Positions 1 to 64,000 of a stretch of 64,000 nt of DNA are shown here, piece after piece. The translations under genes were made by a program, and so were the position numbers. This DNA is from a virus (Duplodnaviria; Caudoviricetes). The notes below the pieces were generated by a model. It ran no database searches. It saw nothing but the letters and a program-made list of their open reading frames with translations, and had not been told where the DNA came from. Within the stretch, counting starts at the first letter, position 1, and the number at the start of each line of letters is the position of its first letter. Location: the IMG/VR virus record IMGVR_UViG_3300025437_000009; one strand, given 5' to 3'.

Positions 1-26
1 TAATGAACTTTAACTACTAAAACAAT

Positions 27-55
27 AGTATAGCATTTTGGCAATTAAAGGACAA
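27..55 (-). promoter_or_regulatory. sigma70-type promoter (TTGTCC-17-TATACT) firing out of the window's left end
   Basis: Minus strand reads TTGTCC TTTAATTGCCAAAATGC TATACT; 17-bp spacer resembles those at 2464-2492 and 33552-33580. Confidence 0.6.
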
Positions 56-67
56 CCATAATAAACA

Positions 68-141
68 TGGAGCGGGATAAGGGAATCGAACCCTCGTTCT
101 CAGCTTGGAAGGCTGGAGTAATACCATTATACGAATCCCGC
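68..141 (-). tRNA. trnG: tRNA-Gly(TCC)
   Basis: GCGGGAT...CT TCC AA...GGTTCGATTCC...ATCCCGC T CCA; cloverleaf, encoded CCA, 74 nt. Confidence 0.95.
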
Positions 142-147
142 ATTGTT

Positions 148-221
148 TGGCGACCCTCCAGGGAATCGAACCCCGATCTGCGGTTTTGGAGACCGATGTA
201 ATGCCATTATACCAGAGAGTC
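148..221 (-). tRNA. trnW: tRNA-Trp(CCA)
   Basis: GACTCTC acceptor pairs with GAGGGTC; loop CTCCAAA; TTCGATT T-loop; G discriminator plus CCA; 74 nt. Confidence 0.93.
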
Positions 222-226
222 ATACG

Positions 227-302
227 TGGAGCGGGAAAGGAGGTTCGAACTCCCGACCTATACCTTGGCAAGGTATCGCTCTACCAGCTGAGCTATTCCC
301 GC
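227..302 (-). tRNA. trnG: tRNA-Gly(GCC)
   Basis: GCGGGAATAGCTCAGCTGGTAGAGC; stem ATACC/GGTAT around TTGCCAA; encoded CCA; 76 nt. Confidence 0.97.
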
Positions 303-311
303 TTTGAAACT

Positions 312-395
312 TGGTGGAGCATCCTGGGATCGAACCAGGCATGTCAAAGACGGCGGATTTACAGTCCACTGCATCACCGTTGATGCTTCTGCTCC
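312..395 (-). tRNA. trnY: tRNA-Tyr(GTA)
   Basis: GGAGCAG/ATGCTCC acceptor; loop CTGTAAA; long variable arm as expected for bacterial Tyr; encoded CCA; 84 nt. Confidence 0.93.
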
Positions 396-407
396 TGTGT
401 ATTGTAA

Positions 408-436
408 AGTATACTAGTATATATGCCCCGTGTCAA
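408..436 (-). promoter_or_regulatory. sigma70-type promoter for the Tyr-Gly-Trp-Gly tRNA array
   Basis: TTGACA-CGGGGCATATATACTAG(17)-TATACT, 12 nt upstream of tRNA-Tyr. Confidence 0.8.
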
Positions 437-693
437 GTGGGGTGGTAACCCGAATGGACGTTTACCCGCTCGTCATCTAGTATACTTTAGAATACCCTCT
501 CTTTCGAAAGGATATGCTAGGGCTATACCCCAGCCTGTAATTTTTTACACCACACAAGGTGCTCCATCCCACAGTCCGCCCATTTAGCTGTTTATAGTGT
601 AGCAAGGATCTCGTTCCCTATACCACTTTACTGCCGATCAAAGATAGTCTGGCCAAAAAACGTACCAGTCATCTTCATAACCTCAATCCACTT
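435..693 (-). ncRNA. candidate structured non-coding RNA (~260 nt), family not recognised
   Basis: No long ORF. Terminal AAGUGG(688-693)/CCACUU(435-440) helix. Internal hairpins GUGGUAUAGGGA/UCCUUGCUACAC, GCUGGG/CCUAGC, AUAUCCUUUC-GAAA-GAGAGGGUAU, GACG/CGUC, CUGG/CCAG. Confidence 0.55.
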
Positions 694-694
694 A

Positions 695-865
695 TCAGCG
701 TGAGGAGTATTTCGACCCCCTTGCAGACTCCTGTAACTTCGCGGCTTCTGCTAATGCTTTGACTTGAGCTTCTGCTCTTGCTACCTTTGCTTCCATTAGT
801 GCAACTTTTTCTTCGTGTGAGAGGACAAAGTGTGATACGTTTCGTTTTTCGTTCTTATGTTCCAT
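695..865 (-). CDS. small hypothetical protein, 56 aa (not in ORF track): MEHKNEKRNVSHFVLSHEEKVALMEAKVARAEAQVKALAEAAKLQESARGSKYSSR
   Basis: Translated by hand; strong RBS GGAGAAGGAAA before ATG; Ala/Glu/Lys-rich helical core; TGA stop. Confidence 0.7.
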   Translation of the reverse strand: MEHKNEKRNVSHFVLSHEEKVALMEAKVARAEAQVKALAEAAKLQESARGSKYSSR

Positions 866-883
866 TTTCCTTCTCCTAAAAAT

Positions 884-916
884 AAAAAACCCCGGAGTGT
901 TTAATTCCAGGGCTTT
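884..916 (-). terminator. intrinsic terminator (attenuator 3:4 hairpin)
   Basis: GCCCUGGA-AUUAAACAC-UCCGGGGU followed by a U-tract. Confidence 0.85.
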
Positions 917-959
917 AATTAAAATATGGTGTAAAAATATATACTCTAATTAAAACCCT
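909..959 (-). promoter_or_regulatory. antiterminator helix (2:3), mutually exclusive with the 884-916 terminator
   Basis: AGGGUUUUAAUUA (959-947) pairs 13/13 (one G-U) with UAAUUAAAGCCCU (921-909), which includes most of the terminator's 5' arm. Confidence 0.7.
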
Positions 960-1068
960 CAACGTAATCGCGTTCGCTATTAATCATTGGGCATACTGCT
1001 GACCAATAGGCTAACCCGCCTAATGTTGGCTGTAATTTTGCGGAATGATTAAAAGTGTTCGTTCTCAT
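946..1068 (-). CDS. leader peptide, 40 aa (not in ORF track): MRTNTFNHSAKLQPTLGGLAYWSAVCPMINSERDYVEGFN
   Basis: Translated by hand; ATG 9 nt after a consensus -10; TAG stop overlaps the antiterminator 5' arm. Confidence 0.6.
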   Translation of the reverse strand: MRTNTFNHSAKLQPTLGGLAYWSAVCPMINSERDYVEGFN

Positions 1069-1077
1069 AATTTAAGT

Positions 1078-1106
1078 ATTATAGTTTATTTATCTTTTTA
1101 TGTCAA
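1078..1106 (-). promoter_or_regulatory. perfect-consensus sigma70 promoter with a TAAATA late element nested in the spacer
   Basis: TTGACA-TAAAAAGATAAATAAAC(17)-TATAAT; TAAATA at 1087-1092. Confidence 0.85.
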
Positions 1107-2236
1107 CCAATATAGATATCTTTTTTGTTAAATTTGCCCAAACAGTAGAGTCTAGTGTTTAAAGGGCTTAGCCCTACCATTACCCCATGTTTGTAGTCTA
1201 ACAAGCTTCGATCAACCGACGTTAAACTTTGTTTAATATGCCAGCGCCAGCCGTCGAAGAATCTTCTATTGTAGCGTACAACCCAGAAGTCAACTTCTTG
1301 CATGATCGAACCCGAAAACTTATCTGTTTGAAAAGTGTGTATGTTATACTCCGGGTAACAAACTCGAATATATGTATCACGAGGAACGCTATGACCCCTA
1401 GTTATTTCTTGAGTTATCAAAGCCATTTCATCTGCGTTGGCTGTTGTTTCGTAGTAGTGCTTTAGTTCGTGTGCTTGGGCTATAGCAAGCTCGGGCATCT
1501 GTGGAGACCAAAAGAAAGCTTCGCTAATACGTTCTGGATCAGGATCTGCAGGTCCAATTCTATCAACAAAGTACGAATAAAAATTACCGTCTTTGATGTG
1601 GCACATAGTTTTTTCAAAACCATAGATGACGCCTACAGATTTTCCTTGCCTTACTGCTTCACACTCCCATTCACTTTTTCTACTGTATCTAAAAAAGGAT
1701 CCCATGCTTAGATAGTGTCCGCCCTTTTTTAACTTTTCTTCGTTAAAATCATGTTCGTATTCTTCAGAATAATCATCAATACAAATACGTGTATTGGGAA
1801 ATCTTTTGGCAACGTCTTCTAAGACCGGTAGTACTGCATAGTCGTACTCACTGCTGTGATTTATATTGCTAAAATCAGTTGGGTTAGCCGGAGTATATTT
1901 TTTCTGTGCTAAAGGCCAACGTGTGTATACTTCATCTACATGAATGCCATTTGATAAAAAACTATAAAGAGTAGTCCAGGAATCACTGCCGCCACTAAAG
2001 TTTATCACAATATAATCGTAGGTGTCTCGAAGTTGCTGTGCTCTTAATTTATATAATTCTTGCAAAGTTCCTGCGGGACGTTTAGTCCAATTACAGGTAG
2101 AAAATACTTCATCATAAAAATTAAAAACTACGGGATTACCAGTCTTAGATGCAAATTGAAGTGCTTCAAGTTTGTTGGTATAGACTGTGCCACCTACCTC
2201 GTAATGACCATAGTTATTATTGTTTTGGATTATCAT
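1103..2236 (-). CDS. PP-loop (adenine nucleotide alpha-hydrolase-like, N-type ATP pyrophosphatase) protein, 377 aa
   Basis: VINFSGGSDS matches the SGGxDS PP-loop. Start moved to ATG 2236 because the track's start (2284) lies inside tRNA-Leu. Confidence 0.65.
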   Translation of the reverse strand: MIIQNNNNYGHYEVGGTVYTNKLEALQFASKTGNPVVFNFYDEVFSTCNWTKRPAGTLQELYKLRAQQLRDTYDYIVINFSGGSDSWTTLYSFLSNGIHVDEVYTRWPLAQKKYTPANPTDFSNINHSSEYDYAVLPVLEDVAKRFPNTRICIDDYSEEYEHDFNEEKLKKGGHYLSMGSFFRYSRKSEWECEAVRQGKSVGVIYGFEKTMCHIKDGNFYSYFVDRIGPADPDPERISEAFFWSPQMPELAIAQAHELKHYYETTANADEMALITQEITRGHSVPRDTYIRVCYPEYNIHTFQTDKFSGSIMQEVDFWVVRYNRRFFDGWRWHIKQSLTSVDRSLLDYKHGVMVGLSPLNTRLYCLGKFNKKDIYIG

Positions 2237-2254
2237 GAGAAGAGTTTCTAAATT

Positions 2255-2339
2255 TGGTGCCCCAAGCGAGACTCGAACTCGCACACCTTACGATACTGGC
2301 TTCTAAGACCAGCGTGTCTACCAATTCCACCATCGGGGC
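2255..2339 (-). tRNA. trnL: tRNA-Leu(TAG)
   Basis: GCCCCGA/TTGGGGC acceptor; CTGGT-CTTAGAA-GCCAG; long variable arm; encoded CCA; 85 nt. Confidence 0.95.
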
Positions 2340-2363
2340 AATACTTTACTTATACTACAAATT

Positions 2364-2451
2364 TGGTGGGCCGGGAGGGACTTGAACCCACAATGAGCTT
2401 TCGCTGGTCGATTATGAGTCGACTGCCTGCAACCAATACGGCGTCCGGCCC
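2364..2451 (-). tRNA. tRNA with CAT anticodon, most likely Ile2 (lysidine type), with a long variable arm
   Basis: GGGCCGG/CCGGCCC, GTCGA-CTCATAA-TCGAC; C4:G69, C5:G68 and C29:G41 pairs; no initiator features; 15-nt variable region AGC-GAAA-GCT; 88 nt. Confidence 0.8.
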
Positions 2452-2463
2452 AACTAAGCAACT

Positions 2464-2492
2464 ATTATATACTATTTGCGATTAAAGGTCAA
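2464..2492 (-). promoter_or_regulatory. sigma70-type promoter for tRNA(CAT)-tRNA-Leu-PP-loop gene
   Basis: TTGACC-TTTAATCGCAAATAGTA(17)-TATAAT. Confidence 0.8.
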
Positions 2493-3670
2493 CGACGTTG
2501 ACGTACCGGCTCTTTTGTCGAAGATCTGCGTGCTCTTGGTGCAGTTGCGTTGGCTTTTGCAGGTTGATCACCAGTTTGATTTAGGCCTCCGCGAAGAAGA
2601 TTACCATTTTTATCAACTAGTACAACATCCTTGGTACCACGTGTACCAAGGGCACGTTTTAGTGTCAGTGCCTGTGGACGTAAGCCACGATATCCAATAG
2701 CTTTACCAGGACGGCTTGCACTATTACCAATGCGCCAAACCATTAAATGGCTTTCTGGAATATCAGCTTTGGTTTTGATAACTGTGTGGCATTCAACAGT
2801 AATATTCTTACCTTCTTGCTTAAAGTGGTGTGGTTTAAAATCTTGAATAACAATACCACCTTCAGGATTAATGTCTGTACCAAAGATAGCTCGCATAGAT
2901 TCTTCTTCAGTTGGTTCTACTACAATCTCTTTGTTGAGTCTGTAGTATTCACGTCCAAGATCATCTGTCAACTTGTCTAATTTTATAGCACCTTGAGATA
3001 ATAGATCGTCAATAATCTTTCTAGCTTTAGCTCCAAAGGAACCTTCAGCACTTTCCCAACTGGCGGCACTTAATTCTTTGATGCTGATTGGTAAATTTTT
3101 TGTTTTACTGCGTAGTACAACGTCAGCTTTTTTAATACCGCCGGTAGCATGTCTTCCAGGAGTTCCTCCAGTTGACTCGACTTCTACAGCATCATGAATA
3201 GTAATGCTTTTGCCGCGAGTATCAACAAAGGTTACATTTATTGAGCCGTATTTTTCAATCATACTGGCCATCATTGCGTCCAAGACAAATTCATTTTCTT
3301 TACCAGCAGATTTATCTGCTTGCTGACCCACGTCTTTGACAGAAATATTAACAGGACTGTTGTCAAAAATAATGACGCCAGCAGAGCTAATATTTGGAAT
3401 ATTTGCGATACGTGGGTTAGCTTTTGGTGCAACTTTTTTTAGGATCTGTAGAATATTTGCCAAGATACTTTGACGATACTTGTTTTTTAATTGACCATCG
3501 GGTATTTGAACTAGTGGCTGTAGTTTGTTACCATTTACTTTTACGTTATCGTAGCCGGCCTTTTTTAATAACTCAAGAACGCCTGTACGATCAATTAGGG
3601 GTTGGACAGATGGTTTTGCTGGTGCTTTGACAGCTTCGTCAAGGATATTAATTAATTCGCGCATTTTCAT
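2489..3670 (-). CDS. hypothetical protein with PD-(D/E)xK nuclease-like motif, 393 aa
   Basis: GKENE...KKADVVL...ISIK; start reassigned to MKMRELINILDE (3670), 7 nt after a TAAATA box. Confidence 0.5.
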   Translation of the reverse strand: MKMRELINILDEAVKAPAKPSVQPLIDRTGVLELLKKAGYDNVKVNGNKLQPLVQIPDGQLKNKYRQSILANILQILKKVAPKANPRIANIPNISSAGVIIFDNSPVNISVKDVGQQADKSAGKENEFVLDAMMASMIEKYGSINVTFVDTRGKSITIHDAVEVESTGGTPGRHATGGIKKADVVLRSKTKNLPISIKELSAASWESAEGSFGAKARKIIDDLLSQGAIKLDKLTDDLGREYYRLNKEIVVEPTEEESMRAIFGTDINPEGGIVIQDFKPHHFKQEGKNITVECHTVIKTKADIPESHLMVWRIGNSASRPGKAIGYRGLRPQALTLKRALGTRGTKDVVLVDKNGNLLRGGLNQTGDQPAKANATAPRARRSSTKEPVRQRR

Positions 3671-3677
3671 AATACAG

Positions 3678-3683
3678 TATTTA
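3678..3683 (-). promoter_or_regulatory. T4-type late promoter core TAAATA
   Basis: TAAATA-7 nt-ATG(3670), no SD between. Confidence 0.55.
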
Positions 3684-4439
3684 GTCTGTAATTTGATAAA
3701 AGTCTTTGTCCAGCCAAGCAACTACTGTATCTTCTAAACGTGCATATCCATACTTAGTTACGCTACTAACAATACTATCATTGACTAAATTGCGGTCAAT
3801 TATGTCGTGCCAACTAGCGTGTTCGGGCAAGGGCTCATGTTCTGTAGCGTATACCGCTGCTTGTAGCCAAGGAGTCCCTGGTTCACGATAAAAATACGCA
3901 TCTCTACAGTCAAATCCGCTGATGGCCAACATATAGATAAGATTCAAAAGGTTATAACTGTAGTATTGGTGACTATGATTACTAATGATCATTTGACTGC
4001 GTCTATGGTCCCAATAAGTAGTCTGTGGTATAGTTAGCACTAACATACCGTTGACCGTCATAGTTGATTTCCATGTGGCCAGACATTTTAAAGGATTTCG
4101 AGCATATTGAAATGAATCATGTGCCCATAATAGATCAACTTGTCTAGGGATAACTCGTTCCTCAAAATTTCCCTCAATTGGGTGTACATTAGGTAGTGCT
4201 AGTATGCTTGGATCAATCTGTTGAATATTTTGATCAACTGCATAAACAATGTAATTGTGGAATTCCGGAGGATCATCTCTAGTTTGTAGTGTAGCCCACC
4301 ATTTAGCGTCAAATCCGGCACCGCAACCCATGTCTGCTACTACAGTTAAACTATCTAAATAATCATCATACTTGTAGATTAGATCTAAAGTTTTTCGACT
4401 GTGCTCGTGACTTTCGTCGGGATTTTTAAACAGGCCCAT
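3681..4439 (-). CDS. class I SAM-dependent methyltransferase
   Basis: VADMGCGAGFD motif I; VYAVD; DLLWAHDSFQY; GMLVLTIP; no DNA-MTase catalytic motif. Confidence 0.85.
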   Translation of the reverse strand: MGLFKNPDESHEHSRKTLDLIYKYDDYLDSLTVVADMGCGAGFDAKWWATLQTRDDPPEFHNYIVYAVDQNIQQIDPSILALPNVHPIEGNFEERVIPRQVDLLWAHDSFQYARNPLKCLATWKSTMTVNGMLVLTIPQTTYWDHRRSQMIISNHSHQYYSYNLLNLIYMLAISGFDCRDAYFYREPGTPWLQAAVYATEHEPLPEHASWHDIIDRNLVNDSIVSSVTKYGYARLEDTVVAWLDKDFYQITD

Positions 4440-4680
4440 TGGTCAATATTTCCATTACTAATTTTTCTTTTAATCGTTGTAGTCGAGGTGCTAGTTGATG
4501 GCAGGCTTCTGCTATTTCATTTTCATCACCCCAACCAAGTTGGGTAGATAAATGGTAAGCAAATTTGGCTACCGCATCTTTTTCTAATTGTATATTTACC
4601 GCATCGTGTTTGGGCTTTGCTCGACAGCAAAGATCAAATTCTGCTAGTAAATTGTTGGCATGTGTTTTCCAGTCGGTCAT
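4426..4680 (-). CDS. hypothetical protein, 84 aa
   Basis: ORF overlaps both neighbours (ATGA and 14-nt overlaps). Confidence 0.7.
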   Translation of the reverse strand: MTDWKTHANNLLAEFDLCCRAKPKHDAVNIQLEKDAVAKFAYHLSTQLGWGDENEIAEACHQLAPRLQRLKEKLVMEILTNGPV

Positions 4681-5606
4681 TTACAGTTTTTTTGATGAGT
4701 ATCTAATACATACTTAGCTGTTGCTTCACTGGTACAGTTTTTAACAAAATGATCAAATACACTAGCCTGCAATTCTTCATATACTGCTAGTCCAGCATCA
4801 GCGAACCAATCAACACCGTACTCAGCAATCAATCCATTGACCGCTAATAATTCTTCTTTGGGTAAGGTTGTGCAAATAAGTGGAGGGCATTGCTCAATAC
4901 CGTGAAAGATTGGTACAGAACCCGAAGCCATGATTTCGTAGTGACGTTGGCAATCCCACCCACCCTTCATTTGTGTTTCCCCAAAGTAACTGCGAGCATA
5001 GTCCTTAAAGTAGTCAACTTCGTTGTCAAACTTATAGTGTGCAACACCATTAGCATCTTTAAATACAGGTCGAGATCCTGATATAACAGTATCTTTCACA
5101 ATACCGGTACGATCAATAATTTTTTGTTTGGGGAAACTAAAACTGATGGGATGAATCTTAGGATCATCAAAATAAAGTTCACGTTTAAAATATGTGCCAG
5201 CATCAACTAAGTGTCGGTGATCACGGTAGTGTGTTAGGTCACCTTGATCTTTGCCGTCAATGATGATTATTTTATTTTTAGGGTAAGTTTCTAGGATCAA
5301 ATCTTCATAGATGCTTTTAAAGTCTGCACGAGTCAGTACAATTAAATCAAAATACTGACTACGTATTTTACCTTCAATATCTGTACGATCTACTGTGTCT
5401 CGTTCGATAGTGTTAGATAAGCTAAATCCTCTACCGTGTAGATTGATACGGTTTTCTCCATTGGGTCCTGATTCACTATCACCGTAGATATACCAAAGTT
5501 TTGGGGCATCAACAACCTCACAACCTAAATCAGTAAAACCATGCACTAATAAATCGCTTAGATGATCTGTTCCGTCTTCATTGCTTCGTGTACATAAAAT
5601 TTTCAT
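4677..5606 (-). CDS. glycosyltransferase-like protein (GT-B-type C-terminal motif), 309 aa
   Basis: KGGWDCQRHYEIMASGSVPIF resembles the GT-B/CgeB-like nucleotide-sugar binding segment; start MKILC at 5606 overlaps the uvsY stop (ATGA). Confidence 0.55.
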   Translation of the reverse strand: MKILCTRSNEDGTDHLSDLLVHGFTDLGCEVVDAPKLWYIYGDSESGPNGENRINLHGRGFSLSNTIERDTVDRTDIEGKIRSQYFDLIVLTRADFKSIYEDLILETYPKNKIIIIDGKDQGDLTHYRDHRHLVDAGTYFKRELYFDDPKIHPISFSFPKQKIIDRTGIVKDTVISGSRPVFKDANGVAHYKFDNEVDYFKDYARSYFGETQMKGGWDCQRHYEIMASGSVPIFHGIEQCPPLICTTLPKEELLAVNGLIAEYGVDWFADAGLAVYEELQASVFDHFVKNCTSEATAKYVLDTHQKNCK

Positions 5607-6058
5607 GCTATTGTAATGTCTTCCATTCCTGCTGTGCGTAGTCGAACCACATGCCCCAACATAAAGTTCTTTGATTCGATTCCTTTCATGAGCCCCAACC
5701 ATTTATTACGAAGTAGTGCCACTTCATTAATGATTGTTTCCATGTCAATTACTTCATCTTCTGCTTCAGCATACTTTTCAGCATCACGACTTGTTAGCGC
5801 ACGATTGTATGCTTCTAGATATTTTTTATAATGCCGTTGACGTATCTTACGCAGTTGAATATTTAGAAATTCTAATACCGCTTCAATTTCTTGTAGCTGA
5901 TTAAATCTCTGCTCTGTTTCACCGGGCAAGTTACTGAGTTCACGTTCAACCTTACCGTGGATTTTAACATTGGCACGTGCAGAGATAAGTTCCTGCTCAT
6001 AGTAATCTATAAAAGCAGGAATTTCTCCTAGGTCTCTAACTATTTTATTATAGAACAC
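5603..6058 (-). CDS. uvsY: UvsY-like recombination mediator
   Basis: 151 aa helical; YLEAYNRALTSRDAEKYAEAE...KWLGLMKGIESK...RLRTAGMED; two genes from uvsX. Confidence 0.8.
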   Translation of the reverse strand: MFYNKIVRDLGEIPAFIDYYEQELISARANVKIHGKVERELSNLPGETEQRFNQLQEIEAVLEFLNIQLRKIRQRHYKKYLEAYNRALTSRDAEKYAEAEDEVIDMETIINEVALLRNKWLGLMKGIESKNFMLGHVVRLRTAGMEDITIA

Positions 6059-6061
6059 AGT

Positions 6062-6292
6062 TTACCACTCTGAATCCTCGTCCTCGTCTTCAGCTTCGTC
6101 ATCTGCTGTGTACTCTTTAAGAGCACGTTTAAGGGTAGCATCAGTAGTGCCAAACTCTTTAAGTTCTTGGTCGCCTAACATATCAACCATAACACTCATT
6201 AGGTTATCTGCACACTCTTGACGATCCTTGCTAGGAACGTACTGTTTCATAATGGTATATAGTTCGCTTAGAACTTCTACATCGATTGTCAT
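6062..6292 (-). CDS. hypothetical protein, 76 aa, acidic C-terminus
   Basis: ORF between uvsX and uvsY, ATGA overlap with uvsX. Confidence 0.75.
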   Translation of the reverse strand: MTIDVEVLSELYTIMKQYVPSKDRQECADNLMSVMVDMLGDQELKEFGTTDATLKRALKEYTADDEAEDEDEDSEW

Positions 6293-7362
6293 TCTGTAAC
6301 TTCCTCTTCTGGTTCTGCTACAGGTGTAGCAGTTCTATGTGGGTTCGCAGCAAAGTCAACCATAACTTTATCTAATGTGCCGTCTTCGTTGCGTTCCCAT
6401 GCCTTACGGAACTGTTTAATAATAGTACCATCAGCTAGAGTGTATTTAAGACTATTACCGTCTTTGGTTAATAAACCTTTGCCTTCCATTAGATCTACTA
6501 ATCCAGAGTAAGGATTCATCCCTTGTTCATACGGAATCTTAACCTGTACTGATTCAAATGGTTTAGCATAACGAGTCTTCATAATCTTACATGCAGCACG
6601 AATACCTTTAACTTCTGAAATCTTATTACCATCTTCGTCTTCTTTTAACTTTAACTTACGCATAGCAACTACAATAGAGCTAGCATAGATGAAGCCTTGG
6701 CCGCCTGAGATTTTATCATCTGGATCAAACATGTCTTGGCTAGCGTAGGTATGATTTGTACATACTAGTCCAATGTTTAGGTCGCCAAACATGTTTACAC
6801 AGTTACGAACTAGTGCTGTCAGTGCTTTGGGCTTACGACCCATATCACCTTTGAGGTCACCTGCTTCAAACTGATTAACGTCTGTTGGGGTCAACATCAT
6901 ACCTAGGGAGTCGAGTACAAATAAGACCTTAGGACGTTGATCTTCTGGTAGTGTTTTATATTCTTTAACAAAGTCATTGATCAATTTTGCTACATCATCA
7001 ATCATAGCTACGTTAAGTTTAAGCAACTTGTCTTCACTAGTATCTACACCTAGTGCGTGCAACCATGCTTCATCGAGTGCGTTTTCTGTATCAACTAGAA
7101 TAACATAAATGCCTTGCTCTTGTGCATTCTTAACAATATTACCCGAACAGATAAACGATTTACCTGCACCAGATTCGCCAGCAAACACAGTAACTTTACC
7201 CATCGGGATTCCTTTATGGAAGTCACCAGAGATAAGATAGTTTAGTGCATAGTTGTTAGTTGAGATCCATGTGTCAGGATCACGAAATCCTACAGAGATA
7301 CCGTCAATGCTTTTAGTAATGCTCTTGCGAAATTTTGATACGTCGAATGGTTTATTTGCCAT
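6289..7362 (-). CDS. uvsX: UvsX/RecA-like recombinase
   Basis: Walker A GESGAGKS, VDTENALD, Walker B LFVLDSLG, SGGQGFIYASS. Confidence 0.95.
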   Translation of the reverse strand: MANKPFDVSKFRKSITKSIDGISVGFRDPDTWISTNNYALNYLISGDFHKGIPMGKVTVFAGESGAGKSFICSGNIVKNAQEQGIYVILVDTENALDEAWLHALGVDTSEDKLLKLNVAMIDDVAKLINDFVKEYKTLPEDQRPKVLFVLDSLGMMLTPTDVNQFEAGDLKGDMGRKPKALTALVRNCVNMFGDLNIGLVCTNHTYASQDMFDPDDKISGGQGFIYASSIVVAMRKLKLKEDEDGNKISEVKGIRAACKIMKTRYAKPFESVQVKIPYEQGMNPYSGLVDLMEGKGLLTKDGNSLKYTLADGTIIKQFRKAWERNEDGTLDKVMVDFAANPHRTATPVAEPEEEVTE

Positions 7363-8524
7363 GATAGTTTTCCTTGATATTATATAACTCTTTAAAAATT
7401 TTACTGCTGTCTAAATTGCGTCGTTGGTCTAACTCGTTTAACTGTGTCATTGACCTTAGAAAATTCTTTTCAATTGGTTGTTTGATATAGTTTAACATAT
7501 TTTTATAGCTTTCTTCAAGCAAAAATCCTGGTTTTTTTGCAATACGATTATTCAATTTTTCTTCTAGTGAGTATAACACACTTTCTGGTAAATGTCTAAT
7601 GTTTAGGTAGTCTGGCATTGCTAATGCTCCAATAATAAAACTGTTGTTATGGAATCCTATACCAGTTAAATAGTCCACACAGTCAAAAATGGAATTAAAA
7701 TTTAGTATAAACCAAAGCATGTTGAATGATATTTTATGATTTAGTTTTCGAATTGTATTTAAATTATCCAGGAAGTCTGTCCATTTTCCGCCATATCTAA
7801 TGTATTCAAATTCATCTCCAGTGGTTTCTGCACTAATGGTCCAATGAACATTTTTAAACTCGCAAATTTTATCAAATACTCGAGTATCGACCTTGCTTAA
7901 ATTTGTGTTAATTCTTAGATTTACATTGGGGTTTACAGTTTTTAAAATATCCAATAGTTCTAAATTTTCTTTCATTAGCAAGGGCTCGCCACCAGCAAGA
8001 TACACGTGTTTTAGTGTGTTAGCTTGACTAGTAATATACCACTTGAGACTATCAATTTGTTCTTTAGTGGGTGTTGCTAAATGCATCTGTAGTTCATCGG
8101 CCCATCGACTGCTAAAATCTGGTCCACAATAGACACAGGCAAAATTACACAGATTGGTCCAACGTATATCAATTGCTTGTAGGCCTGGACGTCCTACACT
8201 AGAGTATATTGATGGGTCGTTTTCTTTGAGTTCACGTATGTAAAAAACGCGATCACTAATACCATCAAATCCGCGTCGATCTTTTTCTAAATCGTAACAG
8301 CCAGTACAGGATTTGACTGGCTGACGTTGCTGTATAGCAATCTGTCTATTTCTATTTTCTACTCCGCCCAATATTTCTTGTATGTTGTTGTTTTGTAGAT
8401 TACCGATTGGCATAGCATCATTGCTACGTATACAATTTTTTACTGATCCATCAAAGTTGTACATCATTCCAGTCCATGGCATGGGACAAAAATACGGATT
8501 AGTTAAAATATCTTTAGGTGTCAT
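7352..8524 (-). CDS. radical SAM protein with N-terminal SPASM/twitch-like domain
   Basis: CNFACVYC, GGEPLL, NTNL; N-terminal CPMPW...DGSVKNC...IGNL...CTGC. Confidence 0.9.
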   Translation of the reverse strand: MTPKDILTNPYFCPMPWTGMMYNFDGSVKNCIRSNDAMPIGNLQNNNIQEILGGVENRNRQIAIQQRQPVKSCTGCYDLEKDRRGFDGISDRVFYIRELKENDPSIYSSVGRPGLQAIDIRWTNLCNFACVYCGPDFSSRWADELQMHLATPTKEQIDSLKWYITSQANTLKHVYLAGGEPLLMKENLELLDILKTVNPNVNLRINTNLSKVDTRVFDKICEFKNVHWTISAETTGDEFEYIRYGGKWTDFLDNLNTIRKLNHKISFNMLWFILNFNSIFDCVDYLTGIGFHNNSFIIGALAMPDYLNIRHLPESVLYSLEEKLNNRIAKKPGFLLEESYKNMLNYIKQPIEKNFLRSMTQLNELDQRRNLDSSKIFKELYNIKENYHGK

Positions 8525-9066
8525 TGGTGTTTTGGTCCAAGGGATATGTCTGGTATCACCAAATTGTTAGTTGCGGCCATGTTGAATATGTTAACCAGTG
8601 TATTGGCCCAGACTGTTACGTCAGCGGCCGGAGGTACCGTTTTATCCGGACTTGTTGCTATATTACCCGGACGTACTACAGTAAGTTTGACACCAATATA
8701 TTTTGCACGAATTTGTCGAACTGCTTCTTCGAGTGCTACTTTTTGTACACGATATTCGTCCATATCTAAACCAGGCAAGGGTGATGAGGGAGCCTGTGTC
8801 ATCATAGTACTGATAATCATGATATGTTTGTTTGTTCCAGACCATCGGCGAGCCATTTCAAACAGCAATTCTGTCTGAGCAAAGCCTGCTTGGGCATTGT
8901 TAACAAAACGATCGCAAGGTTCTATCAGTGATGCAATTTTTGGTATGCTACGAATGTTATAGCCATCTCGTTTACTCAAACCGACAATTTCGTGTCCAAG
9001 ATTTTCATATTCTCTAGCAAGTGCTTGACCAATACCGGCCGTATGTCCTGTTATAGCTATTTTCAT
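8521..9066 (-). CDS. short-chain dehydrogenase/reductase (SDR)
   Basis: ITGHTAGIG Rossmann motif, FVNNA, YRVQK catalytic YxxxK, VRPG. Confidence 0.9.
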   Translation of the reverse strand: MKIAITGHTAGIGQALAREYENLGHEIVGLSKRDGYNIRSIPKIASLIEPCDRFVNNAQAGFAQTELLFEMARRWSGTNKHIMIISTMMTQAPSSPLPGLDMDEYRVQKVALEEAVRQIRAKYIGVKLTVVRPGNIATSPDKTVPPAADVTVWANTLVNIFNMAATNNLVIPDISLGPKHQ

Positions 9067-9536
9067 TTTAATAGATCCAGGGGTTCATTGTGAAAGGTAA
9101 AACTGGCAACGATACGTGGCAACGCAATGTCATTGACTTGCACAACACTATGGGGAATTTGAGAGTTTAGTACAATTGGTTTTTCCATACCAACCACTTC
9201 CCCAATCATTACATCATTTTCGTACCATCTATTTGCCCAGCCTGCGGTATTTATAACTGGTATGTTGACTTTTGCTATTACAGGCAATTCGTCAATGTGC
9301 AAGGGAAGGCTTTTATTGTCAATAACTACTGTTACAGCTGCGTGCCGAGGAATTAGTTTTAGTTGTTTAAACCATGTTAATAGTTCTGGTGCTTGTTCTA
9401 ATAATAAATTTTTATCAACAAAATGCCATCCAGGAATCAGTGTATCTAAAATATCAGTTTTTTCTTTTAGAAAATTGTGTATTTCCTGCGAAATTACACT
9501 TAAACTTTCACAATCTAATTCAATAAATGGTTTCAT
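9063..9536 (-). CDS. putative 2OG-Fe(II)/DSBH-fold protein
   Basis: LHID...PHSV...RIVASF pattern (HxD...H...R). Confidence 0.55.
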   Translation of the reverse strand: MKPFIELDCESLSVISQEIHNFLKEKTDILDTLIPGWHFVDKNLLLEQAPELLTWFKQLKLIPRHAAVTVVIDNKSLPLHIDELPVIAKVNIPVINTAGWANRWYENDVMIGEVVGMEKPIVLNSQIPHSVVQVNDIALPRIVASFTFHNEPLDLLK

Positions 9537-10411
9537 ATGCTTCTTAATTGTTTTTGTTGTTGTATATATGCATCAACAGCGACGGTGTCTTTATTATTGA
9601 TATTCAATACCGCCGGTTCACTGAGATATGCAAAGCTGTGCTCAATTCCATGTTCTTGAGCAAATGCCTGTATGTTAGATAAGTCGTTGACATTAAGTAT
9701 GCTGACTGTGGTCCATAAGTTTAACTTAACTGGCATAATTTTATATTGCATTAAATTTTTATAAAAGGTATCCCAAGTAATAGGCCAACGCATAAACTCA
9801 TGTACTGGGCCAATACCATCGCAACTTACGGTGACTGTAACTTCAATCCCTCGTTCAGCTATATTGACTAATTCTTCCAATACCACGTTACAATTAGTAT
9901 TAAGTCTAAGTGTTTTAAGGTTGGGCGGTAAATTGGCCAACAACTGTTTGTAGTTTTTACTGTAGCTGGGTTCGCCACCATTGATATCTAAATGTAGTAT
10001 TCGTTCTTGGGGCAAGTCCCAAAAACGATTGGTATTGTTTACAATAGGAAACGTCCGACTGTGTAGTGCACCAATTCTCGTGCTACATTCAGGACTACAT
10101 GTCATACAAGCAGCATTACATACATTATCTAATACCCCGCCCACCTGAAGATAATTCCCTGTCTCAGCTCGATCCAATTTCAATGCGTATGTTCTTATAC
10201 TGTCTCGCGAGTCTGCTTCGGCTTCTTCACAACGACGGCATTCGCTTGGCCAAAGGTCTTGAGCAAATTGTTCTTTAATTTTACGCAACCACACACTGGA
10301 ATCCATTTGCTCCAGAGTATCAAACTGTGCTGGATTGACCATGTGGCCACAGCGACTTACAGTTCCATTTGAATTAAATCGAACAAAGTGATCTAGTCTA
10401 GGACAGCGCAT
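9533..10411 (-). CDS. radical SAM protein with N-terminal Cys cluster
   Basis: CNAACMTC, GGEPS, NTN; N-terminal CPRL...NGTVSRC...CRRC. Confidence 0.88.
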   Translation of the reverse strand: MRCPRLDHFVRFNSNGTVSRCGHMVNPAQFDTLEQMDSSVWLRKIKEQFAQDLWPSECRRCEEAEADSRDSIRTYALKLDRAETGNYLQVGGVLDNVCNAACMTCSPECSTRIGALHSRTFPIVNNTNRFWDLPQERILHLDINGGEPSYSKNYKQLLANLPPNLKTLRLNTNCNVVLEELVNIAERGIEVTVTVSCDGIGPVHEFMRWPITWDTFYKNLMQYKIMPVKLNLWTTVSILNVNDLSNIQAFAQEHGIEHSFAYLSEPAVLNINNKDTVAVDAYIQQQKQLRSI

Positions 10412-11007
10412 AGTTCTTGACTCCTTTCAATCACTTCTTTATACAGTTCGGGATAGGTATTTTTGATATATGCTAATATCATTTTAAATGTTACAGTCTG
10501 ACCCATGAACTCGTAGTATAAGACTTTATCTAACCGTAGATAAAAATGCAATTTACTGTTGTCTTTAAAATAGTCCACAAGTGTTTGGTCACGTGTCAAA
10601 CTATTCCAAATTTCACCTAGGTCATTATCAAGTTCTGTCATTGGTTTGAATGTCATCCATATATTACTATTAAAGCGTTGTAGATTTACCAACCAGTGGA
10701 ATTGTAATGCAAAATGTCTGTTTAAAAATAAGTATTCGTCAATCATCGACAATGCTGTTGCACGATCAAGATGTGGGTTATATCGTAAGTACGTTTGTAC
10801 TCCACTAACATAACGTTCAAATGGTTCACGAACAAATACTTCTACAGTTTTTAAATGTTTAATGACTTCTGAGCCCGTTACAGAACGAGATTTTTCAAAC
10901 AAGCCACTGCTACCATTTTTATAGATAGGATAGACAAAACGTCCCGGTTCGAGTTCAACTACCAGAATTTCATCAGGGAAAAGGATCGGATCTAGATAAG
11001 ATAGCAT
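10393..11007 (-). CDS. sulfotransferase-like protein (Sulfotransfer_2-type)
   Basis: YPIYKNGSSGL (5'-PSB-like) and VFVREPFERYVSG (3'-PB-like). Confidence 0.6.
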   Translation of the reverse strand: MLSYLDPILFPDEILVVELEPGRFVYPIYKNGSSGLFEKSRSVTGSEVIKHLKTVEVFVREPFERYVSGVQTYLRYNPHLDRATALSMIDEYLFLNRHFALQFHWLVNLQRFNSNIWMTFKPMTELDNDLGEIWNSLTRDQTLVDYFKDNSKLHFYLRLDKVLYYEFMGQTVTFKMILAYIKNTYPELYKEVIERSQELCAVLD

Positions 11008-11014
11008 AAACAGG

Positions 11015-11040
11015 TAGTGGGGGATCGTCTTCCCCCACTA
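11015..11040. promoter_or_regulatory. strong 10-bp hairpin between ssb and the sulfotransferase-like gene
   Basis: TAGTGGGGGA-TCGTCT-TCCCCCACTA; T-run follows only on the plus strand. Confidence 0.7.
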
Positions 11041-11062
11041 TTTTAGACACAAGCTATTTTAA

Positions 11063-12055
11063 TTACTGCTTTTGACGATTGCGAATCATTGCCAAAATGT
11101 CTTGAGCATTTTGTTTAACTGGTTCAGCTGTCACTGGAGCAGTTGGTGCTGGTACTTCGTCTGGTTCGTCATCTGCAACAAATGGACTAGCTGTTGCTGG
11201 AGCACTTGCTACTGGGGCTGGTGCATCAGCGGCATCTGCTTTAGGGGCAGCATTGGGAGTGTCCAAACCATATGGTTTGTAGTAGGCACCCCATTTGTCA
11301 GCATCGTATGGTTGACCATCAACACTAGCTTCAAACATTTCTTTGATTACTTTAAGATCTGTTTCGCTAGGTTTCTTTGGAAGGAAATCGCTTAAATTAA
11401 ACAGGCCATGCTCATCAATTGCAGCTTGTTCTTCTGCTGTTAGTGCAGATTCTTTACGAGCCCACTTTGATGTTGAATAGTCAGCGTAACCACCCTTGCT
11501 TGTTTTAATGATTTGGAAATCCAAGCCACGTTGGAAATCTGTTGGTAATTCTTCCATTTCTGGATCCATTAGTGCCGCTTTGATAATATTAAAAATCTGT
11601 GGGCTAATAGTAAAGCGACGGATTGGATTTGCTGGAGCCTTGTCGTCACTTAATGCATTTTCACGCACAAAGCCTTGGAATACATATGACTTCTTCTTCC
11701 AATACTTACGACCCATTTCCTCTAGACTTGGATCCTTAAACCATGGACGAACTTCTGCTAATACTGGGCACGCTTCGCCATACATTTCCATACATGGAAC
11801 TTGTACTACTACTGGTTTTGAATCTGATTGTCCTTTAACTCCAGCAAATGGCAATTTGATCATTGCACGCTCAGCCCAAAAGAATGAGTTCTTAGTGTTT
11901 GCGTCTGGGAGGAATCTTACTCTTGCTGTGGAACCTTCTGCGATGTTCCAGTGTGGATAGATAGCGTTGTCGCCACCTGATTGTTTGTTGTTACCGCCTT
12001 TGTTGCCTTCTGATGCTTGTAACTTTGCACGAATTTCTGCTAATGTTGTTGCCAT
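11063..12055 (-). CDS. gp32: single-stranded DNA-binding protein (T4 gp32-like)
   Basis: ARVRFLP, CPVLAEVRPWF, KYWKKKSY, GLDFQIIKTSKGGYADYSTSKW; acidic flexible tail. Confidence 0.92.
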   Translation of the reverse strand: MATTLAEIRAKLQASEGNKGGNNKQSGGDNAIYPHWNIAEGSTARVRFLPDANTKNSFFWAERAMIKLPFAGVKGQSDSKPVVVQVPCMEMYGEACPVLAEVRPWFKDPSLEEMGRKYWKKKSYVFQGFVRENALSDDKAPANPIRRFTISPQIFNIIKAALMDPEMEELPTDFQRGLDFQIIKTSKGGYADYSTSKWARKESALTAEEQAAIDEHGLFNLSDFLPKKPSETDLKVIKEMFEASVDGQPYDADKWGAYYKPYGLDTPNAAPKADAADAPAPVASAPATASPFVADDEPDEVPAPTAPVTAEPVKQNAQDILAMIRNRQKQ

Positions 12056-12120
12056 GATTAATTTCCTTTATAAGATGGTCTTAATGTACTACTTGCCTAG
12101 ATATACTCTAGCACCCTGCT

Positions 12121-12150
12121 AGTGTATAACAAATGTATTTAGCTTGTCAA
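12121..12150 (-). promoter_or_regulatory. sigma70-type promoter of the ssb operon with nested TAAATA
   Basis: TTGACA-18-TACACT; TAAATA at 12136-12141. Confidence 0.6.
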
Positions 12151-12175
12151 ATATTTTTTAAATTATTTTGCCCAA

Positions 12176-12181
12176 TAAATA
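12176..12181 (+). promoter_or_regulatory. late promoter core TAAATA
   Basis: TAAATA-5 nt-ATG(12187). Confidence 0.55.
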
Positions 12182-12186
12182 TCTGT

Positions 12187-12969
12187 ATGAATATCCCGTA
12201 CAACATTGAAATTTATGACAATTTATTGTCCGTTGAAGACCATAACAAAATTTGGGAGTATGTAAAAACCCTTCAATTCTTTGGAACATGGGAACGGGAA
12301 GAACAGGTAAATTTTAATTTTACACTCGATAGTCCAAAAAATCCCAATGATTGGATGGTTTATCAATCCTTTGGTAGGAGAACCAAATTATCAAGAGCTC
12401 CCCTTGCCACTGACGAACTTAGTTTAAAATCTAATCATCTGCCCATATACTTGTTATGGAAAAAATTAAATAGTCAACTCAATAATCAATTTGAAATAAC
12501 TGGAACTCCTGAGGGTATGCGGTCTGAAATTGACTTACCTCCGGTCTCTGACCCTGGGTTGAAATTAGGTTGGCGTGTTTATGTAAATGCCAATTATAAT
12601 TCACATACCGGTCATGGCAACGAAGGGTATGCACATCGAGACACACCGTTAGAATCGAATAATGACAAAACAGTTACTATGGTATATGTAGCAAACACTG
12701 AGTGGTATCCGTCATGGGCTGGAGAATTAAAATTTTATCCTGAAGACCCCGAGGGAGTAACTAAAGATCATCAACAATTTAACACTGGCACATATCAACA
12801 ACAACGAAATTACAAGTTAGGATGGTTAGATCAAGGACAAATAGTAAGTCCAGTACCAGGAAGATTGGTTATTTACGACGGACGGTGCTTACACTCAACT
12901 ACACCAGCTGCCAGTGATCTCAATACCCCAAGCATCAAAATTGTCTTTAGAGCACAAAAAATTATTTAG
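12187..12969 (+). CDS. 2OG-Fe(II) oxygenase (prolyl-hydroxylase-like), 260 aa
   Basis: AHRD...TMVYVAN..W.PSWAGELKF...PVPGRLVIYDGRCLHS...KIVFR; start set at MNIPY. Confidence 0.85.
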   Translation: MNIPYNIEIYDNLLSVEDHNKIWEYVKTLQFFGTWEREEQVNFNFTLDSPKNPNDWMVYQSFGRRTKLSRAPLATDELSLKSNHLPIYLLWKKLNSQLNNQFEITGTPEGMRSEIDLPPVSDPGLKLGWRVYVNANYNSHTGHGNEGYAHRDTPLESNNDKTVTMVYVANTEWYPSWAGELKFYPEDPEGVTKDHQQFNTGTYQQQRNYKLGWLDQGQIVSPVPGRLVIYDGRCLHSTTPAASDLNTPSIKIVFRAQKII

Positions 12970-13918
12970 AGTATTGCTGATAGATCTCAACATTCTGGCC
13001 AGCTAATCGATACAGCTCTTGTAGCTTCTCTGCTTTACTTGGATTGGTATACAAGGTTTGTAGACTAGCTGTCAAGTGTTTAATACGATCATATGGATTT
13101 GATTCTCGATCGTAGGTTTCATCTAGTACAGAATCAAATGTTCGAAATCCCATATCACGTAAACGAGCCAGACTCCCCTGACCGCTGACTAAGACAAAAG
13201 GCTTACCTGTAGCTAGACAATTGGCAGTTTTTTCGGTAAACCAAAAGTTATCCATACTATCCGTTTCACTTACAACTTCAATTTGATAACGGTTCCAGAC
13301 ATTTCCGTAGCTACGGCAAGCATCATACCAATTGATCATACCCATATGATGTGTACTGACTAAGTCGCGATCAAATTGTTTAGTTGCTATCCAAGCCAGC
13401 TCTTGTTGGTATTCGACGCCAAAATGTCGTAGTTGATCATTGATAAATTTTACATCAGGTTGAAATGTAATATATGTATCATTGGCAAATGTTTGATCTA
13501 GTTCATACGCTAAACGAAATCGACTTAGGTTATAGCGACCCAACAAGCAACCAACAAAACGTGCATTGGTTAAATCTCGATTGAACTCCCGGGGCAAATA
13601 CTGTGCAACACTGATAAAGATACCAAGTTTTAATTGTGTTAGATTAAAGTTTTTTATGTCAGCGGAGTGTGATTCAAATGTTACGTTACTGTATGGAATA
13701 TTAAGTGTATCACACGCATACGTCATAAACGATTCGAACCCGCTAAAGCCTGTGTTCTCTCCATCTAGCAAACGGATTGTAATCTGCTGACCAGAATATT
13801 GTTTTGCCAGGATGTCCAGCAGGATATCTTTACGTGTGACGCTGTAGTCTTTGTGTATAAAGAACTGTCCTAGTATAACTATTTCATTTGGGGTAACTGT
13901 GACTGCTTGCTCTATCAT
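12962..13918 (-). CDS. GT10/fucosyltransferase-like protein (E..TEKT..P motif), 318 aa
   Basis: VVSETDSMDNFWFTEKTANCLATGKPFVLV; start MIEQ at 13918 gives an ATGA overlap with the SGNH gene. Confidence 0.5.
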   Translation of the reverse strand: MIEQAVTVTPNEIVILGQFFIHKDYSVTRKDILLDILAKQYSGQQITIRLLDGENTGFSGFESFMTYACDTLNIPYSNVTFESHSADIKNFNLTQLKLGIFISVAQYLPREFNRDLTNARFVGCLLGRYNLSRFRLAYELDQTFANDTYITFQPDVKFINDQLRHFGVEYQQELAWIATKQFDRDLVSTHHMGMINWYDACRSYGNVWNRYQIEVVSETDSMDNFWFTEKTANCLATGKPFVLVSGQGSLARLRDMGFRTFDSVLDETYDRESNPYDRIKHLTASLQTLYTNPSKAEKLQELYRLAGQNVEIYQQYSK

Positions 13919-14658
13919 AATTGAGTTATTAAATAATTGGCCCATAGTCTGTGACCTTGTTCTGTAGGGTGACGGCTGTCTTCTTTGTTACAAAACTCAC
14001 ACGAATCTAATATGTCAATACGAGATAGGGCTCGATCTATTACTTCTATAGAATCTGGATATGTTCGATTGTAGTTTAACTGTTTGATGTGATCACTAAT
14101 AACAATGTACGTATCAGTCTGTAATTGTTGTTTAGTTAATACTTCTAACCAAGACTGTTCTATAACGCCGTGTTCGGGTATGCTATCTGTAAAATTGTGT
14201 GCTATTTTAAATGTTATTTTTGGATAGCGTAGTTGTATTTCTTTAACCATTGCATAGGTTTTAAGTACTATATTTTCCAATGCTGGTTGCAATAGATCTC
14301 CCTGTGCCCAGTTTATTTCTTCGTGACGGCCAGATTCTGTTAGGGTAATAATACAAGTAACGTTGGCATACTTGTATCTATGACTCAGCAGTTGTCCTAG
14401 CCAATTTAACATACAAAAATTACTGGCACCAGGCAAGGCCAAGTTCATCCAGTCTGCACCTATCTGCTCTGTGAGTAAGTTACCGTATACATGATCGAGT
14501 CTATATTCTGTATCGTCTATGCCATTGCGTACTTTAGTCTTACCTAAACTATCACCGTAGGTCCACGAATCTCCTACTGTAATTATTAACTGATCACTAT
14601 CACGTGATTTGTAATAGTAAGGATTGTTGATCATTGACCAAGCAGGTACGTTAAACAT
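13915..14658 (-). CDS. SGNH/GDSL-family hydrolase or acyltransferase
   Basis: GDSWTYG block I, NLALPGASN, DSRHP..GH block V. Confidence 0.8.
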   Translation of the reverse strand: MFNVPAWSMINNPYYYKSRDSDQLIITVGDSWTYGDSLGKTKVRNGIDDTEYRLDHVYGNLLTEQIGADWMNLALPGASNFCMLNWLGQLLSHRYKYANVTCIITLTESGRHEEINWAQGDLLQPALENIVLKTYAMVKEIQLRYPKITFKIAHNFTDSIPEHGVIEQSWLEVLTKQQLQTDTYIVISDHIKQLNYNRTYPDSIEVIDRALSRIDILDSCEFCNKEDSRHPTEQGHRLWANYLITQL

Positions 14659-15667
14659 ATTGTGTTAGATCCAAATTATTCAAACGATTCCATTGCTCAT
14701 AAGCATACTGGCGGAAACGACGTTTGTTATTTTGACAGCGGCCAAAGTACTTTTGATATTCGCTATAGGGATTACTTATTTTGTTAATGGCATCAATAGC
14801 CACCTGTGCATACTGAGCCTGCTTAGTTGGATCACCTGCCGTTTCATTTACTATACTATAGTCAAATATATCTTCAAAGATATCAAACCCAGAATCTTTT
14901 AAGTATTGTCGTAGTGGTGCTTGGCCGTAGACAAAGAAAGGACGCATACCTATAATAGGTTTAAATGTTTTTTCACTGGTAAAGAAATTGTTGGGGTTGG
15001 CATTGCTAAATTCTGTTTCTGTTACCAGACATAAAAAACTTTTACTCCAAATTTCTTTAGACCCTATACTAAAAATGTCATTAAGGATTGTTTTACTTAC
15101 AAAACGTTCATCCACTCCCAGGTTACCGTATTCATCCCGAATGCCCTGCTCATCTGCAAATTCTTCGTCTAAGGTAATGGGATTTCCTGGTAAGCCGAGG
15201 CTAATATAACCCTGCTCTCGATATGGTAGTAATTGATTTACTAAACTGACACGATGTGGGTGAGGTTTACGATTTAGACAAATAAATTTACGTGCATCTG
15301 TTTGCAGTTGCAGATCTTGTTCTTCATAGTTTTGGAAATATAAGTCGCATACCATTGCCCAAAAGTCAATGCGATATTGTGCAGAATTACCTAGTATAAT
15401 GTAAGGAACACCGCTGGTTTCTATTGCTTCAAATATTTTGGGTACAGCAGGATCTACAAAATTGTGACAAATGATAAAATCCGGACGGGAGTCTCGAATA
15501 TGTTGTGCTATATCATTTTCATGTAGCCAAGTGGGATTGATAAACATAACACGATCAACTGATAACTGTTCTCGTGCTTTATTTTCTAATATACTGCGTA
15601 TTAGTTGTTCGACTCGACCAGCTTTCCAAGCATAAGGAAAGCCGTTAGTTGATTTTATAATTTCCAT
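14651..15667 (-). CDS. GT10/fucosyltransferase-like protein
   Basis: FICLNRKPHPHR; LVTETEF...TSEKTFKPIIGMRPF. Confidence 0.5.
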   Translation of the reverse strand: MEIIKSTNGFPYAWKAGRVEQLIRSILENKAREQLSVDRVMFINPTWLHENDIAQHIRDSRPDFIICHNFVDPAVPKIFEAIETSGVPYIILGNSAQYRIDFWAMVCDLYFQNYEEQDLQLQTDARKFICLNRKPHPHRVSLVNQLLPYREQGYISLGLPGNPITLDEEFADEQGIRDEYGNLGVDERFVSKTILNDIFSIGSKEIWSKSFLCLVTETEFSNANPNNFFTSEKTFKPIIGMRPFFVYGQAPLRQYLKDSGFDIFEDIFDYSIVNETAGDPTKQAQYAQVAIDAINKISNPYSEYQKYFGRCQNNKRRFRQYAYEQWNRLNNLDLTQYV

Positions 15668-15690
15668 TTGATAATAACTTAGCTAGTAAG

Positions 15691-17184
15691 TTATTTACGA
15701 ATTCCTGCAAGGCTCCGAATAAAATCTAGTGGATCTTCAGTATCTTCATAGGCCATGTTCCAACCAGTTGCACCAGCGCCACTCTTGTCTACTGCACGAT
15801 CGTCACCGTATTCTTTACCATGTGGCTCAACCGGACTTGTTGGAGTTGCAAAGTTGGTTTGGCTATTACGTAGAGTTGGTTCTTGTTTTTGCTGTACTTG
15901 GCTGTAGATATCTGGACGATGTTGACCTAACCATTCTTTGATTAAACCCGCAACATCAGCATCAGGACCGTGTTGAATAAACAAATCATTCATTAAATCA
16001 TCAAGGTCGTTTTTAATGTCTGGTCCAATAATTGGTACTAGTTTGTCTAATAGTGCAGAACCATCAATACCATCAATGCCTACTGGTTTTGGTTTACTTA
16101 ACATTTCTACGCAAGCATCAATTTGGTCTTGTTCAGAGTGTGCTGAAGTCCAAACATTTTCTGTAATTTCGTCAGCCCATTCTTCTAATTCTGTGGATAC
16201 GTTATTTTTTTGTTTAACATACGCTCTATAAACAATTGGCAATGCATCATTGAATCGTTCGTCATAGATTTTCTTAACAAAGCGTTCTTTGAGAGCATCA
16301 ACATCAACAACTTCTTCAACAGAAGCTTCTGGCGTCCATGATTCAAAATAACTACGATAGCCGCGGGCACCACGCATTTGACGTAGTTTGCGTTTGACTT
16401 GATCATAGTGATGAACTGCTGCACGAGTCATGTCAGCAGTTTCTTGATCTTCAAATTGACGATGTTTTGTACTACGAACAAAATGACGCATAGCTGACAT
16501 TTCGTTTACTAAATTGGTAATGTGTTCAGCACATTTATCATACATTGTTCCGCCATGACTAATGTGTTGTGCTAGGGCACGTGCTCCATCTAAATTTTTA
16601 AATGGTACTAATAATCTTTCGCCGCGACTAGTTTCAATAAAAATATCTCTAATGCGACGAGCACGATCGCCGTGCTTTTCGTCGCTGACTAAACCATCAT
16701 GTTTAATAACTAATTTACATTCACCCATGTCGGCATAACTATTACGGCTTGTACCATATAATTTGCTTTCAGTGACCTTAACGTCATTCATGGTAGAAAC
16801 GTCGTCGGATTTAGATTGTTGTTTAACGTCTTGTAGATTTAAATTAGATTTGTTGATATCGCGAGTATCAAATGTTAATAAATTGCGTTTTGCAAATTTG
16901 CGTAGACTGCGTAAAAAATCATACCAGTCGTGGCGTTGTTCACGATCCATTTCACCACTAATGTTCTGTCCAAAATATACTTTTAAACTTGTTTCGTCAA
17001 TCAAGCTGATTGTTACTTTACCAAATTTAGCACCTGTTTCGTCTGTATATGTAAAGTTAAAAAAACGTGCCTTAGATGGGTCTGTACAAGCCTTAGCGTT
17101 TTCATCGCCCAGCGTGACATTGTCAAAACGCGAGCGTACTTTGTCAAAAAGTGCTGTAGATACTGATTCGATTTCTTTTGCCAT
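15691..17184 (-). CDS. hypothetical protein, 497 aa
   Basis: Long ORF directly after terL with its own TAAATA box; no motif recognised. Confidence 0.8.
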   Translation of the reverse strand: MAKEIESVSTALFDKVRSRFDNVTLGDENAKACTDPSKARFFNFTYTDETGAKFGKVTISLIDETSLKVYFGQNISGEMDREQRHDWYDFLRSLRKFAKRNLLTFDTRDINKSNLNLQDVKQQSKSDDVSTMNDVKVTESKLYGTSRNSYADMGECKLVIKHDGLVSDEKHGDRARRIRDIFIETSRGERLLVPFKNLDGARALAQHISHGGTMYDKCAEHITNLVNEMSAMRHFVRSTKHRQFEDQETADMTRAAVHHYDQVKRKLRQMRGARGYRSYFESWTPEASVEEVVDVDALKERFVKKIYDERFNDALPIVYRAYVKQKNNVSTELEEWADEITENVWTSAHSEQDQIDACVEMLSKPKPVGIDGIDGSALLDKLVPIIGPDIKNDLDDLMNDLFIQHGPDADVAGLIKEWLGQHRPDIYSQVQQKQEPTLRNSQTNFATPTSPVEPHGKEYGDDRAVDKSGAGATGWNMAYEDTEDPLDFIRSLAGIRK

Positions 17185-17189
17185 ATAAC

Positions 17190-17195
17190 TATTTA
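17190..17195 (-). promoter_or_regulatory. late promoter core TAAATA
   Basis: TAAATA-5 nt-ATG(17184). Confidence 0.55.
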
Positions 17196-17196
17196 T

Positions 17197-18762
17197 CTAG
17201 AACATTATAAAGGGCATGGGTTCTATAAAGTTGTCTAACGCATCCTTAAGCTCAGAATCTAACGTAGCATCAAAACTCTGTAGCATCTGTATCATACGTA
17301 CTGCTAGTAATGTGCTCATAACTAAATCATCATGCTCGCCAATTTTTGCTGCATAGCTACCGCCTGATGCTACAAAGTTTTTTAGTTCGCTGATTAATGC
17401 TTTACTTGCTATAAACAAACGTTTGGTTTCAACTAAACTTTTAAATTTAGCACAGGCACTTAATTTAGATTTATTAGTGGTATTAAATCCTTTACGGAAT
17501 CGTGTACCGCCGCCGCCCATGCGTTTAGGTTCGCTTAGAAATATGCCAGGAATATTTTCTTCACCTATTTCACTAATACAAACTAGTGCAGCTTCACCTA
17601 AGGTATTATTTTCTACTGAATAATACACATGAGTTTGTCCAGCAACGTCTGCTAAGTATCCGCAAATTTCTTTCATAATAACAACCTGACGTTGTACGAT
17701 TGTTTTATTATGGCTCCACTCGGCCACTTGTTTGAGTCCAGGCAATTCAAATACCTGTATGGCCGCGGGGTCTGATCCGGTACCAAGACTTGGATCTAGT
17801 GCAACTACATAAGTCTTGTCACGCTCGGGACGTTTATACCAACGTATCTGACCTTGTTTCTCTATAGGATCAAGACCAGCCATCTCACTTAGCATGACGG
17901 GATTAATCAATGTTTCATCAAAGATGATGAATTCACATTCCATCTCACGACGGAAACGTTCTTCGCCTAACTGTGCTCGCATCTGCGCGGCCCACTTTTC
18001 ATCACGTTCTGGATGTTCTTCCCAACGACTGCGGAACGCTTTAAATCCGTTAACACCTAATTCTGTTTCATTGCCAAACTCATCAAAACATTTATTAGCC
18101 TGACGCCAAATTTGTGCAAACTGATCTTCGTCTGAGTTTGGTGTTGATGTAATAATACACTTACCACCAGTTGCTAGTGTAGGTGTAATGGAAGTCCAGA
18201 ATTCACTCGCAATAGTTGGGCGAACGAACGCAAACTCGTCACAGTATAGTAGTGATATGGACATACCACGACCTGTATTTTCTGTTGTTGTTTGACTTAC
18301 TATGCGGCTACCATTTTCAAAGTCCAAGCTACCTTTATTGTAACTTGTTACCCCGGCTCGGATAAAGTCTGGACAGTTCTCATAAGCGTGACGAACACGT
18401 TGCATAATCTCCTGTGCGCCCAAATACTTGTGAGCAGCTACAAGGATGGTACTGTCTGGAACAAACATTGCATACCACAGCAAGTATCCTGCGGCGCTGG
18501 TCGATTTGCCCGTTTGTCTAGGCATTAGGCTAATACTGAATCTATAATTATGATATGTATCTATCAAACGTTCTTGATAGTCGAATGGGTGGTATTGTAT
18601 AGCACCCTTTGTTGGATGTTGGATAAAGAAGTAATTATCCATAAAGTACTGCGGGCCAGACACAGGATCAGCACACTGAGCAAGCTCCTGTATTTGATGC
18701 TCAGTATAAGACATTTTCTTATACGGTGCTTTGATAATTGCAGTTTCTAATTCTTTAGCCAT
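17197..18762 (-). CDS. gp17: terminase large subunit (T4 gp17-like), 521 aa
   Basis: MPRQTGKS Walker A, LLYCDEFAFV Walker B, ITSTPN, VALDPSLG, HDDLVM nuclease; start set at MAKEL. Confidence 0.96.
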   Translation of the reverse strand: MAKELETAIIKAPYKKMSYTEHQIQELAQCADPVSGPQYFMDNYFFIQHPTKGAIQYHPFDYQERLIDTYHNYRFSISLMPRQTGKSTSAAGYLLWYAMFVPDSTILVAAHKYLGAQEIMQRVRHAYENCPDFIRAGVTSYNKGSLDFENGSRIVSQTTTENTGRGMSISLLYCDEFAFVRPTIASEFWTSITPTLATGGKCIITSTPNSDEDQFAQIWRQANKCFDEFGNETELGVNGFKAFRSRWEEHPERDEKWAAQMRAQLGEERFRREMECEFIIFDETLINPVMLSEMAGLDPIEKQGQIRWYKRPERDKTYVVALDPSLGTGSDPAAIQVFELPGLKQVAEWSHNKTIVQRQVVIMKEICGYLADVAGQTHVYYSVENNTLGEAALVCISEIGEENIPGIFLSEPKRMGGGGTRFRKGFNTTNKSKLSACAKFKSLVETKRLFIASKALISELKNFVASGGSYAAKIGEHDDLVMSTLLAVRMIQMLQSFDATLDSELKDALDNFIEPMPFIMF

Positions 18763-18793
18763 TGTGTAATAATCTTTTATATAAGTATATTTA

Positions 18794-19324
18794 ATGTCAG
18801 ACACATTACTGTTAAATTCTAATTACGAGCCAATTTCAGTATTACCCCTAAGCGTAATCGGTTGGCAACATGCTATCAAACTCATGTATTTGGGACGTGT
18901 ACACGTCATCGAAACCTATCCAGATTGGATTGTACACTCTGAACGACTAGCAATAAATGTTCCCAGTGTAGCAGTAACTCGAGATTATTTTCACTACAAA
19001 AAAGCTGTCAAGTTTAGTCGTTATAACTTGTACATGCGTGACCTATTCAAATGTCAATATTGCGATGATGTATTTGACTATGACGAATTAACTATCGATC
19101 ACGTTATTCCACGTATGGCTGGCGGTAAAACTAATTGGGAAAATTGTGTAACTGCTTGTAAGGCATGTAATCATGCCAAAGGTAGCCATACAAACATTAA
19201 ACCAAGAATCAAACCCTACAGGCCAGACTACTATAGTTTAGTCAATCAATGGAAAAAAATGGATTTTACTGTTAAACAAGCATCATGGAATCAATACTTG
19301 GGATTAGACAAGCGAATTGCTTAG
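18794..19324 (+). CDS. HNH endonuclease
   Basis: CQYC...TIDHVIP..GG..NWENCVTACKACN; motif intact. Confidence 0.9.
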   Translation: MSDTLLLNSNYEPISVLPLSVIGWQHAIKLMYLGRVHVIETYPDWIVHSERLAINVPSVAVTRDYFHYKKAVKFSRYNLYMRDLFKCQYCDDVFDYDELTIDHVIPRMAGGKTNWENCVTACKACNHAKGSHTNIKPRIKPYRPDYYSLVNQWKKMDFTVKQASWNQYLGLDKRIA

Positions 19325-19746
19325 TCAAGTGCTTTAGGTTGGTTTTCTGGTAATTTACCAGGATGACGTTCGAAGTATTGTTTAATTTTTTCTTCTAGTG
19401 TACCTGCGTTAGCACCAAGTCCACGCACAGGCTCAAAGTTAATTAAAAACCATAGATCGTCGCCAGGTTTAGCATTATACTTTTCTAATAACTCGTTTCT
19501 GTATTTTGCAGTATAAGATATGTTACTGCCGACTGGGCTTGTAATTCCACCTTCACTGGCAGTAGGCACTTGGTTTTGTCCGCTGTAGATTCCGCCTAGG
19601 CCGTTAGGTCCAGGACCTTCGCCCTCAACAACAAGGCCGGCTAGTTTTTTAATTTGATATAAGTCTTGGGAATCCATAACAGCATCGGCATCACCAGTCT
19701 CACCTTGGTGTACAAAGTTTTGACTAGTGATTCGATATTGTTTCAT
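19321..19746 (-). CDS. hypothetical protein, 141 aa
   Basis: ORF abutting the upstream gene. Confidence 0.7.
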   Translation of the reverse strand: MKQYRITSQNFVHQGETGDADAVMDSQDLYQIKKLAGLVVEGEGPGPNGLGGIYSGQNQVPTASEGGITSPVGSNISYTAKYRNELLEKYNAKPGDDLWFLINFEPVRGLGANAGTLEEKIKQYFERHPGKLPENQPKALD

Positions 19747-21944
19747 TAGTTAGATTTTTTAATACTTTCGTACTCAGCGGCTAACTTAGCTTCCAACTTA
19801 AGAGTAGTTTCCATAGTCTTAACTGGTTTAGCAGGACGATTAGGTTGTTGCTTCATCTTGTTGTCACCGGCGCCGTCATAGTTATTCTTCTCGCCCGAAT
19901 CAGCTTCACCTGGATTTAGTGTACTAGCTTTCATGCTCATGTATTCTTCTTTAGTACCGTTTACAGGATCTTGATCACTAGTATTATCATCAACTTCTGG
20001 ATCGCCATAAGTTTTTTCATCTTTGGCTAATGCTTCTTCAATTTTACCAGTATCTAATCCAGCTACACGTAGCATAGCAAGCAGTTCTTGTGCTTCTTTG
20101 ACTGAATCTTTTTTAGTATCTTTTTCGTCGTCACATTCACAAGGATCGCAATCGCACTTAGAGCAATGATCTTCTTTGGCTTCTTTAACTTGATACTCTT
20201 TGCCATCAACTTCAAAACTGTCTTTGTGTTGTGCGCGAGCTTTGGCTAATTCGCCTGAAAATTCATTACCTTCATTTGGTTCTTCATCTAGTGTACTTGT
20301 GTCTGTGTACTCTTTACCATCTAAATCAAACTTTTCACCTTTTGGTGTATCTTTTAATTTACCAGTAAATGCATTGCCCTCATCAGCCATACTCAGACCA
20401 GCTAGTTTAGCTAGTTCATTTAGTTCAGCTTCCATTGCATCTTCTTCGTAGTAGTTACGACCACGACCTTTTAATAAAGCAGTTTTACCAGGAATCTGGC
20501 TAGCAGGTAGGCTTGAACCAACTGGATGTGGGTTTGCTGGATTGCCACCTTTTACATGCTCCCAAGGACTTTTGCTTGGCTGTTGTGCTGTAGCTTGTTG
20601 ACCTGGGAATGGTAATACATTTTCTTCCATTTGACGCTTAGAATGTGCATATACTTCCATCATGTCGCGTAAACGATCGGAGCATACACCAGTTTCTTTG
20701 AACTGTTGCATGTCTGTGCTCATGCACTCTAACATTTCTTCTAGAGTCATGTGTTGTTCTTCCATCATACGTTTGAAGTTTACACTTTCGGCTACCATCT
20801 TGCCCATGCTGTACTTCTTACCGGAGTCAGAATCTGTTTTCTTTGAATCATGTTTAACACGACCAAATGGATCATGTGATTTGCTTAGGCCGCCTTGGTG
20901 GCGATCGCTATCAGATTTTTCTTTCTTTGGACGACCAACGTTACCTTTGTTTTTAGGATCACGTCGTGGGTTTTTAGTTACAGCCTTACGAGGACGACCT
21001 TTTTTAGGTTTGTTATCTTCTTCGTCATCTTTTTCAATATCGTCACTTGGATATCCAGGGAAGTCTGTTTTAGTATGCTTGATACCGTGTTTGGTTTTTG
21101 AAACTTCACCTTCGTTGGTATGATCGCAAGAGCATTCGCTTTCAAACATACCGCACTCGTTGCAAGAACTTTCTTCAAAGTCAACAATGTTGCCGTGCTC
21201 GTCAGGTCCAAATGAGTTAACTGGGCCTAAACTGTCTGGCAAGTTGCAACCAAGGATTTCACATACGTCTTGATAGTTCATTTGGCAATCGCCGCCAATT
21301 GACTCAATGTCTTCTGCTTCTAAGTCATGAACACTACGAATGCCGTTCATTTCCATATAATCTCTAGCGCATTGTTTAACTGCCTTTACTGGATCATATT
21401 TTTCACTAACGTGTTGTGGCAAACCTTTGTGCTTTGTAGCAGCAAAGTCGTGTGTATCTTTAGGCTTCATTGTCTTAGCAACTTTTTTCAATTCAGGACT
21501 TGCACCCTTGATCTTTTCACCCTTTTGCATAGCATGTGCCATGCCCATAAACTTTTGTTGAGCTTGGCTAACTGCTTTCTCACCAACAACACCCATACCG
21601 CCCATGCCACCATCTAATGTCTCGCCCATTTTCTTACCGGCGGCAGCGGCTTTTTGGAATGCCTTCTTGCCATATTTTTCACGACCAATTGCGGCAGCAA
21701 CTGCACCCGCATCTTTGACATCACCCTTGGCGGCAATAGACTTTTCTAATTTCTTAAAGCCCATATACTTTTCAGCAAGAACTTGTTCTGTAGTTTTTAC
21801 ACCAGTAAGAATACTACCCTTAGCTGGAATCTCAGCATATTCCTTTAGTGTAGGTGCTTCTGACTTTGGAGCTTCTTTAGGAGTTAGTGCTTCTAATTTT
21901 CCTAAGATGCTGTAAATGTTGTCGTGTGGATGATTCTTGCTCAT
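19746..21944 (-). CDS. large charged low-complexity protein, 732 aa (possible internal head or DNA-binding protein)
   Basis: AT-hook-like KKGRPRK and GRPKK; Cys clusters; repeated EGNxFxGxL...FxxDGKEY; DUF3008-like segment. Confidence 0.75.
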   Translation of the reverse strand: MSKNHPHDNIYSILGKLEALTPKEAPKSEAPTLKEYAEIPAKGSILTGVKTTEQVLAEKYMGFKKLEKSIAAKGDVKDAGAVAAAIGREKYGKKAFQKAAAAGKKMGETLDGGMGGMGVVGEKAVSQAQQKFMGMAHAMQKGEKIKGASPELKKVAKTMKPKDTHDFAATKHKGLPQHVSEKYDPVKAVKQCARDYMEMNGIRSVHDLEAEDIESIGGDCQMNYQDVCEILGCNLPDSLGPVNSFGPDEHGNIVDFEESSCNECGMFESECSCDHTNEGEVSKTKHGIKHTKTDFPGYPSDDIEKDDEEDNKPKKGRPRKAVTKNPRRDPKNKGNVGRPKKEKSDSDRHQGGLSKSHDPFGRVKHDSKKTDSDSGKKYSMGKMVAESVNFKRMMEEQHMTLEEMLECMSTDMQQFKETGVCSDRLRDMMEVYAHSKRQMEENVLPFPGQQATAQQPSKSPWEHVKGGNPANPHPVGSSLPASQIPGKTALLKGRGRNYYEEDAMEAELNELAKLAGLSMADEGNAFTGKLKDTPKGEKFDLDGKEYTDTSTLDEEPNEGNEFSGELAKARAQHKDSFEVDGKEYQVKEAKEDHCSKCDCDPCECDDEKDTKKDSVKEAQELLAMLRVAGLDTGKIEEALAKDEKTYGDPEVDDNTSDQDPVNGTKEEYMSMKASTLNPGEADSGEKNNYDGAGDNKMKQQPNRPAKPVKTMETTLKLEAKLAAEYESIKKSN

Positions 21945-21946
21945 AA

Positions 21947-22555
21947 TTAACCTTTGGTTGGATCTGGGATTTTGTTTTGCTTACTGCCCACAGGATCTAC
22001 ATTACCCTGTGCTATTTCGTTTGTTGTTTTGCCATACGAGCTTTGTTTATCTCCGCCGACAGTAGTGTCGGTGCCGGCAATCTCAAATTGACGTGATTCT
22101 AATTCTTTTAACAAGCTACCAATGCGAACTTGTCCTACTAGGCTCTGACCTTCTTTTGAACCGCCTAGATCTTCTTGATCTAGTAGTGCGCCCTTGGCAG
22201 CATCTGCGTTTGGTGCTTCGGCTTCATCTGTGAATTCAGCTTCATGTAAATTACGTACACAAATCCAGTCTGGATTTAGTTGAGCACGTTCTTTTAATGT
22301 TTGACGAATTTGAACTGTGTTAGTTGGGTAAGCAACTTTAATGTCAAATGTCCAGCACTCGCAAGGACCCCAGTTTGGAAACTCACGGTGCTCTTGTATT
22401 GGTAAACTCTTAACTGCACTAACGCTTTCTAATTGCCAAGTGTCAAGAGCACTTTTAATTTGTTCCATTACTGTTTTTGGATCAATGGTAGCCATTTTAA
22501 TGCGAAATTCGCAAGGCTTACTTAATTCAAATATGTAACTTTGGAATGGTTTCAT
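21947..22555 (-). CDS. hypothetical protein, 202 aa
   Basis: ORF with SD and upstream TAAATA. Confidence 0.75.
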   Translation of the reverse strand: MKPFQSYIFELSKPCEFRIKMATIDPKTVMEQIKSALDTWQLESVSAVKSLPIQEHREFPNWGPCECWTFDIKVAYPTNTVQIRQTLKERAQLNPDWICVRNLHEAEFTDEAEAPNADAAKGALLDQEDLGGSKEGQSLVGQVRIGSLLKELESRQFEIAGTDTTVGGDKQSSYGKTTNEIAQGNVDPVGSKQNKIPDPTKG

Positions 22556-22595
22556 TTTTAATTCCTATTATGTTATATTTAGCCTTTTTGGCAAT

Positions 22596-23087
22596 TTATT
22601 TTTTATTCAGAATCTGCTTGAGTAATTCGTTACGATCAAGCACGATTCCCTCACCCTCAACTGCTTCTTCAGCAGGGGATTTTTTATCTTTGGCTATTTG
22701 ATGATCCAACTTGGCTTTTTGCAGTTGCAGATTAATCATACGCAACTTTTTGTCTAGTTTAGCAGTTTTAGCAGTAATAGCATGCCCTAGTAATGTGCCT
22801 GCTGTCTGCAGAATAACACCCGAAAAACGTGGTTCCACATTCATACCTAGATCAATTAAATCTTCAGCTTTATCTTTGGCTAAATTTGCTAGTTCGTCAA
22901 GCTCTGAATCCGCTGTGTCTAAATCCCTAACAGTGGGTAGTGCTATATCAATTTTATCAATAGCAAGATTTACTTCGTTAATTAAATCTTTATTTTCATC
23001 AACAAAGTTTTTAGCTTCTTCAGCGGTGGGTGTGTCTAAATCTGTGGTTGGAGGTAAGTTAAATAACTCTTCTAATTTTTTTGTCAT
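22596..23087 (-). CDS. helical protein, possible terminase small subunit (gp16-like)
   Basis: 163 aa, helical core containing EPR, coiled-coil C-terminus, next to gp4; resemblance only. Confidence 0.35.
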   Translation of the reverse strand: MTKKLEELFNLPPTTDLDTPTAEEAKNFVDENKDLINEVNLAIDKIDIALPTVRDLDTADSELDELANLAKDKAEDLIDLGMNVEPRFSGVILQTAGTLLGHAITAKTAKLDKKLRMINLQLQKAKLDHQIAKDKKSPAEEAVEGEGIVLDRNELLKQILNKK

Positions 23088-23092
23088 ACCAA

Positions 23093-23098
23093 TATTTA
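23093..23098 (-). promoter_or_regulatory. late promoter core TAAATA
   Basis: TAAATA-5 nt-ATG(23087). Confidence 0.55.
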
Positions 23099-23533
23099 TT
23101 TGGCTTTACCTTGATGGAAAATATCATTTTCGGTAATGACTCGAAAAGTTAAATTATGAGCTCGACACCATTGGCGTGCGGCTTCCCATTTGGCCATATT
23201 GAGTATGGCTGCTGCTTGTGCTCGGGGACTTTTACCAGCTTCTTGTAAACTGGTTTCTTTAAGAGGTTTTACTTCAATCACTTCTGCATGCTGACGTTGA
23301 TTAGCATCAACATAGGTAATTAAAAAGTCGGGGACGTATATTGTATTTTTGCCAGTTAAAGGATTACGATAGTTAATGTGTACTGCTTCACTGGCCCATT
23401 GTAGTATGTTAGGATTATTATCGCACATGGTCATGAACGTATGTTCCCAACCAGATCTATATGTAGGAGATTTGTTGCCCACATACTTTTGTGGATTCTT
23501 TAATTGATATTTGCCTTGTGCGTATTTAGACAT
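23096..23533 (-). CDS. gp4: head completion nuclease (T4 gp4-like, TnsA-N fold)
   Basis: KNPQKYVG..PTYRSGWE..FM..CDNNPNILQWASE...YVPDF...EVKP. Confidence 0.85.
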   Translation of the reverse strand: MSKYAQGKYQLKNPQKYVGNKSPTYRSGWEHTFMTMCDNNPNILQWASEAVHINYRNPLTGKNTIYVPDFLITYVDANQRQHAEVIEVKPLKETSLQEAGKSPRAQAAAILNMAKWEAARQWCRAHNLTFRVITENDIFHQGKAK

Positions 23534-23940
23534 TACGGAAGAATTGTGCGTGTGATCAGCGGACTAGTAGTAGTTGATGTTTTAATACCAAGTTGACTAG
23601 TTGGCACTCGATTATAATTTAAAAATGCTGCCAGGTATGTGTTGAGTTGCCCGGGTGTTAATTGTTTAAATTCCGTCAACAAGGACATAGGATCAAGATT
23701 CTGTGCCAGGGCCGTATAAATTATAGTTCCAGCCAACTGTTTTCCTGCAGACGCACTACCTGTGTACTGTTCAAAAAATGCAACTATAGCATCGTTAGCA
23801 ACACCAATATCAAAATTGCCCGCAAAGAAATTATTGAAGTACTGTTGAGCATTACTAGTCCCACCGGGTGTTGTGGCATTTACACCTAGGGATAAATTAG
23901 GTGCCTGTAAATTGGTTGCGGCGGTAATTTGATTAGTCAT
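23533..23940 (-). CDS. hypothetical protein, 135 aa (probably structural)
   Basis: ORF coupled to both neighbours in the tail region. Confidence 0.7.
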   Translation of the reverse strand: MTNQITAATNLQAPNLSLGVNATTPGGTSNAQQYFNNFFAGNFDIGVANDAIVAFFEQYTGSASAGKQLAGTIIYTALAQNLDPMSLLTEFKQLTPGQLNTYLAAFLNYNRVPTSQLGIKTSTTTSPLITRTILP

Positions 23941-23943
23941 TGG

Positions 23944-25404
23944 TTAGTCTGCTGTTGATATATCGGACACTGAACCAAAATCTGGAGACTGTATAATAGG
24001 ACCTCCTATTACTTCACCGTTTGTAACGCCGCTGAAGAGTCCAGTACCACTTGATCCAAATGTCAATGATGTCTGTAGTCCAGTTACCTGTCCTGATAAG
24101 TAGTTTTGTAAATCGCCAAACGCATTGCTAATACCAGTGGATACTGGAGACAATGCACCAGAGATACCTGTTGCAATTTGTTGTCCAGCTTGACTTGCCA
24201 AACTGTTAATGCCTTGAGTGACCGCACCTGTGGCAAATTTAATTGCCATGTTCTCAACAGTAGTAAGAGCCGCACTTGGATTAGCAATCGCTGCTGCCGC
24301 TAGTGTAACAATACTTGTACCAGTTGACCCCAGGCCAGTAGCCACACCTTTGAGTACTCCACCAGCTAATGTGTTAGCGGCTGTACCTGCTAGGCTGTTT
24401 GCTGCTGCTTGTAATTGTTGACCAACAATATTACTATTGCTGATTCCTGATGTTAAGCTACCAAGACTTGGTAGGGCAAATCCACCATTGTTACTACCAG
24501 CAGCACTTGATAAGCCTGTTATCACTCCACTCAGAGTACCAAAGGCAAATGCCGCACTTAACGCACCTGTGTTGGGAGTTGGTACTACTGCACCACCTGA
24601 GGTTGATAAATTAAAATTAGCTAAGTCAGTAATATTGTTAGATGCTGTTTTGTAGTTTGGTGTATTGCCCGAGGGATATTGATTGGGTGTTGGTGTAGTG
24701 TCATAGTGCAAATCGATATATCCACCTACAGTATTTTCTGTAGTATACCCAGTTTGATATTTTACTGTTTCAAAAGTAATTGACATTTGATGTTCAAGTA
24801 GAGCTTGATTTTCACCATTAACATGTTCGCCATGTTTAAATGCTGTAATAAGAGGATTAATTAGCTCATACTCATCAAATCTTCCTTGATACAAACTGTA
24901 GATTCTAATAGCCTGAATGTATTGATAATCTTGATATGCGTTGGCACTATTGTAACTTTGAACTGGGCGTGGACTATATCCCCACTCAAAACTTGGACGT
25001 TCTTGATATTTGTTAATTATGTTATATGTTGCATCGGCATAGTCACTGTCACGGTAAAAGAAACTGTAGTAGTCGTACCAAAATTCTCTTACATTATCGG
25101 CTTGGTCATCATGGAATACAATGTTAATTGGATCATACTGTATTCTATTCTGTACAATATTTTTACGATTGTAGGCATTGTGTACTTTAGTATCAATAGT
25201 AAACTTAGGTAAGCCCACACTCTTGACAATCATACCCATTTCTTGTGCTGATGTATTACTGACGTTGCTGATTAATGGATTGAAATCAAATTCAACATAA
25301 AATAGGAATCCGTACTTAGGGCTTAGACGATAGTTAGCATCAACAAAAATTCTACTTGCATGCTGGTAACTACGTAAGACCGTTTGACTAGTATTAACTG
25401 CCAT
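23944..25404 (-). CDS. tail-tube-fold baseplate/tube-initiator protein (gp48/gp54-like) with low-complexity C-terminal extension
   Basis: N-terminus parallels the tube protein (PKY.F..EF, K.V.LP, I.I.FHDD); Gly/Ala/Ser-rich tail. Confidence 0.55.
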   Translation of the reverse strand: MAVNTSQTVLRSYQHASRIFVDANYRLSPKYGFLFYVEFDFNPLISNVSNTSAQEMGMIVKSVGLPKFTIDTKVHNAYNRKNIVQNRIQYDPINIVFHDDQADNVREFWYDYYSFFYRDSDYADATYNIINKYQERPSFEWGYSPRPVQSYNSANAYQDYQYIQAIRIYSLYQGRFDEYELINPLITAFKHGEHVNGENQALLEHQMSITFETVKYQTGYTTENTVGGYIDLHYDTTPTPNQYPSGNTPNYKTASNNITDLANFNLSTSGGAVVPTPNTGALSAAFAFGTLSGVITGLSSAAGSNNGGFALPSLGSLTSGISNSNIVGQQLQAAANSLAGTAANTLAGGVLKGVATGLGSTGTSIVTLAAAAIANPSAALTTVENMAIKFATGAVTQGINSLASQAGQQIATGISGALSPVSTGISNAFGDLQNYLSGQVTGLQTSLTFGSSGTGLFSGVTNGEVIGGPIIQSPDFGSVSDISTAD

Positions 25405-25435
25405 AATTATTCCTTGTTACTAGTATTTATCTAAT

Positions 25436-25463
25436 AAAAAACCCGGAGTTTTAAGTCCGGGTT
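25436..25463 (-). terminator. intrinsic terminator after the tail tube gene
   Basis: ACCCGGA-CTTAAAAC-TCCGGGT followed by a T-run. Confidence 0.85.
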
Positions 25464-25491
25464 AAGTTGCATCATCTAGTTACAAACTTAA

Positions 25492-26109
25492 TTAGCCTGT
25501 CGCTGTTGTTCCTAGTATTGTTGGTGTTACGGTAGTACCAACGCCGCCGCCAACTGTTTGAATTGCGTTGTCAAATTTGATATTAATTGCAATTTGAACT
25601 TGATCGTTGCTACTGTAGGCCATATCGCCCCAGTCAACTGAACTTAAGAAGCAACCGTCTAATTCCCATGCTTCAAGAACGTTAACAGTTGTAGCACCGT
25701 TACCGCCATCAAGCATTTCAAATAACAATTGGAATTTGTAGTCAATACCGCTTGGGGCACTTGCTTGTTCTAAGAAGTCATACTGTTTCTGAACCTGTTG
25801 ACCGATTAGAGTAGTAACTGCACCAGTAGCATCATCACGTAGATTGATTGTTGTTTCTTGCCATTCTGGCTTACCTTGCAAGTAGATTTTTGAGTTATAA
25901 ACGTCAAGTGTAATTGGGTTAAAGTTTACGTTTGGACGTTTGATATCTACTACTTGTTTGGTTAGTTCTGTTGTTGCGTTGTTTACACCAAAGTTAATAA
26001 ATGTAGCGCGAAAGCGATACTTTAGTTTTGGCATTAGCAAGCCCTGAGTGGTTGCACTCTGACTGCTATTCAACGGTACTGTAAAATTACTTAAACTTGC
26101 TACTGGCAT
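25492..26109 (-). CDS. gp19: tail tube protein (gp19-like)
   Basis: LLMPKLKYRFR, KPEWQETTINLRDD, WELDGCF..VDWGDMAY; follows the sheath gene. Confidence 0.85.
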   Translation of the reverse strand: MPVASLSNFTVPLNSSQSATTQGLLMPKLKYRFRATFINFGVNNATTELTKQVVDIKRPNVNFNPITLDVYNSKIYLQGKPEWQETTINLRDDATGAVTTLIGQQVQKQYDFLEQASAPSGIDYKFQLLFEMLDGGNGATTVNVLEAWELDGCFLSSVDWGDMAYSSNDQVQIAINIKFDNAIQTVGGGVGTTVTPTILGTTATG

Positions 26110-26137
26110 TTTATTCTCCTATACTCTTATTTATTCA

Positions 26138-29100
26138 TTAACTGGACTGAGTGTTTAACGACTTAATTGTGCCAGGATTATAAATTGCGATTGGAATGTA
26201 GATGAATTCAACATCTTTCATTGGTTCAATAGCAACGTCAACATACAACTGATTATTAGCAATAGTAGCTGGTGTATTGTTGCTAGTATCGCAAATTACT
26301 AAAAAGTCATATAAACCACGGTGTGCTAACACGTTATTAAGAGCATTTTCGATCGATGTTGCAATTGACTTACGTGTAATTGCATCATTAGGTTCAAACA
26401 AGTAACCGTTACTAACGCTAGTAAAGATTGAACGTAAATAGTTCTCTAAACGAACAACGTTAACACGATTCTGTGCTGTTGTATCTAAGCTACGAGTCAA
26501 CTGACCAAATACTACTAGGCCGGCACCGGGTAACTGTGTAATTGGGTTAATTGACAAGTTAAATAGTGCATCACGTAGACCTTGGCTTATGCTGTTGTGT
26601 ACAAACGCACCTGTTGACGCATTGAGATATCCAATGTCACTTAGATTACTTACTAAGCCGCGGTTAACACCAGCAGGTGCAAACCATGGATAACTAACTT
26701 GATCGTTGTACAAGTATGTACGCAATACTGCATGGCTAGCTGGAACAACAATTTGGTTTCCAGATAGATCGTTAGTTAAGCCAGCTGGATAATACAAGGC
26801 CAAGTATGGACTTGAGCTTGCATCGCTTGGTAATCCAGTACCTGTGGTATTGTTTACCCAGTTAGTAATATCAACTGTGTTTGGTCCTAATGTCATTGGT
26901 GTATCACCAATAATAAACGCAGTATCACCGCGGTTGTCATTTAGAGTTAACATGTTAGGAATCAACTCTGGATAGTTAGGAGCACAAATTAAATTAAATT
27001 TGTATGTTGGGCTTAACACATCTAAGTTACTGTCAACAGCTGATTGCATCGCTGCAACAACTAAAGCACGTTGAGCTGCACTACCAGCATACATAACACC
27101 ATTTTCATTTAATCCACTGTCAGACACCCATGCATCTGTAATGGTAGGTGTTGAAGTTGGTAAGTTTTCTGGATTGTTACTTGGGTTTGCTGGTGGGAAA
27201 CTTGTGTTATTGAAATAGTTTTGTACATATTTCTTAACATTGTAACCACTACGACGTGTGTTAAACAACAGAGTACCGCGTGGGTATAAGCGCCAATCTG
27301 GAGCATCTAAATCAATATAGTTGCTGGTCAGTAGTGCTGAGATTGGTGGGAAAACTCCACTGATAGGATCTGTTGTGCCGCTGGTATCCCAACGTGCATC
27401 AGCAAATACAATACCGTTTGATGTTGTGTGATCTGTAGTATTGATTGATACCCAAGTTGTACCGTTGTAACGATATAGACTTGGATAGTTAACTAGATCA
27501 CCGGAGTCTAACCACAAGTCGCCAGCTACTAGTGCAGAACCAGTACTTTGACTTGTTGGAGGTGTTGTTGGAGTAACAATAACACCATTTGGATCTGTAT
27601 TAGCTAGATCGTAACCACGTTGATCTGAAGTTACATTGCGATAACCTTTCCAGCCGCTGTTATTGATCATAATATCAATGTCTGCTGGATTGCTATAGTA
27701 CCAAATTGTACCGGTAGCTGGTTTAACGTATGGTGCTGAGGATTGATAATAAATGTTCTTTGTAATATTTTTAAAATTACTGATAGTAACTTGATTAGTT
27801 ACTGAATTGTAAATCCAACCAGATCCCGAACTGCCAGAAAAGCCTGCAGATGCTAGTGGTGTACCAGATACAATATCAATATTAATTTGTCCACCTAAGG
27901 TGTGACCAATTGAAATAGTTCCATTGTCGTTTAGCTGTGCAGTAACATACGGAACGTTAGCTGCTAAAATAGCACTGACAAAACCAGCAGGTGATACAGC
28001 GGATACTGTAACTGTAGCAGATGCAAGAGTTGAAGTTCCTGGCTGTGATGCATTTATAGTAAAACTACCGCTAATACTCGATGATGGTGTTCCACCTGTA
28101 GCATTAGTTGGTTGATTTGATGCTACTACGTCAAAACGCAACATGTTATAGGTTGTGTCAGCTTGATAGTAAGATGTTACCAATTGACCAACAGTGAGTC
28201 CGGAGCCGCCGCCAGTTGGATCAAATGCGTATATTGCTGAACTAAACGTTGGAAATGGTGGGGCACTTTCTGCTACCCATTGACCTGACGCAGAATTATA
28301 TTGGAAAAATGCTGGATTTAATCCGTTACCAGTAATACTGGTTTTCCACCACACTGATCCAGTTGGGCGTGGTTGTGTGTCTGTTGTCATCCAACTTGGT
28401 TGTGCAGTATAAGGACCATAGAAAAACGATAGTGAATTGGTATATCCAGTTGGATATCCGCATAGTGCTAACGGTGTATTTGTTCCATCAAGGAATAATG
28501 CATTACCGTGTCCATCAGCGGCACTTGTAAGGAAAATCTGTAGATAACCGTTAGGTGCTGCAGCAAATACTCCTGGGATAGCAGCAGTATTAATAGAAGC
28601 AGCAAGTGCCGCTACGGTTGTTGTTGATCCAGTTGTAACTGTATTACCGTTGATACTAAATGTGCTGTTAGCAGGGATAGTAGGATTTAGTACTGTGCCA
28701 GTTCTTGCTGGACTTGAAGTCTGCCAGTCTGGACTACCAACTTCTACCCATTGATTATTTAAACCGCCAGTTGTTACACCACCTGAAGTACTAACAGAAT
28801 TAATACCTGCTTTGTAAAATAATCGTAATGCTGAAGGGGTAGTGCCATCTGGATTAACGCAAACGATTGCGTATTGACCAATTTGTCCAACAGAGTTAAG
28901 TGGGGTTGGAACATTGTTGGTTGTATTAACTGTTACATACTGTACTTGTGCTGGGTCAGTAATATTCAATGGAGCAAGATTTGTAAATGCACCTGTGGCT
29001 TCGTTCCACTGATAGATACCCCATTGTGTATTAGAAACGTCTAACCAATATGTGCCATTTGCAGGAGGATCGATTGGACGTACACTTGTACCAACTAGTT

Positions 29101-29449
29101 GGTTTAGGTCGATATCAGCACGGATAGCAAACAACTGATTGCTCAGTCCTAAAGCACTATAAGCTGCCATCAAACCGTATTCATTGATTTCACTACCATT
29201 AACTGGTGTTCCTGCAGAGCTCAATTGGAACGTTGGTGTGCCCAATTGGGTAATCAAATCACGTTGGCTTGTGAATGATAATAGTTTGCCAGCATTTGCT
29301 GGTAGTGTTCCAGTAGCAGGTGAACCTGAAGGATTAGTTTTGTTCGACGCTGTTGCTAACACTACTAATGGTACAGAACCTACGTTACTGTTTACATATT
29401 GGCTTTGATCATTAATTGTGATCGATACGCCTGGAGATACTAGTGCCAT
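26138..29449 (-). CDS. gp18: contractile tail sheath protein (gp18-like), 1103 aa
   Basis: LVSPGVSI N-terminus; WFAPAGVNRG, INPI, RVNVVRL, FEPND, DFLVICDTSNNTP, VAIEP C-terminus. Confidence 0.93.
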   Translation of the reverse strand: MALVSPGVSITINDQSQYVNSNVGSVPLVVLATASNKTNPSGSPATGTLPANAGKLLSFTSQRDLITQLGTPTFQLSSAGTPVNGSEINEYGLMAAYSALGLSNQLFAIRADIDLNQLVGTSVRPIDPPANGTYWLDVSNTQWGIYQWNEATGAFTNLAPLNITDPAQVQYVTVNTTNNVPTPLNSVGQIGQYAIVCVNPDGTTPSALRLFYKAGINSVSTSGGVTTGGLNNQWVEVGSPDWQTSSPARTGTVLNPTIPANSTFSINGNTVTTGSTTTVAALAASINTAAIPGVFAAAPNGYLQIFLTSAADGHGNALFLDGTNTPLALCGYPTGYTNSLSFFYGPYTAQPSWMTTDTQPRPTGSVWWKTSITGNGLNPAFFQYNSASGQWVAESAPPFPTFSSAIYAFDPTGGGSGLTVGQLVTSYYQADTTYNMLRFDVVASNQPTNATGGTPSSSISGSFTINASQPGTSTLASATVTVSAVSPAGFVSAILAANVPYVTAQLNDNGTISIGHTLGGQINIDIVSGTPLASAGFSGSSGSGWIYNSVTNQVTISNFKNITKNIYYQSSAPYVKPATGTIWYYSNPADIDIMINNSGWKGYRNVTSDQRGYDLANTDPNGVIVTPTTPPTSQSTGSALVAGDLWLDSGDLVNYPSLYRYNGTTWVSINTTDHTTSNGIVFADARWDTSGTTDPISGVFPPISALLTSNYIDLDAPDWRLYPRGTLLFNTRRSGYNVKKYVQNYFNNTSFPPANPSNNPENLPTSTPTITDAWVSDSGLNENGVMYAGSAAQRALVVAAMQSAVDSNLDVLSPTYKFNLICAPNYPELIPNMLTLNDNRGDTAFIIGDTPMTLGPNTVDITNWVNNTTGTGLPSDASSSPYLALYYPAGLTNDLSGNQIVVPASHAVLRTYLYNDQVSYPWFAPAGVNRGLVSNLSDIGYLNASTGAFVHNSISQGLRDALFNLSINPITQLPGAGLVVFGQLTRSLDTTAQNRVNVVRLENYLRSIFTSVSNGYLFEPNDAITRKSIATSIENALNNVLAHRGLYDFLVICDTSNNTPATIANNQLYVDVAIEPMKDVEFIYIPIAIYNPGTIKSLNTQSS

Positions 29450-29552
29450 GGTTTATATCCTTTATATTACATGTTATAGTTATTTATAAGAAAGGTATAA
29501 AATATGGTAGGTTACAGGAGCCTTTGCAAAGGTTTAATTGATTTTTGCATCA

Positions 29553-29558
29553 TAAATA
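29553..29558 (+). promoter_or_regulatory. late promoter core TAAATA
   Basis: TAAATA-6 nt-ATG(29565). Confidence 0.55.
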
Positions 29559-29564
29559 CAGCAT

Positions 29565-29915
29565 ATGATACGACCAATATGTCCTGTATGCTCTGAAAAC
29601 TACGTTGCTATTAATTATAAACGTGGCGGTATGTTACACTATAGAACAAAGTGTGCTGCCTGCATTAGAAAAGGAAAAAAATTAAAGCCGCAGGCTCCTG
29701 CATGGGCTAAGTCGGGATACAAAAAAGCCGAGCGTTGTGAAGTATGTAACTTTAAAGCAAAAATTCCCACCAAACAATTATTTGTATATCATGTGGACGG
29801 GAATCTTAAAAACAACAATTGGCACAATTTAAAAACAATCTGTGCTAATTGTAGAATTGAACTTGCTGTAAGTCGAGTTAGTTGGAAACCGGCTCCTATT
29901 GTACCAGACTTTTAA
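29565..29915 (+). CDS. zinc-ribbon/HNH-like protein, possibly catalytically degenerate
   Basis: CPVC, CAAC, CEVC, YHVDGNLKNN..HNLKTICANCR. Confidence 0.65.
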   Translation: MIRPICPVCSENYVAINYKRGGMLHYRTKCAACIRKGKKLKPQAPAWAKSGYKKAERCEVCNFKAKIPTKQLFVYHVDGNLKNNNWHNLKTICANCRIELAVSRVSWKPAPIVPDF

Positions 29916-30519
29916 TATTAGCGTAGAGTTCTTCGATAGTACCGTTGTTGTCAATTTCATAATCAAATTTTGTACCTACCCACGCAGTTTCGCTGATATG
30001 CACTCCAAGCTCTCTAAGAATTTCGCTAGATGCATTGGGCTGTGGCGGATTGTTATTTGCGGCCAGTGCTACACCATACCAGCTAGGTAATTCGCCGCGT
30101 CGAACCCAAACAATTTTACCGCCAGCATTACGAATACTTTGTATTTCGTTAGGGAAACGGACATCACTGATGACAGTATTATCACTACGACGACTTAGTC
30201 GTGCTTCCAGGGCCGCGATCCAAATGTCGTCGTGGAAGGCTTTACGGCAAACTTCAGTGCCCCAGTACTGTAGTACCCAGCGGGGAGTTAAATTGGGCAT
30301 GTTAAGTCTATTGGCCCACCATGGATCCACTTGTTCACGCCAAGCACGTGCTTCAGGAGTACGACCTTCTAAGAGTTCACGATCCCAACCAAATACTGCG
30401 GCCACAGCATCTTTAAGTGTACCAGCAAAACTATCGCGTCTGTAGCCGTGAAAACCAACTAAGTAGTCGGCAATAGTATCTTTACCTGAACCAATAAATC
30501 CGCATACACCAATGATCAT
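29896..30519 (-). CDS. gp1: deoxynucleoside monophosphate kinase (T4 gp1-like), 207 aa
   Basis: IIGVCGFIGSGKDT, FAGTLK, TPRWVLQYWGTE, ISDVRFPNE; start set at MIIGV. Confidence 0.9.
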   Translation of the reverse strand: MIIGVCGFIGSGKDTIADYLVGFHGYRRDSFAGTLKDAVAAVFGWDRELLEGRTPEARAWREQVDPWWANRLNMPNLTPRWVLQYWGTEVCRKAFHDDIWIAALEARLSRRSDNTVISDVRFPNEIQSIRNAGGKIVWVRRGELPSWYGVALAANNNPPQPNASSEILRELGVHISETAWVGTKFDYEIDNNGTIEELYANIKSLVQ

Positions 30520-30573
30520 AAAAAAGCCCTTTGTAATAAGGGCTATTTTTACATAATTTAAGTAGTTTGTCAA

Positions 30574-31527
30574 CTATCCCATTAACCAAGTCAGTGGTTG
30601 CGATCCGTCAACATACTGTTTTAGATCGTCCTCTAATTTTTCCATTTCAGCTTGTGCTTCAGCTTTTAGTTGGGCTCCATTCAGACTAGTACCACCCTGT
30701 GGTCCCGCAATTTGGCTAAACTTTTCGCGTGCTTCACCTAGGATACGTTTGCAAAAACTGTAGGCATAATCTTGAATCCAGGGAAATGCATAGGTATCGT
30801 TAAGGATTATAGAATCTGGCTTTTGATTAAACATCCAAAGTATAACAGTTTCTTGCTGTGTTAAATCGGGGTTAGCACCTTGCCATGGCATCTTACGAAC
30901 TAGTGTTAGTTTTTTTGTTACTGGGTTAAATGTAAAGTTCATAAAGCCACCAAACATTTTCATAGCTAGTTTTTGATAGTCAACAAACAATTCATAGTTT
31001 GTTAGGCCACCAACACGTCCAGCTACCAACATATACGTGTTTAAGTATCCTGATGAAAATGGCTCAAATTGACTAGCACTAGTACCTGTAGTTGAACCAA
31101 TACCACGACGGAAAATTTGTCGAACGCTCATTACTTCTTTGGGTAGTATATACTCCTGGGTTTCAGGAAGTAATACCATGCTTGCATAGCTTTCTTCTGT
31201 GGAGTTTTGAGCACGTTGACGATATTTGATCAGAGCCTGTGTAACTCCCATTTCGTAGTGTTCTTTATCTAGTTCAACGTCCACAATGCCGTCAGCTAAT
31301 CGTAAACGAATATAGTCGGTGATAGCAGCACGTAGACTATCGTTGGTATTACCAAATGTCCAGTTTGGGTCTTGGACACCGGGGAAGCCTACTCGAGAGT
31401 CGCCAGTAAATTCGATATGGCCAGCACCAGAACCAGTGTTGGCATTAAAAAGGCTTTCTGTGCCTATGTTAAGATTTGCGTCAAACCCAGGATCTTCAAT
31501 GATCGGGCCTGTATAAGGTGTTACCAT
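30574..31527 (-). CDS. gp13: neck protein (gp13-like adaptor)
   Basis: YIRLRLADGIVDVEL, WIQDY...K.ILGEAREKF..I.GP.GG..LNG..LKAEA..E. Confidence 0.85.
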   Translation of the reverse strand: MVTPYTGPIIEDPGFDANLNIGTESLFNANTGSGAGHIEFTGDSRVGFPGVQDPNWTFGNTNDSLRAAITDYIRLRLADGIVDVELDKEHYEMGVTQALIKYRQRAQNSTEESYASMVLLPETQEYILPKEVMSVRQIFRRGIGSTTGTSASQFEPFSSGYLNTYMLVAGRVGGLTNYELFVDYQKLAMKMFGGFMNFTFNPVTKKLTLVRKMPWQGANPDLTQQETVILWMFNQKPDSIILNDTYAFPWIQDYAYSFCKRILGEAREKFSQIAGPQGGTSLNGAQLKAEAQAEMEKLEDDLKQYVDGSQPLTWLMG

Positions 31528-31575
31528 ATATTACTCCGTTATCAAGTATTTATTACTCTGTAACGGAGTTTGGGT

Positions 31576-32757
31576 TTATTGTACCTTTAGTAGAATCACA
31601 TCAGCACTAATACGACCATTGAGTTTTGTTTCAGTTGCTTTGATATTTTCTATAAACTTACGCAGTTCTATCTTAGTAGCACGAGCAAACTCTTTGAGCT
31701 TTTCCTCTGGTTTACGCAAGGTTTTTGTTACACTTTTATGTTCATCGAAGCCGATAATGCCAGTTCCTTTGACGTTTAAGGGTCCTTTTAGACTGTCAGC
31801 TACATACTTGCCTAACTTACGTGTTTTAGTGTTATAGACCCATAGTTCTTGTGCACCAATAATATCTGCAGGATTAACGCTAACCAAGCGTAAAACTTTA
31901 TCTTCTTTGGCATATTTGAGTTTAGCTACTACTTTTTCTTTGCTTACGGATTTTGGGGCACGAATCTTTTTAGTAGCTTTCTTGACGCCACGATATTGAA
32001 TGATATCATTTAAGATCTGATCAATGAATGCCATGATACGTTTAAAGTCTGCGGCCTTATAATGACTGTAGCCTTCTGTAATTTGCTCGTCGACTTTTTC
32101 AAAAGCCAATTTAAGTTCATCAAATCGAACTTGATATACTGCTTCGTACTTACTTAACTGACTCTGTGGAACATTGTTAGCCACAAGAAAATCATAAGGC
32201 TTAAACTGGTACTTAGGATCACAAATGAATGCATCGTAGTGGCCTTCAAGTTCGCCGATTGTTTCTGAGGTTTTTTCATTTAGTCTGTCCTGAATAGTTG
32301 GTACATAGGCTTTGGGTTTTTCTTCAACAACTTCAACAACAATTTCTTCTGCTGACTTGCTGTTAATACTTTCGAGAATGTTTGCATCAATGAATTCAAT
32401 ATGACGTTCTTGTAAGGGCATACCTTGACGATGAGCCATGATAAGTCCACAAGTGGTCATCGATACTGTACGATCCCCGGCACGTTCAAACGCTTTAATC
32501 TCTTCTGCGGTAAAGTCTTTGACTTCCTTCATCCAAGCAACAACGTGCTTCTTTAGATCCTTTTGTGTAAAGAAATAATTGTAATAGTTCAAACTACGAC
32601 GCATGTGATGATCAAACTCTTCAAAAGACATTGTCTTGGCACGCTCAGTATCCCAGACTGGTTCATTGCCTGTGTACTTTTCATCACCAAACAGGGGATT
32701 ACGTGTTGCACGAATCTTTGCTTTGGTTGCCTTGCCATTGATTTTAATATTAGCCAT
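31576..32757 (-). CDS. hypothetical protein, 393 aa
   Basis: Long Lys-rich ORF; no motif recognised. Confidence 0.8.
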   Translation of the reverse strand: MANIKINGKATKAKIRATRNPLFGDEKYTGNEPVWDTERAKTMSFEEFDHHMRRSLNYYNYFFTQKDLKKHVVAWMKEVKDFTAEEIKAFERAGDRTVSMTTCGLIMAHRQGMPLQERHIEFIDANILESINSKSAEEIVVEVVEEKPKAYVPTIQDRLNEKTSETIGELEGHYDAFICDPKYQFKPYDFLVANNVPQSQLSKYEAVYQVRFDELKLAFEKVDEQITEGYSHYKAADFKRIMAFIDQILNDIIQYRGVKKATKKIRAPKSVSKEKVVAKLKYAKEDKVLRLVSVNPADIIGAQELWVYNTKTRKLGKYVADSLKGPLNVKGTGIIGFDEHKSVTKTLRKPEEKLKEFARATKIELRKFIENIKATETKLNGRISADVILLKVQ

Positions 32758-33262
32758 TTTGTCTATCTCTCACTAAAGGTTTGTAGGCATACTTATTACC
32801 ACGAGCATCGTATAATGCATGATGCGGTTTATGGCCAAAGGCGTCAGCCTCTGCCCAATAATAATCTATTGCTTGTTGATCTAGGTTGCCCCATATATTC
32901 ATAGCCCGTATGTTGCTAAACAGTTCTTCTTCTGGAAGTTCTGGAAGTAATTGTAGCATTTTTGCCATTAAATACCAATCGGTATTATAGTCAAAGCAAA
33001 TAGTAACAATATCATCACCATAAAACTTTAACCACTTATTCAGTTTCATCGCAATGCCATAGTAATTATCCACTATGCGTTTTGGATATTCACCTAATAA
33101 AGGGACAACCACTTCACGAACAAAGTCACTGCAACATTCTTGTCTGTACTGCACGCTTTCTGCGTAAAATTCTCGATCATTTTCATCAACCAAACCAATA
33201 GAAATTAAGTCGCACTCTGACTCAGGAAAATCAGTAAATTCGGTATCCAAAAATATCAACAT
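32750..33262 (-). CDS. DEDDh 3'-5' exonuclease (Rv2179c/DUF5051-like)
   Basis: FLDTEFT...LISIGLV...FYAE...HHALYDA. Confidence 0.85.
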   Translation of the reverse strand: MLIFLDTEFTDFPESECDLISIGLVDENDREFYAESVQYRQECCSDFVREVVVPLLGEYPKRIVDNYYGIAMKLNKWLKFYGDDIVTICFDYNTDWYLMAKMLQLLPELPEEELFSNIRAMNIWGNLDQQAIDYYWAEADAFGHKPHHALYDARGNKYAYKPLVRDRQNG

Positions 33263-33275
33263 ACAGTATTATACA

Positions 33276-33545
33276 TTAATTATCATTTGGTGTCAATAAC
33301 GTAGCAAAAGTAAGATGTTGCTCCATTAAGTCCAAACGGGCAATCAAATCTGCTTCAATTTCTTGGTACCGTGCTGTGGGCTTGTTAAGCCTGCGACATT
33401 CGACCAATTCACGATCTAACTGATCCCATAGTGCTCTAGCAGGACGCCATAAACGTCGCATATCCTCACGCATATTAGGGGGGATATCAATAATTTGAAA
33501 AAATATAGTATCTAACCGCTTTTTCAGGTCTTGATTGTGATCCAT
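33276..33545 (-). CDS. hypothetical protein, 89 aa
   Basis: First gene after the sigma70 promoter at 33552-33580. Confidence 0.7.
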   Translation of the reverse strand: MDHNQDLKKRLDTIFFQIIDIPPNMREDMRRLWRPARALWDQLDRELVECRRLNKPTARYQEIEADLIARLDLMEQHLTFATLLTPNDN

Positions 33546-33551
33546 GCTACT

Positions 33552-33580
33552 ATTATACTATTTTGGCAATTAAGGGTCAA
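33552..33580 (-). promoter_or_regulatory. sigma70-type early promoter
   Basis: TTGACC-CTTAATTGCCAAAATAG(17)-TATAAT. Confidence 0.8.
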
Positions 33581-33611
33581 CTGTAGATAAATATGCTAAT
33601 AAGGATATACT

Positions 33612-35000
33612 ATGCCACGTTTAAGCCTTTGGCAAGATGGAAAACATTCAAATGATTACAAATTTATGGATAGACGCATATCCGAAATGTTTACCATCGG
33701 TGGCACTGGTGTCCTGCTCAACAAATATTTAGGTACCAATCCGCAAGGGTTATTTGTTTCAACTAGTGCCGCACAGTCTGGCCCAGACATTGTATTACAA
33801 TTTAGCAATACCAACGGAATTCAAACAGGAATGTTTGTATATGGTACAAACGTTTCTGCTGGCACAACGGTTACTTCGGTCTCTAGCACATCAATCACAT
33901 TAAATTTGCCAACTACAGGAGCAGTTCCGACTAATACCAGCATTGGATTTAGTGTGGATGCTACACAGCCAGCTTACACAAATCAATCGGCTCTAAACAT
34001 ACAAGACTTGTTATGGACAGAAAATCGTGACCGCAAGTATGACTTAGACGTTTACAAAATGCGCGGAATCTATCAACGTGCCGACCAAGACTTTGATCTA
34101 AGTCAATTTGGTCTATTCTTACAAACTGGAACAATCTTTATGGTGTTTCATTTACGTGACATGGTTGACCAGATTGGTCGTAAGTTAATTGCTGGTGACG
34201 TATTAGAATTAGAGCATCTAAAAGACTATGATGCTCTTAATACTGACTTACCGGCTGCATTAAAGAGATACTATGTAGTTGGTGATGCTAGTTTTGCCGC
34301 AGAAGGCTTTTCACCAACTTGGTGGCCACACTTATGGCGTGTCAAACTTAATCCGCTTGTTGATAGTCAAGAGTATAAAGATATTCTTAACAATATCAAA
34401 GCCGGTGATCCAAATGTTACCAATACCCCAGTGGGTCAGGTCCTGAGTACCTATCAACAATATACTAATCTAAACGAATCTATTGTAACACAAGCAGAAT
34501 TTGATATTCCGCTCAGTGGGTACGACACTAGTTCATTCTATACCTTAGGTGTAAACGAAGATGGTAGCCCGCAGGCTAACCCTATAACTGGTGATAACAC
34601 TAGTATCACAGCCGACCAACTTGACCCAACTGCCGATGCTGGTGTAATGAGTCCTACAAGCAAAATTCAAGGTTACTTAACCGGGGATGGCCGAGCACCG
34701 AACGGATTGGTTACTGGTGCTGGTATTGCTTTCCCAACCAATCCAGCCACTGGAGATTACTTCCTGAGATTAGACTACTTACCAAATCGCTTGTTTAGAT
34801 TTGACGGCTCATTCTGGCGTAAGATTGAAGATGCTGTACGTACTGGCCTAACACCAGGTGCTGCAAATAACTTAACCAACCGTGCTAGTTATGTAAATAA
34901 CACAAACACCTACACTGATGCCGCAGGTCAGGTACATAACGAACGTCAAAATTTAAGTCTAGCACTAACACCACGTGCAGACAATTCAGATAACGAATAG
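33612..35000 (+). CDS. gp14: neck/head-closure protein (gp14-like) with insertions
   Basis: DFDLSQFGLF...GDVLEL echoes the gp14 LSKFG...GDLI pattern; precedes the gp15-like gene. Confidence 0.55.
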   Translation: MPRLSLWQDGKHSNDYKFMDRRISEMFTIGGTGVLLNKYLGTNPQGLFVSTSAAQSGPDIVLQFSNTNGIQTGMFVYGTNVSAGTTVTSVSSTSITLNLPTTGAVPTNTSIGFSVDATQPAYTNQSALNIQDLLWTENRDRKYDLDVYKMRGIYQRADQDFDLSQFGLFLQTGTIFMVFHLRDMVDQIGRKLIAGDVLELEHLKDYDALNTDLPAALKRYYVVGDASFAAEGFSPTWWPHLWRVKLNPLVDSQEYKDILNNIKAGDPNVTNTPVGQVLSTYQQYTNLNESIVTQAEFDIPLSGYDTSSFYTLGVNEDGSPQANPITGDNTSITADQLDPTADAGVMSPTSKIQGYLTGDGRAPNGLVTGAGIAFPTNPATGDYFLRLDYLPNRLFRFDGSFWRKIEDAVRTGLTPGAANNLTNRASYVNNTNTYTDAAGQVHNERQNLSLALTPRADNSDNE

Positions 35001-35008
35001 AGAATAAT

Positions 35009-36382
35009 ATGGCAGTCCAATTTGCTTATGATGCACAAGTACGTAGATTTATAGTACAATTTATACGTATGCTTTCAAATTTCCAAGTAGAATTTGGACA
35101 AGATTCTAGCGGCAACAAAACACTACAAACTGTTCCTATCTACTACGGCGATCAAAGTCGACAAGCATCAATGATTCTACGTGGTAACAGTGAAAACACA
35201 CTCAATGCGGTGCCTGCCATGGCCACATATATCAGTGGATTAACATATGATCGTGATCGTGTATTGAATCCCAGCTTTGAAGGCAGTATTCGTGTTAGGG
35301 AACAAATTTATGATCAGTCCTCGCAGGCCTATACGGGCACACAGGATGGCCTATACACCGTAGAACGCTTAATGCCTGCTCCATACAAATTGACCATGAA
35401 GGTTGATATTTGGACTAGCAATACAGATCAAAAACATCAACTGTTTGAACAAATTGCTCCCTTGTTTAATCCTGCACTTGAAATTCAAAACTCAGACAAC
35501 TATGTTGATTGGGGAAGTTTAAGTGCTGTGTTCTTGACTGATGTTTCATATACAAATCGTAGTGTACCAATGGGCGGTGATGACACTACCATTGATATTA
35601 TGACCATGACATTTGAAATGCCTATTTGGATTAGCTTGCCAAGTAAAGTTAAGAAGATGGGTGTTGTGGCGCAAATTATTGCTAGCTTATATAGTCCAGA
35701 AGGCGGACTAAGTCCAGATGTAATAGAAACCTTAGATGGATTGGTAAGCCAACAAAAATTCAGCCCTATGAATTACGATGTAGTCTACATGGGAAATACC
35801 TTAACACTTTACACAGCCGCTAACGATACCGACGGAGTGGTAAATGGTGCTCCAGCTAAATGGGATGGTTTAGTTAACATTTATGGTCAATTGACCAACG
35901 GTATCAGTCAAGTACGCTTACAGTTTGACCACATCGATGGTCCGCATGAAGTAGTGGGTACTGTAGCTTACGATCCAACTGATAGTTCTAGTTTATTGTT
36001 TACTCCCATTGCCGCAACGTTACCCACAAATACATTAGCGCCAGTTACAGCTATTATCGATCCCCGTAATGTTACAGTTAATAGCAACATTTTAACCCCT
36101 GCAACAGGAACAAGATATTTGATCTTAAATCCAATTGGCGGTGTAGATTCTGAATCTGCTGTAGCATGGGCTGGTCCACCAGGTACCAATTTAATTGCTC
36201 GTGCAAACGATATTATTCAATGGAACGGTAGTTATTGGACTGTGTCTTTTGACAGCACCAATTCTACTGTACAATATGTAACAAATCTAAATACCACAGT
36301 ACAATATTATTGGGATGGTTCAGTTTGGAACAAGAGTGTTGAAGGCTTGTATAAACCCGGCCAATGGAGTTTAGTACTCTAA
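35009..36382 (+). CDS. gp15: tail terminator/completion protein (gp15-like) with C-terminal extension
   Basis: YDAQVRRFIVQF..MLSN, VPIYYG, PAPYKL...IWT...QLFEQIAPLFNP. Confidence 0.8.
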   Translation: MAVQFAYDAQVRRFIVQFIRMLSNFQVEFGQDSSGNKTLQTVPIYYGDQSRQASMILRGNSENTLNAVPAMATYISGLTYDRDRVLNPSFEGSIRVREQIYDQSSQAYTGTQDGLYTVERLMPAPYKLTMKVDIWTSNTDQKHQLFEQIAPLFNPALEIQNSDNYVDWGSLSAVFLTDVSYTNRSVPMGGDDTTIDIMTMTFEMPIWISLPSKVKKMGVVAQIIASLYSPEGGLSPDVIETLDGLVSQQKFSPMNYDVVYMGNTLTLYTAANDTDGVVNGAPAKWDGLVNIYGQLTNGISQVRLQFDHIDGPHEVVGTVAYDPTDSSSLLFTPIAATLPTNTLAPVTAIIDPRNVTVNSNILTPATGTRYLILNPIGGVDSESAVAWAGPPGTNLIARANDIIQWNGSYWTVSFDSTNSTVQYVTNLNTTVQYYWDGSVWNKSVEGLYKPGQWSLVL

Positions 36383-36813
36383 TGTTAGCAACTAATACCG
36401 AAGGGGTTGGCGCACTAGTCTACGCCAAACACACTAACCGTTATCTTTTCTTGTTAAGAAATAAACATCGTCAGCAGGGTTTCTGGGGTATACCTGGGGG
36501 CAAACTTGAAGCGGGTGAAACTGTAATACAAGGACTGGTTAGAGAAATACAAGAAGAAATTGGGGTCGACTACTCCAAGAAAAAGTTTATCCCTTTAGAA
36601 ACATTTACAGCAGATAACGAAAAATTTGTTTACTATACATTTTTAGTTACAGTGGATCACGAGTTTGTTCCTACACTAAACGACGAACACCGTGGTTATT
36701 GTTGGGTAGAGATGAAAGACCATCCAAAGCCCTTGCATCCAGGACTGTGGCGTAGTTTTAACTTTGATATTATTAAAAAGAAAATTAAGACTTTAGAATC
36801 TATTCTAAATTAA
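36364..36813 (+). CDS. NUDIX hydrolase
   Basis: Nudix box GGKLEAGETVIQGLVREIQEEIG. Confidence 0.92.
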   Translation: MEFSTLMLATNTEGVGALVYAKHTNRYLFLLRNKHRQQGFWGIPGGKLEAGETVIQGLVREIQEEIGVDYSKKKFIPLETFTADNEKFVYYTFLVTVDHEFVPTLNDEHRGYCWVEMKDHPKPLHPGLWRSFNFDIIKKKIKTLESILN

Positions 36814-37223
36814 CTGCTGGCCAATAGTATTTCAATTAGTTGACTACCAGAGTCTACTGTAGAACTTTCAATTGCACGTCCAATAATTGATCCTGTTGAC
36901 ATAGACCAACCTGGAATATTGTTAGCTAGATTAGTAGCACTTACTCCTCTACCAGATGCCCCGATCATAATTAAATCACCCTGCGCAACTGGCACATCCA
37001 CTTCAATTTGAATGCGACCAGCAACAGCCACTAATACAACATTTGAGCCTGTTAGATCAGCGTTTAGTACCTGTTCTGCTGTGTCTGTTACTACTCCAGC
37101 GATAGCTGTAGTCTGTGCTTGACCAGATGCTGTGGTCACTTCATTGTTACCGCCAAATATTACTGGAGTTCCTGGACCGTATGATGCATCTGCTTGAAAT
37201 TTTACTGCTAGTGTAGCTGACAT
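36810..37223 (-). CDS. stand-alone copy of the fibre C-terminal (peptidase-G2/chaperone-like) domain
   Basis: Aligns by eye with the C-termini of 37975-39516 and 40923-41924 (PGT.V.FGG..E.T, AGV, GR, G..IG.A). Confidence 0.65.
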   Translation of the reverse strand: MSATLAVKFQADASYGPGTPVIFGGNNEVTTASGQAQTTAIAGVVTDTAEQVLNADLTGSNVVLVAVAGRIQIEVDVPVAQGDLIMIGASGRGVSATNLANNIPGWSMSTGSIIGRAIESSTVDSGSQLIEILLASS

Positions 37224-37227
37224 TATA

Positions 37228-37974
37228 TTATCCTATATCTGCTTCAAGGACAAAATCACGATATGTAATTTGTCTAAAGTTAATTAATGGTGTTAATTGA
37301 TCGTGTATCCAATGTGTTGAGTCTGGCATTACTCGAACAAACTCAACGTTACTATAAGTCGTAACCACATCAGACAATGATAATATAAAAGCTACACCGT
37401 TGTCAGTGTCAGTGCTTGCAGGGTAGCCATTTGTGTCTGAGTAGACGTTATTTACAGGTTCAACATCTTGGTAATGGTCGTAACCTAGCAAGAATACTTT
37501 TTTATGTCCGTCAAAACAAGCTAGGTATGCTGCTAGTGCGCCGGCATCAAATTGAATATTTTGTGGTACCAGATAAAACTTTCCAGGATATTTTAACATT
37601 TGATCAGCAGTGGTATAAACAATATTAGCATCTGCATAACCAGAATTAGCAATTTCCTGTGTGATAGCATCACCGGTGGCAACTAAGAAGTCTGGAGTAA
37701 AGTCTCTATAGAGTGCATTACAACCATAACTTTGCAATTTGTCGGCACCAAGTACTCCGCCACGATGGCGAGCAATATGACCTAGATCAAACCCTAAGCG
37801 GCTTGTCCCGTTGCCAATTGCAACTGCTTGGTTAGTGGTGTGAGTGTTGATAACAGAGTTTGGTACAAATTCTGTTTCAGGATTCCATTCGCCGTCAGCT
37901 AGTGTAAGCTGAGTAACAATGTTTTCACCAGCGTAGTTTGATCGGTAAATCTGCTTTAGTTTTTGCTGTGCCAT
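37228..37974 (-). CDS. CstII/Maf(DUF115)-like glycosyltransferase-fold protein
   Basis: AIGNGTSR, GCNALY, AGALAAYLA..DGHKKVFLLGYD parallel CstII-type motifs. Confidence 0.5.
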   Translation of the reverse strand: MAQQKLKQIYRSNYAGENIVTQLTLADGEWNPETEFVPNSVINTHTTNQAVAIGNGTSRLGFDLGHIARHRGGVLGADKLQSYGCNALYRDFTPDFLVATGDAITQEIANSGYADANIVYTTADQMLKYPGKFYLVPQNIQFDAGALAAYLACFDGHKKVFLLGYDHYQDVEPVNNVYSDTNGYPASTDTDNGVAFILSLSDVVTTYSNVEFVRVMPDSTHWIHDQLTPLINFRQITYRDFVLEADIG

Positions 37975-39516
37975 TTAAAATCTTCCCACGACCACTTCTA
38001 TGGTCTTTATAGTATTAGTATTTATCGATTCTAGTGCTTTACCCACCACACAACCAGGTATAAATTGATCGTTGCTGATAGCTTGAGCTACTCCAACAGT
38101 TGTACTAGTAACTAAAACTTGGCCCTTTGTAACTGGGCCCTGTACTTGGCACGGAACACGTCCTGTCATTGCTACTGGTAAACCCGGGGTTGATCCGTTC
38201 ATTAGATAAGCAGGATTAGTGGATATAACACCAGCAACTCGTGGATCATGGCTTTGTGTAGTTACTGTAATTTCTTGTTCTCCACCAAATACTACTACAG
38301 TACCTGGTGAGTATTCCGCATCTGCGGTGTAATTTTCTGCTAAGTCAGCGTACTGTGCGTGAATAGCTGTGCCGTATACTGTTGACCACCAAGCAGTAGT
38401 TGATCCCAAATTATAAGTAACGTTAGCTGACGGTATAATATTTTGACCGGTTAGTGTAGTGGATATTGTTGCTCCGCCGTTAGCAGTATTAGCCAATGTC
38501 ATGACTTGTGTACCACCTGCAGAAAACTGCATTTGATCGCCTGTTACTGCATATAAAATACGACCGCGGTAATCAGCATTTGGTAAACCAAAATCCACAA
38601 TACCGCCGGTTGATGGTGTTGCAGTAAGTCTAATTTGTGCATAGTTGCTGTTTGTCCCAGCAAATACACCAGTGGTAGTCGGATAACCGCCAATGTAGTT
38701 TGTTACGCCAAGACCATAAATTGGAGACGTTCCTATACCAACGTTTCCTGTTGATAAACTAGTTAATGTTCCCAAACTTGTGATATTAGGTTGTGAAGCT
38801 GTACTTAGTGTGCCACTCAATGTAGTTGCTGATACAGTACTAGCCGAAATACCACTACTAACATATAAATTACCACCTATGCCAGTACCACCTTGTACCA
38901 CTAATGCACCAGTAGTAGATGATGTTGATGTAGTAGTTGCACCAACAACTACGTTGCCGCCTAGAGGATTAAGAATAATTGGATAGTATGTTGCATTTCC
39001 TGAATATCCACTTTGTATCCATTGTCCGTATTGATTAGCAGCACCATTACCCGGATATTGGCCTAATGTTAAGTAGTTGGATCCAGATCCGCTTAAAACT
39101 GTGTGAGCACCAACCAGTATTGACCCCGCTGTTGGGGCAAACTGTGATCCACTTAGTATCTGATGTTGAATTGTACTGCTGGTAGTACCTGCGTTTAAGT
39201 TGCCTGTGATTCCAACTCCGCCCAAGACTTGGAATGTACCCGAAGTTGTTGAGGTTGAACTAATGCCACTGTTTGCTACTACTGTGTTATTGGCACTATA
39301 GTACAACAAGTTAGCGGCAGCAAATGTTCCACTACTGTTATACTGAATTTGAGTTGTTACACCCGATGCACTTCCACCGCCACCGCCTGTGCTGATAACA
39401 TAGCCGTTGCCTGCCCAAAATAGTCCTGTGGTAGTGTAAATACCGCCGCCAAGAGTCACATTGGAGTTGACTATTAGATTACCAAATACTTGTGTGCCGG
39501 ACTGTAGTTTTGCCAT
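37975..39516 (-). CDS. tail fibre/adhesin with C-terminal chaperone-like domain
   Basis: T/S/G-rich; TTGALVVQGG repeats; C-terminal QYADLAENY...GRVPC.V.GPV.KG...GKAL. Confidence 0.75.
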   Translation of the reverse strand: MAKLQSGTQVFGNLIVNSNVTLGGGIYTTTGLFWAGNGYVISTGGGGGSASGVTTQIQYNSSGTFAAANLLYYSANNTVVANSGISSTSTTSGTFQVLGGVGITGNLNAGTTSSTIQHQILSGSQFAPTAGSILVGAHTVLSGSGSNYLTLGQYPGNGAANQYGQWIQSGYSGNATYYPIILNPLGGNVVVGATTTSTSSTTGALVVQGGTGIGGNLYVSSGISASTVSATTLSGTLSTASQPNITSLGTLTSLSTGNVGIGTSPIYGLGVTNYIGGYPTTTGVFAGTNSNYAQIRLTATPSTGGIVDFGLPNADYRGRILYAVTGDQMQFSAGGTQVMTLANTANGGATISTTLTGQNIIPSANVTYNLGSTTAWWSTVYGTAIHAQYADLAENYTADAEYSPGTVVVFGGEQEITVTTQSHDPRVAGVISTNPAYLMNGSTPGLPVAMTGRVPCQVQGPVTKGQVLVTSTTVGVAQAISNDQFIPGCVVGKALESINTNTIKTIEVVVGRF

Positions 39517-39523
39517 AGTTTAG

Positions 39524-39529
39524 TATTTA
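39524..39529 (-). promoter_or_regulatory. late promoter core TAAATA
   Basis: TAAATA-7 nt-ATG(39516). Confidence 0.55.
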
Positions 39530-39532
39530 TCG

Positions 39533-40465
39533 TTATAGACCGTTGGTTGGTAGGCCGTATCTAGTGGCAAAATAATTGTAGTTGTTTAATTGTTCTGCGG
39601 CGGTTAATTGTCTATTGTATAAGGCAACTGCGGCAATGTTACCACGAAAATCGCGAAGATCTCCGCTGTAACCTTCTGTGCCCAAATAGTAAGCAAAGTT
39701 GCCGGCAAATGCTCCATTTGTTGTATTGGTTCTTGCACCACCTAAAACGTTCCACCCAGATGCCAAGTTAGCATTAGTAGTGGTTGCTACACCGTTGATA
39801 TAGTAAGTAGTTGTGCTGTTGGCCCAGCCATCATTGTTGTCTGGGTTTATTGTTTGCCAAGGTCCAGTTCCATTGGCATTTTGAAGACGCAGGCTCTTGT
39901 CACTACTGGTAGCATCTGTACTAGAACCGATTAATCCCACTAACCCGCTTGATGTAGATAGAGTAAAGTCAGGTTGAAATACTATGGTACAATCAAGATA
40001 ATTTTGTGTCACTGTTGTACTAATAAAGTTACCAGAGCCTGCGGTAGGGAAACGCCAGTAACTGGATTCACTGTAGGGACCGGCACTGGTCCAAGTTACA
40101 GTACCATTCATTGTGGCATTATTGTTAGCTGTTAAATCAAATACAGGAACACTATTGCCTGTGGTTACGCCGTTACCATTAAAACTGCTTAATTTACCAG
40201 CGTCTATGTAAGCTATTAATCCATTGGTTACTAGCATGCCAGTAACTTCATCGAACTGTCCGGCAACCTGTAAGTTACCTGATCGAAAATGTCGCATTGC
40301 TGAACCACCACCTTGATTAGTAACTTCATCTAATAAGGCAGCATAGACCACATTACCACGTGTGCTGATAGTTGACTGCGTAACTTCGTCGAAGTAACCG
40401 TTGTAACCATTGGTTATTAGATTACCAGTTTTAGTTAACCTGGTTGTAAGAATCTTAGCCATCAA
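39533..40465 (-). CDS. concanavalin A/LamG-like lectin domain virion protein
   Basis: GLIAYIDAG, F.GNIAAVALYNRQLTAAE..NNY; three N-terminal (F/L)DEVT repeats. Confidence 0.7.
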   Translation of the reverse strand: MMAKILTTRLTKTGNLITNGYNGYFDEVTQSTISTRGNVVYAALLDEVTNQGGGSAMRHFRSGNLQVAGQFDEVTGMLVTNGLIAYIDAGKLSSFNGNGVTTGNSVPVFDLTANNNATMNGTVTWTSAGPYSESSYWRFPTAGSGNFISTTVTQNYLDCTIVFQPDFTLSTSSGLVGLIGSSTDATSSDKSLRLQNANGTGPWQTINPDNNDGWANSTTTYYINGVATTTNANLASGWNVLGGARTNTTNGAFAGNFAYYLGTEGYSGDLRDFRGNIAAVALYNRQLTAAEQLNNYNYFATRYGLPTNGL

Positions 40466-40837
40466 TTACCCAAAGATAGTATCGAGGCTGTTGGTTGTAC
40501 TATTGAACATTTGATAAACGGCGCTGGTGGTATTTCCAGACCACGTAAAGTCCACACGATTATTGACAAACACATTGCCCATTGTTAAATTGCCGTAACT
40601 TGTTACAGCAACGTTGGTGTTGGTAACTCCAGTACTACTTGTAAGAGCCACCACAACACTCTGTTGAGATTCTGACCAGTAAAGTGCTACGTTTGATACC
40701 AGACCGTTGGCGCGGTTAAATATGAATCCTACGTCTACGTTAGCCTGTGTTGAAGCTTGATGCAATACTGTCAAGGGATCTAAAAAATACTCTATATTAG
40801 TATCTAAATCCCAAATTTTTGGTCTAGTTAATCCCAT
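40466..40837 (-). CDS. small fibre-module protein
   Basis: DPL...DVGFIFNR...ALYWSE module shared with the N-terminus of 42007-45507. Confidence 0.7.
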   Translation of the reverse strand: MGLTRPKIWDLDTNIEYFLDPLTVLHQASTQANVDVGFIFNRANGLVSNVALYWSESQQSVVVALTSSTGVTNTNVAVTSYGNLTMGNVFVNNRVDFTWSGNTTSAVYQMFNSTTNSLDTIFG

Positions 40838-40873
40838 TTGTTTACGTCCTGTTTTATTATGTATTTATCGCCA

Positions 40874-40904
40874 AACAAAAAGCGCACTCGAGTGCGCTTT
40901 TGTT
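40874..40904. terminator. bidirectional intrinsic terminator
   Basis: AAAAGCGCAC-TCGA-GTGCGCTTTT. Confidence 0.85.
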
Positions 40905-40922
40905 ACATATTTTAGTAAATGT

Positions 40923-41924
40923 TTAGAAACGACCAACAACTACTTCAATAACCGCCTTGCCGGGGAACGTAACTTCTTGCAGAGCTTTACCGATAACCTG
41001 TCCTACAGCTGGTGAATTATTAGTTTTGGCGTAGCCAAAGCCTGCCGATACCATTAAGTCGCCCTTCTTAACTGGCCCAATTACCATACAAGGAACACGT
41101 CCTGTAAGTGCTAACGGAATAATGTTAGCTCCTGTTAGTGCGCCATTCATTAAGTGTGCTGGATTGGTAGATACTACTCCCGCTACTGCTGTTGTATCAG
41201 CATCTGCTACAGTAACTTCTTGTGCGCCACCAAACATCAATACTGTACCTGGTGCGTATGTTTTATCAGCTTGGTAATTTTCTGCTAAGTCAGCGTATAA
41301 TGCGTGTGTTGCTGTACCGTAGATATTATTCCACCAAGCTGTAGTCGAACCTAAGTTTACACTTGCGTTGGCGTTTGGAACGATTGCAGCACTTACTGTT
41401 AATCCGCTTAATGTACCAACGCTTGTGATATTTGTTTGCGCGGCTGTTTGTAGTGTGCCAGTCAATGTTGTGCTGCTACTTGCACCAATACTTGTTACAC
41501 CACCCAGTGTTGTAATGTTTGGTTGACTTGCTGTGCTTAATGTACCGGTTAATGTTGCGCCGGTATTACCAATTGTAACAGCCTGAACTGTTGTGGCGTT
41601 GATTGTGGTTGCAGTTTCTGTGTTGACCGTTGTGGTCGTACCACTAACTGTTAAGCTACCCGCAATAACTACACCGGTACTGCTTATTGTAAGCTGAGGT
41701 ATGCCTGATATGTTTGCAAAAACGTTAGTTGATGTAACTGTTACGTTACTGCTACCGCTGTAAATTTGACTTGGGTTTAGACCGCCAAATCCGTTCGCTG
41801 ATGCAATAGTACCTGTACCCGTTGTACTAATATTACCTGATGTAACGATATCCCCGTTACCTGCGAAAACTACGTATGGGCCTACTGTAAGACCATTGTG
41901 TACTGTAAAATTTGTGTTTGCCAT
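40923..41924 (-). CDS. tail fibre/adhesin with C-terminal chaperone-like domain
   Basis: TLQTAAQTNITSVGTL repeats; LYADLAENY...GRVPC...GKAL...VVVGRF, same C-terminus as 37975-39516. Confidence 0.75.
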   Translation of the reverse strand: MANTNFTVHNGLTVGPYVVFAGNGDIVTSGNISTTGTGTIASANGFGGLNPSQIYSGSSNVTVTSTNVFANISGIPQLTISSTGVVIAGSLTVSGTTTTVNTETATTINATTVQAVTIGNTGATLTGTLSTASQPNITTLGGVTSIGASSSTTLTGTLQTAAQTNITSVGTLSGLTVSAAIVPNANASVNLGSTTAWWNNIYGTATHALYADLAENYQADKTYAPGTVLMFGGAQEVTVADADTTAVAGVVSTNPAHLMNGALTGANIIPLALTGRVPCMVIGPVKKGDLMVSAGFGYAKTNNSPAVGQVIGKALQEVTFPGKAVIEVVVGRF

Positions 41925-41969
41925 CTTTTTCTCTTTTCCCCGGTTCCATATTCCCCGATAAGGATTTAA

Positions 41970-41998
41970 TTATAGGAGTGGACCGCCCACTCCTATAA
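41970..41998. promoter_or_regulatory. 12-bp hairpin after the 1166-aa fibre gene, no U-tract
   Basis: TTATAGGAGTGG-5 nt-CCACTCCTATAA. Confidence 0.7.
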
Positions 41999-42006
41999 GA
42001 CTACTA

Positions 42007-45000
42007 TTACAACGGTAAGTATTGTCTCCAAAGTCTTACTGTATTACCAGCATTTGCAGCAGTAAACTGTACGCTAACTGTGCTACCACTGACGTTTGTA
42101 CTCATAATACCCAAGTTACCGTTAGTGGTTAACACACCATAGGTAGTAAGTGTACTAGATGTTCCGTTTTGTACAACTAGCACTTCTTCACTTTGGAAGT
42201 TTGTACCGTTTGTGACCTGTAAAATATACTTGGCTGTACGATATGCACTAGTACTAAAACTATCAATTGTGGTTGGAGTGTTAGCACTCGCAATACTTAC
42301 GTTAGCATCGTTACTTACCATGCCACCACCAATTGGAATGGTGAATACTGTGCCTGCACTACTTGTGGATACGAATGTAATACCAGCTGAGTCATCAACG
42401 TTAACTTGAGCTTTACCAGTAGCACTACTTAGACCAGTAACTGTTGATGTTGTAGTTAAAATACGAACGTCAATAACGTCACCTGTTGCTGGAGCTTCAG
42501 TAAATGTTAAAGTTGTACCGCTTACAGAATAAGCTGTTGTTGGGATCTGTACCACACCGTTGATACTAACAATAACACCAGCAGTGGTTGCTGACTGAGT
42601 TAGTGTAAACGCTGTAGTCGCGCCGTCACCGTTAAACTGATTGGAAACAATAACAGTGAACGATGTTGATGCACTTGCCCAACTTGTACCGTTGTACCAC
42701 TCAATAGCACCAATTGTGCTGTTGTAACGGAACATACCTGTGGTATCTGAGAAGCCAATTGATCCTGGACGCTGTGCGTTAGTACCAACTGGTAACAAGA
42801 TAGTATCTGTTGAGTTGATTAATAACTTAGCACCGTTAACTGCTGTACTTGCTGTAGCAGAGTTACCAATAATTACAGAATCGTATGTTGAGTTTGGACG
42901 TGCCCAAATCAATGTGTTGTTGGTAGCACCTTTGACAATAAAGTCCATACCAGCACCGTTTGAGGTGTTGAATACTGCTGATTGTCCTGCGTTAATATTA
43001 CCGCTAATGCCCGCTCCGCCAACAACAACCAATGCACCAGTTGTTGTGTTTGTGCTTGCTGTGCCAGACGCAGCAACAATGTTACCATTGTGTACGGCTG
43101 TTCCAGTTGTTGTAATATTGCTTGTAGTAATGTAACCACCGCTAATTACAGCATTACCAGTTGAGAAGTTAGTTGCTTGTAGTGTTGTTACACTTCCTGT
43201 TGTTCCATTTAAACCAGAAGCATATAACTGTCCAGCTACACCTGCGCCGCCAGCTACTGTTAGAGCGCCAGTTGTTGTACTAGATGCTGCAGTTGTTGAT
43301 TTAATAGCAACTACGTTAGAACGTGTGATACGCATTACTTCGTTGTTGGTGTTAATGCCATCAACAGTAAACACAATATCATTGTTATACCCAGTACCAA
43401 GTAATAGGTTACCGCCACCGGTTGTAGAATTACCATACACAAACAAATAAGCATCGTTTGGATTAATTAAACTGTATCCAGGATAGTTGTATGTACCGCT
43501 AGCAATACCCATATCTAAGTATGTGTCAACATAGGTACCGTTACCAGGACTTAAGAAAATATCTGCAGATGCTAAAGGACCGTTGTTAATATTCTGTCCG
43601 TTAATAACACCGACATATTGGTTAGCATTACCAAAGGAATTAATAATTGCCATTGGTTCTGGTACATATCCGCTAGCAATACCAGCAGTAACAGCGCCTA
43701 CACCAGCAGCATTACCAGTAAAGTCGGCGTATTGTGTAGTAATAGCGGTGACAGTAGCATTAATATTACCACCAACAAATAAGTTACCAGCAATATAAGC
43801 ACCACCAGCTACTTGTAGTGCGCCAGTGCTAGCACCAGTATTGGTTGTGGTATTAGTAATAGAAGTAATACCACCAATGTATGTTGCACCACTAATGCCA
43901 GTACCACCAACAACTACTAAAGCACCAGTTGTTGTGCTGGTACTTGCTGTACCACTAGCAGCAACCAAGTTGCCGTTTGCAGTAGCAGTACTAGAAGTTG
44001 TTAAGGTTGTAAATGCACCAGTGCTTGCTGTGGTACTACCAATTGGAGTATTTTGAATACTGCCAGCGTAGATTGCGCCAGATACACCAGCACCACCTGC
44101 TACTACTAAAGCACCGGTTGTTGTGTTTGTACTTGCTGTACCGGAGTTAGCAACTAAGTTACCAGCAACAATTTCAATACCGTTAACAATTTCTGTATTA
44201 GTATTGATGTATGTTAATGTTCCTGTAACGCTTAGGTTGCCTGCAATGTTTACGTTACCTGTTACACCTACGCCACCTGTAACAACTAAAGCACCAGTTG
44301 TTGCACTTGTACTTGCTGTACCGCTAGCAGCAACAACGTTACCATTATGTGTTGTTACACCGCTAGTTGATAATGTTGTAAATGCGCCAGTTGCGGCTGT
44401 ATTTGCACCAATTGCAAAGTTATCAGCATAACCTCCAGTAATGCGAGCATTACCTGAACTAAAGTTAGTTGCTTGTAGTGTTGTTATACCAGCGGCAGTA
44501 ATTAAAGCATTACCAGTTGAGAAGTTAGTAAACTGGCCAGTTGTACCAGAAATACTCGTATCACCAGAAATATAACCACCAGTAATATAAGCATTACCGG
44601 AGCTAAAGTTTGTTACTACACCGTTTGTGCCGGTAATGTTTGTGGCTTGTAGGTTAGTTAAACCAGTTGCACTACCGCTAGTAACTAATATGTTACCAGA
44701 ACTAAAGTTTGTTACTACGCCAGTTGTAGCACCCAATGTTGTTAGGCCGTTAACGGCACCGCCGGTAACTAATATGTTACCAGAACTCAAGTTTGTTACT
44801 ACACCAGTTGTACCACTGATGTTTGTAGCCTGTAAGTTAGCCAAGCCTGTAATGTAGCCACCGCTAACAACCACGTTAGGTGAGCTAAAATTAGCAGCAT
44901 AAGATATTGTTGACGCCAATGAAATACCAGAAATGCTACCACCAGTAATTTGAGCATTTGATGTGCTGAAACCAGTTACGGCTGTAAGATATGTAAATGA

Positions 45001-45507
45001 GCCTGTACCGCCGCTGATTGGAGTACCAGTAAGTGATCCAGCTGTTAAGTTGTTGGTAACAGTGGCAGATACCATTGTAGTATTACCAGATTTAACGTTG
45101 GCAAAACCAGCACTGGTTAAAGTTGTTAGAGCATTACCAGAAGTAGATGTCGCAATAGCTTCAAACGCTTGATCGTTTTCTACCCATACCCATGCTGTAT
45201 TAACAGAACCGTAAGGACCAAGTGAACTGTAGTTACGATTTACCAAGAAACCAATATCGTAACCGCTGATACTACCTGTATATCCCGAGTTGAAAACTAC
45301 TAACGGGTCTTGAATATATGTGTTGATTGAGTTAATCGAACTAGTGTTACCGCTAACTGCTAAGTTACCAATAATAGTAACGTTAGAATTTAATGTTAAG
45401 TTTGCATTAAAGTTTGTACCAACCAGTGTACCAGGTACCAAACGTGTATAGTCAATTGTTTGTACTGTAATCTGGTTATTCTTAATTCTTGTCATGTTTC
45501 CCGACAT
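42007..45507 (-). CDS. long fibre/adhesin-like structural protein, 1166 aa
   Basis: Repeats of TNFSSGN and ASGTASTxTTTGALVVxGG; G.FRYN..EWYNG.W and FNGDG.T..FTL modules. Confidence 0.8.
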   Translation of the reverse strand: MSGNMTRIKNNQITVQTIDYTRLVPGTLVGTNFNANLTLNSNVTIIGNLAVSGNTSSINSINTYIQDPLVVFNSGYTGSISGYDIGFLVNRNYSSLGPYGSVNTAWVWVENDQAFEAIATSTSGNALTTLTSAGFANVKSGNTTMVSATVTNNLTAGSLTGTPISGGTGSFTYLTAVTGFSTSNAQITGGSISGISLASTISYAANFSSPNVVVSGGYITGLANLQATNISGTTGVVTNLSSGNILVTGGAVNGLTTLGATTGVVTNFSSGNILVTSGSATGLTNLQATNITGTNGVVTNFSSGNAYITGGYISGDTSISGTTGQFTNFSTGNALITAAGITTLQATNFSSGNARITGGYADNFAIGANTAATGAFTTLSTSGVTTHNGNVVAASGTASTSATTGALVVTGGVGVTGNVNIAGNLSVTGTLTYINTNTEIVNGIEIVAGNLVANSGTASTNTTTGALVVAGGAGVSGAIYAGSIQNTPIGSTTASTGAFTTLTTSSTATANGNLVAASGTASTSTTTGALVVVGGTGISGATYIGGITSITNTTTNTGASTGALQVAGGAYIAGNLFVGGNINATVTAITTQYADFTGNAAGVGAVTAGIASGYVPEPMAIINSFGNANQYVGVINGQNINNGPLASADIFLSPGNGTYVDTYLDMGIASGTYNYPGYSLINPNDAYLFVYGNSTTGGGNLLLGTGYNNDIVFTVDGINTNNEVMRITRSNVVAIKSTTAASSTTTGALTVAGGAGVAGQLYASGLNGTTGSVTTLQATNFSTGNAVISGGYITTSNITTTGTAVHNGNIVAASGTASTNTTTGALVVVGGAGISGNINAGQSAVFNTSNGAGMDFIVKGATNNTLIWARPNSTYDSVIIGNSATASTAVNGAKLLINSTDTILLPVGTNAQRPGSIGFSDTTGMFRYNSTIGAIEWYNGTSWASASTSFTVIVSNQFNGDGATTAFTLTQSATTAGVIVSINGVVQIPTTAYSVSGTTLTFTEAPATGDVIDVRILTTTSTVTGLSSATGKAQVNVDDSAGITFVSTSSAGTVFTIPIGGGMVSNDANVSIASANTPTTIDSFSTSAYRTAKYILQVTNGTNFQSEEVLVVQNGTSSTLTTYGVLTTNGNLGIMSTNVSGSTVSVQFTAANAGNTVRLWRQYLPL

Positions 45508-45604
45508 AGCTCAATCCTTCTAAAATGGCTTCATTAATATTATTTATCGTAACCGTGCGAAATCAGTCCTTGCAGGCTGTTTTTGGAAGGACTCGGGGAA
45601 AATG

Positions 45605-45727
45605 TTAAACGTTGAAGTAAGTACGTTGGATTCTAATGCTACTAGAAACTGTACCTTGTGCTAGCAAATTAACAGTTGATCCGTTAATGTTTGCTGAGTA
45701 CGTGATGGTGTTTACACTAGTATTTAG
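45605..45727 (-). pseudogene. orphan 40-codon fibre C-terminal fragment with no start codon
   Basis: Reads LNTSVNTITYSANINGSTVNLLAQGTVSSSIRIQRTYFNV*, similar to the end of 42007-45507 (STNVSGSTVSVQFTAANAGNTVRLWRQYLPL); preceded in frame by TAA. Confidence 0.6.
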
Positions 45728-45739
45728 TTAAAACAAAAA

Positions 45740-48286
45740 TTATGCCTTCATAATGTAGCATAATGAGTAGTATGGCGGCAAGTTTGCATTGGTACCAGAA
45801 GAACCTGCAGAATTTACACTAATACCTGTAGATGCTGAACCAGTGTTATAAACTGGCCTAGTAGTTGTGTAACTGCCACCAGATAGTGGAACTGTCTGAG
45901 TTAAATCATATCCCCCATAACCCGGAGCTGATAGTTGGCCTGAAAGAATGAAAGCTCCGCTGCTCAATTCATAACTAGCAGTTCCAAAATTGTGAGCATG
46001 CCCAGGATCACTAATTCCGTGACTATGGCTTACTACTATAGCATCTTTGCTACCGCCTGTATCTCCCACAGCATAAGTGTTGCCGGCACCAACAATAAAT
46101 CTATCTCGCAAGTCGGGAGTTCCGTTAGAGCCGTTACACAGGTACCAACCGTATGGAATTGTTGTACTTGAACCTGACCACATCATAATAATACCTGTTG
46201 GTAACATGTTGTGTACAAACGCCGTAGTTGCTAATTGTGTGTTATTAGCAGAAATATTTGCTGTAGGAGCAGTTGGAATACCGGTCAGTGCAGGACTTGC
46301 TACTGGAGCCAATGTGGCTATAGTTGCATTAGCTGCTGTCACGTTAGCGTTTACGCTGGTAATAGAACTTATGATAGCATTAATACTGTTTGCATCAGTT
46401 GCTAAATTGGCAGCAATTTGACCCAATGTAGCAAGTGTACCCGGAGCAGAACCAATTAAATTATTGATTGCTGTATTAATCGAAGTGCTTGTGTATGTTT
46501 GATTATATGAGTTTGCTGTGGCAATGGCCAAGTTAGCGGCGGTCACGTTTGCATTAATTGCGGAAATTGATGTAGTTGTATATGTTTGATTATATGAGTT
46601 TGCTGTGGCAATGGCCAAGTTAGCGGCGGTCACGTTTGCGTTGATTGCAGAAATTGATGTAGTTGTATATGTTTGATTATATGAGTTTGCTGTAGTAATC
46701 GCCAAGTTAGCGGCAGTCACGTTTGCATTAATTGCGGATATAGTAGCATCTGTTCCTGCGGCCAAGTATGTAGCCACATTGGCATTGCTGTAGGTTGCAA
46801 TTGGTGCTCCGCCCAATGACAATGTGTTGCCTGCCACACTTAATGCTGTGCCACCAAAATAGATAGTGTTGCTACTTACATATAACGATTTCCATTGTTG
46901 AGTTGGACTGCCTAGGTTATAGGTTACGTTAGCACCGGGTATTACATTTCCGTTAACTACGATATCATTATCAAAAATATTATCTTTTACAATGCTTACT
47001 GCTAAAAAGCGTACATCAATCACGTCAGATGACAATGGTGTTTCTGTAAATGTAATCTGATTTCCAGTCACATTGTATGACGTTATTGGCTGTTGTACAG
47101 TACCGTTAATACTAACTAAAATACCAGAAGTAGTTGTGCCTTGATTTAGTGTAAAGGTGTTTGTGGCGCCGTCACCATTAATAATTTGATCATTAATTTC
47201 GCTGATAACACTAATCCAACTAGTTCCGTTATAAAATTCTACTGTATTGTAGTCACTGTTATAGCGTATTTGTCCCGATGCTGGACTCGCTGGACGAGCA
47301 GTATTCCCACCAATTGGAACTTGCAATGCCCCTGTACCTAAAAACGTTACGACATTTCCTGTTTGTCCAGAAATATAATCAGTATAAACATTACCATAGA
47401 ATTTTGCAATTACATTGCCAGCAGTAATGTTACCTGCGGTTGAAATAGTATTGCTACCAAAAGAGGCTAGAAATACTGCTACGTTAGCATTTCCATAGTT
47501 ACTGAATACCACTGGTGCACCGTTGGCATAGAAGAAATTATTAGTAAGAAGATTACCTGTTGCGGTATTACCAGTTACTGTTAGATTTGTAAGAGTTTGA
47601 GAGCCTGATATGTTTCCGAGCACATTACCAACAAGAGTTCCAACAAAATAATTAGAACTAACATTGCCCCCAAATGTTACACCGGTGTTGCCTGTAATAG
47701 TATTTCCATTGATGCTGATAGTACCAATATTCAAATTAGCAAAATTAGCAATGCCTTTGACCCCCGTATAACGAGCACCAACTACATAAACTACGTTAGC
47801 TACGTTAGCAACAGGAGTTGGTACGTTAGTATCAGCAAAGTTCACGATACCAGCAGAATAGTCAAAGTACCATGAGTCACTGTTACCAGATCCGCCTACT
47901 GGCAAGTTAACCAAACTCTGTGGATTTGATTTACCAGGAGGTCCTGCATATAATTGTAGCTGATAACCAGCACCAAATTGTGGGCTGATCCAGTCAGTTA
48001 AGTTTGTTGCCCAGGTTTCTTGTGCTGTGCTTTCACTGAGTGCTGATGCCTGTACTGTAGAACTTAAACTATCTCTATAGACTGTGACCACGCTACTGTT
48101 ACTTGCAGGAAGAGTAGTAACATTGGGAATATAATAATCTTGTTGCCAAACAGTAGAACCAGGACTTAACTGTGGACTAGCATTAGCTTCGTTAGCTGGC
48201 GATTTTGCTGTACTCGTGTCTGTCTTAGAAACCCCACTAAGTTTCTTGTACAATATATCGACTAGTTGTGTTTGAGATATTGTCAT
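45740..48286 (-). CDS. tail fibre protein with C-terminal tail-collar domain
   Basis: LPTGIIMMWSG..IPYGWYLCNG.NGTPDLRDRFIVGAG...NLPPYYSLCYIMK collar; coiled-coil repeats. Confidence 0.8.
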   Translation of the reverse strand: MTISQTQLVDILYKKLSGVSKTDTSTAKSPANEANASPQLSPGSTVWQQDYYIPNVTTLPASNSSVVTVYRDSLSSTVQASALSESTAQETWATNLTDWISPQFGAGYQLQLYAGPPGKSNPQSLVNLPVGGSGNSDSWYFDYSAGIVNFADTNVPTPVANVANVVYVVGARYTGVKGIANFANLNIGTISINGNTITGNTGVTFGGNVSSNYFVGTLVGNVLGNISGSQTLTNLTVTGNTATGNLLTNNFFYANGAPVVFSNYGNANVAVFLASFGSNTISTAGNITAGNVIAKFYGNVYTDYISGQTGNVVTFLGTGALQVPIGGNTARPASPASGQIRYNSDYNTVEFYNGTSWISVISEINDQIINGDGATNTFTLNQGTTTSGILVSINGTVQQPITSYNVTGNQITFTETPLSSDVIDVRFLAVSIVKDNIFDNDIVVNGNVIPGANVTYNLGSPTQQWKSLYVSSNTIYFGGTALSVAGNTLSLGGAPIATYSNANVATYLAAGTDATISAINANVTAANLAITTANSYNQTYTTTSISAINANVTAANLAIATANSYNQTYTTTSISAINANVTAANLAIATANSYNQTYTSTSINTAINNLIGSAPGTLATLGQIAANLATDANSINAIISSITSVNANVTAANATIATLAPVASPALTGIPTAPTANISANNTQLATTAFVHNMLPTGIIMMWSGSSTTIPYGWYLCNGSNGTPDLRDRFIVGAGNTYAVGDTGGSKDAIVVSHSHGISDPGHAHNFGTASYELSSGAFILSGQLSAPGYGGYDLTQTVPLSGGSYTTTRPVYNTGSASTGISVNSAGSSGTNANLPPYYSLCYIMKA
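46481..46741 (-). repeat. 3 x 87-bp in-frame tandem repeat (29 aa)
   Basis: ISAINANVTAANLAI(T/A)TANSYNQTYT(T/S)TS x3; DNA anchors at 46494, 46581 and 46668. Confidence 0.92.
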
Positions 48287-48287
48287 A

Positions 48288-50294
48288 TTAGTTAGTTGGA
48301 TTCGCTATACTTAATGCTGTTAAACTTTGACCGCTAGTTAGTTTAACACGAATATAAATTTCGTTACCGGTTGAGCCAGTTGAACTTGCTGTACCAAATG
48401 TGCAGGTATAGCTACCACCACTGACCAAACTGTTTAATACTGCGGCACCGCCTGTAGCACAACCAGCACTACCATTACCGCCTGTACCTGTTCCTGGTAC
48501 TCCTGAACCTGCGTAAGCCACTGCCATATTGATCCAACCATTAGTTGGTGCAGCTGTGGTGTCGATTGTGCTACCGGGTAGTGATACCCATAATCCAGCA
48601 ATGGTTCCTGAGTAACTAATGTTAAATTTACTTACTGCACCTTTGGTCCATTTGAATGTAAAGTATTGACTAGCACTACGTCCAGAACTCAAATTAGGAC
48701 CAACTGGCAAGTAGCCTGTTGAATAATTTGTTACGTCATATTTTAATACTGCGGCAACCACTGTAGCATCTGTTGCTAGTAGTGTACTAGTTTGACTGTT
48801 AAATGTTGCTTCACTACCTGTGTATGTGGGAGTATCCGCAGCTGTTCCGCCGTCAGGATTAACTATGCGATATGCGGCACTAGCACCAGTATAGCTATTA
48901 GTGATTGCTGTTTCTTCAATCTGTGTTGTTGTACCAGTTTTATACAAAATTGTTACACCCGGATTAATTGTACCCGATGAACCCAGCGCATATGGATTAC
49001 TAAACGTAATGCTTGGTCCGCTGGTACTAGATCCAAACCCCGATACAATGCCGACTGGAGTTTCAAAATATTGACTGCTGGTTAGATTGCGACTTAACGG
49101 AACTGAGACTGTGGGACTAAAACTTGAATATGTAGGTAGTGTTGGTACACCAAATGCACCACCAGAGCCAACACCAAACGGACTAGCAAGGTACATATCA
49201 CCACTCAAATTGGTTACGTTACCTTTGATCTTAAAGGTAGTGCTTGAGTTAAAGTGTGGAATAGTACTAGAGTAAGTTGTGCTATTGCTGGTTAAGGTTA
49301 CGCTGGTATTGCTGACTGTGGGTGTTCCTGGATTACTTGAGTCGTAATACCAAGTTGCATTATTTGTTTGTGTGCTTGTGCCAGAATCTGTAATATACAC
49401 ACGATTCCACCCTGCAGATATACCGCCAGTGGCTGTTGCATAAGTTGAAAATACTGTCCAGAAGCCAGCAGTCACTGAGCTTAGGACATTATGATAGTCC
49501 TGAACATTATAAACATACAAGTTACCATTGGTAGTATTACCGTTAGAACCATTTAGTGTTACGTTACCATTTGGTGTTCCATTAACATAAGCAGTAACAG
49601 TTCCTGTACTACCAGGACCAACGTTGGTAACTGCTGTGGTTGTAAATACTGCTGAACGAACTGCGTTGACTGCTGTGCCAGCACTGACAGATAAATTACC
49701 CCAGCCACTGTTGTCAGTTTGAACAAAATTGGTCATTAGTCCAGCTGTAGTTGCTGTGGAGATTGAAATAGTTGTTGCGTTAGGAAAGTTTGGAGGACTC
49801 TGCGGAACCAGTTTACCTAGTACATAATTTAAACTTGCAATAGCGTCAGTAACCTTTGTTGTCTGTGTTAATGATACCGCATTGCTTACCAATGCCTGTA
49901 CTGTGTTTGCGCCTAGTGTAATTGCATTGCCGGTCAAACCAGTTTGATTAATAACTGTTTGAACGTTTGCCCAAGTTAAGTTACCGTTACCGTCTGTGGT
50001 TAAAACATAATCAAGACTACCACCGCTGATGGTAATGTTAGAAGTACTACCAAGATTAATAACACCTGTGTCACTGGTAATGGTGTTGTTTAAAATATAT
50101 AAATTACCAATGTGTGCGTTACCAATTACTTCTAAAGGATAATTTGGTGATCCAGTATTAACACCAAGACGATTATTGTTTACATCAAAAAATACCGTTG
50201 GAGTATTTGAAATTAAATTTGTAATGGAGAGATTAGAGCCCGCTCTCTCAAGCGTTTGCTGTAACATTTGACCATTGATACGAGCAATTGCCAT
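48288..50294 (-). CDS. virion structural/fibre-like protein, 668 aa
   Basis: T/S/G/N-rich beta protein; RLGVNT.SP.Y.LEVIG motif. Confidence 0.75.
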   Translation of the reverse strand: MAIARINGQMLQQTLERAGSNLSITNLISNTPTVFFDVNNNRLGVNTGSPNYPLEVIGNAHIGNLYILNNTITSDTGVINLGSTSNITISGGSLDYVLTTDGNGNLTWANVQTVINQTGLTGNAITLGANTVQALVSNAVSLTQTTKVTDAIASLNYVLGKLVPQSPPNFPNATTISISTATTAGLMTNFVQTDNSGWGNLSVSAGTAVNAVRSAVFTTTAVTNVGPGSTGTVTAYVNGTPNGNVTLNGSNGNTTNGNLYVYNVQDYHNVLSSVTAGFWTVFSTYATATGGISAGWNRVYITDSGTSTQTNNATWYYDSSNPGTPTVSNTSVTLTSNSTTYSSTIPHFNSSTTFKIKGNVTNLSGDMYLASPFGVGSGGAFGVPTLPTYSSFSPTVSVPLSRNLTSSQYFETPVGIVSGFGSSTSGPSITFSNPYALGSSGTINPGVTILYKTGTTTQIEETAITNSYTGASAAYRIVNPDGGTAADTPTYTGSEATFNSQTSTLLATDATVVAAVLKYDVTNYSTGYLPVGPNLSSGRSASQYFTFKWTKGAVSKFNISYSGTIAGLWVSLPGSTIDTTAAPTNGWINMAVAYAGSGVPGTGTGGNGSAGCATGGAAVLNSLVSGGSYTCTFGTASSTGSTGNEIYIRVKLTSGQSLTALSIANPTN

Positions 50295-50302
50295 TTAGGC
50301 TC

Positions 50303-50737
50303 CTATGCTGGCACGTTGGTGCTGTTGATGTTATGTATAATAACGATTGTAGTTGGACTACTACCTGTGTAGGCAGGCGGTATAGCTTGAAGTGTAATTA
50401 TAGTAGAACCATTGACAGTATAGTTTGTGGTTGGCTGTTGGTAAACACCGCCAACAAATACTGCGATTGCAGTTGGGTCGCTTTCTGCTTGGCTCATAGT
50501 CCATGTTGCATTTACACCATCAGCATTGAAGCTGTCAACCACAAGTTGAACTGAACCAATTTTGGCAACTTGATTCCATGCGCCGTTGTAGTAAAATTCA
50601 ATTCTGCTGGTAGCTTGGTTGAATCTAATTAGGCCACTGATAGGTGCGTCACCGTATGATGAACTTGGCACGATCGGTAATTGCGCGGCTAAATTAAATC
50701 CTTTACCAATTTGAGGATTTTTGAGATATCTAGCCAT
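50303..50737 (-). CDS. small fibre-module protein
   Basis: G.IRFN...IEFY..AW plus F..DG...V.V.GVYQQP..NY, shared with the two long fibres. Confidence 0.75.
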   Translation of the reverse strand: MARYLKNPQIGKGFNLAAQLPIVPSSSYGDAPISGLIRFNQATSRIEFYYNGAWNQVAKIGSVQLVVDSFNADGVNATWTMSQAESDPTAIAVFVGGVYQQPTTNYTVNGSTIITLQAIPPAYTGSSPTTIVIIHNINSTNVPA

Positions 50738-50739
50738 TG

Positions 50740-51048
50740 TTAAATTCCAATATAGCTTACAGTTGCTGTCACTGATAAATTGGCACTTGCGTTGGCATAA
50801 ATTGCATCACCGTTTGCAAGAATAATTTTTTCTGTATCAACCACTAATGTATTAAATGCTGTCATTGTTACATTTGAATAGATAATGGTTGAAGAGTTGG
50901 CTTGTTTACCTGCTGGCACTAACCACACGTTAGCTGTAGCACTATTGTTAGTATAGTTGCAAAAGTGCATGACTGTGGTTGCACTATTATTTGTGCTAGT
51001 ATAGATTGCACTAGCCACTGTTGTTACGTTTGCGTTTGTTATTGCCAT
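50740..51048 (-). CDS. small structural protein, 102 aa
   Basis: Beta-rich ORF with SD in the fibre operon. Confidence 0.7.
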   Translation of the reverse strand: MAITNANVTTVASAIYTSTNNSATTVMHFCNYTNNSATANVWLVPAGKQANSSTIIYSNVTMTAFNTLVVDTEKIILANGDAIYANASANLSVTATVSYIGI

Positions 51049-51058
51049 TTAATTCGTC

Positions 51059-51529
51059 CTATCCAAATATAATCGAGAATGCCACTGCTGCACTCTTGGT
51101 TGCTAATTCTTGTTGGGTTCCGTTGGTGTTATCTACGTATAACCCAGACTTACCACTAGATACAGTTCCAGTATAAAGGGTTACAGTATTAGCAGTATCA
51201 AATAAACTTATACCAGTAATGTTAATATTACCAAACGTTGCACCTGCGGTTAAAATATTACCGTAGGTAGTACCATTATTTGTCAACTGCCAACTGCTGG
51301 ATGCTTCGTTCCAACGGATAGCTACGTTAGCAGGTCCTGTGGGACGAACTACACCAATAGTTGCATTTAAATTCACCGCTGAATTGGTATTAAACAGTAA
51401 CACATCATCAGCATTAACTGTAGCACTATTAATAGTAGTGGTATTACCAACAACGTTTAAGTTACCATGAATTGTCATGGTGGGAACATAAACATCATAC
51501 GTATCCGGAATTCGCTTTACTGTTGCCAT
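51059..51529 (-). CDS. small fibre-module protein, 156 aa
   Basis: GNL.V.GNTTTINS...VAIRWNE module shared with fibre N-termini. Confidence 0.7.
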   Translation of the reverse strand: MATVKRIPDTYDVYVPTMTIHGNLNVVGNTTTINSATVNADDVLLFNTNSAVNLNATIGVVRPTGPANVAIRWNEASSSWQLTNNGTTYGNILTAGATFGNINITGISLFDTANTVTLYTGTVSSGKSGLYVDNTNGTQQELATKSAAVAFSIIFG

Positions 51530-51584
51530 TGTAAAAACCCTAATTTAGTAGTATTTATGCTCGAATACAGATCGTGTTTTCAAT

Positions 51585-51610
51585 AAAAAACCCGCCGGCG
51601 GCGGGTTTTT
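51585..51610. terminator. bidirectional intrinsic terminator
   Basis: AAAAACCCGCC-GGC-GGCGGGTTTTT. Confidence 0.85.
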
Positions 51611-51625
51611 GTATGCTCAATTTAA

Positions 51626-52084
51626 TTAAGCGTATGCTACTTGTACAAATCCTGTTACACCTGCTGCTGCATCAACACGATATGTATTACTTGTTGTTGC
51701 TGTAGCTAAATGATAACGATATTTGTTACCAGAAAAATCATATACCCAACGATTTGTAATACGACTAGCGTAAAAAGTTGTTGTATCTGCTTTGGTGCAC
51801 AAAATAGTCATTTGACCAGTACCAGTAATACTACTTACTAAGGTAGCCACAGCTTTACTAGTACCATCTGATACTAGAAATTTGTGTGTACCTTTTTGAC
51901 GTAAGATTGACCCAGATAGTGAACCATTGCCGATGCTAACAGTTGGATTAATTTGACGGCCAGTTTGGCTTGTTAGACCGCCTGTACCGCCAAGGTAAGC
52001 ACCACTGAGATACTCTGGACCAGTATAACGGTCAACTAATTGACCGCTTACTGAGTTGGTTTTTGTAATTTTTAGTTTTGCCAT
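51626..52084 (-). CDS. structural protein, paralogue of 52100-52879
   Basis: MAKLKITKT...ILRQKGTHKFL.SDGT...ASRITNRWVYDF.GNKYRY. Confidence 0.75.
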   Translation of the reverse strand: MAKLKITKTNSVSGQLVDRYTGPEYLSGAYLGGTGGLTSQTGRQINPTVSIGNGSLSGSILRQKGTHKFLVSDGTSKAVATLVSSITGTGQMTILCTKADTTTFYASRITNRWVYDFSGNKYRYHLATATTSNTYRVDAAAGVTGFVQVAYA

Positions 52085-52099
52085 TTGTAACTATTCCAA

Positions 52100-52879
52100 T
52101 TAAACTGCATCAGGAATCTGTACAAAACCTACGTAGCCACTTGCTGCATCTTTTACATAAGTGTTAGCTGTTGTTGGTAATTGGCTCCAATAACGATACT
52201 TGTTACGGTTGTTGTAACCATCGTTACCAAAATCGTATACCCAACGGTTTGTCAACTTGCTAGCAAAGAAGCCAACTTCCATTGGAGCACCTACAGTAGC
52301 ATTTGCTGCTGTAACTGTCTGTGAAGTAAAGCCAATTGTTACGTTACCATATGCTACGCCGTTAATTGTTGTGTTGGAATTAATAGCGGTAATAGTTACG
52401 TTACCGTTGATACCTGTGTTCATAACTTTTGCACCAACTACAAAACCAGTTGTGCCGCTTGGTGCTGCGTTTGCTGCTGCTAAACTATATGTCATGTATG
52501 TACTTGTTGCGGCACTACCTTGTGCTGTTACGTTAGCCCAGTATGTTACACCAGTATAAACTGGAACTGAAGCTTGGCCAGGACCGCCATCTGGTACCAT
52601 ACTGTTTACTAGAGTACAAATTTTACTTGTTGTACCATCAGAACATAAAAACTTATGCTCGCCTTTAGCACGTAACAAGCTAGCATTAGTTGGACCATTG
52701 CCTGTATTTGCTTGAGCGTGGATTTGTGGACCGCCTTGTGTATAAACACCGCCAACTGAACCAGGGTAAGAAGTAATACCACCACTAGTGATTTGCTCTG
52801 GACCTGTGTGTTGATCTGTACGTGTTGTACCTGTACCTGTGTTACCTGTAGGTGTTTTACTGATTTTTAGTTTTGCCAT
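52100..52879 (-). CDS. structural protein, 259 aa, paralogue of 51626-52084 with a central insertion
   Basis: MAKLKISKT...LLRAKGEHKFL.SDGT...ASKLTNRWVYDF; start set at 52879 after SD GGAGA. Confidence 0.78.
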   Translation of the reverse strand: MAKLKISKTPTGNTGTGTTRTDQHTGPEQITSGGITSYPGSVGGVYTQGGPQIHAQANTGNGPTNASLLRAKGEHKFLCSDGTTSKICTLVNSMVPDGGPGQASVPVYTGVTYWANVTAQGSAATSTYMTYSLAAANAAPSGTTGFVVGAKVMNTGINGNVTITAINSNTTINGVAYGNVTIGFTSQTVTAANATVGAPMEVGFFASKLTNRWVYDFGNDGYNNRNKYRYWSQLPTTANTYVKDAASGYVGFVQIPDAV

Positions 52880-52893
52880 TTTATTTCTCCTTT

Positions 52894-52960
52894 GCCCCAT
52901 GGGCGTTAGCGTTCTAGGCTATCCGGAGTGGTGCTCCGAAAGTTACTCTTGTGAGTGAAC
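52894..52960 (-). promoter_or_regulatory. structured 5' leader of four consecutive hairpins
   Basis: GUUCACUC-ACAA-GAGUAAC; CGGAG-CACCA-CUCCG; UAGC-CUAGAAC-GCUA; GCCC-AUG-GGGC; lies between TAAATA (52966-52971) and the SD. Confidence 0.6.
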
Positions 52961-52964
52961 ACTA

Positions 52965-53840
52965 TTATTTATCAATTTGGGTATAAAGATAGTCAGCCCA
53001 AAGTTGGTGACCTGCAGGGTTGGGATGGCAAGTACTGCCTTTAAGATTATAAGGACTGGCACCAAGAAATTGCCATCGGTTACCGACACGTTCCATAATA
53101 TCTAAAAATTCTATCTTGCGGTCTGGATTATTTTTAATAAATTTTTCAGTCAGAGGGTTAATTGACATTTGTGCAATAAACGGCACGGGCTTTTGATAGT
53201 TTGAAAAATTAAAATTATCTTGTATTATATCACACCATGTTTTGTCTAACAACCAAGGTCTTGTTTGCCAGCTGTCAGTAAATGCGCGACTAACAATCGG
53301 TACCACAGGAACTGTATCAAAATAACTTTGTAAATTATCAAACAAGTAGTTTTCTACTGCTACCAAAAATTTGTTTAGGTTGGCACTCTCTTCCCAAAAT
53401 TTTTGATAAGTTGGTAAAACTTGTATGCGTCTGGTATATTCAGCTTCCCTGAGATCTTCTGTTAGAGTAACCACAAGATAGATTTTTTTATAACGACTGT
53501 TTTGTATAATCGGCTGTATATCCTGTAACTTTTCTAACATCCAATAGTTACTGCATCCTGGGCGAGCTAGATTAACCCAATCAGAATTCAATTTATCTGC
53601 TAGCAATCGACCAAATATTTGAGTAAGTCTAACAGGATCATCTGACGCTTGATTCCAATCTATGTTGCCTAGGTGATCACCCCAAGTCCACGAGTCGCCT
53701 ACTGTTAGTAATAGTGTATCTTGGTCCTGTATATCTTCTGAATACCAACACCTAAATGTTTCCATGCGATTGGGGTCATAGTCCTGCTGTTTGTGATCTA
53801 TACTTTGATCAAAAGAAAGTGTATTGTAAAATTTAAACAT
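52965..53840 (-). CDS. SGNH/GDSL-family hydrolase or acyltransferase
   Basis: GDSWTWG, NLARPGCSN, CHPNPAGH. Confidence 0.8.
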   Translation of the reverse strand: MFKFYNTLSFDQSIDHKQQDYDPNRMETFRCWYSEDIQDQDTLLLTVGDSWTWGDHLGNIDWNQASDDPVRLTQIFGRLLADKLNSDWVNLARPGCSNYWMLEKLQDIQPIIQNSRYKKIYLVVTLTEDLREAEYTRRIQVLPTYQKFWEESANLNKFLVAVENYLFDNLQSYFDTVPVVPIVSRAFTDSWQTRPWLLDKTWCDIIQDNFNFSNYQKPVPFIAQMSINPLTEKFIKNNPDRKIEFLDIMERVGNRWQFLGASPYNLKGSTCHPNPAGHQLWADYLYTQIDK

Positions 53841-54822
53841 TGAAGACTTCTAATATTTTTGAATCATACGGTATAGTATTAATACACCGTTGATTATGTT
53901 CAAATACCGCATAATTTTCTTTGTAGAGTTTATCTAAATCTAATTCTAGTAATTTTAAAAACTCTTGCTGTACCGCGGCAAATCTTTGATCTGCATCTTC
54001 TATTGAATCAAAACTGTAGTCAATGAAGTTAACCAGTTTAAATCCCATATCCACCAATCTTTGTATTGAGCCAGGATTAGTAAATGGTAGTATAGCATGC
54101 CCTTTGATTAGTGGCTCAAATGTTTTTTCTGTGATGTGTATTAAATCTCGCTGTGTGCAATTACTTTCTACATAGGTACTAAAATAACTATCTTCATAAA
54201 AACTATTTGATACTGGACTGTATGCTCCCATAACCTGATGATCTTCTAAGGTAATACCACGTGTCCTATTAGATACATAGCCATTGGAACTATGTTCCAG
54301 TATAAATTCATAGTAAGGTTTTCGATAGCCATACTCACGTCCTAGCATACTTAAAAATTTTTTAGATCGTAGATACGATGAATCTAGTCTAATAGATTTA
54401 TATTTGCCTTGACTGTAATGGTGCAAGTGTTTGTGTGAAGGAATGGGCTCTGTATAGTAGGCTTTGACACGATTCCACATAAAATCCCAGGGTATAATTT
54501 TTACAGTTGGGCCCATATCTAATTTAGGACTTTGATTAACTGTTAGGTATACCTTACAGGGATGATCAAATGACCAGACAAATTGTTTAAATCGATTATG
54601 ATCATAATCGCTGGTGTTGACTAAATCATAAAACACCACAACCTCTTTAGATTTAGCGATGGTGGTAGTATCGTTTAACCAAGTTGGACCATGTGTGTTG
54701 TAGTGGTCGTTCAAAGGAAAAAAATAATAACGATCCGTTATCATAGTACTGGCGTCATAGCCTAGCAAACTTAAATGATAAGGAATATCGTCGCCTTCAA
54801 TTCCGCGGATATTTTTGATCAT
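53833..54822 (-). CDS. GT10/fucosyltransferase-like protein
   Basis: YVESNC...ITEKTFEPLIKGH...GF. Confidence 0.5.
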   Translation of the reverse strand: MIKNIRGIEGDDIPYHLSLLGYDASTMITDRYYFFPLNDHYNTHGPTWLNDTTTIAKSKEVVVFYDLVNTSDYDHNRFKQFVWSFDHPCKVYLTVNQSPKLDMGPTVKIIPWDFMWNRVKAYYTEPIPSHKHLHHYSQGKYKSIRLDSSYLRSKKFLSMLGREYGYRKPYYEFILEHSSNGYVSNRTRGITLEDHQVMGAYSPVSNSFYEDSYFSTYVESNCTQRDLIHITEKTFEPLIKGHAILPFTNPGSIQRLVDMGFKLVNFIDYSFDSIEDADQRFAAVQQEFLKLLELDLDKLYKENYAVFEHNQRCINTIPYDSKILEVFNV

Positions 54823-55504
54823 AGAATTCTTTTAATATTTCTGCTATACGTTTGTGACCAAGTATATTAGGATGGAATAACTTACCGGTAAAATATTCAT
54901 TTGTTCTTATTGTTGGTATACTGTATTCTTGTCCTGCCAGTGCTTGAGTAATTGTTGTTGGGTATATTAGATCCTTATATAGTACATGACCAAAGTTATC
55001 AGTTGTTAACTGATCAAAGTAACTAAAGAAGATACAGTCAATTTCGTTGTATTGACAAAACTGCTGAAATTGAAATATAGCCTGACAAGCAAGAAATTCG
55101 TTATATACAGAATCTTCAACTAATCGATAGGTTTGTTGCGCATAGTTATTAAATTGTGGTACTATTTCCGGAGGTCGACCACTTGGATGTATATTACTAG
55201 TTTTGTAAACTGCTTCGGGTGTTATGTTTACAAATTCTTGATCAGCATTACTATAACTCAGATACCGTGTTAGTCCAGATAGTCCAACAGCAAAAATAGT
55301 CTGACGATCCGAATCGTAATGATTCTTAATAAAATCAAATAGTTGTACTACTAAATGACCAATGCTACTAGCCGGCTTTCCCATATTAAGAGATTCTGCA
55401 TCAAGTGCATTGGCTAAGTGTACTGGCCAAGGTCTCTCACGTGGAATATCTAATTCTGAGCCAAATGTCCAACTATCGCCAAATGATACCAATAACGTTT
55501 TCAT
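54797..55504 (-). CDS. SGNH/GDSL-family hydrolase or acyltransferase
   Basis: FGDSWTFG, NMGKPASS, FHPNILGH. Confidence 0.8.
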   Translation of the reverse strand: MKTLLVSFGDSWTFGSELDIPRERPWPVHLANALDAESLNMGKPASSIGHLVVQLFDFIKNHYDSDRQTIFAVGLSGLTRYLSYSNADQEFVNITPEAVYKTSNIHPSGRPPEIVPQFNNYAQQTYRLVEDSVYNEFLACQAIFQFQQFCQYNEIDCIFFSYFDQLTTDNFGHVLYKDLIYPTTITQALAGQEYSIPTIRTNEYFTGKLFHPNILGHKRIAEILKEFYDQKYPRN

Positions 55505-55508
55505 ACTG

Positions 55509-55514
55509 TATTTA
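55509..55514 (-). promoter_or_regulatory. late promoter core TAAATA
   Basis: TAAATA-4 nt-ATG(55504), just past the capsid terminator. Confidence 0.55.
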
Positions 55515-55536
55515 AAGTATATTGTATCTAGCCAAC

Positions 55537-55560
55537 AAAAAAGGACCTTTCGGTCCTTTT
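55537..55560 (-). terminator. intrinsic terminator after the major capsid gene
   Basis: GGACC-GAAA-GGTCC-TTTTTT. Confidence 0.9.
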
Positions 55561-55623
55561 CTGCCTTCCCATCCCTGGGATGATTTGTTGTTTTAACTTT
55601 CGTTAAATCAAGTTCAGTCTTGA

Positions 55624-56802
55624 TTATTGGAAAGATAAGTTTGCAACTGCAATCTCACCAACGTAGTCACCAGCGTTACCTAGAGATGACGCTGTGTTTG
55701 TTAACTCAACATAACCATAACGTGTCATGAAGCTAACTACTGGTTCGAATGTAGCTGGGTCAAGAACAACACCAGAGCTCATCAATGGGATATATGGGCA
55801 ATAGAACGCAGCTGCATCAGCTTCGCTTGAACCCTTATAACCAACTAAAACAGCTTGGCTGTCGTTTGCATAACCGTCAACATAAATCTTCATTGCACCG
55901 TTCAATGTACCAACAAACTTAGTGTTTGTAGGTGCTTCGAATGTACCTTCTGTTGTACGAGCAAATGCAGATGTTGTAGCACTTTGTAGTACTGTTAATG
56001 AAGCTGGGGAAACAACTGCCCAGTTACCAGCACCACGACGTGTACGCTGAGCGATCAAGTTAGCTGTACGATTGATTAGAACAGCTAAAGCAGCGTGCTC
56101 ATCACCAACGAATGTAGCTGTACCAGATACTGCAGCTTGGTCAAATGTGTAATCAGTTGCAGCAAGAGCACGTAAAGAACCAAGAATCTCTTGATCGATC
56201 TCAACTGTGATCTCTTGAGCTAAAGCAGCCATAATTTCAGCTTCAACATCCAAACCGTGCATAGACTGAGCGTCTTGAGCGGCTTCAAATGTCCAACGAG
56301 CTGATAACTTACGTGTCTTAGCTTCAACAACTTGTTTCAAGATTTGAACGTTGATACGGTTACCAGCAATACCTTCTAAAGAAGCTGTGCTTGTAGCTTG
56401 ACCAGTAGTGTTGCTACCAGAGTATGCTGTTGCAATCTTGAATGGTGATAATGCTTCGTCACCAGCTTGTGTGCTTGTTGCGTATGCACTTGAGTCAGTT
56501 ACTGAATCAGCATAACGTACACGTAGTGTATGAATCTGAGCAACTGGACCTGTCATTGGTTGAACACCAACGATTTCGTTAGCAATAACAGTTGGCATAA
56601 CACGACGAATAACTGGAAGAATTACACGGTTAAGTGTAGCTACGTTACCAGCTTGTGTTGAACCTGCTGTTGCATTTTCTGCTAACATTTTACGGGTGTT
56701 TTCTAAGATTACACCCATTGTTGTACGACGACTACCGTTCAAGCCTTCTAACAGAGCTTCTTTGGTCTCGCCCCAACGGCTTTCTAATAATGCTTGTGTC
56801 AT
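55624..56802 (-). CDS. gp23: major capsid protein (T4 gp23-like)
   Basis: VGVQPMTGPVAQI, AKTRKLSARWTFEAAQD, EIDQEI, YCPYIPL, FMTRYG; N-terminal LLE/ILE/LAE sites. Confidence 0.97.
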   Translation of the reverse strand: MTQALLESRWGETKEALLEGLNGSRRTTMGVILENTRKMLAENATAGSTQAGNVATLNRVILPVIRRVMPTVIANEIVGVQPMTGPVAQIHTLRVRYADSVTDSSAYATSTQAGDEALSPFKIATAYSGSNTTGQATSTASLEGIAGNRINVQILKQVVEAKTRKLSARWTFEAAQDAQSMHGLDVEAEIMAALAQEITVEIDQEILGSLRALAATDYTFDQAAVSGTATFVGDEHAALAVLINRTANLIAQRTRRGAGNWAVVSPASLTVLQSATTSAFARTTEGTFEAPTNTKFVGTLNGAMKIYVDGYANDSQAVLVGYKGSSEADAAAFYCPYIPLMSSGVVLDPATFEPVVSFMTRYGYVELTNTASSLGNAGDYVGEIAVANLSFQ

Positions 56803-56827
56803 GATATTTCCTCTTTCCTTTTAGGGT

Positions 56828-57943
56828 TTATTTAAGCCCTGCTAAACGTTTCATTTCATAAACGTTTGACATTACGTCAGCGGCTTGTGAACTTTCAACG
56901 GCAGTTTTAGCAGTTTTATCACCAGTAACTTCTACACGGCTCTCTGTCAAAGCAACCTTAGCGGCTGGCTTAGTAACAGGGGAGTTGTTTAGAACTGCTG
57001 GTAGATACTTTTCGTATGCACTCTGAAGACGATCAGTTTGCACACTCTCGAGTAGGTCACGCATAATTGCTGACTTCTCTTTGTTCAAAGGCTTCAACAT
57101 TTCTGCAAGTTTTTCTTTGCGTTCTGCTGACTCTTTGATAATTTTTATTTCTGTTTCTTTTGATTCAACTAGAGCTTTCTTTTCTTCAATTGCTGATACT
57201 GCTTCAGACAATTTAGCGGTTACAGTCTCGACTTGAGCTTGTAACGCACGGATTTGCTTGTTCTCATTTAAATGAGTACCTGCAAACTCGCTGGCGAATG
57301 CTTCGAACAGACGACGACCAAACATGTTCTCGCGAGCAATTTGGATATCTTCTTTTAGTTGAGTCAGTTCTGACTCTAACGAATTGGTTACGGCCTCTTT
57401 AACAGCTTCAGCAGATTGCTTAATGAATTTGGCTTGTAGTTCAGCTAATTTAGCTTTACCTTCTGCAACTAGACGAACCTTAGTTTCCACTACGGCTTTC
57501 TTGTCTTGTTCAAATTCTTGAATTTCTTCTGCTAATGCACGCATTGTAAATGACTCGAGTTTGCCAATGGCATTCTCGTATGTCTTACGATCCGCACGTA
57601 GTTCTTTAATTTCTTCTGATAATTTACTTACCATGAAACTATTGAACTTGCTGGCTGATTCAATCATGTGCTGTTTAAATGCAACACGGTCTTCAGCTAA
57701 TTGTTGTTTTTCGTCTGCAAACTCTTTAAGTTCAGCAGTGAGAGACTCTGTTACCATTTTGTCTAGAGCTTCAACCATTACTTGCTTGTCATGTTGATAA
57801 CGTTGAGCAAATTCTTCGCGTAATTCTGCACGAACTTGTTCTTTGGCTTCAGTAATGCGTGATTCCCAAGCTTCAGCAATAGCTTGCTTGGTATCTTCAT
57901 TAATGATTCCGTTATCCAACAATGGTTTGATAGCATCTAACAT
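56828..57943 (-). CDS. gp22: prohead core scaffolding protein (gp22-like)
   Basis: Long coiled coil between protease and MCP. Confidence 0.85.
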   Translation of the reverse strand: MLDAIKPLLDNGIINEDTKQAIAEAWESRITEAKEQVRAELREEFAQRYQHDKQVMVEALDKMVTESLTAELKEFADEKQQLAEDRVAFKQHMIESASKFNSFMVSKLSEEIKELRADRKTYENAIGKLESFTMRALAEEIQEFEQDKKAVVETKVRLVAEGKAKLAELQAKFIKQSAEAVKEAVTNSLESELTQLKEDIQIARENMFGRRLFEAFASEFAGTHLNENKQIRALQAQVETVTAKLSEAVSAIEEKKALVESKETEIKIIKESAERKEKLAEMLKPLNKEKSAIMRDLLESVQTDRLQSAYEKYLPAVLNNSPVTKPAAKVALTESRVEVTGDKTAKTAVESSQAADVMSNVYEMKRLAGLK

Positions 57944-57955
57944 TGGATATTTCTC

Positions 57956-58594
57956 CTATAATTTTAAATCTTTGATTAGGGCTTCGATGCCCTGTTTCAG
58001 GTACTTCTGTACTTTTTGATCTTGAGCGGCTTCACGTGCCGTTTCAAATACCTGTTGTCCGCCACGCATATTCATCAAGCCTTCATAGATGGCTTTAGGA
58101 TAAGCATGAGGAGCACTAGGTTGTGCTACGATGTCAACGGTAATGATTTCAAAATCACTAACGTGTCCACTTCCTTCGTTTACCTGACCTGATCCACGTG
58201 AGCTAACACCTAGCTTAACACCACTTGTTAACATGGCTTCAACTAGTTGTCCCATTGGGGTAGGTAATATTGATAGTTCACCGAAACCGCAAGGGCCATC
58301 CATCCACATTTTGTCGATTTTATGGCTTACACGATCTAAGTTAATTTTTAGGTCATCTGGATGATCTACTTCGCCTAAGACAGAGTAGCCACCTTTGATT
58401 TGTTCATTAATAGTAGAGACAGCTTTTTCAATTTCATGAACGGGATAAACACGTTGGTTAGCGTTCTTTACGCCGCCCTCGATGAATATCCCTTTCATTT
58501 TCAGAGTCTTACCTTTCCCGTCGGCACGGTCTAATGCTTCAACAACAAGACCGGCCCGGTCGAATGATAAAGTCTCTTTTAGGTACAAAGCCAT
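57956..58594 (-). CDS. gp21: prohead protease (gp21-like)
   Basis: GIFIEGGVKNANQRVYP, GEVDHP, TPMG, GVSSRGSG, DIVAQPSAPHA. Confidence 0.95.
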   Translation of the reverse strand: MALYLKETLSFDRAGLVVEALDRADGKGKTLKMKGIFIEGGVKNANQRVYPVHEIEKAVSTINEQIKGGYSVLGEVDHPDDLKINLDRVSHKIDKMWMDGPCGFGELSILPTPMGQLVEAMLTSGVKLGVSSRGSGQVNEGSGHVSDFEIITVDIVAQPSAPHAYPKAIYEGLMNMRGGQQVFETAREAAQDQKVQKYLKQGIEALIKDLKL

Positions 58595-58612
58595 TTTGTG
58601 TTCCCTAATCTA

Positions 58613-59584
58613 TTAACGTACACGTCCGCCGATTTCAGATTTCTTATTAACAGAAACCTTACCGTCTTTAGCTGCACCAACCTTTTCACCTGTTTCGCTG
58701 TCGCCGTTTTTCTCAGCGCCATGACCTGCAGGTTCAGCTTTTAGCTTTTTGTCGCCGCCAGGTGTATTACCTACGTTACCGATCAATTTGCCTTCGCCTT
58801 TACTGTATTCATTGCTTGGCTTTTCAATTGGCTTACCATCTGGAGCTTGTTCAGCACCTTTGAAGTCAACTGACTCACCACCAAAATCAGCACCAGGACC
58901 TACTGAACCAGGCTTCTTGTTTACGGCAACACGCTTGCTGTCGCCACCGCCAACTTTAGTACCTTCTTCAGCGTCACCAGGACCGCCATAAATATCACCG
59001 ATTTGGTCTACGTATTCACGCATGATTTCAGAAGTAGATTTTTTGTACTGCTTGGATTCAGTCTTTTTGCCTTTTGGCTCTTTAGATTCTTCCTCTTCCT
59101 CTTCTTCCTCTTCTTCAGAGGCTTCCATCATGGACTCTTCTTCCATATCTGCTGCGCTATCAAACTCAGCTGGCTCAGTGTCCATTTCATCGGAGTGTTC
59201 TTCGTGACCCATGATTTCATCAAACTTAGCTAGCAACTCGTCTAACTTAGCATCAATGTTCATCACTTGATCTTCAATTTCTTCATGCTCTTCAGATTCT
59301 TCATCGTGGCCGACCATTTCGTCGCCCATTTCATTGTGATCAGCATCAAGATCAAATTCTTCTTCACCTTCTTCATCTTCCATGTGTGCTTCTTCATCAC
59401 TCACTTCGTGTGTTAGGCTTTCTACGTTGTCAGCAGCATGTACTTTCTCTTCCATGTGCTCTTCGTCCATGATAGATTCATAAATGTCGCGACTCTTTTC
59501 TACTACGATATCGTGAAATAATTCACGTGCTTTTTGATCTTCATCATTAATGATAAATTCAATTAATTTTTCAAACTTGTTCAT
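58613..59584 (-). CDS. highly acidic prohead core protein (gp67/gp68 position)
   Basis: Very E/D-rich; between portal and protease as in T4-like head operons. Confidence 0.6.
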   Translation of the reverse strand: MNKFEKLIEFIINDEDQKARELFHDIVVEKSRDIYESIMDEEHMEEKVHAADNVESLTHEVSDEEAHMEDEEGEEEFDLDADHNEMGDEMVGHDEESEEHEEIEDQVMNIDAKLDELLAKFDEIMGHEEHSDEMDTEPAEFDSAADMEEESMMEASEEEEEEEEEESKEPKGKKTESKQYKKSTSEIMREYVDQIGDIYGGPGDAEEGTKVGGGDSKRVAVNKKPGSVGPGADFGGESVDFKGAEQAPDGKPIEKPSNEYSKGEGKLIGNVGNTPGGDKKLKAEPAGHGAEKNGDSETGEKVGAAKDGKVSVNKKSEIGGRVR

Positions 59585-59680
59585 GAGAACTCCTTATAAA
59601 TGTGGCTTTGTAAAGTTATTTACACAAAACTACGTATATAATAGTTAAATAGGTGTTTTTTGAAGGATTTTACAGAAAGA

Positions 59681-59914
59681 TTACAGGCCCAATGCACCTG
59701 CACCAGCTTCTGGGGCTGGTTGATACTGTTTTGATATGGATTTGAGCTTTTTTTCGTGCTCTAATTTCTTAACGTCATGACTACGTCTTAACTGATTCAA
59801 GTGTGCCAAAGTCAAGCGAGTTTTACGACTATCGTCCATTTTAAGAACCGACTGATCGTCTTTTTCGCTGTAGTAGCCTGCTGGGGCTTGGTCAAACATC
59901 TCAGTAATATTCAT
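59681..59914 (-). CDS. hypothetical protein, 77 aa
   Basis: ORF after portal, with TAAATA 5 nt before ATG. Confidence 0.7.
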   Translation of the reverse strand: MNITEMFDQAPAGYYSEKDDQSVLKMDDSRKTRLTLAHLNQLRRSHDVKKLEHEKKLKSISKQYQPAPEAGAGALGL

Positions 59915-59919
59915 ACTAC

Positions 59920-59925
59920 TATTTA
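59920..59925 (-). promoter_or_regulatory. late promoter core TAAATA
   Basis: TAAATA-5 nt-ATG(59914). Confidence 0.55.
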
Positions 59926-59935
59926 CCGTTTTAGT

Positions 59936-61651
59936 TTAAACTGCGGGTGCTGGGGCAGCACCGGGAGCGCCCATGCCGCTAGGCTGTGTTGCACCTGCCA
60001 TGTTTGGACCACCAGCAGCACCTTGTGCTAAGGGTGCTGGTCCTAGAGCTTCTAAGTCAGCATCAATACCACCCGGGCTTAGTCCAGTATTGCTGTTACG
60101 CAGAGATGGAGCTTCGGGTTGAGCAGATTCAACGTCACCACGCTCTTCAGAAAACATTTGTTCGTTTTCTGAAATTTCTTGCTCAGTCATACCTAAATAG
60201 CGTTTCATTAAGAAACGTTTGCTTAGATAAGGCAGTGGTTCTAACTGTACAAATGTATTAATACGTGCTTGGTCAATGTCAGCTTGACGATATTGTGCAA
60301 AGTTTTGTGGTTCATTGAACTGTAATTCAAACAGTGAGCCTTCAATATTAAAGCCTCTCCAACGCATAAACAGCTTAAATTCTGCATCTAGTTTATCGGC
60401 AATCAAACTCTGCAGACGCATACAGTATTGGTTAAAACGCCATTCTTGTATGAGTGCTTGTCCCACACGACCGTCATTATAACCTTGACTGCCATCTTCG
60501 GCTGTGGTAGGCAAATAGCTACTGGGAATACGTAAACCGCGGAATAACTTGTTGGTAAAGAAGCGCAAGTCAGTAATTTCGCCTAGGTTTTGACCGCCGG
60601 GGAATACGTCTACGCTACTACCACGTCCATCAGCTGTTACTGGGAAGAAGTAGTCTTCGTTTTGACTCAATGGATTGTATGTAGCATCCATCATGTTTTG
60701 GCTACCAGATCCTGCACCTGTTTGTGTAGGAATACGACGTTGATGTATTTCGTTTTTAATACGTTCAACAAACGCCATGGCCATATGACTTGGCATATTA
60801 CCCACGTCAATTTTGAATACACGACGTTCTGGGGCACGTTGCACACGATAGATAATGATACTATCTTCAAGCAATTCTTTTTGTTTGAAAACTTTAAAAA
60901 TGTTTTCTAATACAGAGTTACCAAATGGCCAATATACATCTAAGCCTTCAGTTAAACTAATATGAACTACGTGTTCAGCATTAATAACTGCTTCATTACG
61001 TGCATGACTAAAGCGTGAGCCACCACCAAATGGTGCTTGTGGTTGTGTGTATGCCCCACTAGGACCGCCTGTCTGTGGGTGATTTACATAGGTATCTGTT
61101 GTTGAAACTGCGGTAACAGTTAAGTTTTGGAAGTTAGGATTTAGATCTTTGATCAAATACTGTTCGGGCTTTTTACCTTCACCTTCGTTGACAATAACTT
61201 TGGTAACCTTAGACATTTCTGTCCAAAATAGTTTAAAGTTTTCTGGGTCACGGATGAATACTTGGTCGCCGTACTTGAATACGTTACGAACAATTTTGAA
61301 TATACGTTTGTTAAATTCGTTAAGTGCTACCCATTGTTGCAGTTGCTCGTTAATGATTTTGATTTCATTATCGCTGGGTTTGTCTTTGAATTTGATACGG
61401 AATGCTGTGTAGTTTTCTTGATTCTTTTGACTACAGAACTCAGCTAAAATATCTAGTGCAGCATTGACTTCAGAGTCCATGTCCATTTGTTCGTATTGAT
61501 TATAACGTTCAACACGATTTGGTTGACCAGTATAGACTTCAGGCAATTGACTTTGATAATTGCGGTAGCCAGGGTCTACAGCACGCCCGTTTCCTAGCGG
61601 ACTTACGTTACTGGGTAAATTTGATGTCTTAAAATATTTGCGCCATGTCAT
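59936..61651 (-). CDS. gp20: portal protein (T4 gp20-like)
   Basis: LLEDSIIIYRVQRAPERRVFKIDVGNMP, EDYFFP, G..LGEITDLRFF..KL..GLRIP.S.L. Confidence 0.95.
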   Translation of the reverse strand: MTWRKYFKTSNLPSNVSPLGNGRAVDPGYRNYQSQLPEVYTGQPNRVERYNQYEQMDMDSEVNAALDILAEFCSQKNQENYTAFRIKFKDKPSDNEIKIINEQLQQWVALNEFNKRIFKIVRNVFKYGDQVFIRDPENFKLFWTEMSKVTKVIVNEGEGKKPEQYLIKDLNPNFQNLTVTAVSTTDTYVNHPQTGGPSGAYTQPQAPFGGGSRFSHARNEAVINAEHVVHISLTEGLDVYWPFGNSVLENIFKVFKQKELLEDSIIIYRVQRAPERRVFKIDVGNMPSHMAMAFVERIKNEIHQRRIPTQTGAGSGSQNMMDATYNPLSQNEDYFFPVTADGRGSSVDVFPGGQNLGEITDLRFFTNKLFRGLRIPSSYLPTTAEDGSQGYNDGRVGQALIQEWRFNQYCMRLQSLIADKLDAEFKLFMRWRGFNIEGSLFELQFNEPQNFAQYRQADIDQARINTFVQLEPLPYLSKRFLMKRYLGMTEQEISENEQMFSEERGDVESAQPEAPSLRNSNTGLSPGGIDADLEALGPAPLAQGAAGGPNMAGATQPSGMGAPGAAPAPAV

Positions 61652-62133
61652 ACAGAGTGTCCGTTTCTTCTACGAGTTTCCATCATTTTTTCTATTCGTT
61701 TTTGTTTATACACTGGATCTGCCCATAGATTTTTAACTGCATTTTTTATATTATTAGCATGAGTTTCTGCTTTAGGTAGTCTGTATTTTTGTTTATGGTC
61801 TTCGGTCCTAACTTTCCCCAAATTACCCTCACTAATGCGTTTTTTAGCAGATTCTGAATGTTTCCATCCTGGTTCTGCTACCCATCTTGTTATTTTTTTA
61901 TTGTCGAGAACGCCGCCGTCAACTTTTCTTCCGTATTGTTTTATTAACTGATTTTCTAACTCGTATGCTTCTTTATTACTAAGTCCATCTTTAATTATAA
62001 TACGTCTTTCGGGAGGAGGTATTTTTGTGTAAAGATGCTTTTCGCGAATCCTAGTTCCGCTACCTTTACCAATATAATATGGCTGACCATCTTCGTTGAT
62101 GTACTGATAAACGTAATATTTGTTGCCGGCCAT
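61648..62133 (-). CDS. GIY-YIG homing endonuclease with NUMOD3-like tail
   Basis: YYVYQY...PYYIGKG..R...E..LI; KHSESAKKRISE.N.GK. Confidence 0.85.
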   Translation of the reverse strand: MAGNKYYVYQYINEDGQPYYIGKGSGTRIREKHLYTKIPPPERRIIIKDGLSNKEAYELENQLIKQYGRKVDGGVLDNKKITRWVAEPGWKHSESAKKRISEGNLGKVRTEDHKQKYRLPKAETHANNIKNAVKNLWADPVYKQKRIEKMMETRRRNGHSV

Positions 62134-62167
62134 ATGATTTTCTCTCGTATGCTATATTTATAGCATT

Positions 62168-64000
62168 TTAAGATGAAGCGTGTAATATCTTTTCCGAAGT
62201 GGAGTGTTGATCTTTCATTACATCAATCATTTCTTCCAATTTGTCCAGCATGGAATTAAAAATGGTATTCTTGTCCAAAGGTATAATCATTTCATTACCA
62301 TGTAGACGTGCTGGATAACCCGATGATGGCCCAGAAACCATTGCACCGTCAGCCGCTGAAACTTCAGCATGCATATGATCACCGGTATTGTTTTTACTTT
62401 TAGTAATATACTCATCTAGTATGTTAGTGAAACCCAGTTTTGACAGCTCTGCTTTATAATCTGCAGTTTGCTCAGGTTTATATCCCGGAATTTTAAAGTC
62501 TATGCCCAGTCCGCGCCCGTGTGGGTCTGGTGATTTATGTGCGTCAAAAATATCTGAATCGTTCAGTGCTGTAATTGTACTACCAGCAAACATAGGATCT
62601 GCTGCTAATTTATTAAGTTTGTCTTGTAGTGACTGCGATATTTTACCAGAACCTTGACGGCCATTTACACCAAGTCCAGCTGGTATAGTAGGATCCACAC
62701 CAGTAGCAGGTGCACCAGGTACATAACCACGACCTCTACCAGCGTTCTGGGTTCCGCCAAAGAAACCTTTAACTGCATTTTTAGCACCCTCTATCTGCGC
62801 TTGTGCAGCAGCTTGTGTTCCTTGACCACGACCCACTGGTGGAGTTCCCCCACCTCCTGCACCCCCACCCCCACCGGGTACTGCTTTGAATCCAGCTTCT
62901 TTGAGTATTTTACCTGTTTGTTCTAAAATAGTTTTAGCAACATTGTGGAACCCTTGAAAATCAGTTAATACTTGATTCAAAGTTTTTTGAACTTCTAATT
63001 GAGTTTTCTGATTTTCTAAAACAGTTTTAGCATATTCTTCAGTAGCCCCGCCGGCGGTTTCAACCGACTTTAACATCCGTGCCATTGTTTCGGCCGGATC
63101 GGCTTTTTCAAGTTTGGTATAGAATTCAATATTATTTTGTATACCCGCTGCTTGTTGGCCGTAGGCGCTATTAACCATTGCTGCTTGACCAATGGATTGC
63201 TCAGTCAAGCCAAATTGTTCTCTAATAGCGCCAGCATGCTTTTGGTTAATATCAATTAGCATTCGGGCACTATCACCGGACTTGATATTAGTGTCGTTTA
63301 CAACAGCAATGCCTTCGTTTAATGCCGCATATAAATCATCAGACTGGGATACTAGTTTAGCATTTTCGCCTGTGACTGCGCCCAAACCATACATTTCGGC
63401 GGCGGCTTCTCTAGCACTTGGTGCCAACGTTGAAAGATAATATTGAAATTTTAAAAATGCGTCTGGGCCCGCAGCACGTAGTTTGGCATCAACTGCTGCT
63501 TGTATTGTTAATTTTTTTGCTTGTTCTTGCGCGGCTTTGGCGTTTTCACCAGTTATTGCACTAATTAATCTAGTGTTTTCAAGGTATTTGGCTGTCTGTT
63601 CAGCCAAGTTAGCATAGTCTGTTGATTGTTTTCTTTCATAGGTACCATACATGCCTAAGAATTTAGCAGTACCATCTGCAACGTCGTCAATACTGTAACC
63701 AAGTTTAAGTAACTGTTTTATAGCGCCATCAGGAGCCATAAGAATACGACTGACCTGTTTAAATGCTGAAACACCTTGTGTTGCAGTACCACCAAACTGT
63801 GATAGTCCTTCGGCATTTTCAGTAACAGCTTTCGAAAACTGCTCTAAGGTTAGGCCAGCATCAAGACTGCCTTGACGCAGACCCATAAAGCTGTCGGTAA
63901 AAACTATGCCAGCATTAGCGGCTCCCGAAAAAGCCTTAGTTGTACGTTGGATTTCTCTAACAGCCGCATCAATACCAGCTTTCTTTAGTTCAGTAAACGA
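62168..64000 (-). CDS. tape-measure-like tail protein, 5'-truncated, with C-terminal M15/LAS-type peptidase-like domain
   Basis: Frame is open to base 64000; helical Ala/Gln-rich body; H..G.G.DF...HMH motif; GPSSGYPARLHGNEMIIPL end motif. Confidence 0.65.
   Translation of the reverse strand, partial: SFTELKKAGIDAAVREIQRTTKAFSGAANAGIVFTDSFMGLRQGSLDAGLTLEQFSKAVTENAEGLSQFGGTATQGVSAFKQVSRILMAPDGAIKQLLKLGYSIDDVADGTAKFLGMYGTYERKQSTDYANLAEQTAKYLENTRLISAITGENAKAAQEQAKKLTIQAAVDAKLRAAGPDAFLKFQYYLSTLAPSAREAAAEMYGLGAVTGENAKLVSQSDDLYAALNEGIAVVNDTNIKSGDSARMLIDINQKHAGAIREQFGLTEQSIGQAAMVNSAYGQQAAGIQNNIEFYTKLEKADPAETMARMLKSVETAGGATEEYAKTVLENQKTQLEVQKTLNQVLTDFQGFHNVAKTILEQTGKILKEAGFKAVPGGGGGAGGGGTPPVGRGQGTQAAAQAQIEGAKNAVKGFFGGTQNAGRGRGYVPGAPATGVDPTIPAGLGVNGRQGSGKISQSLQDKLNKLAADPMFAGSTITALNDSDIFDAHKSPDPHGRGLGIDFKIPGYKPEQTADYKAELSKLGFTNILDEYITKSKNNTGDHMHAEVSAADGAMVSGPSSGYPARLHGNEMIIPLDKNTIFNSMLDKLEEMIDVMKDQHSTSEKILHASS

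Follow-up and report, generated by a model that had tools for sequence, protein, structure and literature searches.

An uncatalogued structured leader RNA is encoded on the minus strand of the window (the whole 64,000-nt stretch of phage DNA analysed), from about 629 to 400. It belongs to a new and widespread RNA family whose members stand at the front of tRNA arrays in well over 100 uncultivated phages. Its boundaries differ from those of an earlier sequence-only reading, which had flagged a single 260-nt unit at 693–435.

Phage tRNA arrays are seen as a means of codon supply and of countering host anticodon nucleases. To our knowledge, their transcription and processing are almost unstudied, and no regulatory RNA for phage tRNA arrays was found in the published literature. 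The features around the head of the array in the window are as follows.

315–395, minus strand: tRNA-Tyr(GUA), the first gene of the array (Rfam RF00005, 33.9 bits; missed by ARAGORN), 4 nt past stem H6 of the RNA
400–629, minus strand: the structured leader RNA as redefined here, comprising a core (629–492) and the H6 stem cassette (494–400)
408–436, minus strand: a sigma-70-like TTGACA-17-TATACT element with 11 of 12 consensus matches, inside the H6 insert and 3′ arm
628–693, minus strand: a stretch that is coding and conserved in the +1 frame (...DKWIEVMKMTGTFFGQTIFDRQ*), with a micro-ORF ATG at 678 and the stop TAA at 630–628
695–865, minus strand: the gene of a 56-aa small helical protein, an ORF ending in TGA upstream of the RNA

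The order on the minus strand is a consensus promoter (1106–1078), the 56-aa ORF (865→695), the originally flagged stretch, and tRNA-Tyr followed by tRNA-Gly, tRNA-Trp, and tRNA-Gly. The flagged stretch is indeed richer in GC than its upstream flank (0.45–0.47 versus 0.30–0.39), in line with what had been noticed, and it folds better than shuffled sequences on the minus strand only (z of −3.0 versus −1.6 on the plus strand). With the boundaries redefined, 629→400 has a minimum free energy (MFE) of −75.2 kcal/mol and a z of −3.59, with a fold as good in 0 of 200 shuffles; the plus strand gives a z of −1.31. The single-sequence MFE structure of 629→400 matches the comparative model with the exception of H3, which is absent because folding of this type cannot draw a pseudoknot stem. 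The covariance model R1 (57 positions) scores 57.9 bits at 576–629, its sole match in the window. Four freshwater metatranscriptome runs, consisting of contigs without ends or strand, yielded mainly tRNA genes of other organisms (88–95% identity) and a few short contigs from relatives over 521–726, which do not amount to proof of transcription.

Both ends of the RNA lie elsewhere than first proposed. The 56-aa ORF (865→695) does end in TGA, after which the RNA had been thought to start, but 693–630 is coding and the RNA begins at about 629. At the other end, the RNA had been terminated at 435, on the −35 element of a supposed tRNA promoter; the last stem, H6 (494–477 with 417–400), spans that promoter. 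The notion of a single 260-nt unit is thus to be abandoned, as its first ~65 nt are coding and the RNA reaches to 4 nt before the first tRNA. A terminal helix, AAGUGG (693–688) with CCACUU (440–435), had been proposed to enclose the hairpins. It appears in the single-sequence MFE structure, but relatives do not keep the pairing: L003 and L005 retain the 5′ half, and the 3′ half is replaced by unrelated sequence. Both loci are unrelated to the window from about 543 onward, and therefore the closing helix is no conserved feature. The AAGUGG half is read as two codons, AAG TGG, in a reading frame that relatives conserve, and the CCACUU half lies in a local hairpin, CCCC-ACUUGACAC-GGGG.

The putative tRNA promoter fares similarly. 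TTGACA-17-TATACT is present at 436–408 as described, but it is not intact in three relatives. At the place of the −35-like hexamer, L010 has TTGATC and L007 has CTCGAC, and L012 keeps TTGACA yet has no −10-like hexamer 16–18 nt after it. Elsewhere, the gap between H6 and the tRNA is 0–6 nt (L025, L028, L060, L109, L012, L036, and L010), which leaves no room for a promoter, and so the RNA and the tRNAs form one transcript. In the window, the element can be no more than a secondary promoter restricted to its clade.

The RNA consists of a pseudoknot, a single-stranded linker, a two-part hairpin with an internal loop, two optional hairpins, and a long 3′ stem.

596–627, minus strand: H1, pseudoknot stem 1, AGUG 627–624 with CACU 599–596, with H2 and the H3 5′ arm inside
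605–619, minus strand: H2 hairpin, AGGG 619–616 with UCCU 608–605, 7-nt loop AACGAGA at 615–609
587–603, minus strand: H3, pseudoknot stem 2, GCU 603–601 with AGC 589–587, only 3 bp in the window
576–586, minus strand: conserved single-stranded linker UAAAU-GGGCGG
535–574, minus strand: H4 (574–570 with 539–535) and H5 (562–558 with 551–547, loop UUGUGU)
569–563 and 546–540, minus strand: H4/H5 internal loop, GGAUGGA/AAAAAAU, with the family form GGAUGRA/AAAAAU
516–534, minus strand: H7 hairpin, GCUGGGG-UAU-AGCCCUAGC, an optional module of "type B" members
492–515, minus strand: H8 hairpin, AUAUCCUUUC-GAAA-GAGAGGGUAU, an optional module
400–494, minus strand: H6 long stem, UAUUCUAAAGUAUACUAG 494–477 with CUAGUAUACUUUACAAUA 417–400, with one C-C mismatch

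Some of the hairpins originally quoted are recovered in this anatomy: AUAUCCUUUC-GAAA-GAGAGGGUAU at 515–492 and GCUGGGG/CCCUAGC at 534–516 exist (H8 and H7, respectively). The pairing given as GUGGUAUAGGGA/UCCUUGCUACAC, on the other hand, is composed of two helices, H1 and H2, of the pseudoknot.

H1 and H3 constitute an H-type pseudoknot. H1 has the form AAGUG/CACUU in the family, and its four core pairs are 93–99% paired in alignment A7, with the compensatory variants CACG/CGUG, CACA/UGUG, UACU/AGUA, and CAGU/ACUG. It is mostly invariant; therefore, its covariation is modest and permutation across sequences is uninformative for this helix. When the H1 5′ arm was sought without constraints, the result was no better than for shuffles, as A/U-rich matches drown the signal. 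The H2 loop has the family form AACGAGR, and the pair that closes it is never unpaired in A7 (AU in 58 sequences, UA in 16, CG in 12, GU in 7, and GC in 3); in the window it is G616:U608. The H3 arms are separated by the H1 3′ arm and an A-rich loop, which is AUAAAC (595–590) in the window; across the family, the H3 3′ arm follows the A-rich loop CUAUAAACA. H3 is 93.8% paired, and both sides change in five of six pairs (ungapped alignment A9).

The linker contains the motif AAYGGGCGG, which occurs in all RNA-carrying loci that are anchored by the small protein (AAGGGGCGG in L012) and was found there without using the motif; in pattern-anchored loci it is imposed by the search pattern, as are, in part, the invariant motifs of the family, which the protein-anchored loci display independently. 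H5 falls into two classes with the loop UYUUGU or GCGRUAA, and the subtypes diverge in the region past H5. The optional hairpins vary in sequence while conserving complementarity. H7, whose arms in the window are GCUGGGG/CCCUAGC (534–516), is carried by 22 loci with 10 distinct complementary arm pairs, and the arms of H8 form 13 different complementary pairs, likewise in 22 loci (e.g., AUGUCG../..CGGCAU and AUAGCA../..UGCUAU).

H6 encloses a variable insert, which in the window harbors the hairpin CCCC-ACUUGACAC-GGGG at 442–426. Homologous stems of 12–24 bp lie 3′ of the core in 77 loci, with an inter-arm spacing that ranges from 10 to 90 nt. A further 44 H6-like stems are found elsewhere in the arrays, often 3–14 nt before a tRNA. 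This repetition along the arrays identifies H6 as a generic cassette, leaving the pseudoknot-H4/H5 core as the unique head element. In many loci, H6 is followed by a hairpin ACACAYU..ARUGUGU and then by the first tRNA. The H6 inserts of L003, L005, and L019 are tRNA-like (27 bits versus a threshold of 29). Two other assignments for H6 were rejected: its 3′ arm is not a boxA, as the arm covaries with its partner, and the possibility that H6 pairs with the pseudoknot loop instead is dismissed, as the two sequences are uncorrelated.

H2, H3, H4, and H5 covary strongly. In A7, which was fitted to model R1 and contains 99 sequences, H1 and H2 are 82.9% paired with a covariation score of 0.283 versus 0.114 for shuffles. 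H4 and H5 are 84.0% paired in A8 (ungapped, 51 sequences) and score 0.807 versus 0.249; both sides change in all 11 pairs, and sliding the partners by 1–3 columns lowers the score to 0.08–0.17. For H2 and H3 in A9 (ungapped, 24 sequences), the corresponding values are 95.5% paired and 0.692 versus 0.181. None of 500 shuffles reaches the observed score in any of the three alignments. Permutation, in which each arm is paired with the arms of other sequences, agrees for H2–H6. G-U pairs are frequent and fit a minus-strand RNA only; therefore, the RNA strand is fixed. RNAalifold on plain MAFFT alignments recovered H2 only. Variable spacers misalign in MAFFT, and length-matched ungapped subsets and the covariance model were used instead.

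The family was reached through the small protein. Contigs encoding an identical 56-aa protein fall into two variants that are the same as the window up to 634–617; past this point there are many changes, several of which are compensatory. The search for homologs of the 56-aa protein gave 49 clusters, and 25 metagenome loci were reached through that protein. Nearly all of these loci have the same RNA core directly downstream, despite a protein identity of 64–95%. A loose pattern derived from them (AACGAG, CC, AANGGGCGG, and GGAT with variable gaps) has at least 120 matches in IMG/VR. R1 is passed by 99 of 99 non-redundant viral and metagenome loci, with one match each at 30–76 bits. As a specificity control, 596 Gb of bacterial genome sequence was scanned with this pattern; the number of matches is approximately that expected by chance, with R1 being passed by only 4 of 120 (L158, L159, L221, and L260). 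These four are small or mis-binnable contigs in Bacteroidota-type metagenome-assembled genomes and thus provide a weak host hint only. Blastn of the window region and two other family members against 50,697 INPHARED phage records returned nothing except a tRNA-Tyr, and no close relatives were found in IMG/VR via the neighboring PP-loop protein or an exact 24-mer.

Membership in the family is defined by an R1 match (H1, H2, the AACGAG loop, the H3 region, and AAYGGGCGG), by H4/H5 with a GGAU..AAAAU internal loop, and by same-strand tRNAs downstream. The window has the R1 match, H4/H5 pairs that fit alignment A8, and tRNA-Tyr 4 nt past H6.

The sequence-only reading had described a structured non-coding RNA beside phage tRNA genes that it could not assign to any class, and this view stands: there is no Rfam match, the family is large, and most of its helices covary. 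In an Rfam 15 cmscan of the 64-kb window, the threshold is reached by tRNAs only, and at E ≤ 10 the minus strand of 400–693 has no match. Nor is any Rfam family matched by the relatives L003, L005, and L006. The families covered include GOLLD, ROOL, YrlA/Y RNA, 6S, tmRNA, RNase P, SRP, T-box, riboswitches, self-cleaving ribozymes, and group I/II introns. A tRNA or tRNA-like element was rejected on the basis of no ARAGORN or RF00005 match in 400–629. One- and two-piece tmRNAs were rejected as well, with none detected by ARAGORN or Rfam and no conserved tag frame. Short frames that open at GGAUG differ in length and sequence among relatives or are absent, and AAYGGGCGG is conserved at every base, so it has no coding pattern. 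With respect to a lambda nut-type site, for which a boxA (CGCUCUUA / GCUCUUUAACAA) and a boxB hairpin would be expected, a reading of 629–400 revealed neither GCUCUU nor a boxB-like pentaloop hairpin.

The association with tRNA genes is tight and oriented. Among the pattern matches listed, a same-strand tRNA lies within 450 nt in 79 of the 95 IMG/VR loci with enough sequence, at a median distance of 169 nt. The IMG/VR loci listed contain 1,306 tRNAs on the strand of the RNA and none on the other, with a median of 10 and a maximum of 23 tRNAs within 3 kb downstream. Upstream tRNAs within 1 kb are found in only 15 of 93 of the IMG/VR loci listed (approximately one in six). Each locus has a single copy of the RNA, without exception on the strand of the tRNAs, and in most loci the RNA precedes all tRNAs seen. 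Several apparent tRNA-less exceptions contain a tRNA-Tyr missed by ARAGORN, and in some loci an ORF-containing stretch of 0.7–1.9 kb lies between the RNA and the first ARAGORN-called tRNA.

Three arrangements are observed upstream of the RNA. In one, a consensus sigma-70 promoter, TTGACA-17-(−10), ends 8 nt (L033, L150, L042, and L092) or 10 nt (L105) before H1. In another, a promoter and a leader ORF are followed by a terminator that ends 5–25 nt before H1 (L038, L046, L049, L079, L112, L138, and L144). In the remaining one, a small ORF has its end at H1. A link of the RNA to a leader-peptide attenuator is plausible, with the RNA directly following leader ORF and terminator in many relatives.

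The 56-aa protein belongs to one family, by iterated HMM, with small ORFs of 47–62 aa that share the motif LTxEQxxxLIxxKxxRA. In 84 of 120 loci, a family member ends at most 90 nt before the AACGAG loop, and in 72 of these 84 its stop is a few to ~15 nt before H1; no homolog was found elsewhere in the 3.5 kb upstream. AF2 predicts a single long helix at residues 17–53 of the 56-aa protein (pLDDT 82.7). The protein has no Pfam or PHROG family, and it contains K/R residues and no arginine-rich motif. The RNA occurs without a small-protein ORF in 36 of 120 loci (~30%), directly after a promoter or terminator, and L021, L022, and L024 keep the small protein with the RNA absent in the 4 kb compared. 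Each partner is thus found alone in some loci, and the pair is not obligatory.

The stretch between the 56-aa ORF and the RNA has its own coding signature. The +1 frame encodes the conserved peptide ...DKW(I/L)EVMKxTGTFFGQTI(F/Y)D, and its TAA stop (630–628) abuts H1. Differences among relatives are mostly in third codon positions or are conservative replacements, as exemplified by AAG/AAA, ATT/ATA/CTT, GAG/GAA, GTT/GTC, ACG/ACA, and GGC/GGG, and the start-like ATG of the micro-ORF is replaced by GTG in one relative. Around the 56-aa stop, the DNA hardly varies (TCTGCAAGGGGGTCGAAATAC..CACGCTGATAA), and the +1 frame is open from 750. Together, these features suggest a micro-ORF or, alternatively, a programmed +1 shift that extends the 56-aa gene. 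A fusion of the 56-aa protein with the +1 peptide was not seen among proteins of at least 71 aa, a result that is weak either way.

The best guess for the role of the RNA is control of tRNA-array transcription or processing. It is proposed that the window RNA is the pseudoknotted 5′ leader of phage tRNA-array transcripts and functions in cis, together with the small protein, where the operon begins, a proposal for which the chances of being right and wrong appear balanced. RNase P would cut at the first tRNA and RNase III perhaps in H6, yielding a discrete RNA of ~130–230 nt. The core (i.e., the pseudoknot, the GGGCGG linker, and the H4/H5 internal loop) would act in cis at the operon start and, with its small protein partner, could allow RNA polymerase to read through the long, untranslated, hairpin-rich array and/or organize precursor processing. 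The repeated H6-type stems may serve as processing cassettes. Processive antitermination or precursor organization would be the favored forms of such control by position and by analogy only, with nut, put, EAR, and the rrn leader as the models. Points against the proposal are that neither a boxA-like GCUCUU in the RNA nor an arginine-rich motif in the protein was seen, that each partner occurs alone in some loci, and that ORFs lie between the RNA and the first called tRNA in others. A more specific and clearly unlikely version is that the single-helix protein joins the pseudoknot core in a ribonucleoprotein that serves as an antitermination/elongation switch, dedicated to tRNA arrays and placed behind leader-peptide attenuators. 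If so, uncultivated freshwater phages would sense slow decoding and then commit RNA polymerase to 10–20 tRNA genes, and the switch would represent a new processive antiterminator class, unrelated to N/nut, Q, put, EAR, and LoaP.

The RNA may instead act in trans, in the manner of the T4 species 1/2 RNAs or Y-like RNAs: a stable, co-expressed species would be cut out by RNase P/RNase III and then bind some factor of the host or the phage, e.g., as a nuclease decoy or as a ribonucleoprotein with the small protein. Its compact conserved core with a pseudoknot and many invariant unpaired nucleotides is what such an RNA might look like, stable flanking stems would shield its ends, a dedicated small-protein gene adjoins it, and it persists where ORFs part it from the tRNAs. 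However, it is nearly always the first element of the array, a position needless for mere co-expression, and no target or complementarity was identified; a trans role therefore has some weight and is still on the unlikely side. The location of the RNA in a 5′ leader directly after promoters, the strongly conserved junction nucleotides of its pseudoknot, and the adjoining leader-peptide attenuators, which imply that the arrays are regulated, would also suit a riboswitch-like sensor, in which the core binds a small molecule, uncharged tRNA, or protein and gates transcription into the tRNA genes. Such a sensor is improbable, in that H6 and the next hairpin lack a U-tract and no expression platform is recognizable, no covarying alternative pairing and no riboswitch or T-box model match were found, and the subtypes differ in the region after H5.

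The proximity of the RNA to the small-protein gene raises the question of whether it is rather a 3′ UTR or operator of that gene, active in translation termination, recoding, mRNA stability, or autoregulation, with the tRNA link being secondary. The ORF stops just upstream of H1 in those 72 of 84 loci, the TAA of the +1 frame that abuts H1 in the window, and the nearly invariant sequence around the 56-aa stop are in line with this possibility. Yet the 36 of 120 loci in which the RNA lies right after a promoter or terminator, with no such ORF, and a tRNA association (83%) no looser than that with the ORF (70%) give it a low probability. Finally, the conservation could originate from DNA signals (promoters, operators, or recombination sites) or from remnants of tRNA genes, with no functional RNA at all. 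The near-consensus promoter inside H6 of the window, the resemblance of H6 arms to −10 boxes, and the tRNA-like character of some H6 inserts (27 bits) could be read in this manner. Pairing is nonetheless kept by compensatory changes in eight helices with frequent, strand-specific G-U pairs, H6 arm spacings of 10 to 90 nt would be intolerable for a DNA-binding dimer, and the tRNA model has no match in 400–629, rendering this explanation highly implausible.

The pseudoknotted RNA and its partner micro-protein provide a concrete, clonable handle on tRNA-array expression. Should the RNA be an antiterminator, sensor, or decoy, phage biology would gain a new RNA class, and synthetic tRNA operons a compact building block. 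The family can be submitted to Rfam as it stands, and it would correct IMG/VR gene calls that place spurious ORFs over the RNA.

Several known systems share features with the RNA. The T4 species 1 and 2 RNAs (rnaC and rnaD) are phage-encoded, non-coding, co-transcribed with tRNAs, released by tRNA-processing enzymes, and without a known function. The INPHARED collection includes T4-like phages. In contrast to rnaC and rnaD, the RNA described here heads the array and has a pseudoknot core and a partner gene, and it shows no blastn similarity to INPHARED phages. With respect to H6 only, the RNase III stems that flank rRNAs and T7 early mRNAs are comparable in that long, near-perfect stems of 12–24 bp bracket a module in a polycistronic stable-RNA precursor and are repeated. 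Unlike the RNase III stems, many H6 stems are shorter than two helical turns, and their cleavage is putative.

Fremin et al. 2023 (PMC10690425) report thousands of covarying intergenic motifs from IMG/VR, unnamed and in some cases beside tRNAs. No motif that heads tRNA arrays is mentioned in the text of that paper. The RNA may be among the motifs it lists. Leader-peptide attenuators before phage tRNA arrays, a kind represented in Rfam by the trp, his, and thr leaders, occupy the same leader region, and the terminator of an attenuator directly precedes the RNA in many loci. However, the attenuator is a separate upstream element, at 1106–876 in the window, and the RNA has neither a terminator/antiterminator alternative nor a leader peptide.

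Antitermination elements offer positional parallels: lambda nut (boxA/boxB, with the N protein), HK022 putL/putR, the boxB-A-C of rrn operons, and Bacillus EAR are, as here, promoter-proximal structured RNAs that head a long operon and are present once per operon. EAR also has a pseudoknot and conserved loops. The phage RNA differs from nut, put, rrn, and EAR in having no sequence or model similarity to them, no boxA, no boxB-type hairpin, and no arginine-rich peptide, and the resemblance is positional only. The rrn operons likewise produce untranslated stable RNA, and lambda nut too is served by a small dedicated phage protein. HK022 put is a two-stem RNA just past the promoter that needs no protein for its cis action on RNA polymerase. 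The fold of the phage RNA differs from that of put by virtue of the pseudoknot and H4/H5, the two being set apart by description rather than by sequence, and in L033, L150, L042, L092, and L105 the phage RNA lies after a promoter.

H6, the last long stem of the leader RNA that heads the tRNA array, has counterparts elsewhere. Among the loci compared, H6-like long stems without the pseudoknot core occur within tRNA arrays at the site listed below and at 43 further sites, and the 3′ end of the repeated stems often lies 3-14 nt ahead of a tRNA. These stems look like a modular processing cassette.

L001:3905-3990, just outside the start of the window: H6-like stem, UAUUGAAGCAYAYU.../...AGUGUGUUUCAAUA

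What the stem encloses varies among relatives. In L003 (961-1030), L005 (970-1039), L019, and L036, the hairpins held by the H6 of the window give way to an element that resembles a tRNA and includes D-loop-like and T-arm sequences (RF00005, 27 bits, slightly below threshold). In one variant, an ORF, probably a mobile insertion, also separates the tRNA array from the RNA.

L003:1046-1987, strand opposite to the RNA: ORF of 303-313 aa

Of the tRNA genes in the arrays, the tRNA-Tyr of the window is matched by Rfam, although ARAGORN makes no call there; the tRNA-Tyr genes of L007, L009, L014, L018, and L052 are likewise seen by Rfam and overlooked by ARAGORN. ARAGORN-based tRNA totals for these phages are therefore underestimates. 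ARAGORN does call an odd tRNA-like gene further along the array, for which no complementarity to the leader RNA was seen.

Window 315-395, minus strand: tRNA-Tyr(GUA), Rfam 33.9 bits; its variable arm is long
L001:4258-4354: tRNA-like gene of 97 nt, called as tRNA-Asn by ARAGORN

On the 5′ side of the RNA, the last part of the gene for the 56-aa helical protein shares its DNA with a +1 reading frame.

Window 628-750, minus strand: +1 frame encoding a product that ends in LQGGRNTPHADKWIEVMKMTGTFFGQTIFDRQ before its stop

At the protein level the product is conserved, and most changes fall in third codon positions. The DNA shared with the 56-aa gene, AAGGGGGTCGAAATAC..CACGCTGATAA, is almost without variation. 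The frame may be an independent micro-ORF or the result of a programmed +1 frameshift. The small protein and micro-ORF are retained in L021, L022, and L024, from which the RNA is absent over the 4 kb covered; directly downstream, ~100 nt past the small gene, these loci harbor a TTGACC-17-TATAAT promoter followed by tRNA-Asp.

Copies of the RNA also occur in bacterial bins, one of them strong and others on two small contigs from Bacteroidota/Flavobacteriales bins. These hint weakly at freshwater Bacteroidota as hosts, or else at mis-binned phage contigs.

L159 (G001:C1:141606-141663), contig of 183 kb assigned to a Haliscomenobacter MAG: RNA copy, 68 bits

Immediately 5′ of the RNA, seven loci share a further unit.

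230 nt upstream of the RNA in L038, L046, L049, L079, L112, L138, and L144: promoter, leader ORF of ~35-40 codons, and strong terminator

This arrangement matches that of a leader-peptide attenuator.

Follow-up and report, generated by a model that had tools for sequence, protein, structure and literature searches.

Computational evidence for a probable ribosome-operated attenuator at the head of tRNA arrays in uncultivated freshwater phages

Can a short open reading frame (ORF) in front of a phage tRNA array report on the supply of the very tRNAs that are encoded behind it? The control of phage tRNA genes has been little studied, the tRNAs being seen as codon supplements or as substitutes for host tRNAs that defence nucleases destroy. 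The question is raised by a window of 64,000 nucleotides, the whole stretch of DNA analysed, from the virus record IMGVR_UViG_3300025437_000009. The phage is novel and myovirus-like, and it carries genes for sheath, tube and portal; a DNA search of the phage GenBank collection with the window returned matches to tRNAs only and no relatives. All positions given without a locus number are those of the window, and all features of the window described below lie on its minus strand. A reading made from the sequence alone had matched four of six consecutive codons of a leader ORF to four downstream tRNA genes and had proposed that loss of these host tRNAs stalls the ribosome and boosts the locus. 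Indeed, the minus strand from 1020 to 1003 reads GGC GGG TTA GCC TAT TGG in frame, as codons 17 to 22 of the ORF at 1068..946, TGG is the sole Trp codon of this ORF, and tRNA genes for Tyr(GTA), Gly(GCC), Trp(CCA) and Gly(TCC) are present at 395..68.

The unit starts with a sigma-70 consensus promoter at 1078..1106 (TTGACA-17 nt-TATAAT, 12/12 matches), and promoter and spacer motif are kept in 15 unique relatives. The promoter-spacer motif had 0 matches elsewhere in the window, with a pattern whose two-base gap also misses the leader's own promoter, and a second copy is possible. The 40-codon leader ORF (946..1068) is near-leaderless, with its ATG 9 nt past the -10 box and no Shine-Dalgarno (SD) sequence, and ends with TAG at 948..946. 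Within the ORF, folding predicts a long, irregular hairpin (hairpin 1; 975..1057), possibly a pause hairpin, with the six flagged codons (1003..1020; G17 G18 L19 A20 Y21 W22) at its tip. In the predicted fold, TAGGC (1022..1018) pairs with GCCTA (1011..1007), so that the GGC and GCC codons stand on opposite strands of the apical stem, GGGTTA forms the hexaloop and the partner of TGG is a CCA further upstream. One long hairpin is also predicted in the leaders of most relatives, with z-scores mostly from -1 to -4. The last leader codons and the stop codon lie in the 5' arm of a second hairpin (hairpin 2; 909..959), a candidate antiterminator with a 19-bp stem. An intrinsic terminator follows at 878..912; its GC-rich stem of 7 bp (912..906 with 896..890) encloses a 9-nt loop and is followed by a T-run at 889..878. 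Hairpin 2 and the terminator overlap, the CCCT at 912..909 being common to both.

The first cargo of the unit is a helical 56-aa ORF with a strong SD sequence directly after the terminator (695..865). Its homologues were found in 6 viral contigs; it is missing in some relatives, in which a structured RNA then adjoins the terminator. Searches of Pfam and PHROGs with the leader and the 56-aa ORF gave no match, and no relatives of a neighbouring 377-aa protein were found in the viral contigs. The conserved structured RNA itself occupies 437-694, between the 56-aa ORF and the tRNAs; at two related loci that lack the 56-aa ORF (L008 and L010) it directly follows the leader terminator, and relaxed ARAGORN sometimes calls a false tRNA-Cys within it. 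Contigs from metatranscriptomes carried chiefly tRNA genes of other organisms, and the depth over the terminator region was low.

Relatives were collected in three ways. Six viral contigs with a leader unit were reached through the 56-aa protein, 15 unique units by a scan with the promoter motif and several hundred loci by scans with the terminator motif. Of the 259 terminator units in viral contigs, 174 are preceded by a short leader ORF, corresponding to 130 unique leader peptides, and 76 by ordinary long ORFs, many of which are capsid-like C-termini. Metagenomes add 74 unique leaders to these 130. More than 200 leader units were found in uncultivated freshwater phages. The leader was the only open frame of the six in 15/15 first relatives. 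In these 15 units the ATG stands 9-10 nt past the -10 box, except in one SD-led and one tandem-promoter variant, Trp is codon 19-24, and the distance from the stop codon to the end of the T-run is 56-62 nt. The same position of the ATG, 9-10 nt past the -10 box, was found in 84/130 leaders, and the remaining leaders start further downstream. The stop codon is always within or just before the antiterminator arm. Leader dN/dS is 0.3-0.7, with changes evenly distributed over the codon positions, and the constraint on the amino acid sequence is weak.

The two competing helices are conserved as structures. Ten of 18 consensus pairs of hairpin 2 have compensatory changes, and the observed values were reached in 0/500 shuffles; for the terminator, 4/11 pairs are compensatory and 99.4% of the cells are paired. 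A GACCC segment is common to both helices. Two mutually exclusive helices, both conserved, bear the signature of a switch. In predicted folds, the median probability of the terminator, P(terminator), was 0.12 behind leader ORFs vs 0.99 behind ordinary genes (Mann-Whitney P = 1.6e-23), and by this modelling sequestration of the terminator is specific to leader units. When a ribosome was placed at the stop codon of the window's leader by constraint folding, P(terminator) rose from 0.19 to 0.98. In a model with the ribosome moved along 45 leaders, the terminator was off for every position between the start codon and about 10 codons beyond Trp, and P(terminator) went to 0.99 with the ribosome on the last ~8 codons or the stop. 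The outcome was not uniform: in constraint folding of 58 leaders, 19 switched cleanly, 12 terminated regardless and 16 were not freed at the stop. Taken together, anatomy and comparison, both computational, lend good support to a ribosome-operated attenuator heading the tRNA region.

How would such an attenuator work? Transcription would start at the consensus promoter, and a ribosome would load at the ATG almost at the 5' end of the transcript. A ribosome that reaches the last codons or the stop would melt the 5' arm of hairpin 2, which would free the CCCT and let the terminator fold, and transcription would stop. If the ribosome is absent or delayed earlier, hairpin 2 would be kept, no terminator would form and transcription would read through, first into the 56-aa gene and then into the structured RNA and the tRNA genes. 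The codons most sensitive to delay would be X-Y-UGG, that is, positions -2 and -1 and the Trp codon, on the 3' strand of the apical helix; in the window this proposed sensor triplet is GCC-TAT-TGG (1003..1011), and family-wide the positions before Trp covary with the first downstream tRNAs. The tRNAs for these codons would be those that come first from the locus, here Tyr and Trp, and the switch would thus report how well these tRNAs are supplied and act back on their synthesis. As for Gly-Gly-Leu, these codons would make up the apical stem and loop and not the sensor. We give an even chance to this reading, in which the 40 codons encode the leader peptide of a transcription attenuator operated by the ribosome, with X-Y-UGG codons that sense the first-supplied tRNAs. 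Translation of the frame, stalling within it, the direction of regulation and a link to host defence are what we infer, and to name anticodon-nuclease defence specifically, as the sequence-only reading did alongside starvation, is pure conjecture.

The tRNA genes in question were examined with ARAGORN and Rfam. The first sub-cluster (68..395) comprises tRNA-Tyr(GTA) at 395..312, tRNA-Gly(GCC) at 302..227, tRNA-Trp(CCA) at 221..148 and tRNA-Gly(TCC) at 141..68. The Tyr gene scored 33.9 bits with Rfam, just above threshold, and was also found by relaxed ARAGORN, but default ARAGORN missed it, as it did in several relatives; in phages, default runs will therefore undercount tRNA-Tyr. A freshwater metagenome contig of 175,896 bp has 0 mismatches to the window over the 1106 nt compared and carries ~26 tRNAs within 10 kb downstream, i.e., ~22 beyond the four of the window, among them Leu(TAA) and Ala(TGC). 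The four tRNAs are just the first sub-cluster of a larger array that is cut by the edge of the window. The ~26 tRNAs cover essentially the full set of amino acids, all 20 of which occur in the leader; an exclusive match of the leader to the four tRNAs thus no longer holds. Tyr is the commonest first tRNA in related arrays.

The sequence-only reading had cautioned that the tRNAs have their own promoter. In the window this is borne out by a second promoter-like site (408..436; 11/12 match) directly upstream of tRNA-Tyr, but not in most relatives: only 9% have a match of at least 10/12 in the 110 nt before the first tRNA (1% in shuffled controls), and 91% are without a sigma-70-like promoter there. 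Since such promoters are rare among relatives, the first tRNAs seem, family-wide, to depend on transcription past the leader terminator. The related arrays also hold unusual genes: a tRNA with a CTA anticodon, of the amber-suppressor type (L008:1637-1715, plus strand), tRNAs with A34 anticodons, Leu(AAG) and Ser(ACT) (L134:5478-5554 and L070:2087-2179), and a predicted permuted tmRNA (L147:5905-6292).

If the leader senses the first tRNAs, its codons should follow the array when the array changes. For each leader, the score recorded whether the first non-Trp tRNAs encoded in the 3 kb downstream include a tRNA for the residues before Trp, and it was compared with permuted pairings of leader clades and arrays. 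The first 36 leaders gave P = 0.004-0.29. In a replication with 48 new leaders and the same parameter grid, P was 0.0008-0.006 with the first 3-4 non-Trp tRNAs. A scan of positions singled out -2 and -1 from the Trp codon. With all 99 leaders, at the level of clades whose independence is imperfect, the pair (-2,-1) reached z = 3.3-3.7 and P = 0.0003-0.002 (first four non-Trp tRNAs), and seven control position pairs in the same 99 leaders gave |z| < 1.7. The signal at -2/-1 holds at the codon level with strict wobble (P = 0.0004-0.025) and at clustering thresholds that yield 6 to 30 clades, and it withstands changes of the tRNA-calling threshold, distance-based definitions and the omission of any single clade. 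Sister pairs in which each leader was used once were concordant in 14 cases and discordant in 2 (P = 0.002), with all seven controls balanced; when repeated contrasts across one split were counted once, ~10 concordant pairs stood against 2 discordant ones (P ~0.02). The metagenome set, with 18 usable new leaders that are mostly of one subfamily, gave P = 0.14 at -2/-1 and an unexpected strong hit at +3/+4. Since the latter looks spurious, state-level permutation can overstate significance, and we therefore rely on the clade-level and sister-pair tests. By these tests, a coupling of the two codons before Trp to the first tRNA genes is statistically supported, with internal controls.

The correspondence can be followed in individual arrays, all confirmed by ARAGORN. 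A CAA-GCC-TGG leader precedes an array with Ala, Trp and Gln(TTG), an ACA-GCC-TGG leader one with Ala, Trp and Thr(TGT), and a TTG-TGG leader an array that starts with Leu(CAA). In sister phages the codon is TTA or CTA where the tRNA is Leu(TAA) or Leu(AAG), respectively. An S-I-W leader goes with Ser and Ile arrays and a T-Y-W leader with a Tyr-first array. Leaders with AF, AC, AH, AT and GS do not match their arrays. The window's own AY state does not discriminate, matching its own arrays at 0.39 and other arrays at 0.41, because Tyr and Ala tRNAs are common at array heads generally. GCC is without an Ala tRNA in the first sub-cluster of the window, and the Ala(TGC) further downstream would read GCC by relaxed wobble only. 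In one subfamily, S-A-W (L032, L042, L048, L055, L069), the residue at Trp+4 is Tyr where there is an early tRNA-Tyr and Asn otherwise, a second local correspondence of codon and tRNA outside -2/-1 that is seen in few lineages.

These data divide the six codons that had been put forward as a sensor. The comparison of leader codons with downstream tRNA sets that had been suggested as a check came out in favour of the codons before Trp, here GCC-TAT, but not of positions -5 and -4, the Gly-Gly of the window, for which P was 0.23 and 0.19; leader-level counts there do lean the same way as at -2/-1. In close relatives GGG is replaced by GTG (Gly-Val) and both Gly tRNAs are retained, and GGGTTA forms a variable hairpin loop; Gly-Gly-Leu is best given up as part of the sensor, and what is left of G-G-L-A-Y-W is the proposed X-Y-UGG element, here Ala-Tyr-Trp. 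The sequence-only reading had itself warned that a match of four in six may be chance, which is probably right for the Gly-Gly part but runs against the covariation at -2/-1. At least four of six codons read by the four tRNAs occur in 7% of 40-codon stretches from the window's own genes, and a 6-codon window with one codon for each of the four tRNAs in 0.46%, both definitions having been picked after the fact. From the 15 first relatives, in which Gly-Gly and Tyr vary, the tRNAs stay and some leaders are without Tyr before Trp despite a tRNA-Tyr, we had taken the whole match for pure chance, a view that was revised after the larger tests. The interpretation as a whole is thus supported in part, as regards an attenuator with an open frame, competing and covarying helices and a stop codon in the antiterminator arm, but not as regards Gly-Gly-Leu. 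That this attenuator is self-referential, its X-Y-UGG sensor keeping pace in evolution with the leading tRNA genes of the array, we consider plausible at somewhat less than an even chance. A shortage of tRNA, caused for example by cleavage or decay of host tRNAs during infection, would then increase transcription of the array, and the near-complete amino acid set of the leader might serve as a broader check on translation capacity.

This amino acid set is also an argument for the strongest alternative, an attenuator that senses translation capacity in general, in which a stall at any codon leads to read-through and the match to the tRNAs reflects ancestry and chance. The window's leader contains all 20 amino acids (P = 0.003 for 40 residues), as do 51/130 leaders. 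Among 58 and then 130 unique leaders of ~40-44 codons, the mean number of distinct amino acids was 18.4-18.75 vs 16.3 expected, Cys occurs in 74-80% of leaders vs 27% expected and His in 93% vs 47%; these composition figures are inflated by relatedness, and the rare residues are at differing positions among clades. Single copies of Cys, His and Trp are far more frequent than expected, and exactly one Trp is found in 110/130 leaders. The leaders are without runs of one codon and contain most amino acids once, i.e., neither tandem nor enriched regulatory codons were found in them. With ~26 phage tRNAs any codon finds a match, and the leader as a whole is not enriched, in comparison with ordinary genes of the window, for codons read by the full tRNA set (0.47/0.80/0.90 vs 0.43/0.72/0.86 with exact pairing, standard wobble and relaxed wobble, respectively). 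The folding model is likewise indifferent to the site of the stall before the last ~8 codons: at equilibrium with a moving ribosome, nothing makes -2/-1 special with respect to other codons before the antiterminator. There may be a kinetic reason, in that the three sensor codons lie within the most stable local helix. The non-discriminating AY state and the result with the third, metagenomic set also fit a general sensor. However, such a sensor would not account for an association that is specific to -2/-1 when seven control pairs with the same phylogeny are null, that was replicated on new leaders and that extends to codons, including a synonymous change of a Leu codon that tracks the anticodon. 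We regard a general sensor as unlikely, though it is the best of the alternatives.

Could the locus contain no regulatory switch at all? The frame might encode a small early phage protein, or the region might give a structured small RNA of ~190 nt that ends in an ordinary terminator. In a conserved helix, GCC-TAT-TGG makes up one strand, with TGG pairing with the upstream CCA in 46/56 predicted folds, and the helix alone could explain conservation at the nucleotide level. The TAGGC:GCCTA pairing and the lower stem are conserved, the peptide pairs K-H/M-F and N-H/M-I are what the two stem strands translate to, ordinary genes, too, end in the terminator motif and its conserved loop, and the centre of the peptide is mildly hydrophobic in some leaders. 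But the terminator is sequestered behind leader ORFs only, the stop codon always falls in or just before the antiterminator arm, and an SD-led gene without its own promoter lies downstream. The dN/dS of 0.3-0.7 without third-position bias fits a protein whose sequence matters poorly, and the covariation of codons and tRNAs would be left unexplained. The absence of any switch is, on this evidence, improbable. More improbable still is an effect of the invariant Trp by way of the nascent peptide, as in arrest of the TnaC/SecM type with the peptide or a small molecule and not tRNA supply as the signal, since the single Trp at codon 16-25 in 56/58 leaders and the W...G-R-V-N-S-I-P-G stretch kept in one subfamily are outweighed by a Trp-to-stop spacing that varies from 12 to 31 codons, widely varying residues around Trp, weak constraint on the peptide and a link to tRNA gene order that arrest would not explain; the conserved motif at fixed spacing that marks nascent-peptide arrest was not found in the leaders.

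The preferred reading, an attenuator whose X-Y-UGG codons report on the first tRNAs, can be compared with known systems. Leader-peptide attenuators control amino acid operons (trpL, hisL, pheL, thrL, ilvL, leuL) and also pheST. The phage leader resembles them in its promoter-proximal short ORF, its terminator with an overlapping antiterminator, the predicted choice of structure by the position of the ribosome and a stop codon placed so that a finishing ribosome favours the terminator. It differs in its cargo, a tRNA array with a small protein and a structured RNA, and in its near-leaderless start. Unlike the classical leaders, it lacks a run of identical codons, the sensor candidate being three different codons, and when untranslated it is predicted to read through and not to super-attenuate. 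T-box riboswitches are untranslated leaders that bind uncharged tRNA directly and control genes of the translation apparatus by a choice between terminator and antiterminator. The phage leader shares this choice as a proposed report on tRNA status, but it contains a conserved ORF, and an Rfam scan of 1..4000 at E <= 1 found tRNAs and sub-threshold chance hits, with no T-box and no other family. The nearest precedent for the start arrangement is found in mycobacteria, in which stalling in leaderless polycysteine short ORFs senses a substrate of translation and controls downstream genes of the operon (Canestrari et al., 10.1101/834739). There, too, the ORF starts at or near the presumed 5' end of the transcript; the mycobacterial attenuators use a run of Cys codons and unmasking of a ribosome-binding site, whereas the phage leader has mixed codons and an intrinsic terminator as its output.

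Phage tRNAs, notably tRNA-Tyr, have been described to restore translation after cleavage of host tRNAs (eLife 2023, PMC10264068; Nat Commun 2024, PMC11555353; Nat Commun 2026, PMC13096335); their abstracts deal with the tRNAs themselves. Our literature search found no sensor that regulates a phage tRNA array. If the proposed reading is true, this would be the first attenuator in which tRNA genes are regulated by a report on tRNA supply, and a classical mechanism of bacteria would be at work in viruses as well. The leader would also provide a compact part of ~230 nt for sensing tRNA depletion. The family is large, freshwater viral contigs containing more than 200 of its units, and both comparative and bench tests of the rule are therefore possible.

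The 9-nt loop of the terminator (897-905 in the window; consensus with neighbours, AAYTAAACAC) is kept across hundreds of units (loci L030-L273), including those behind ordinary capsid-like genes without a leader. Such conservation is unusual for an intrinsic terminator, and the loop may contact a protein or an RNA. Pairing of the loop with the 3' strand of hairpin 1 was considered; it is partial and found in some relatives only, and the idea was dropped because the loop is no less conserved in units with a different hairpin 1 or downstream of ordinary genes. At one locus (L006:2648-3070, plus strand), a decayed second copy of the promoter and of the first two thirds of the leader lies ~1.1 kb upstream of the intact leader unit; this copy has ATA in place of ATG, has lost 1 nt and is fused to an unrelated ORF of 82 aa. 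At another (L025:4529-4660, minus strand), the leader promoter is present in two tandem copies ~100 nt apart, and the segment CCAATAGG between the tandem promoters is complementary to CCTATTGG, which holds the Tyr-Trp codons.
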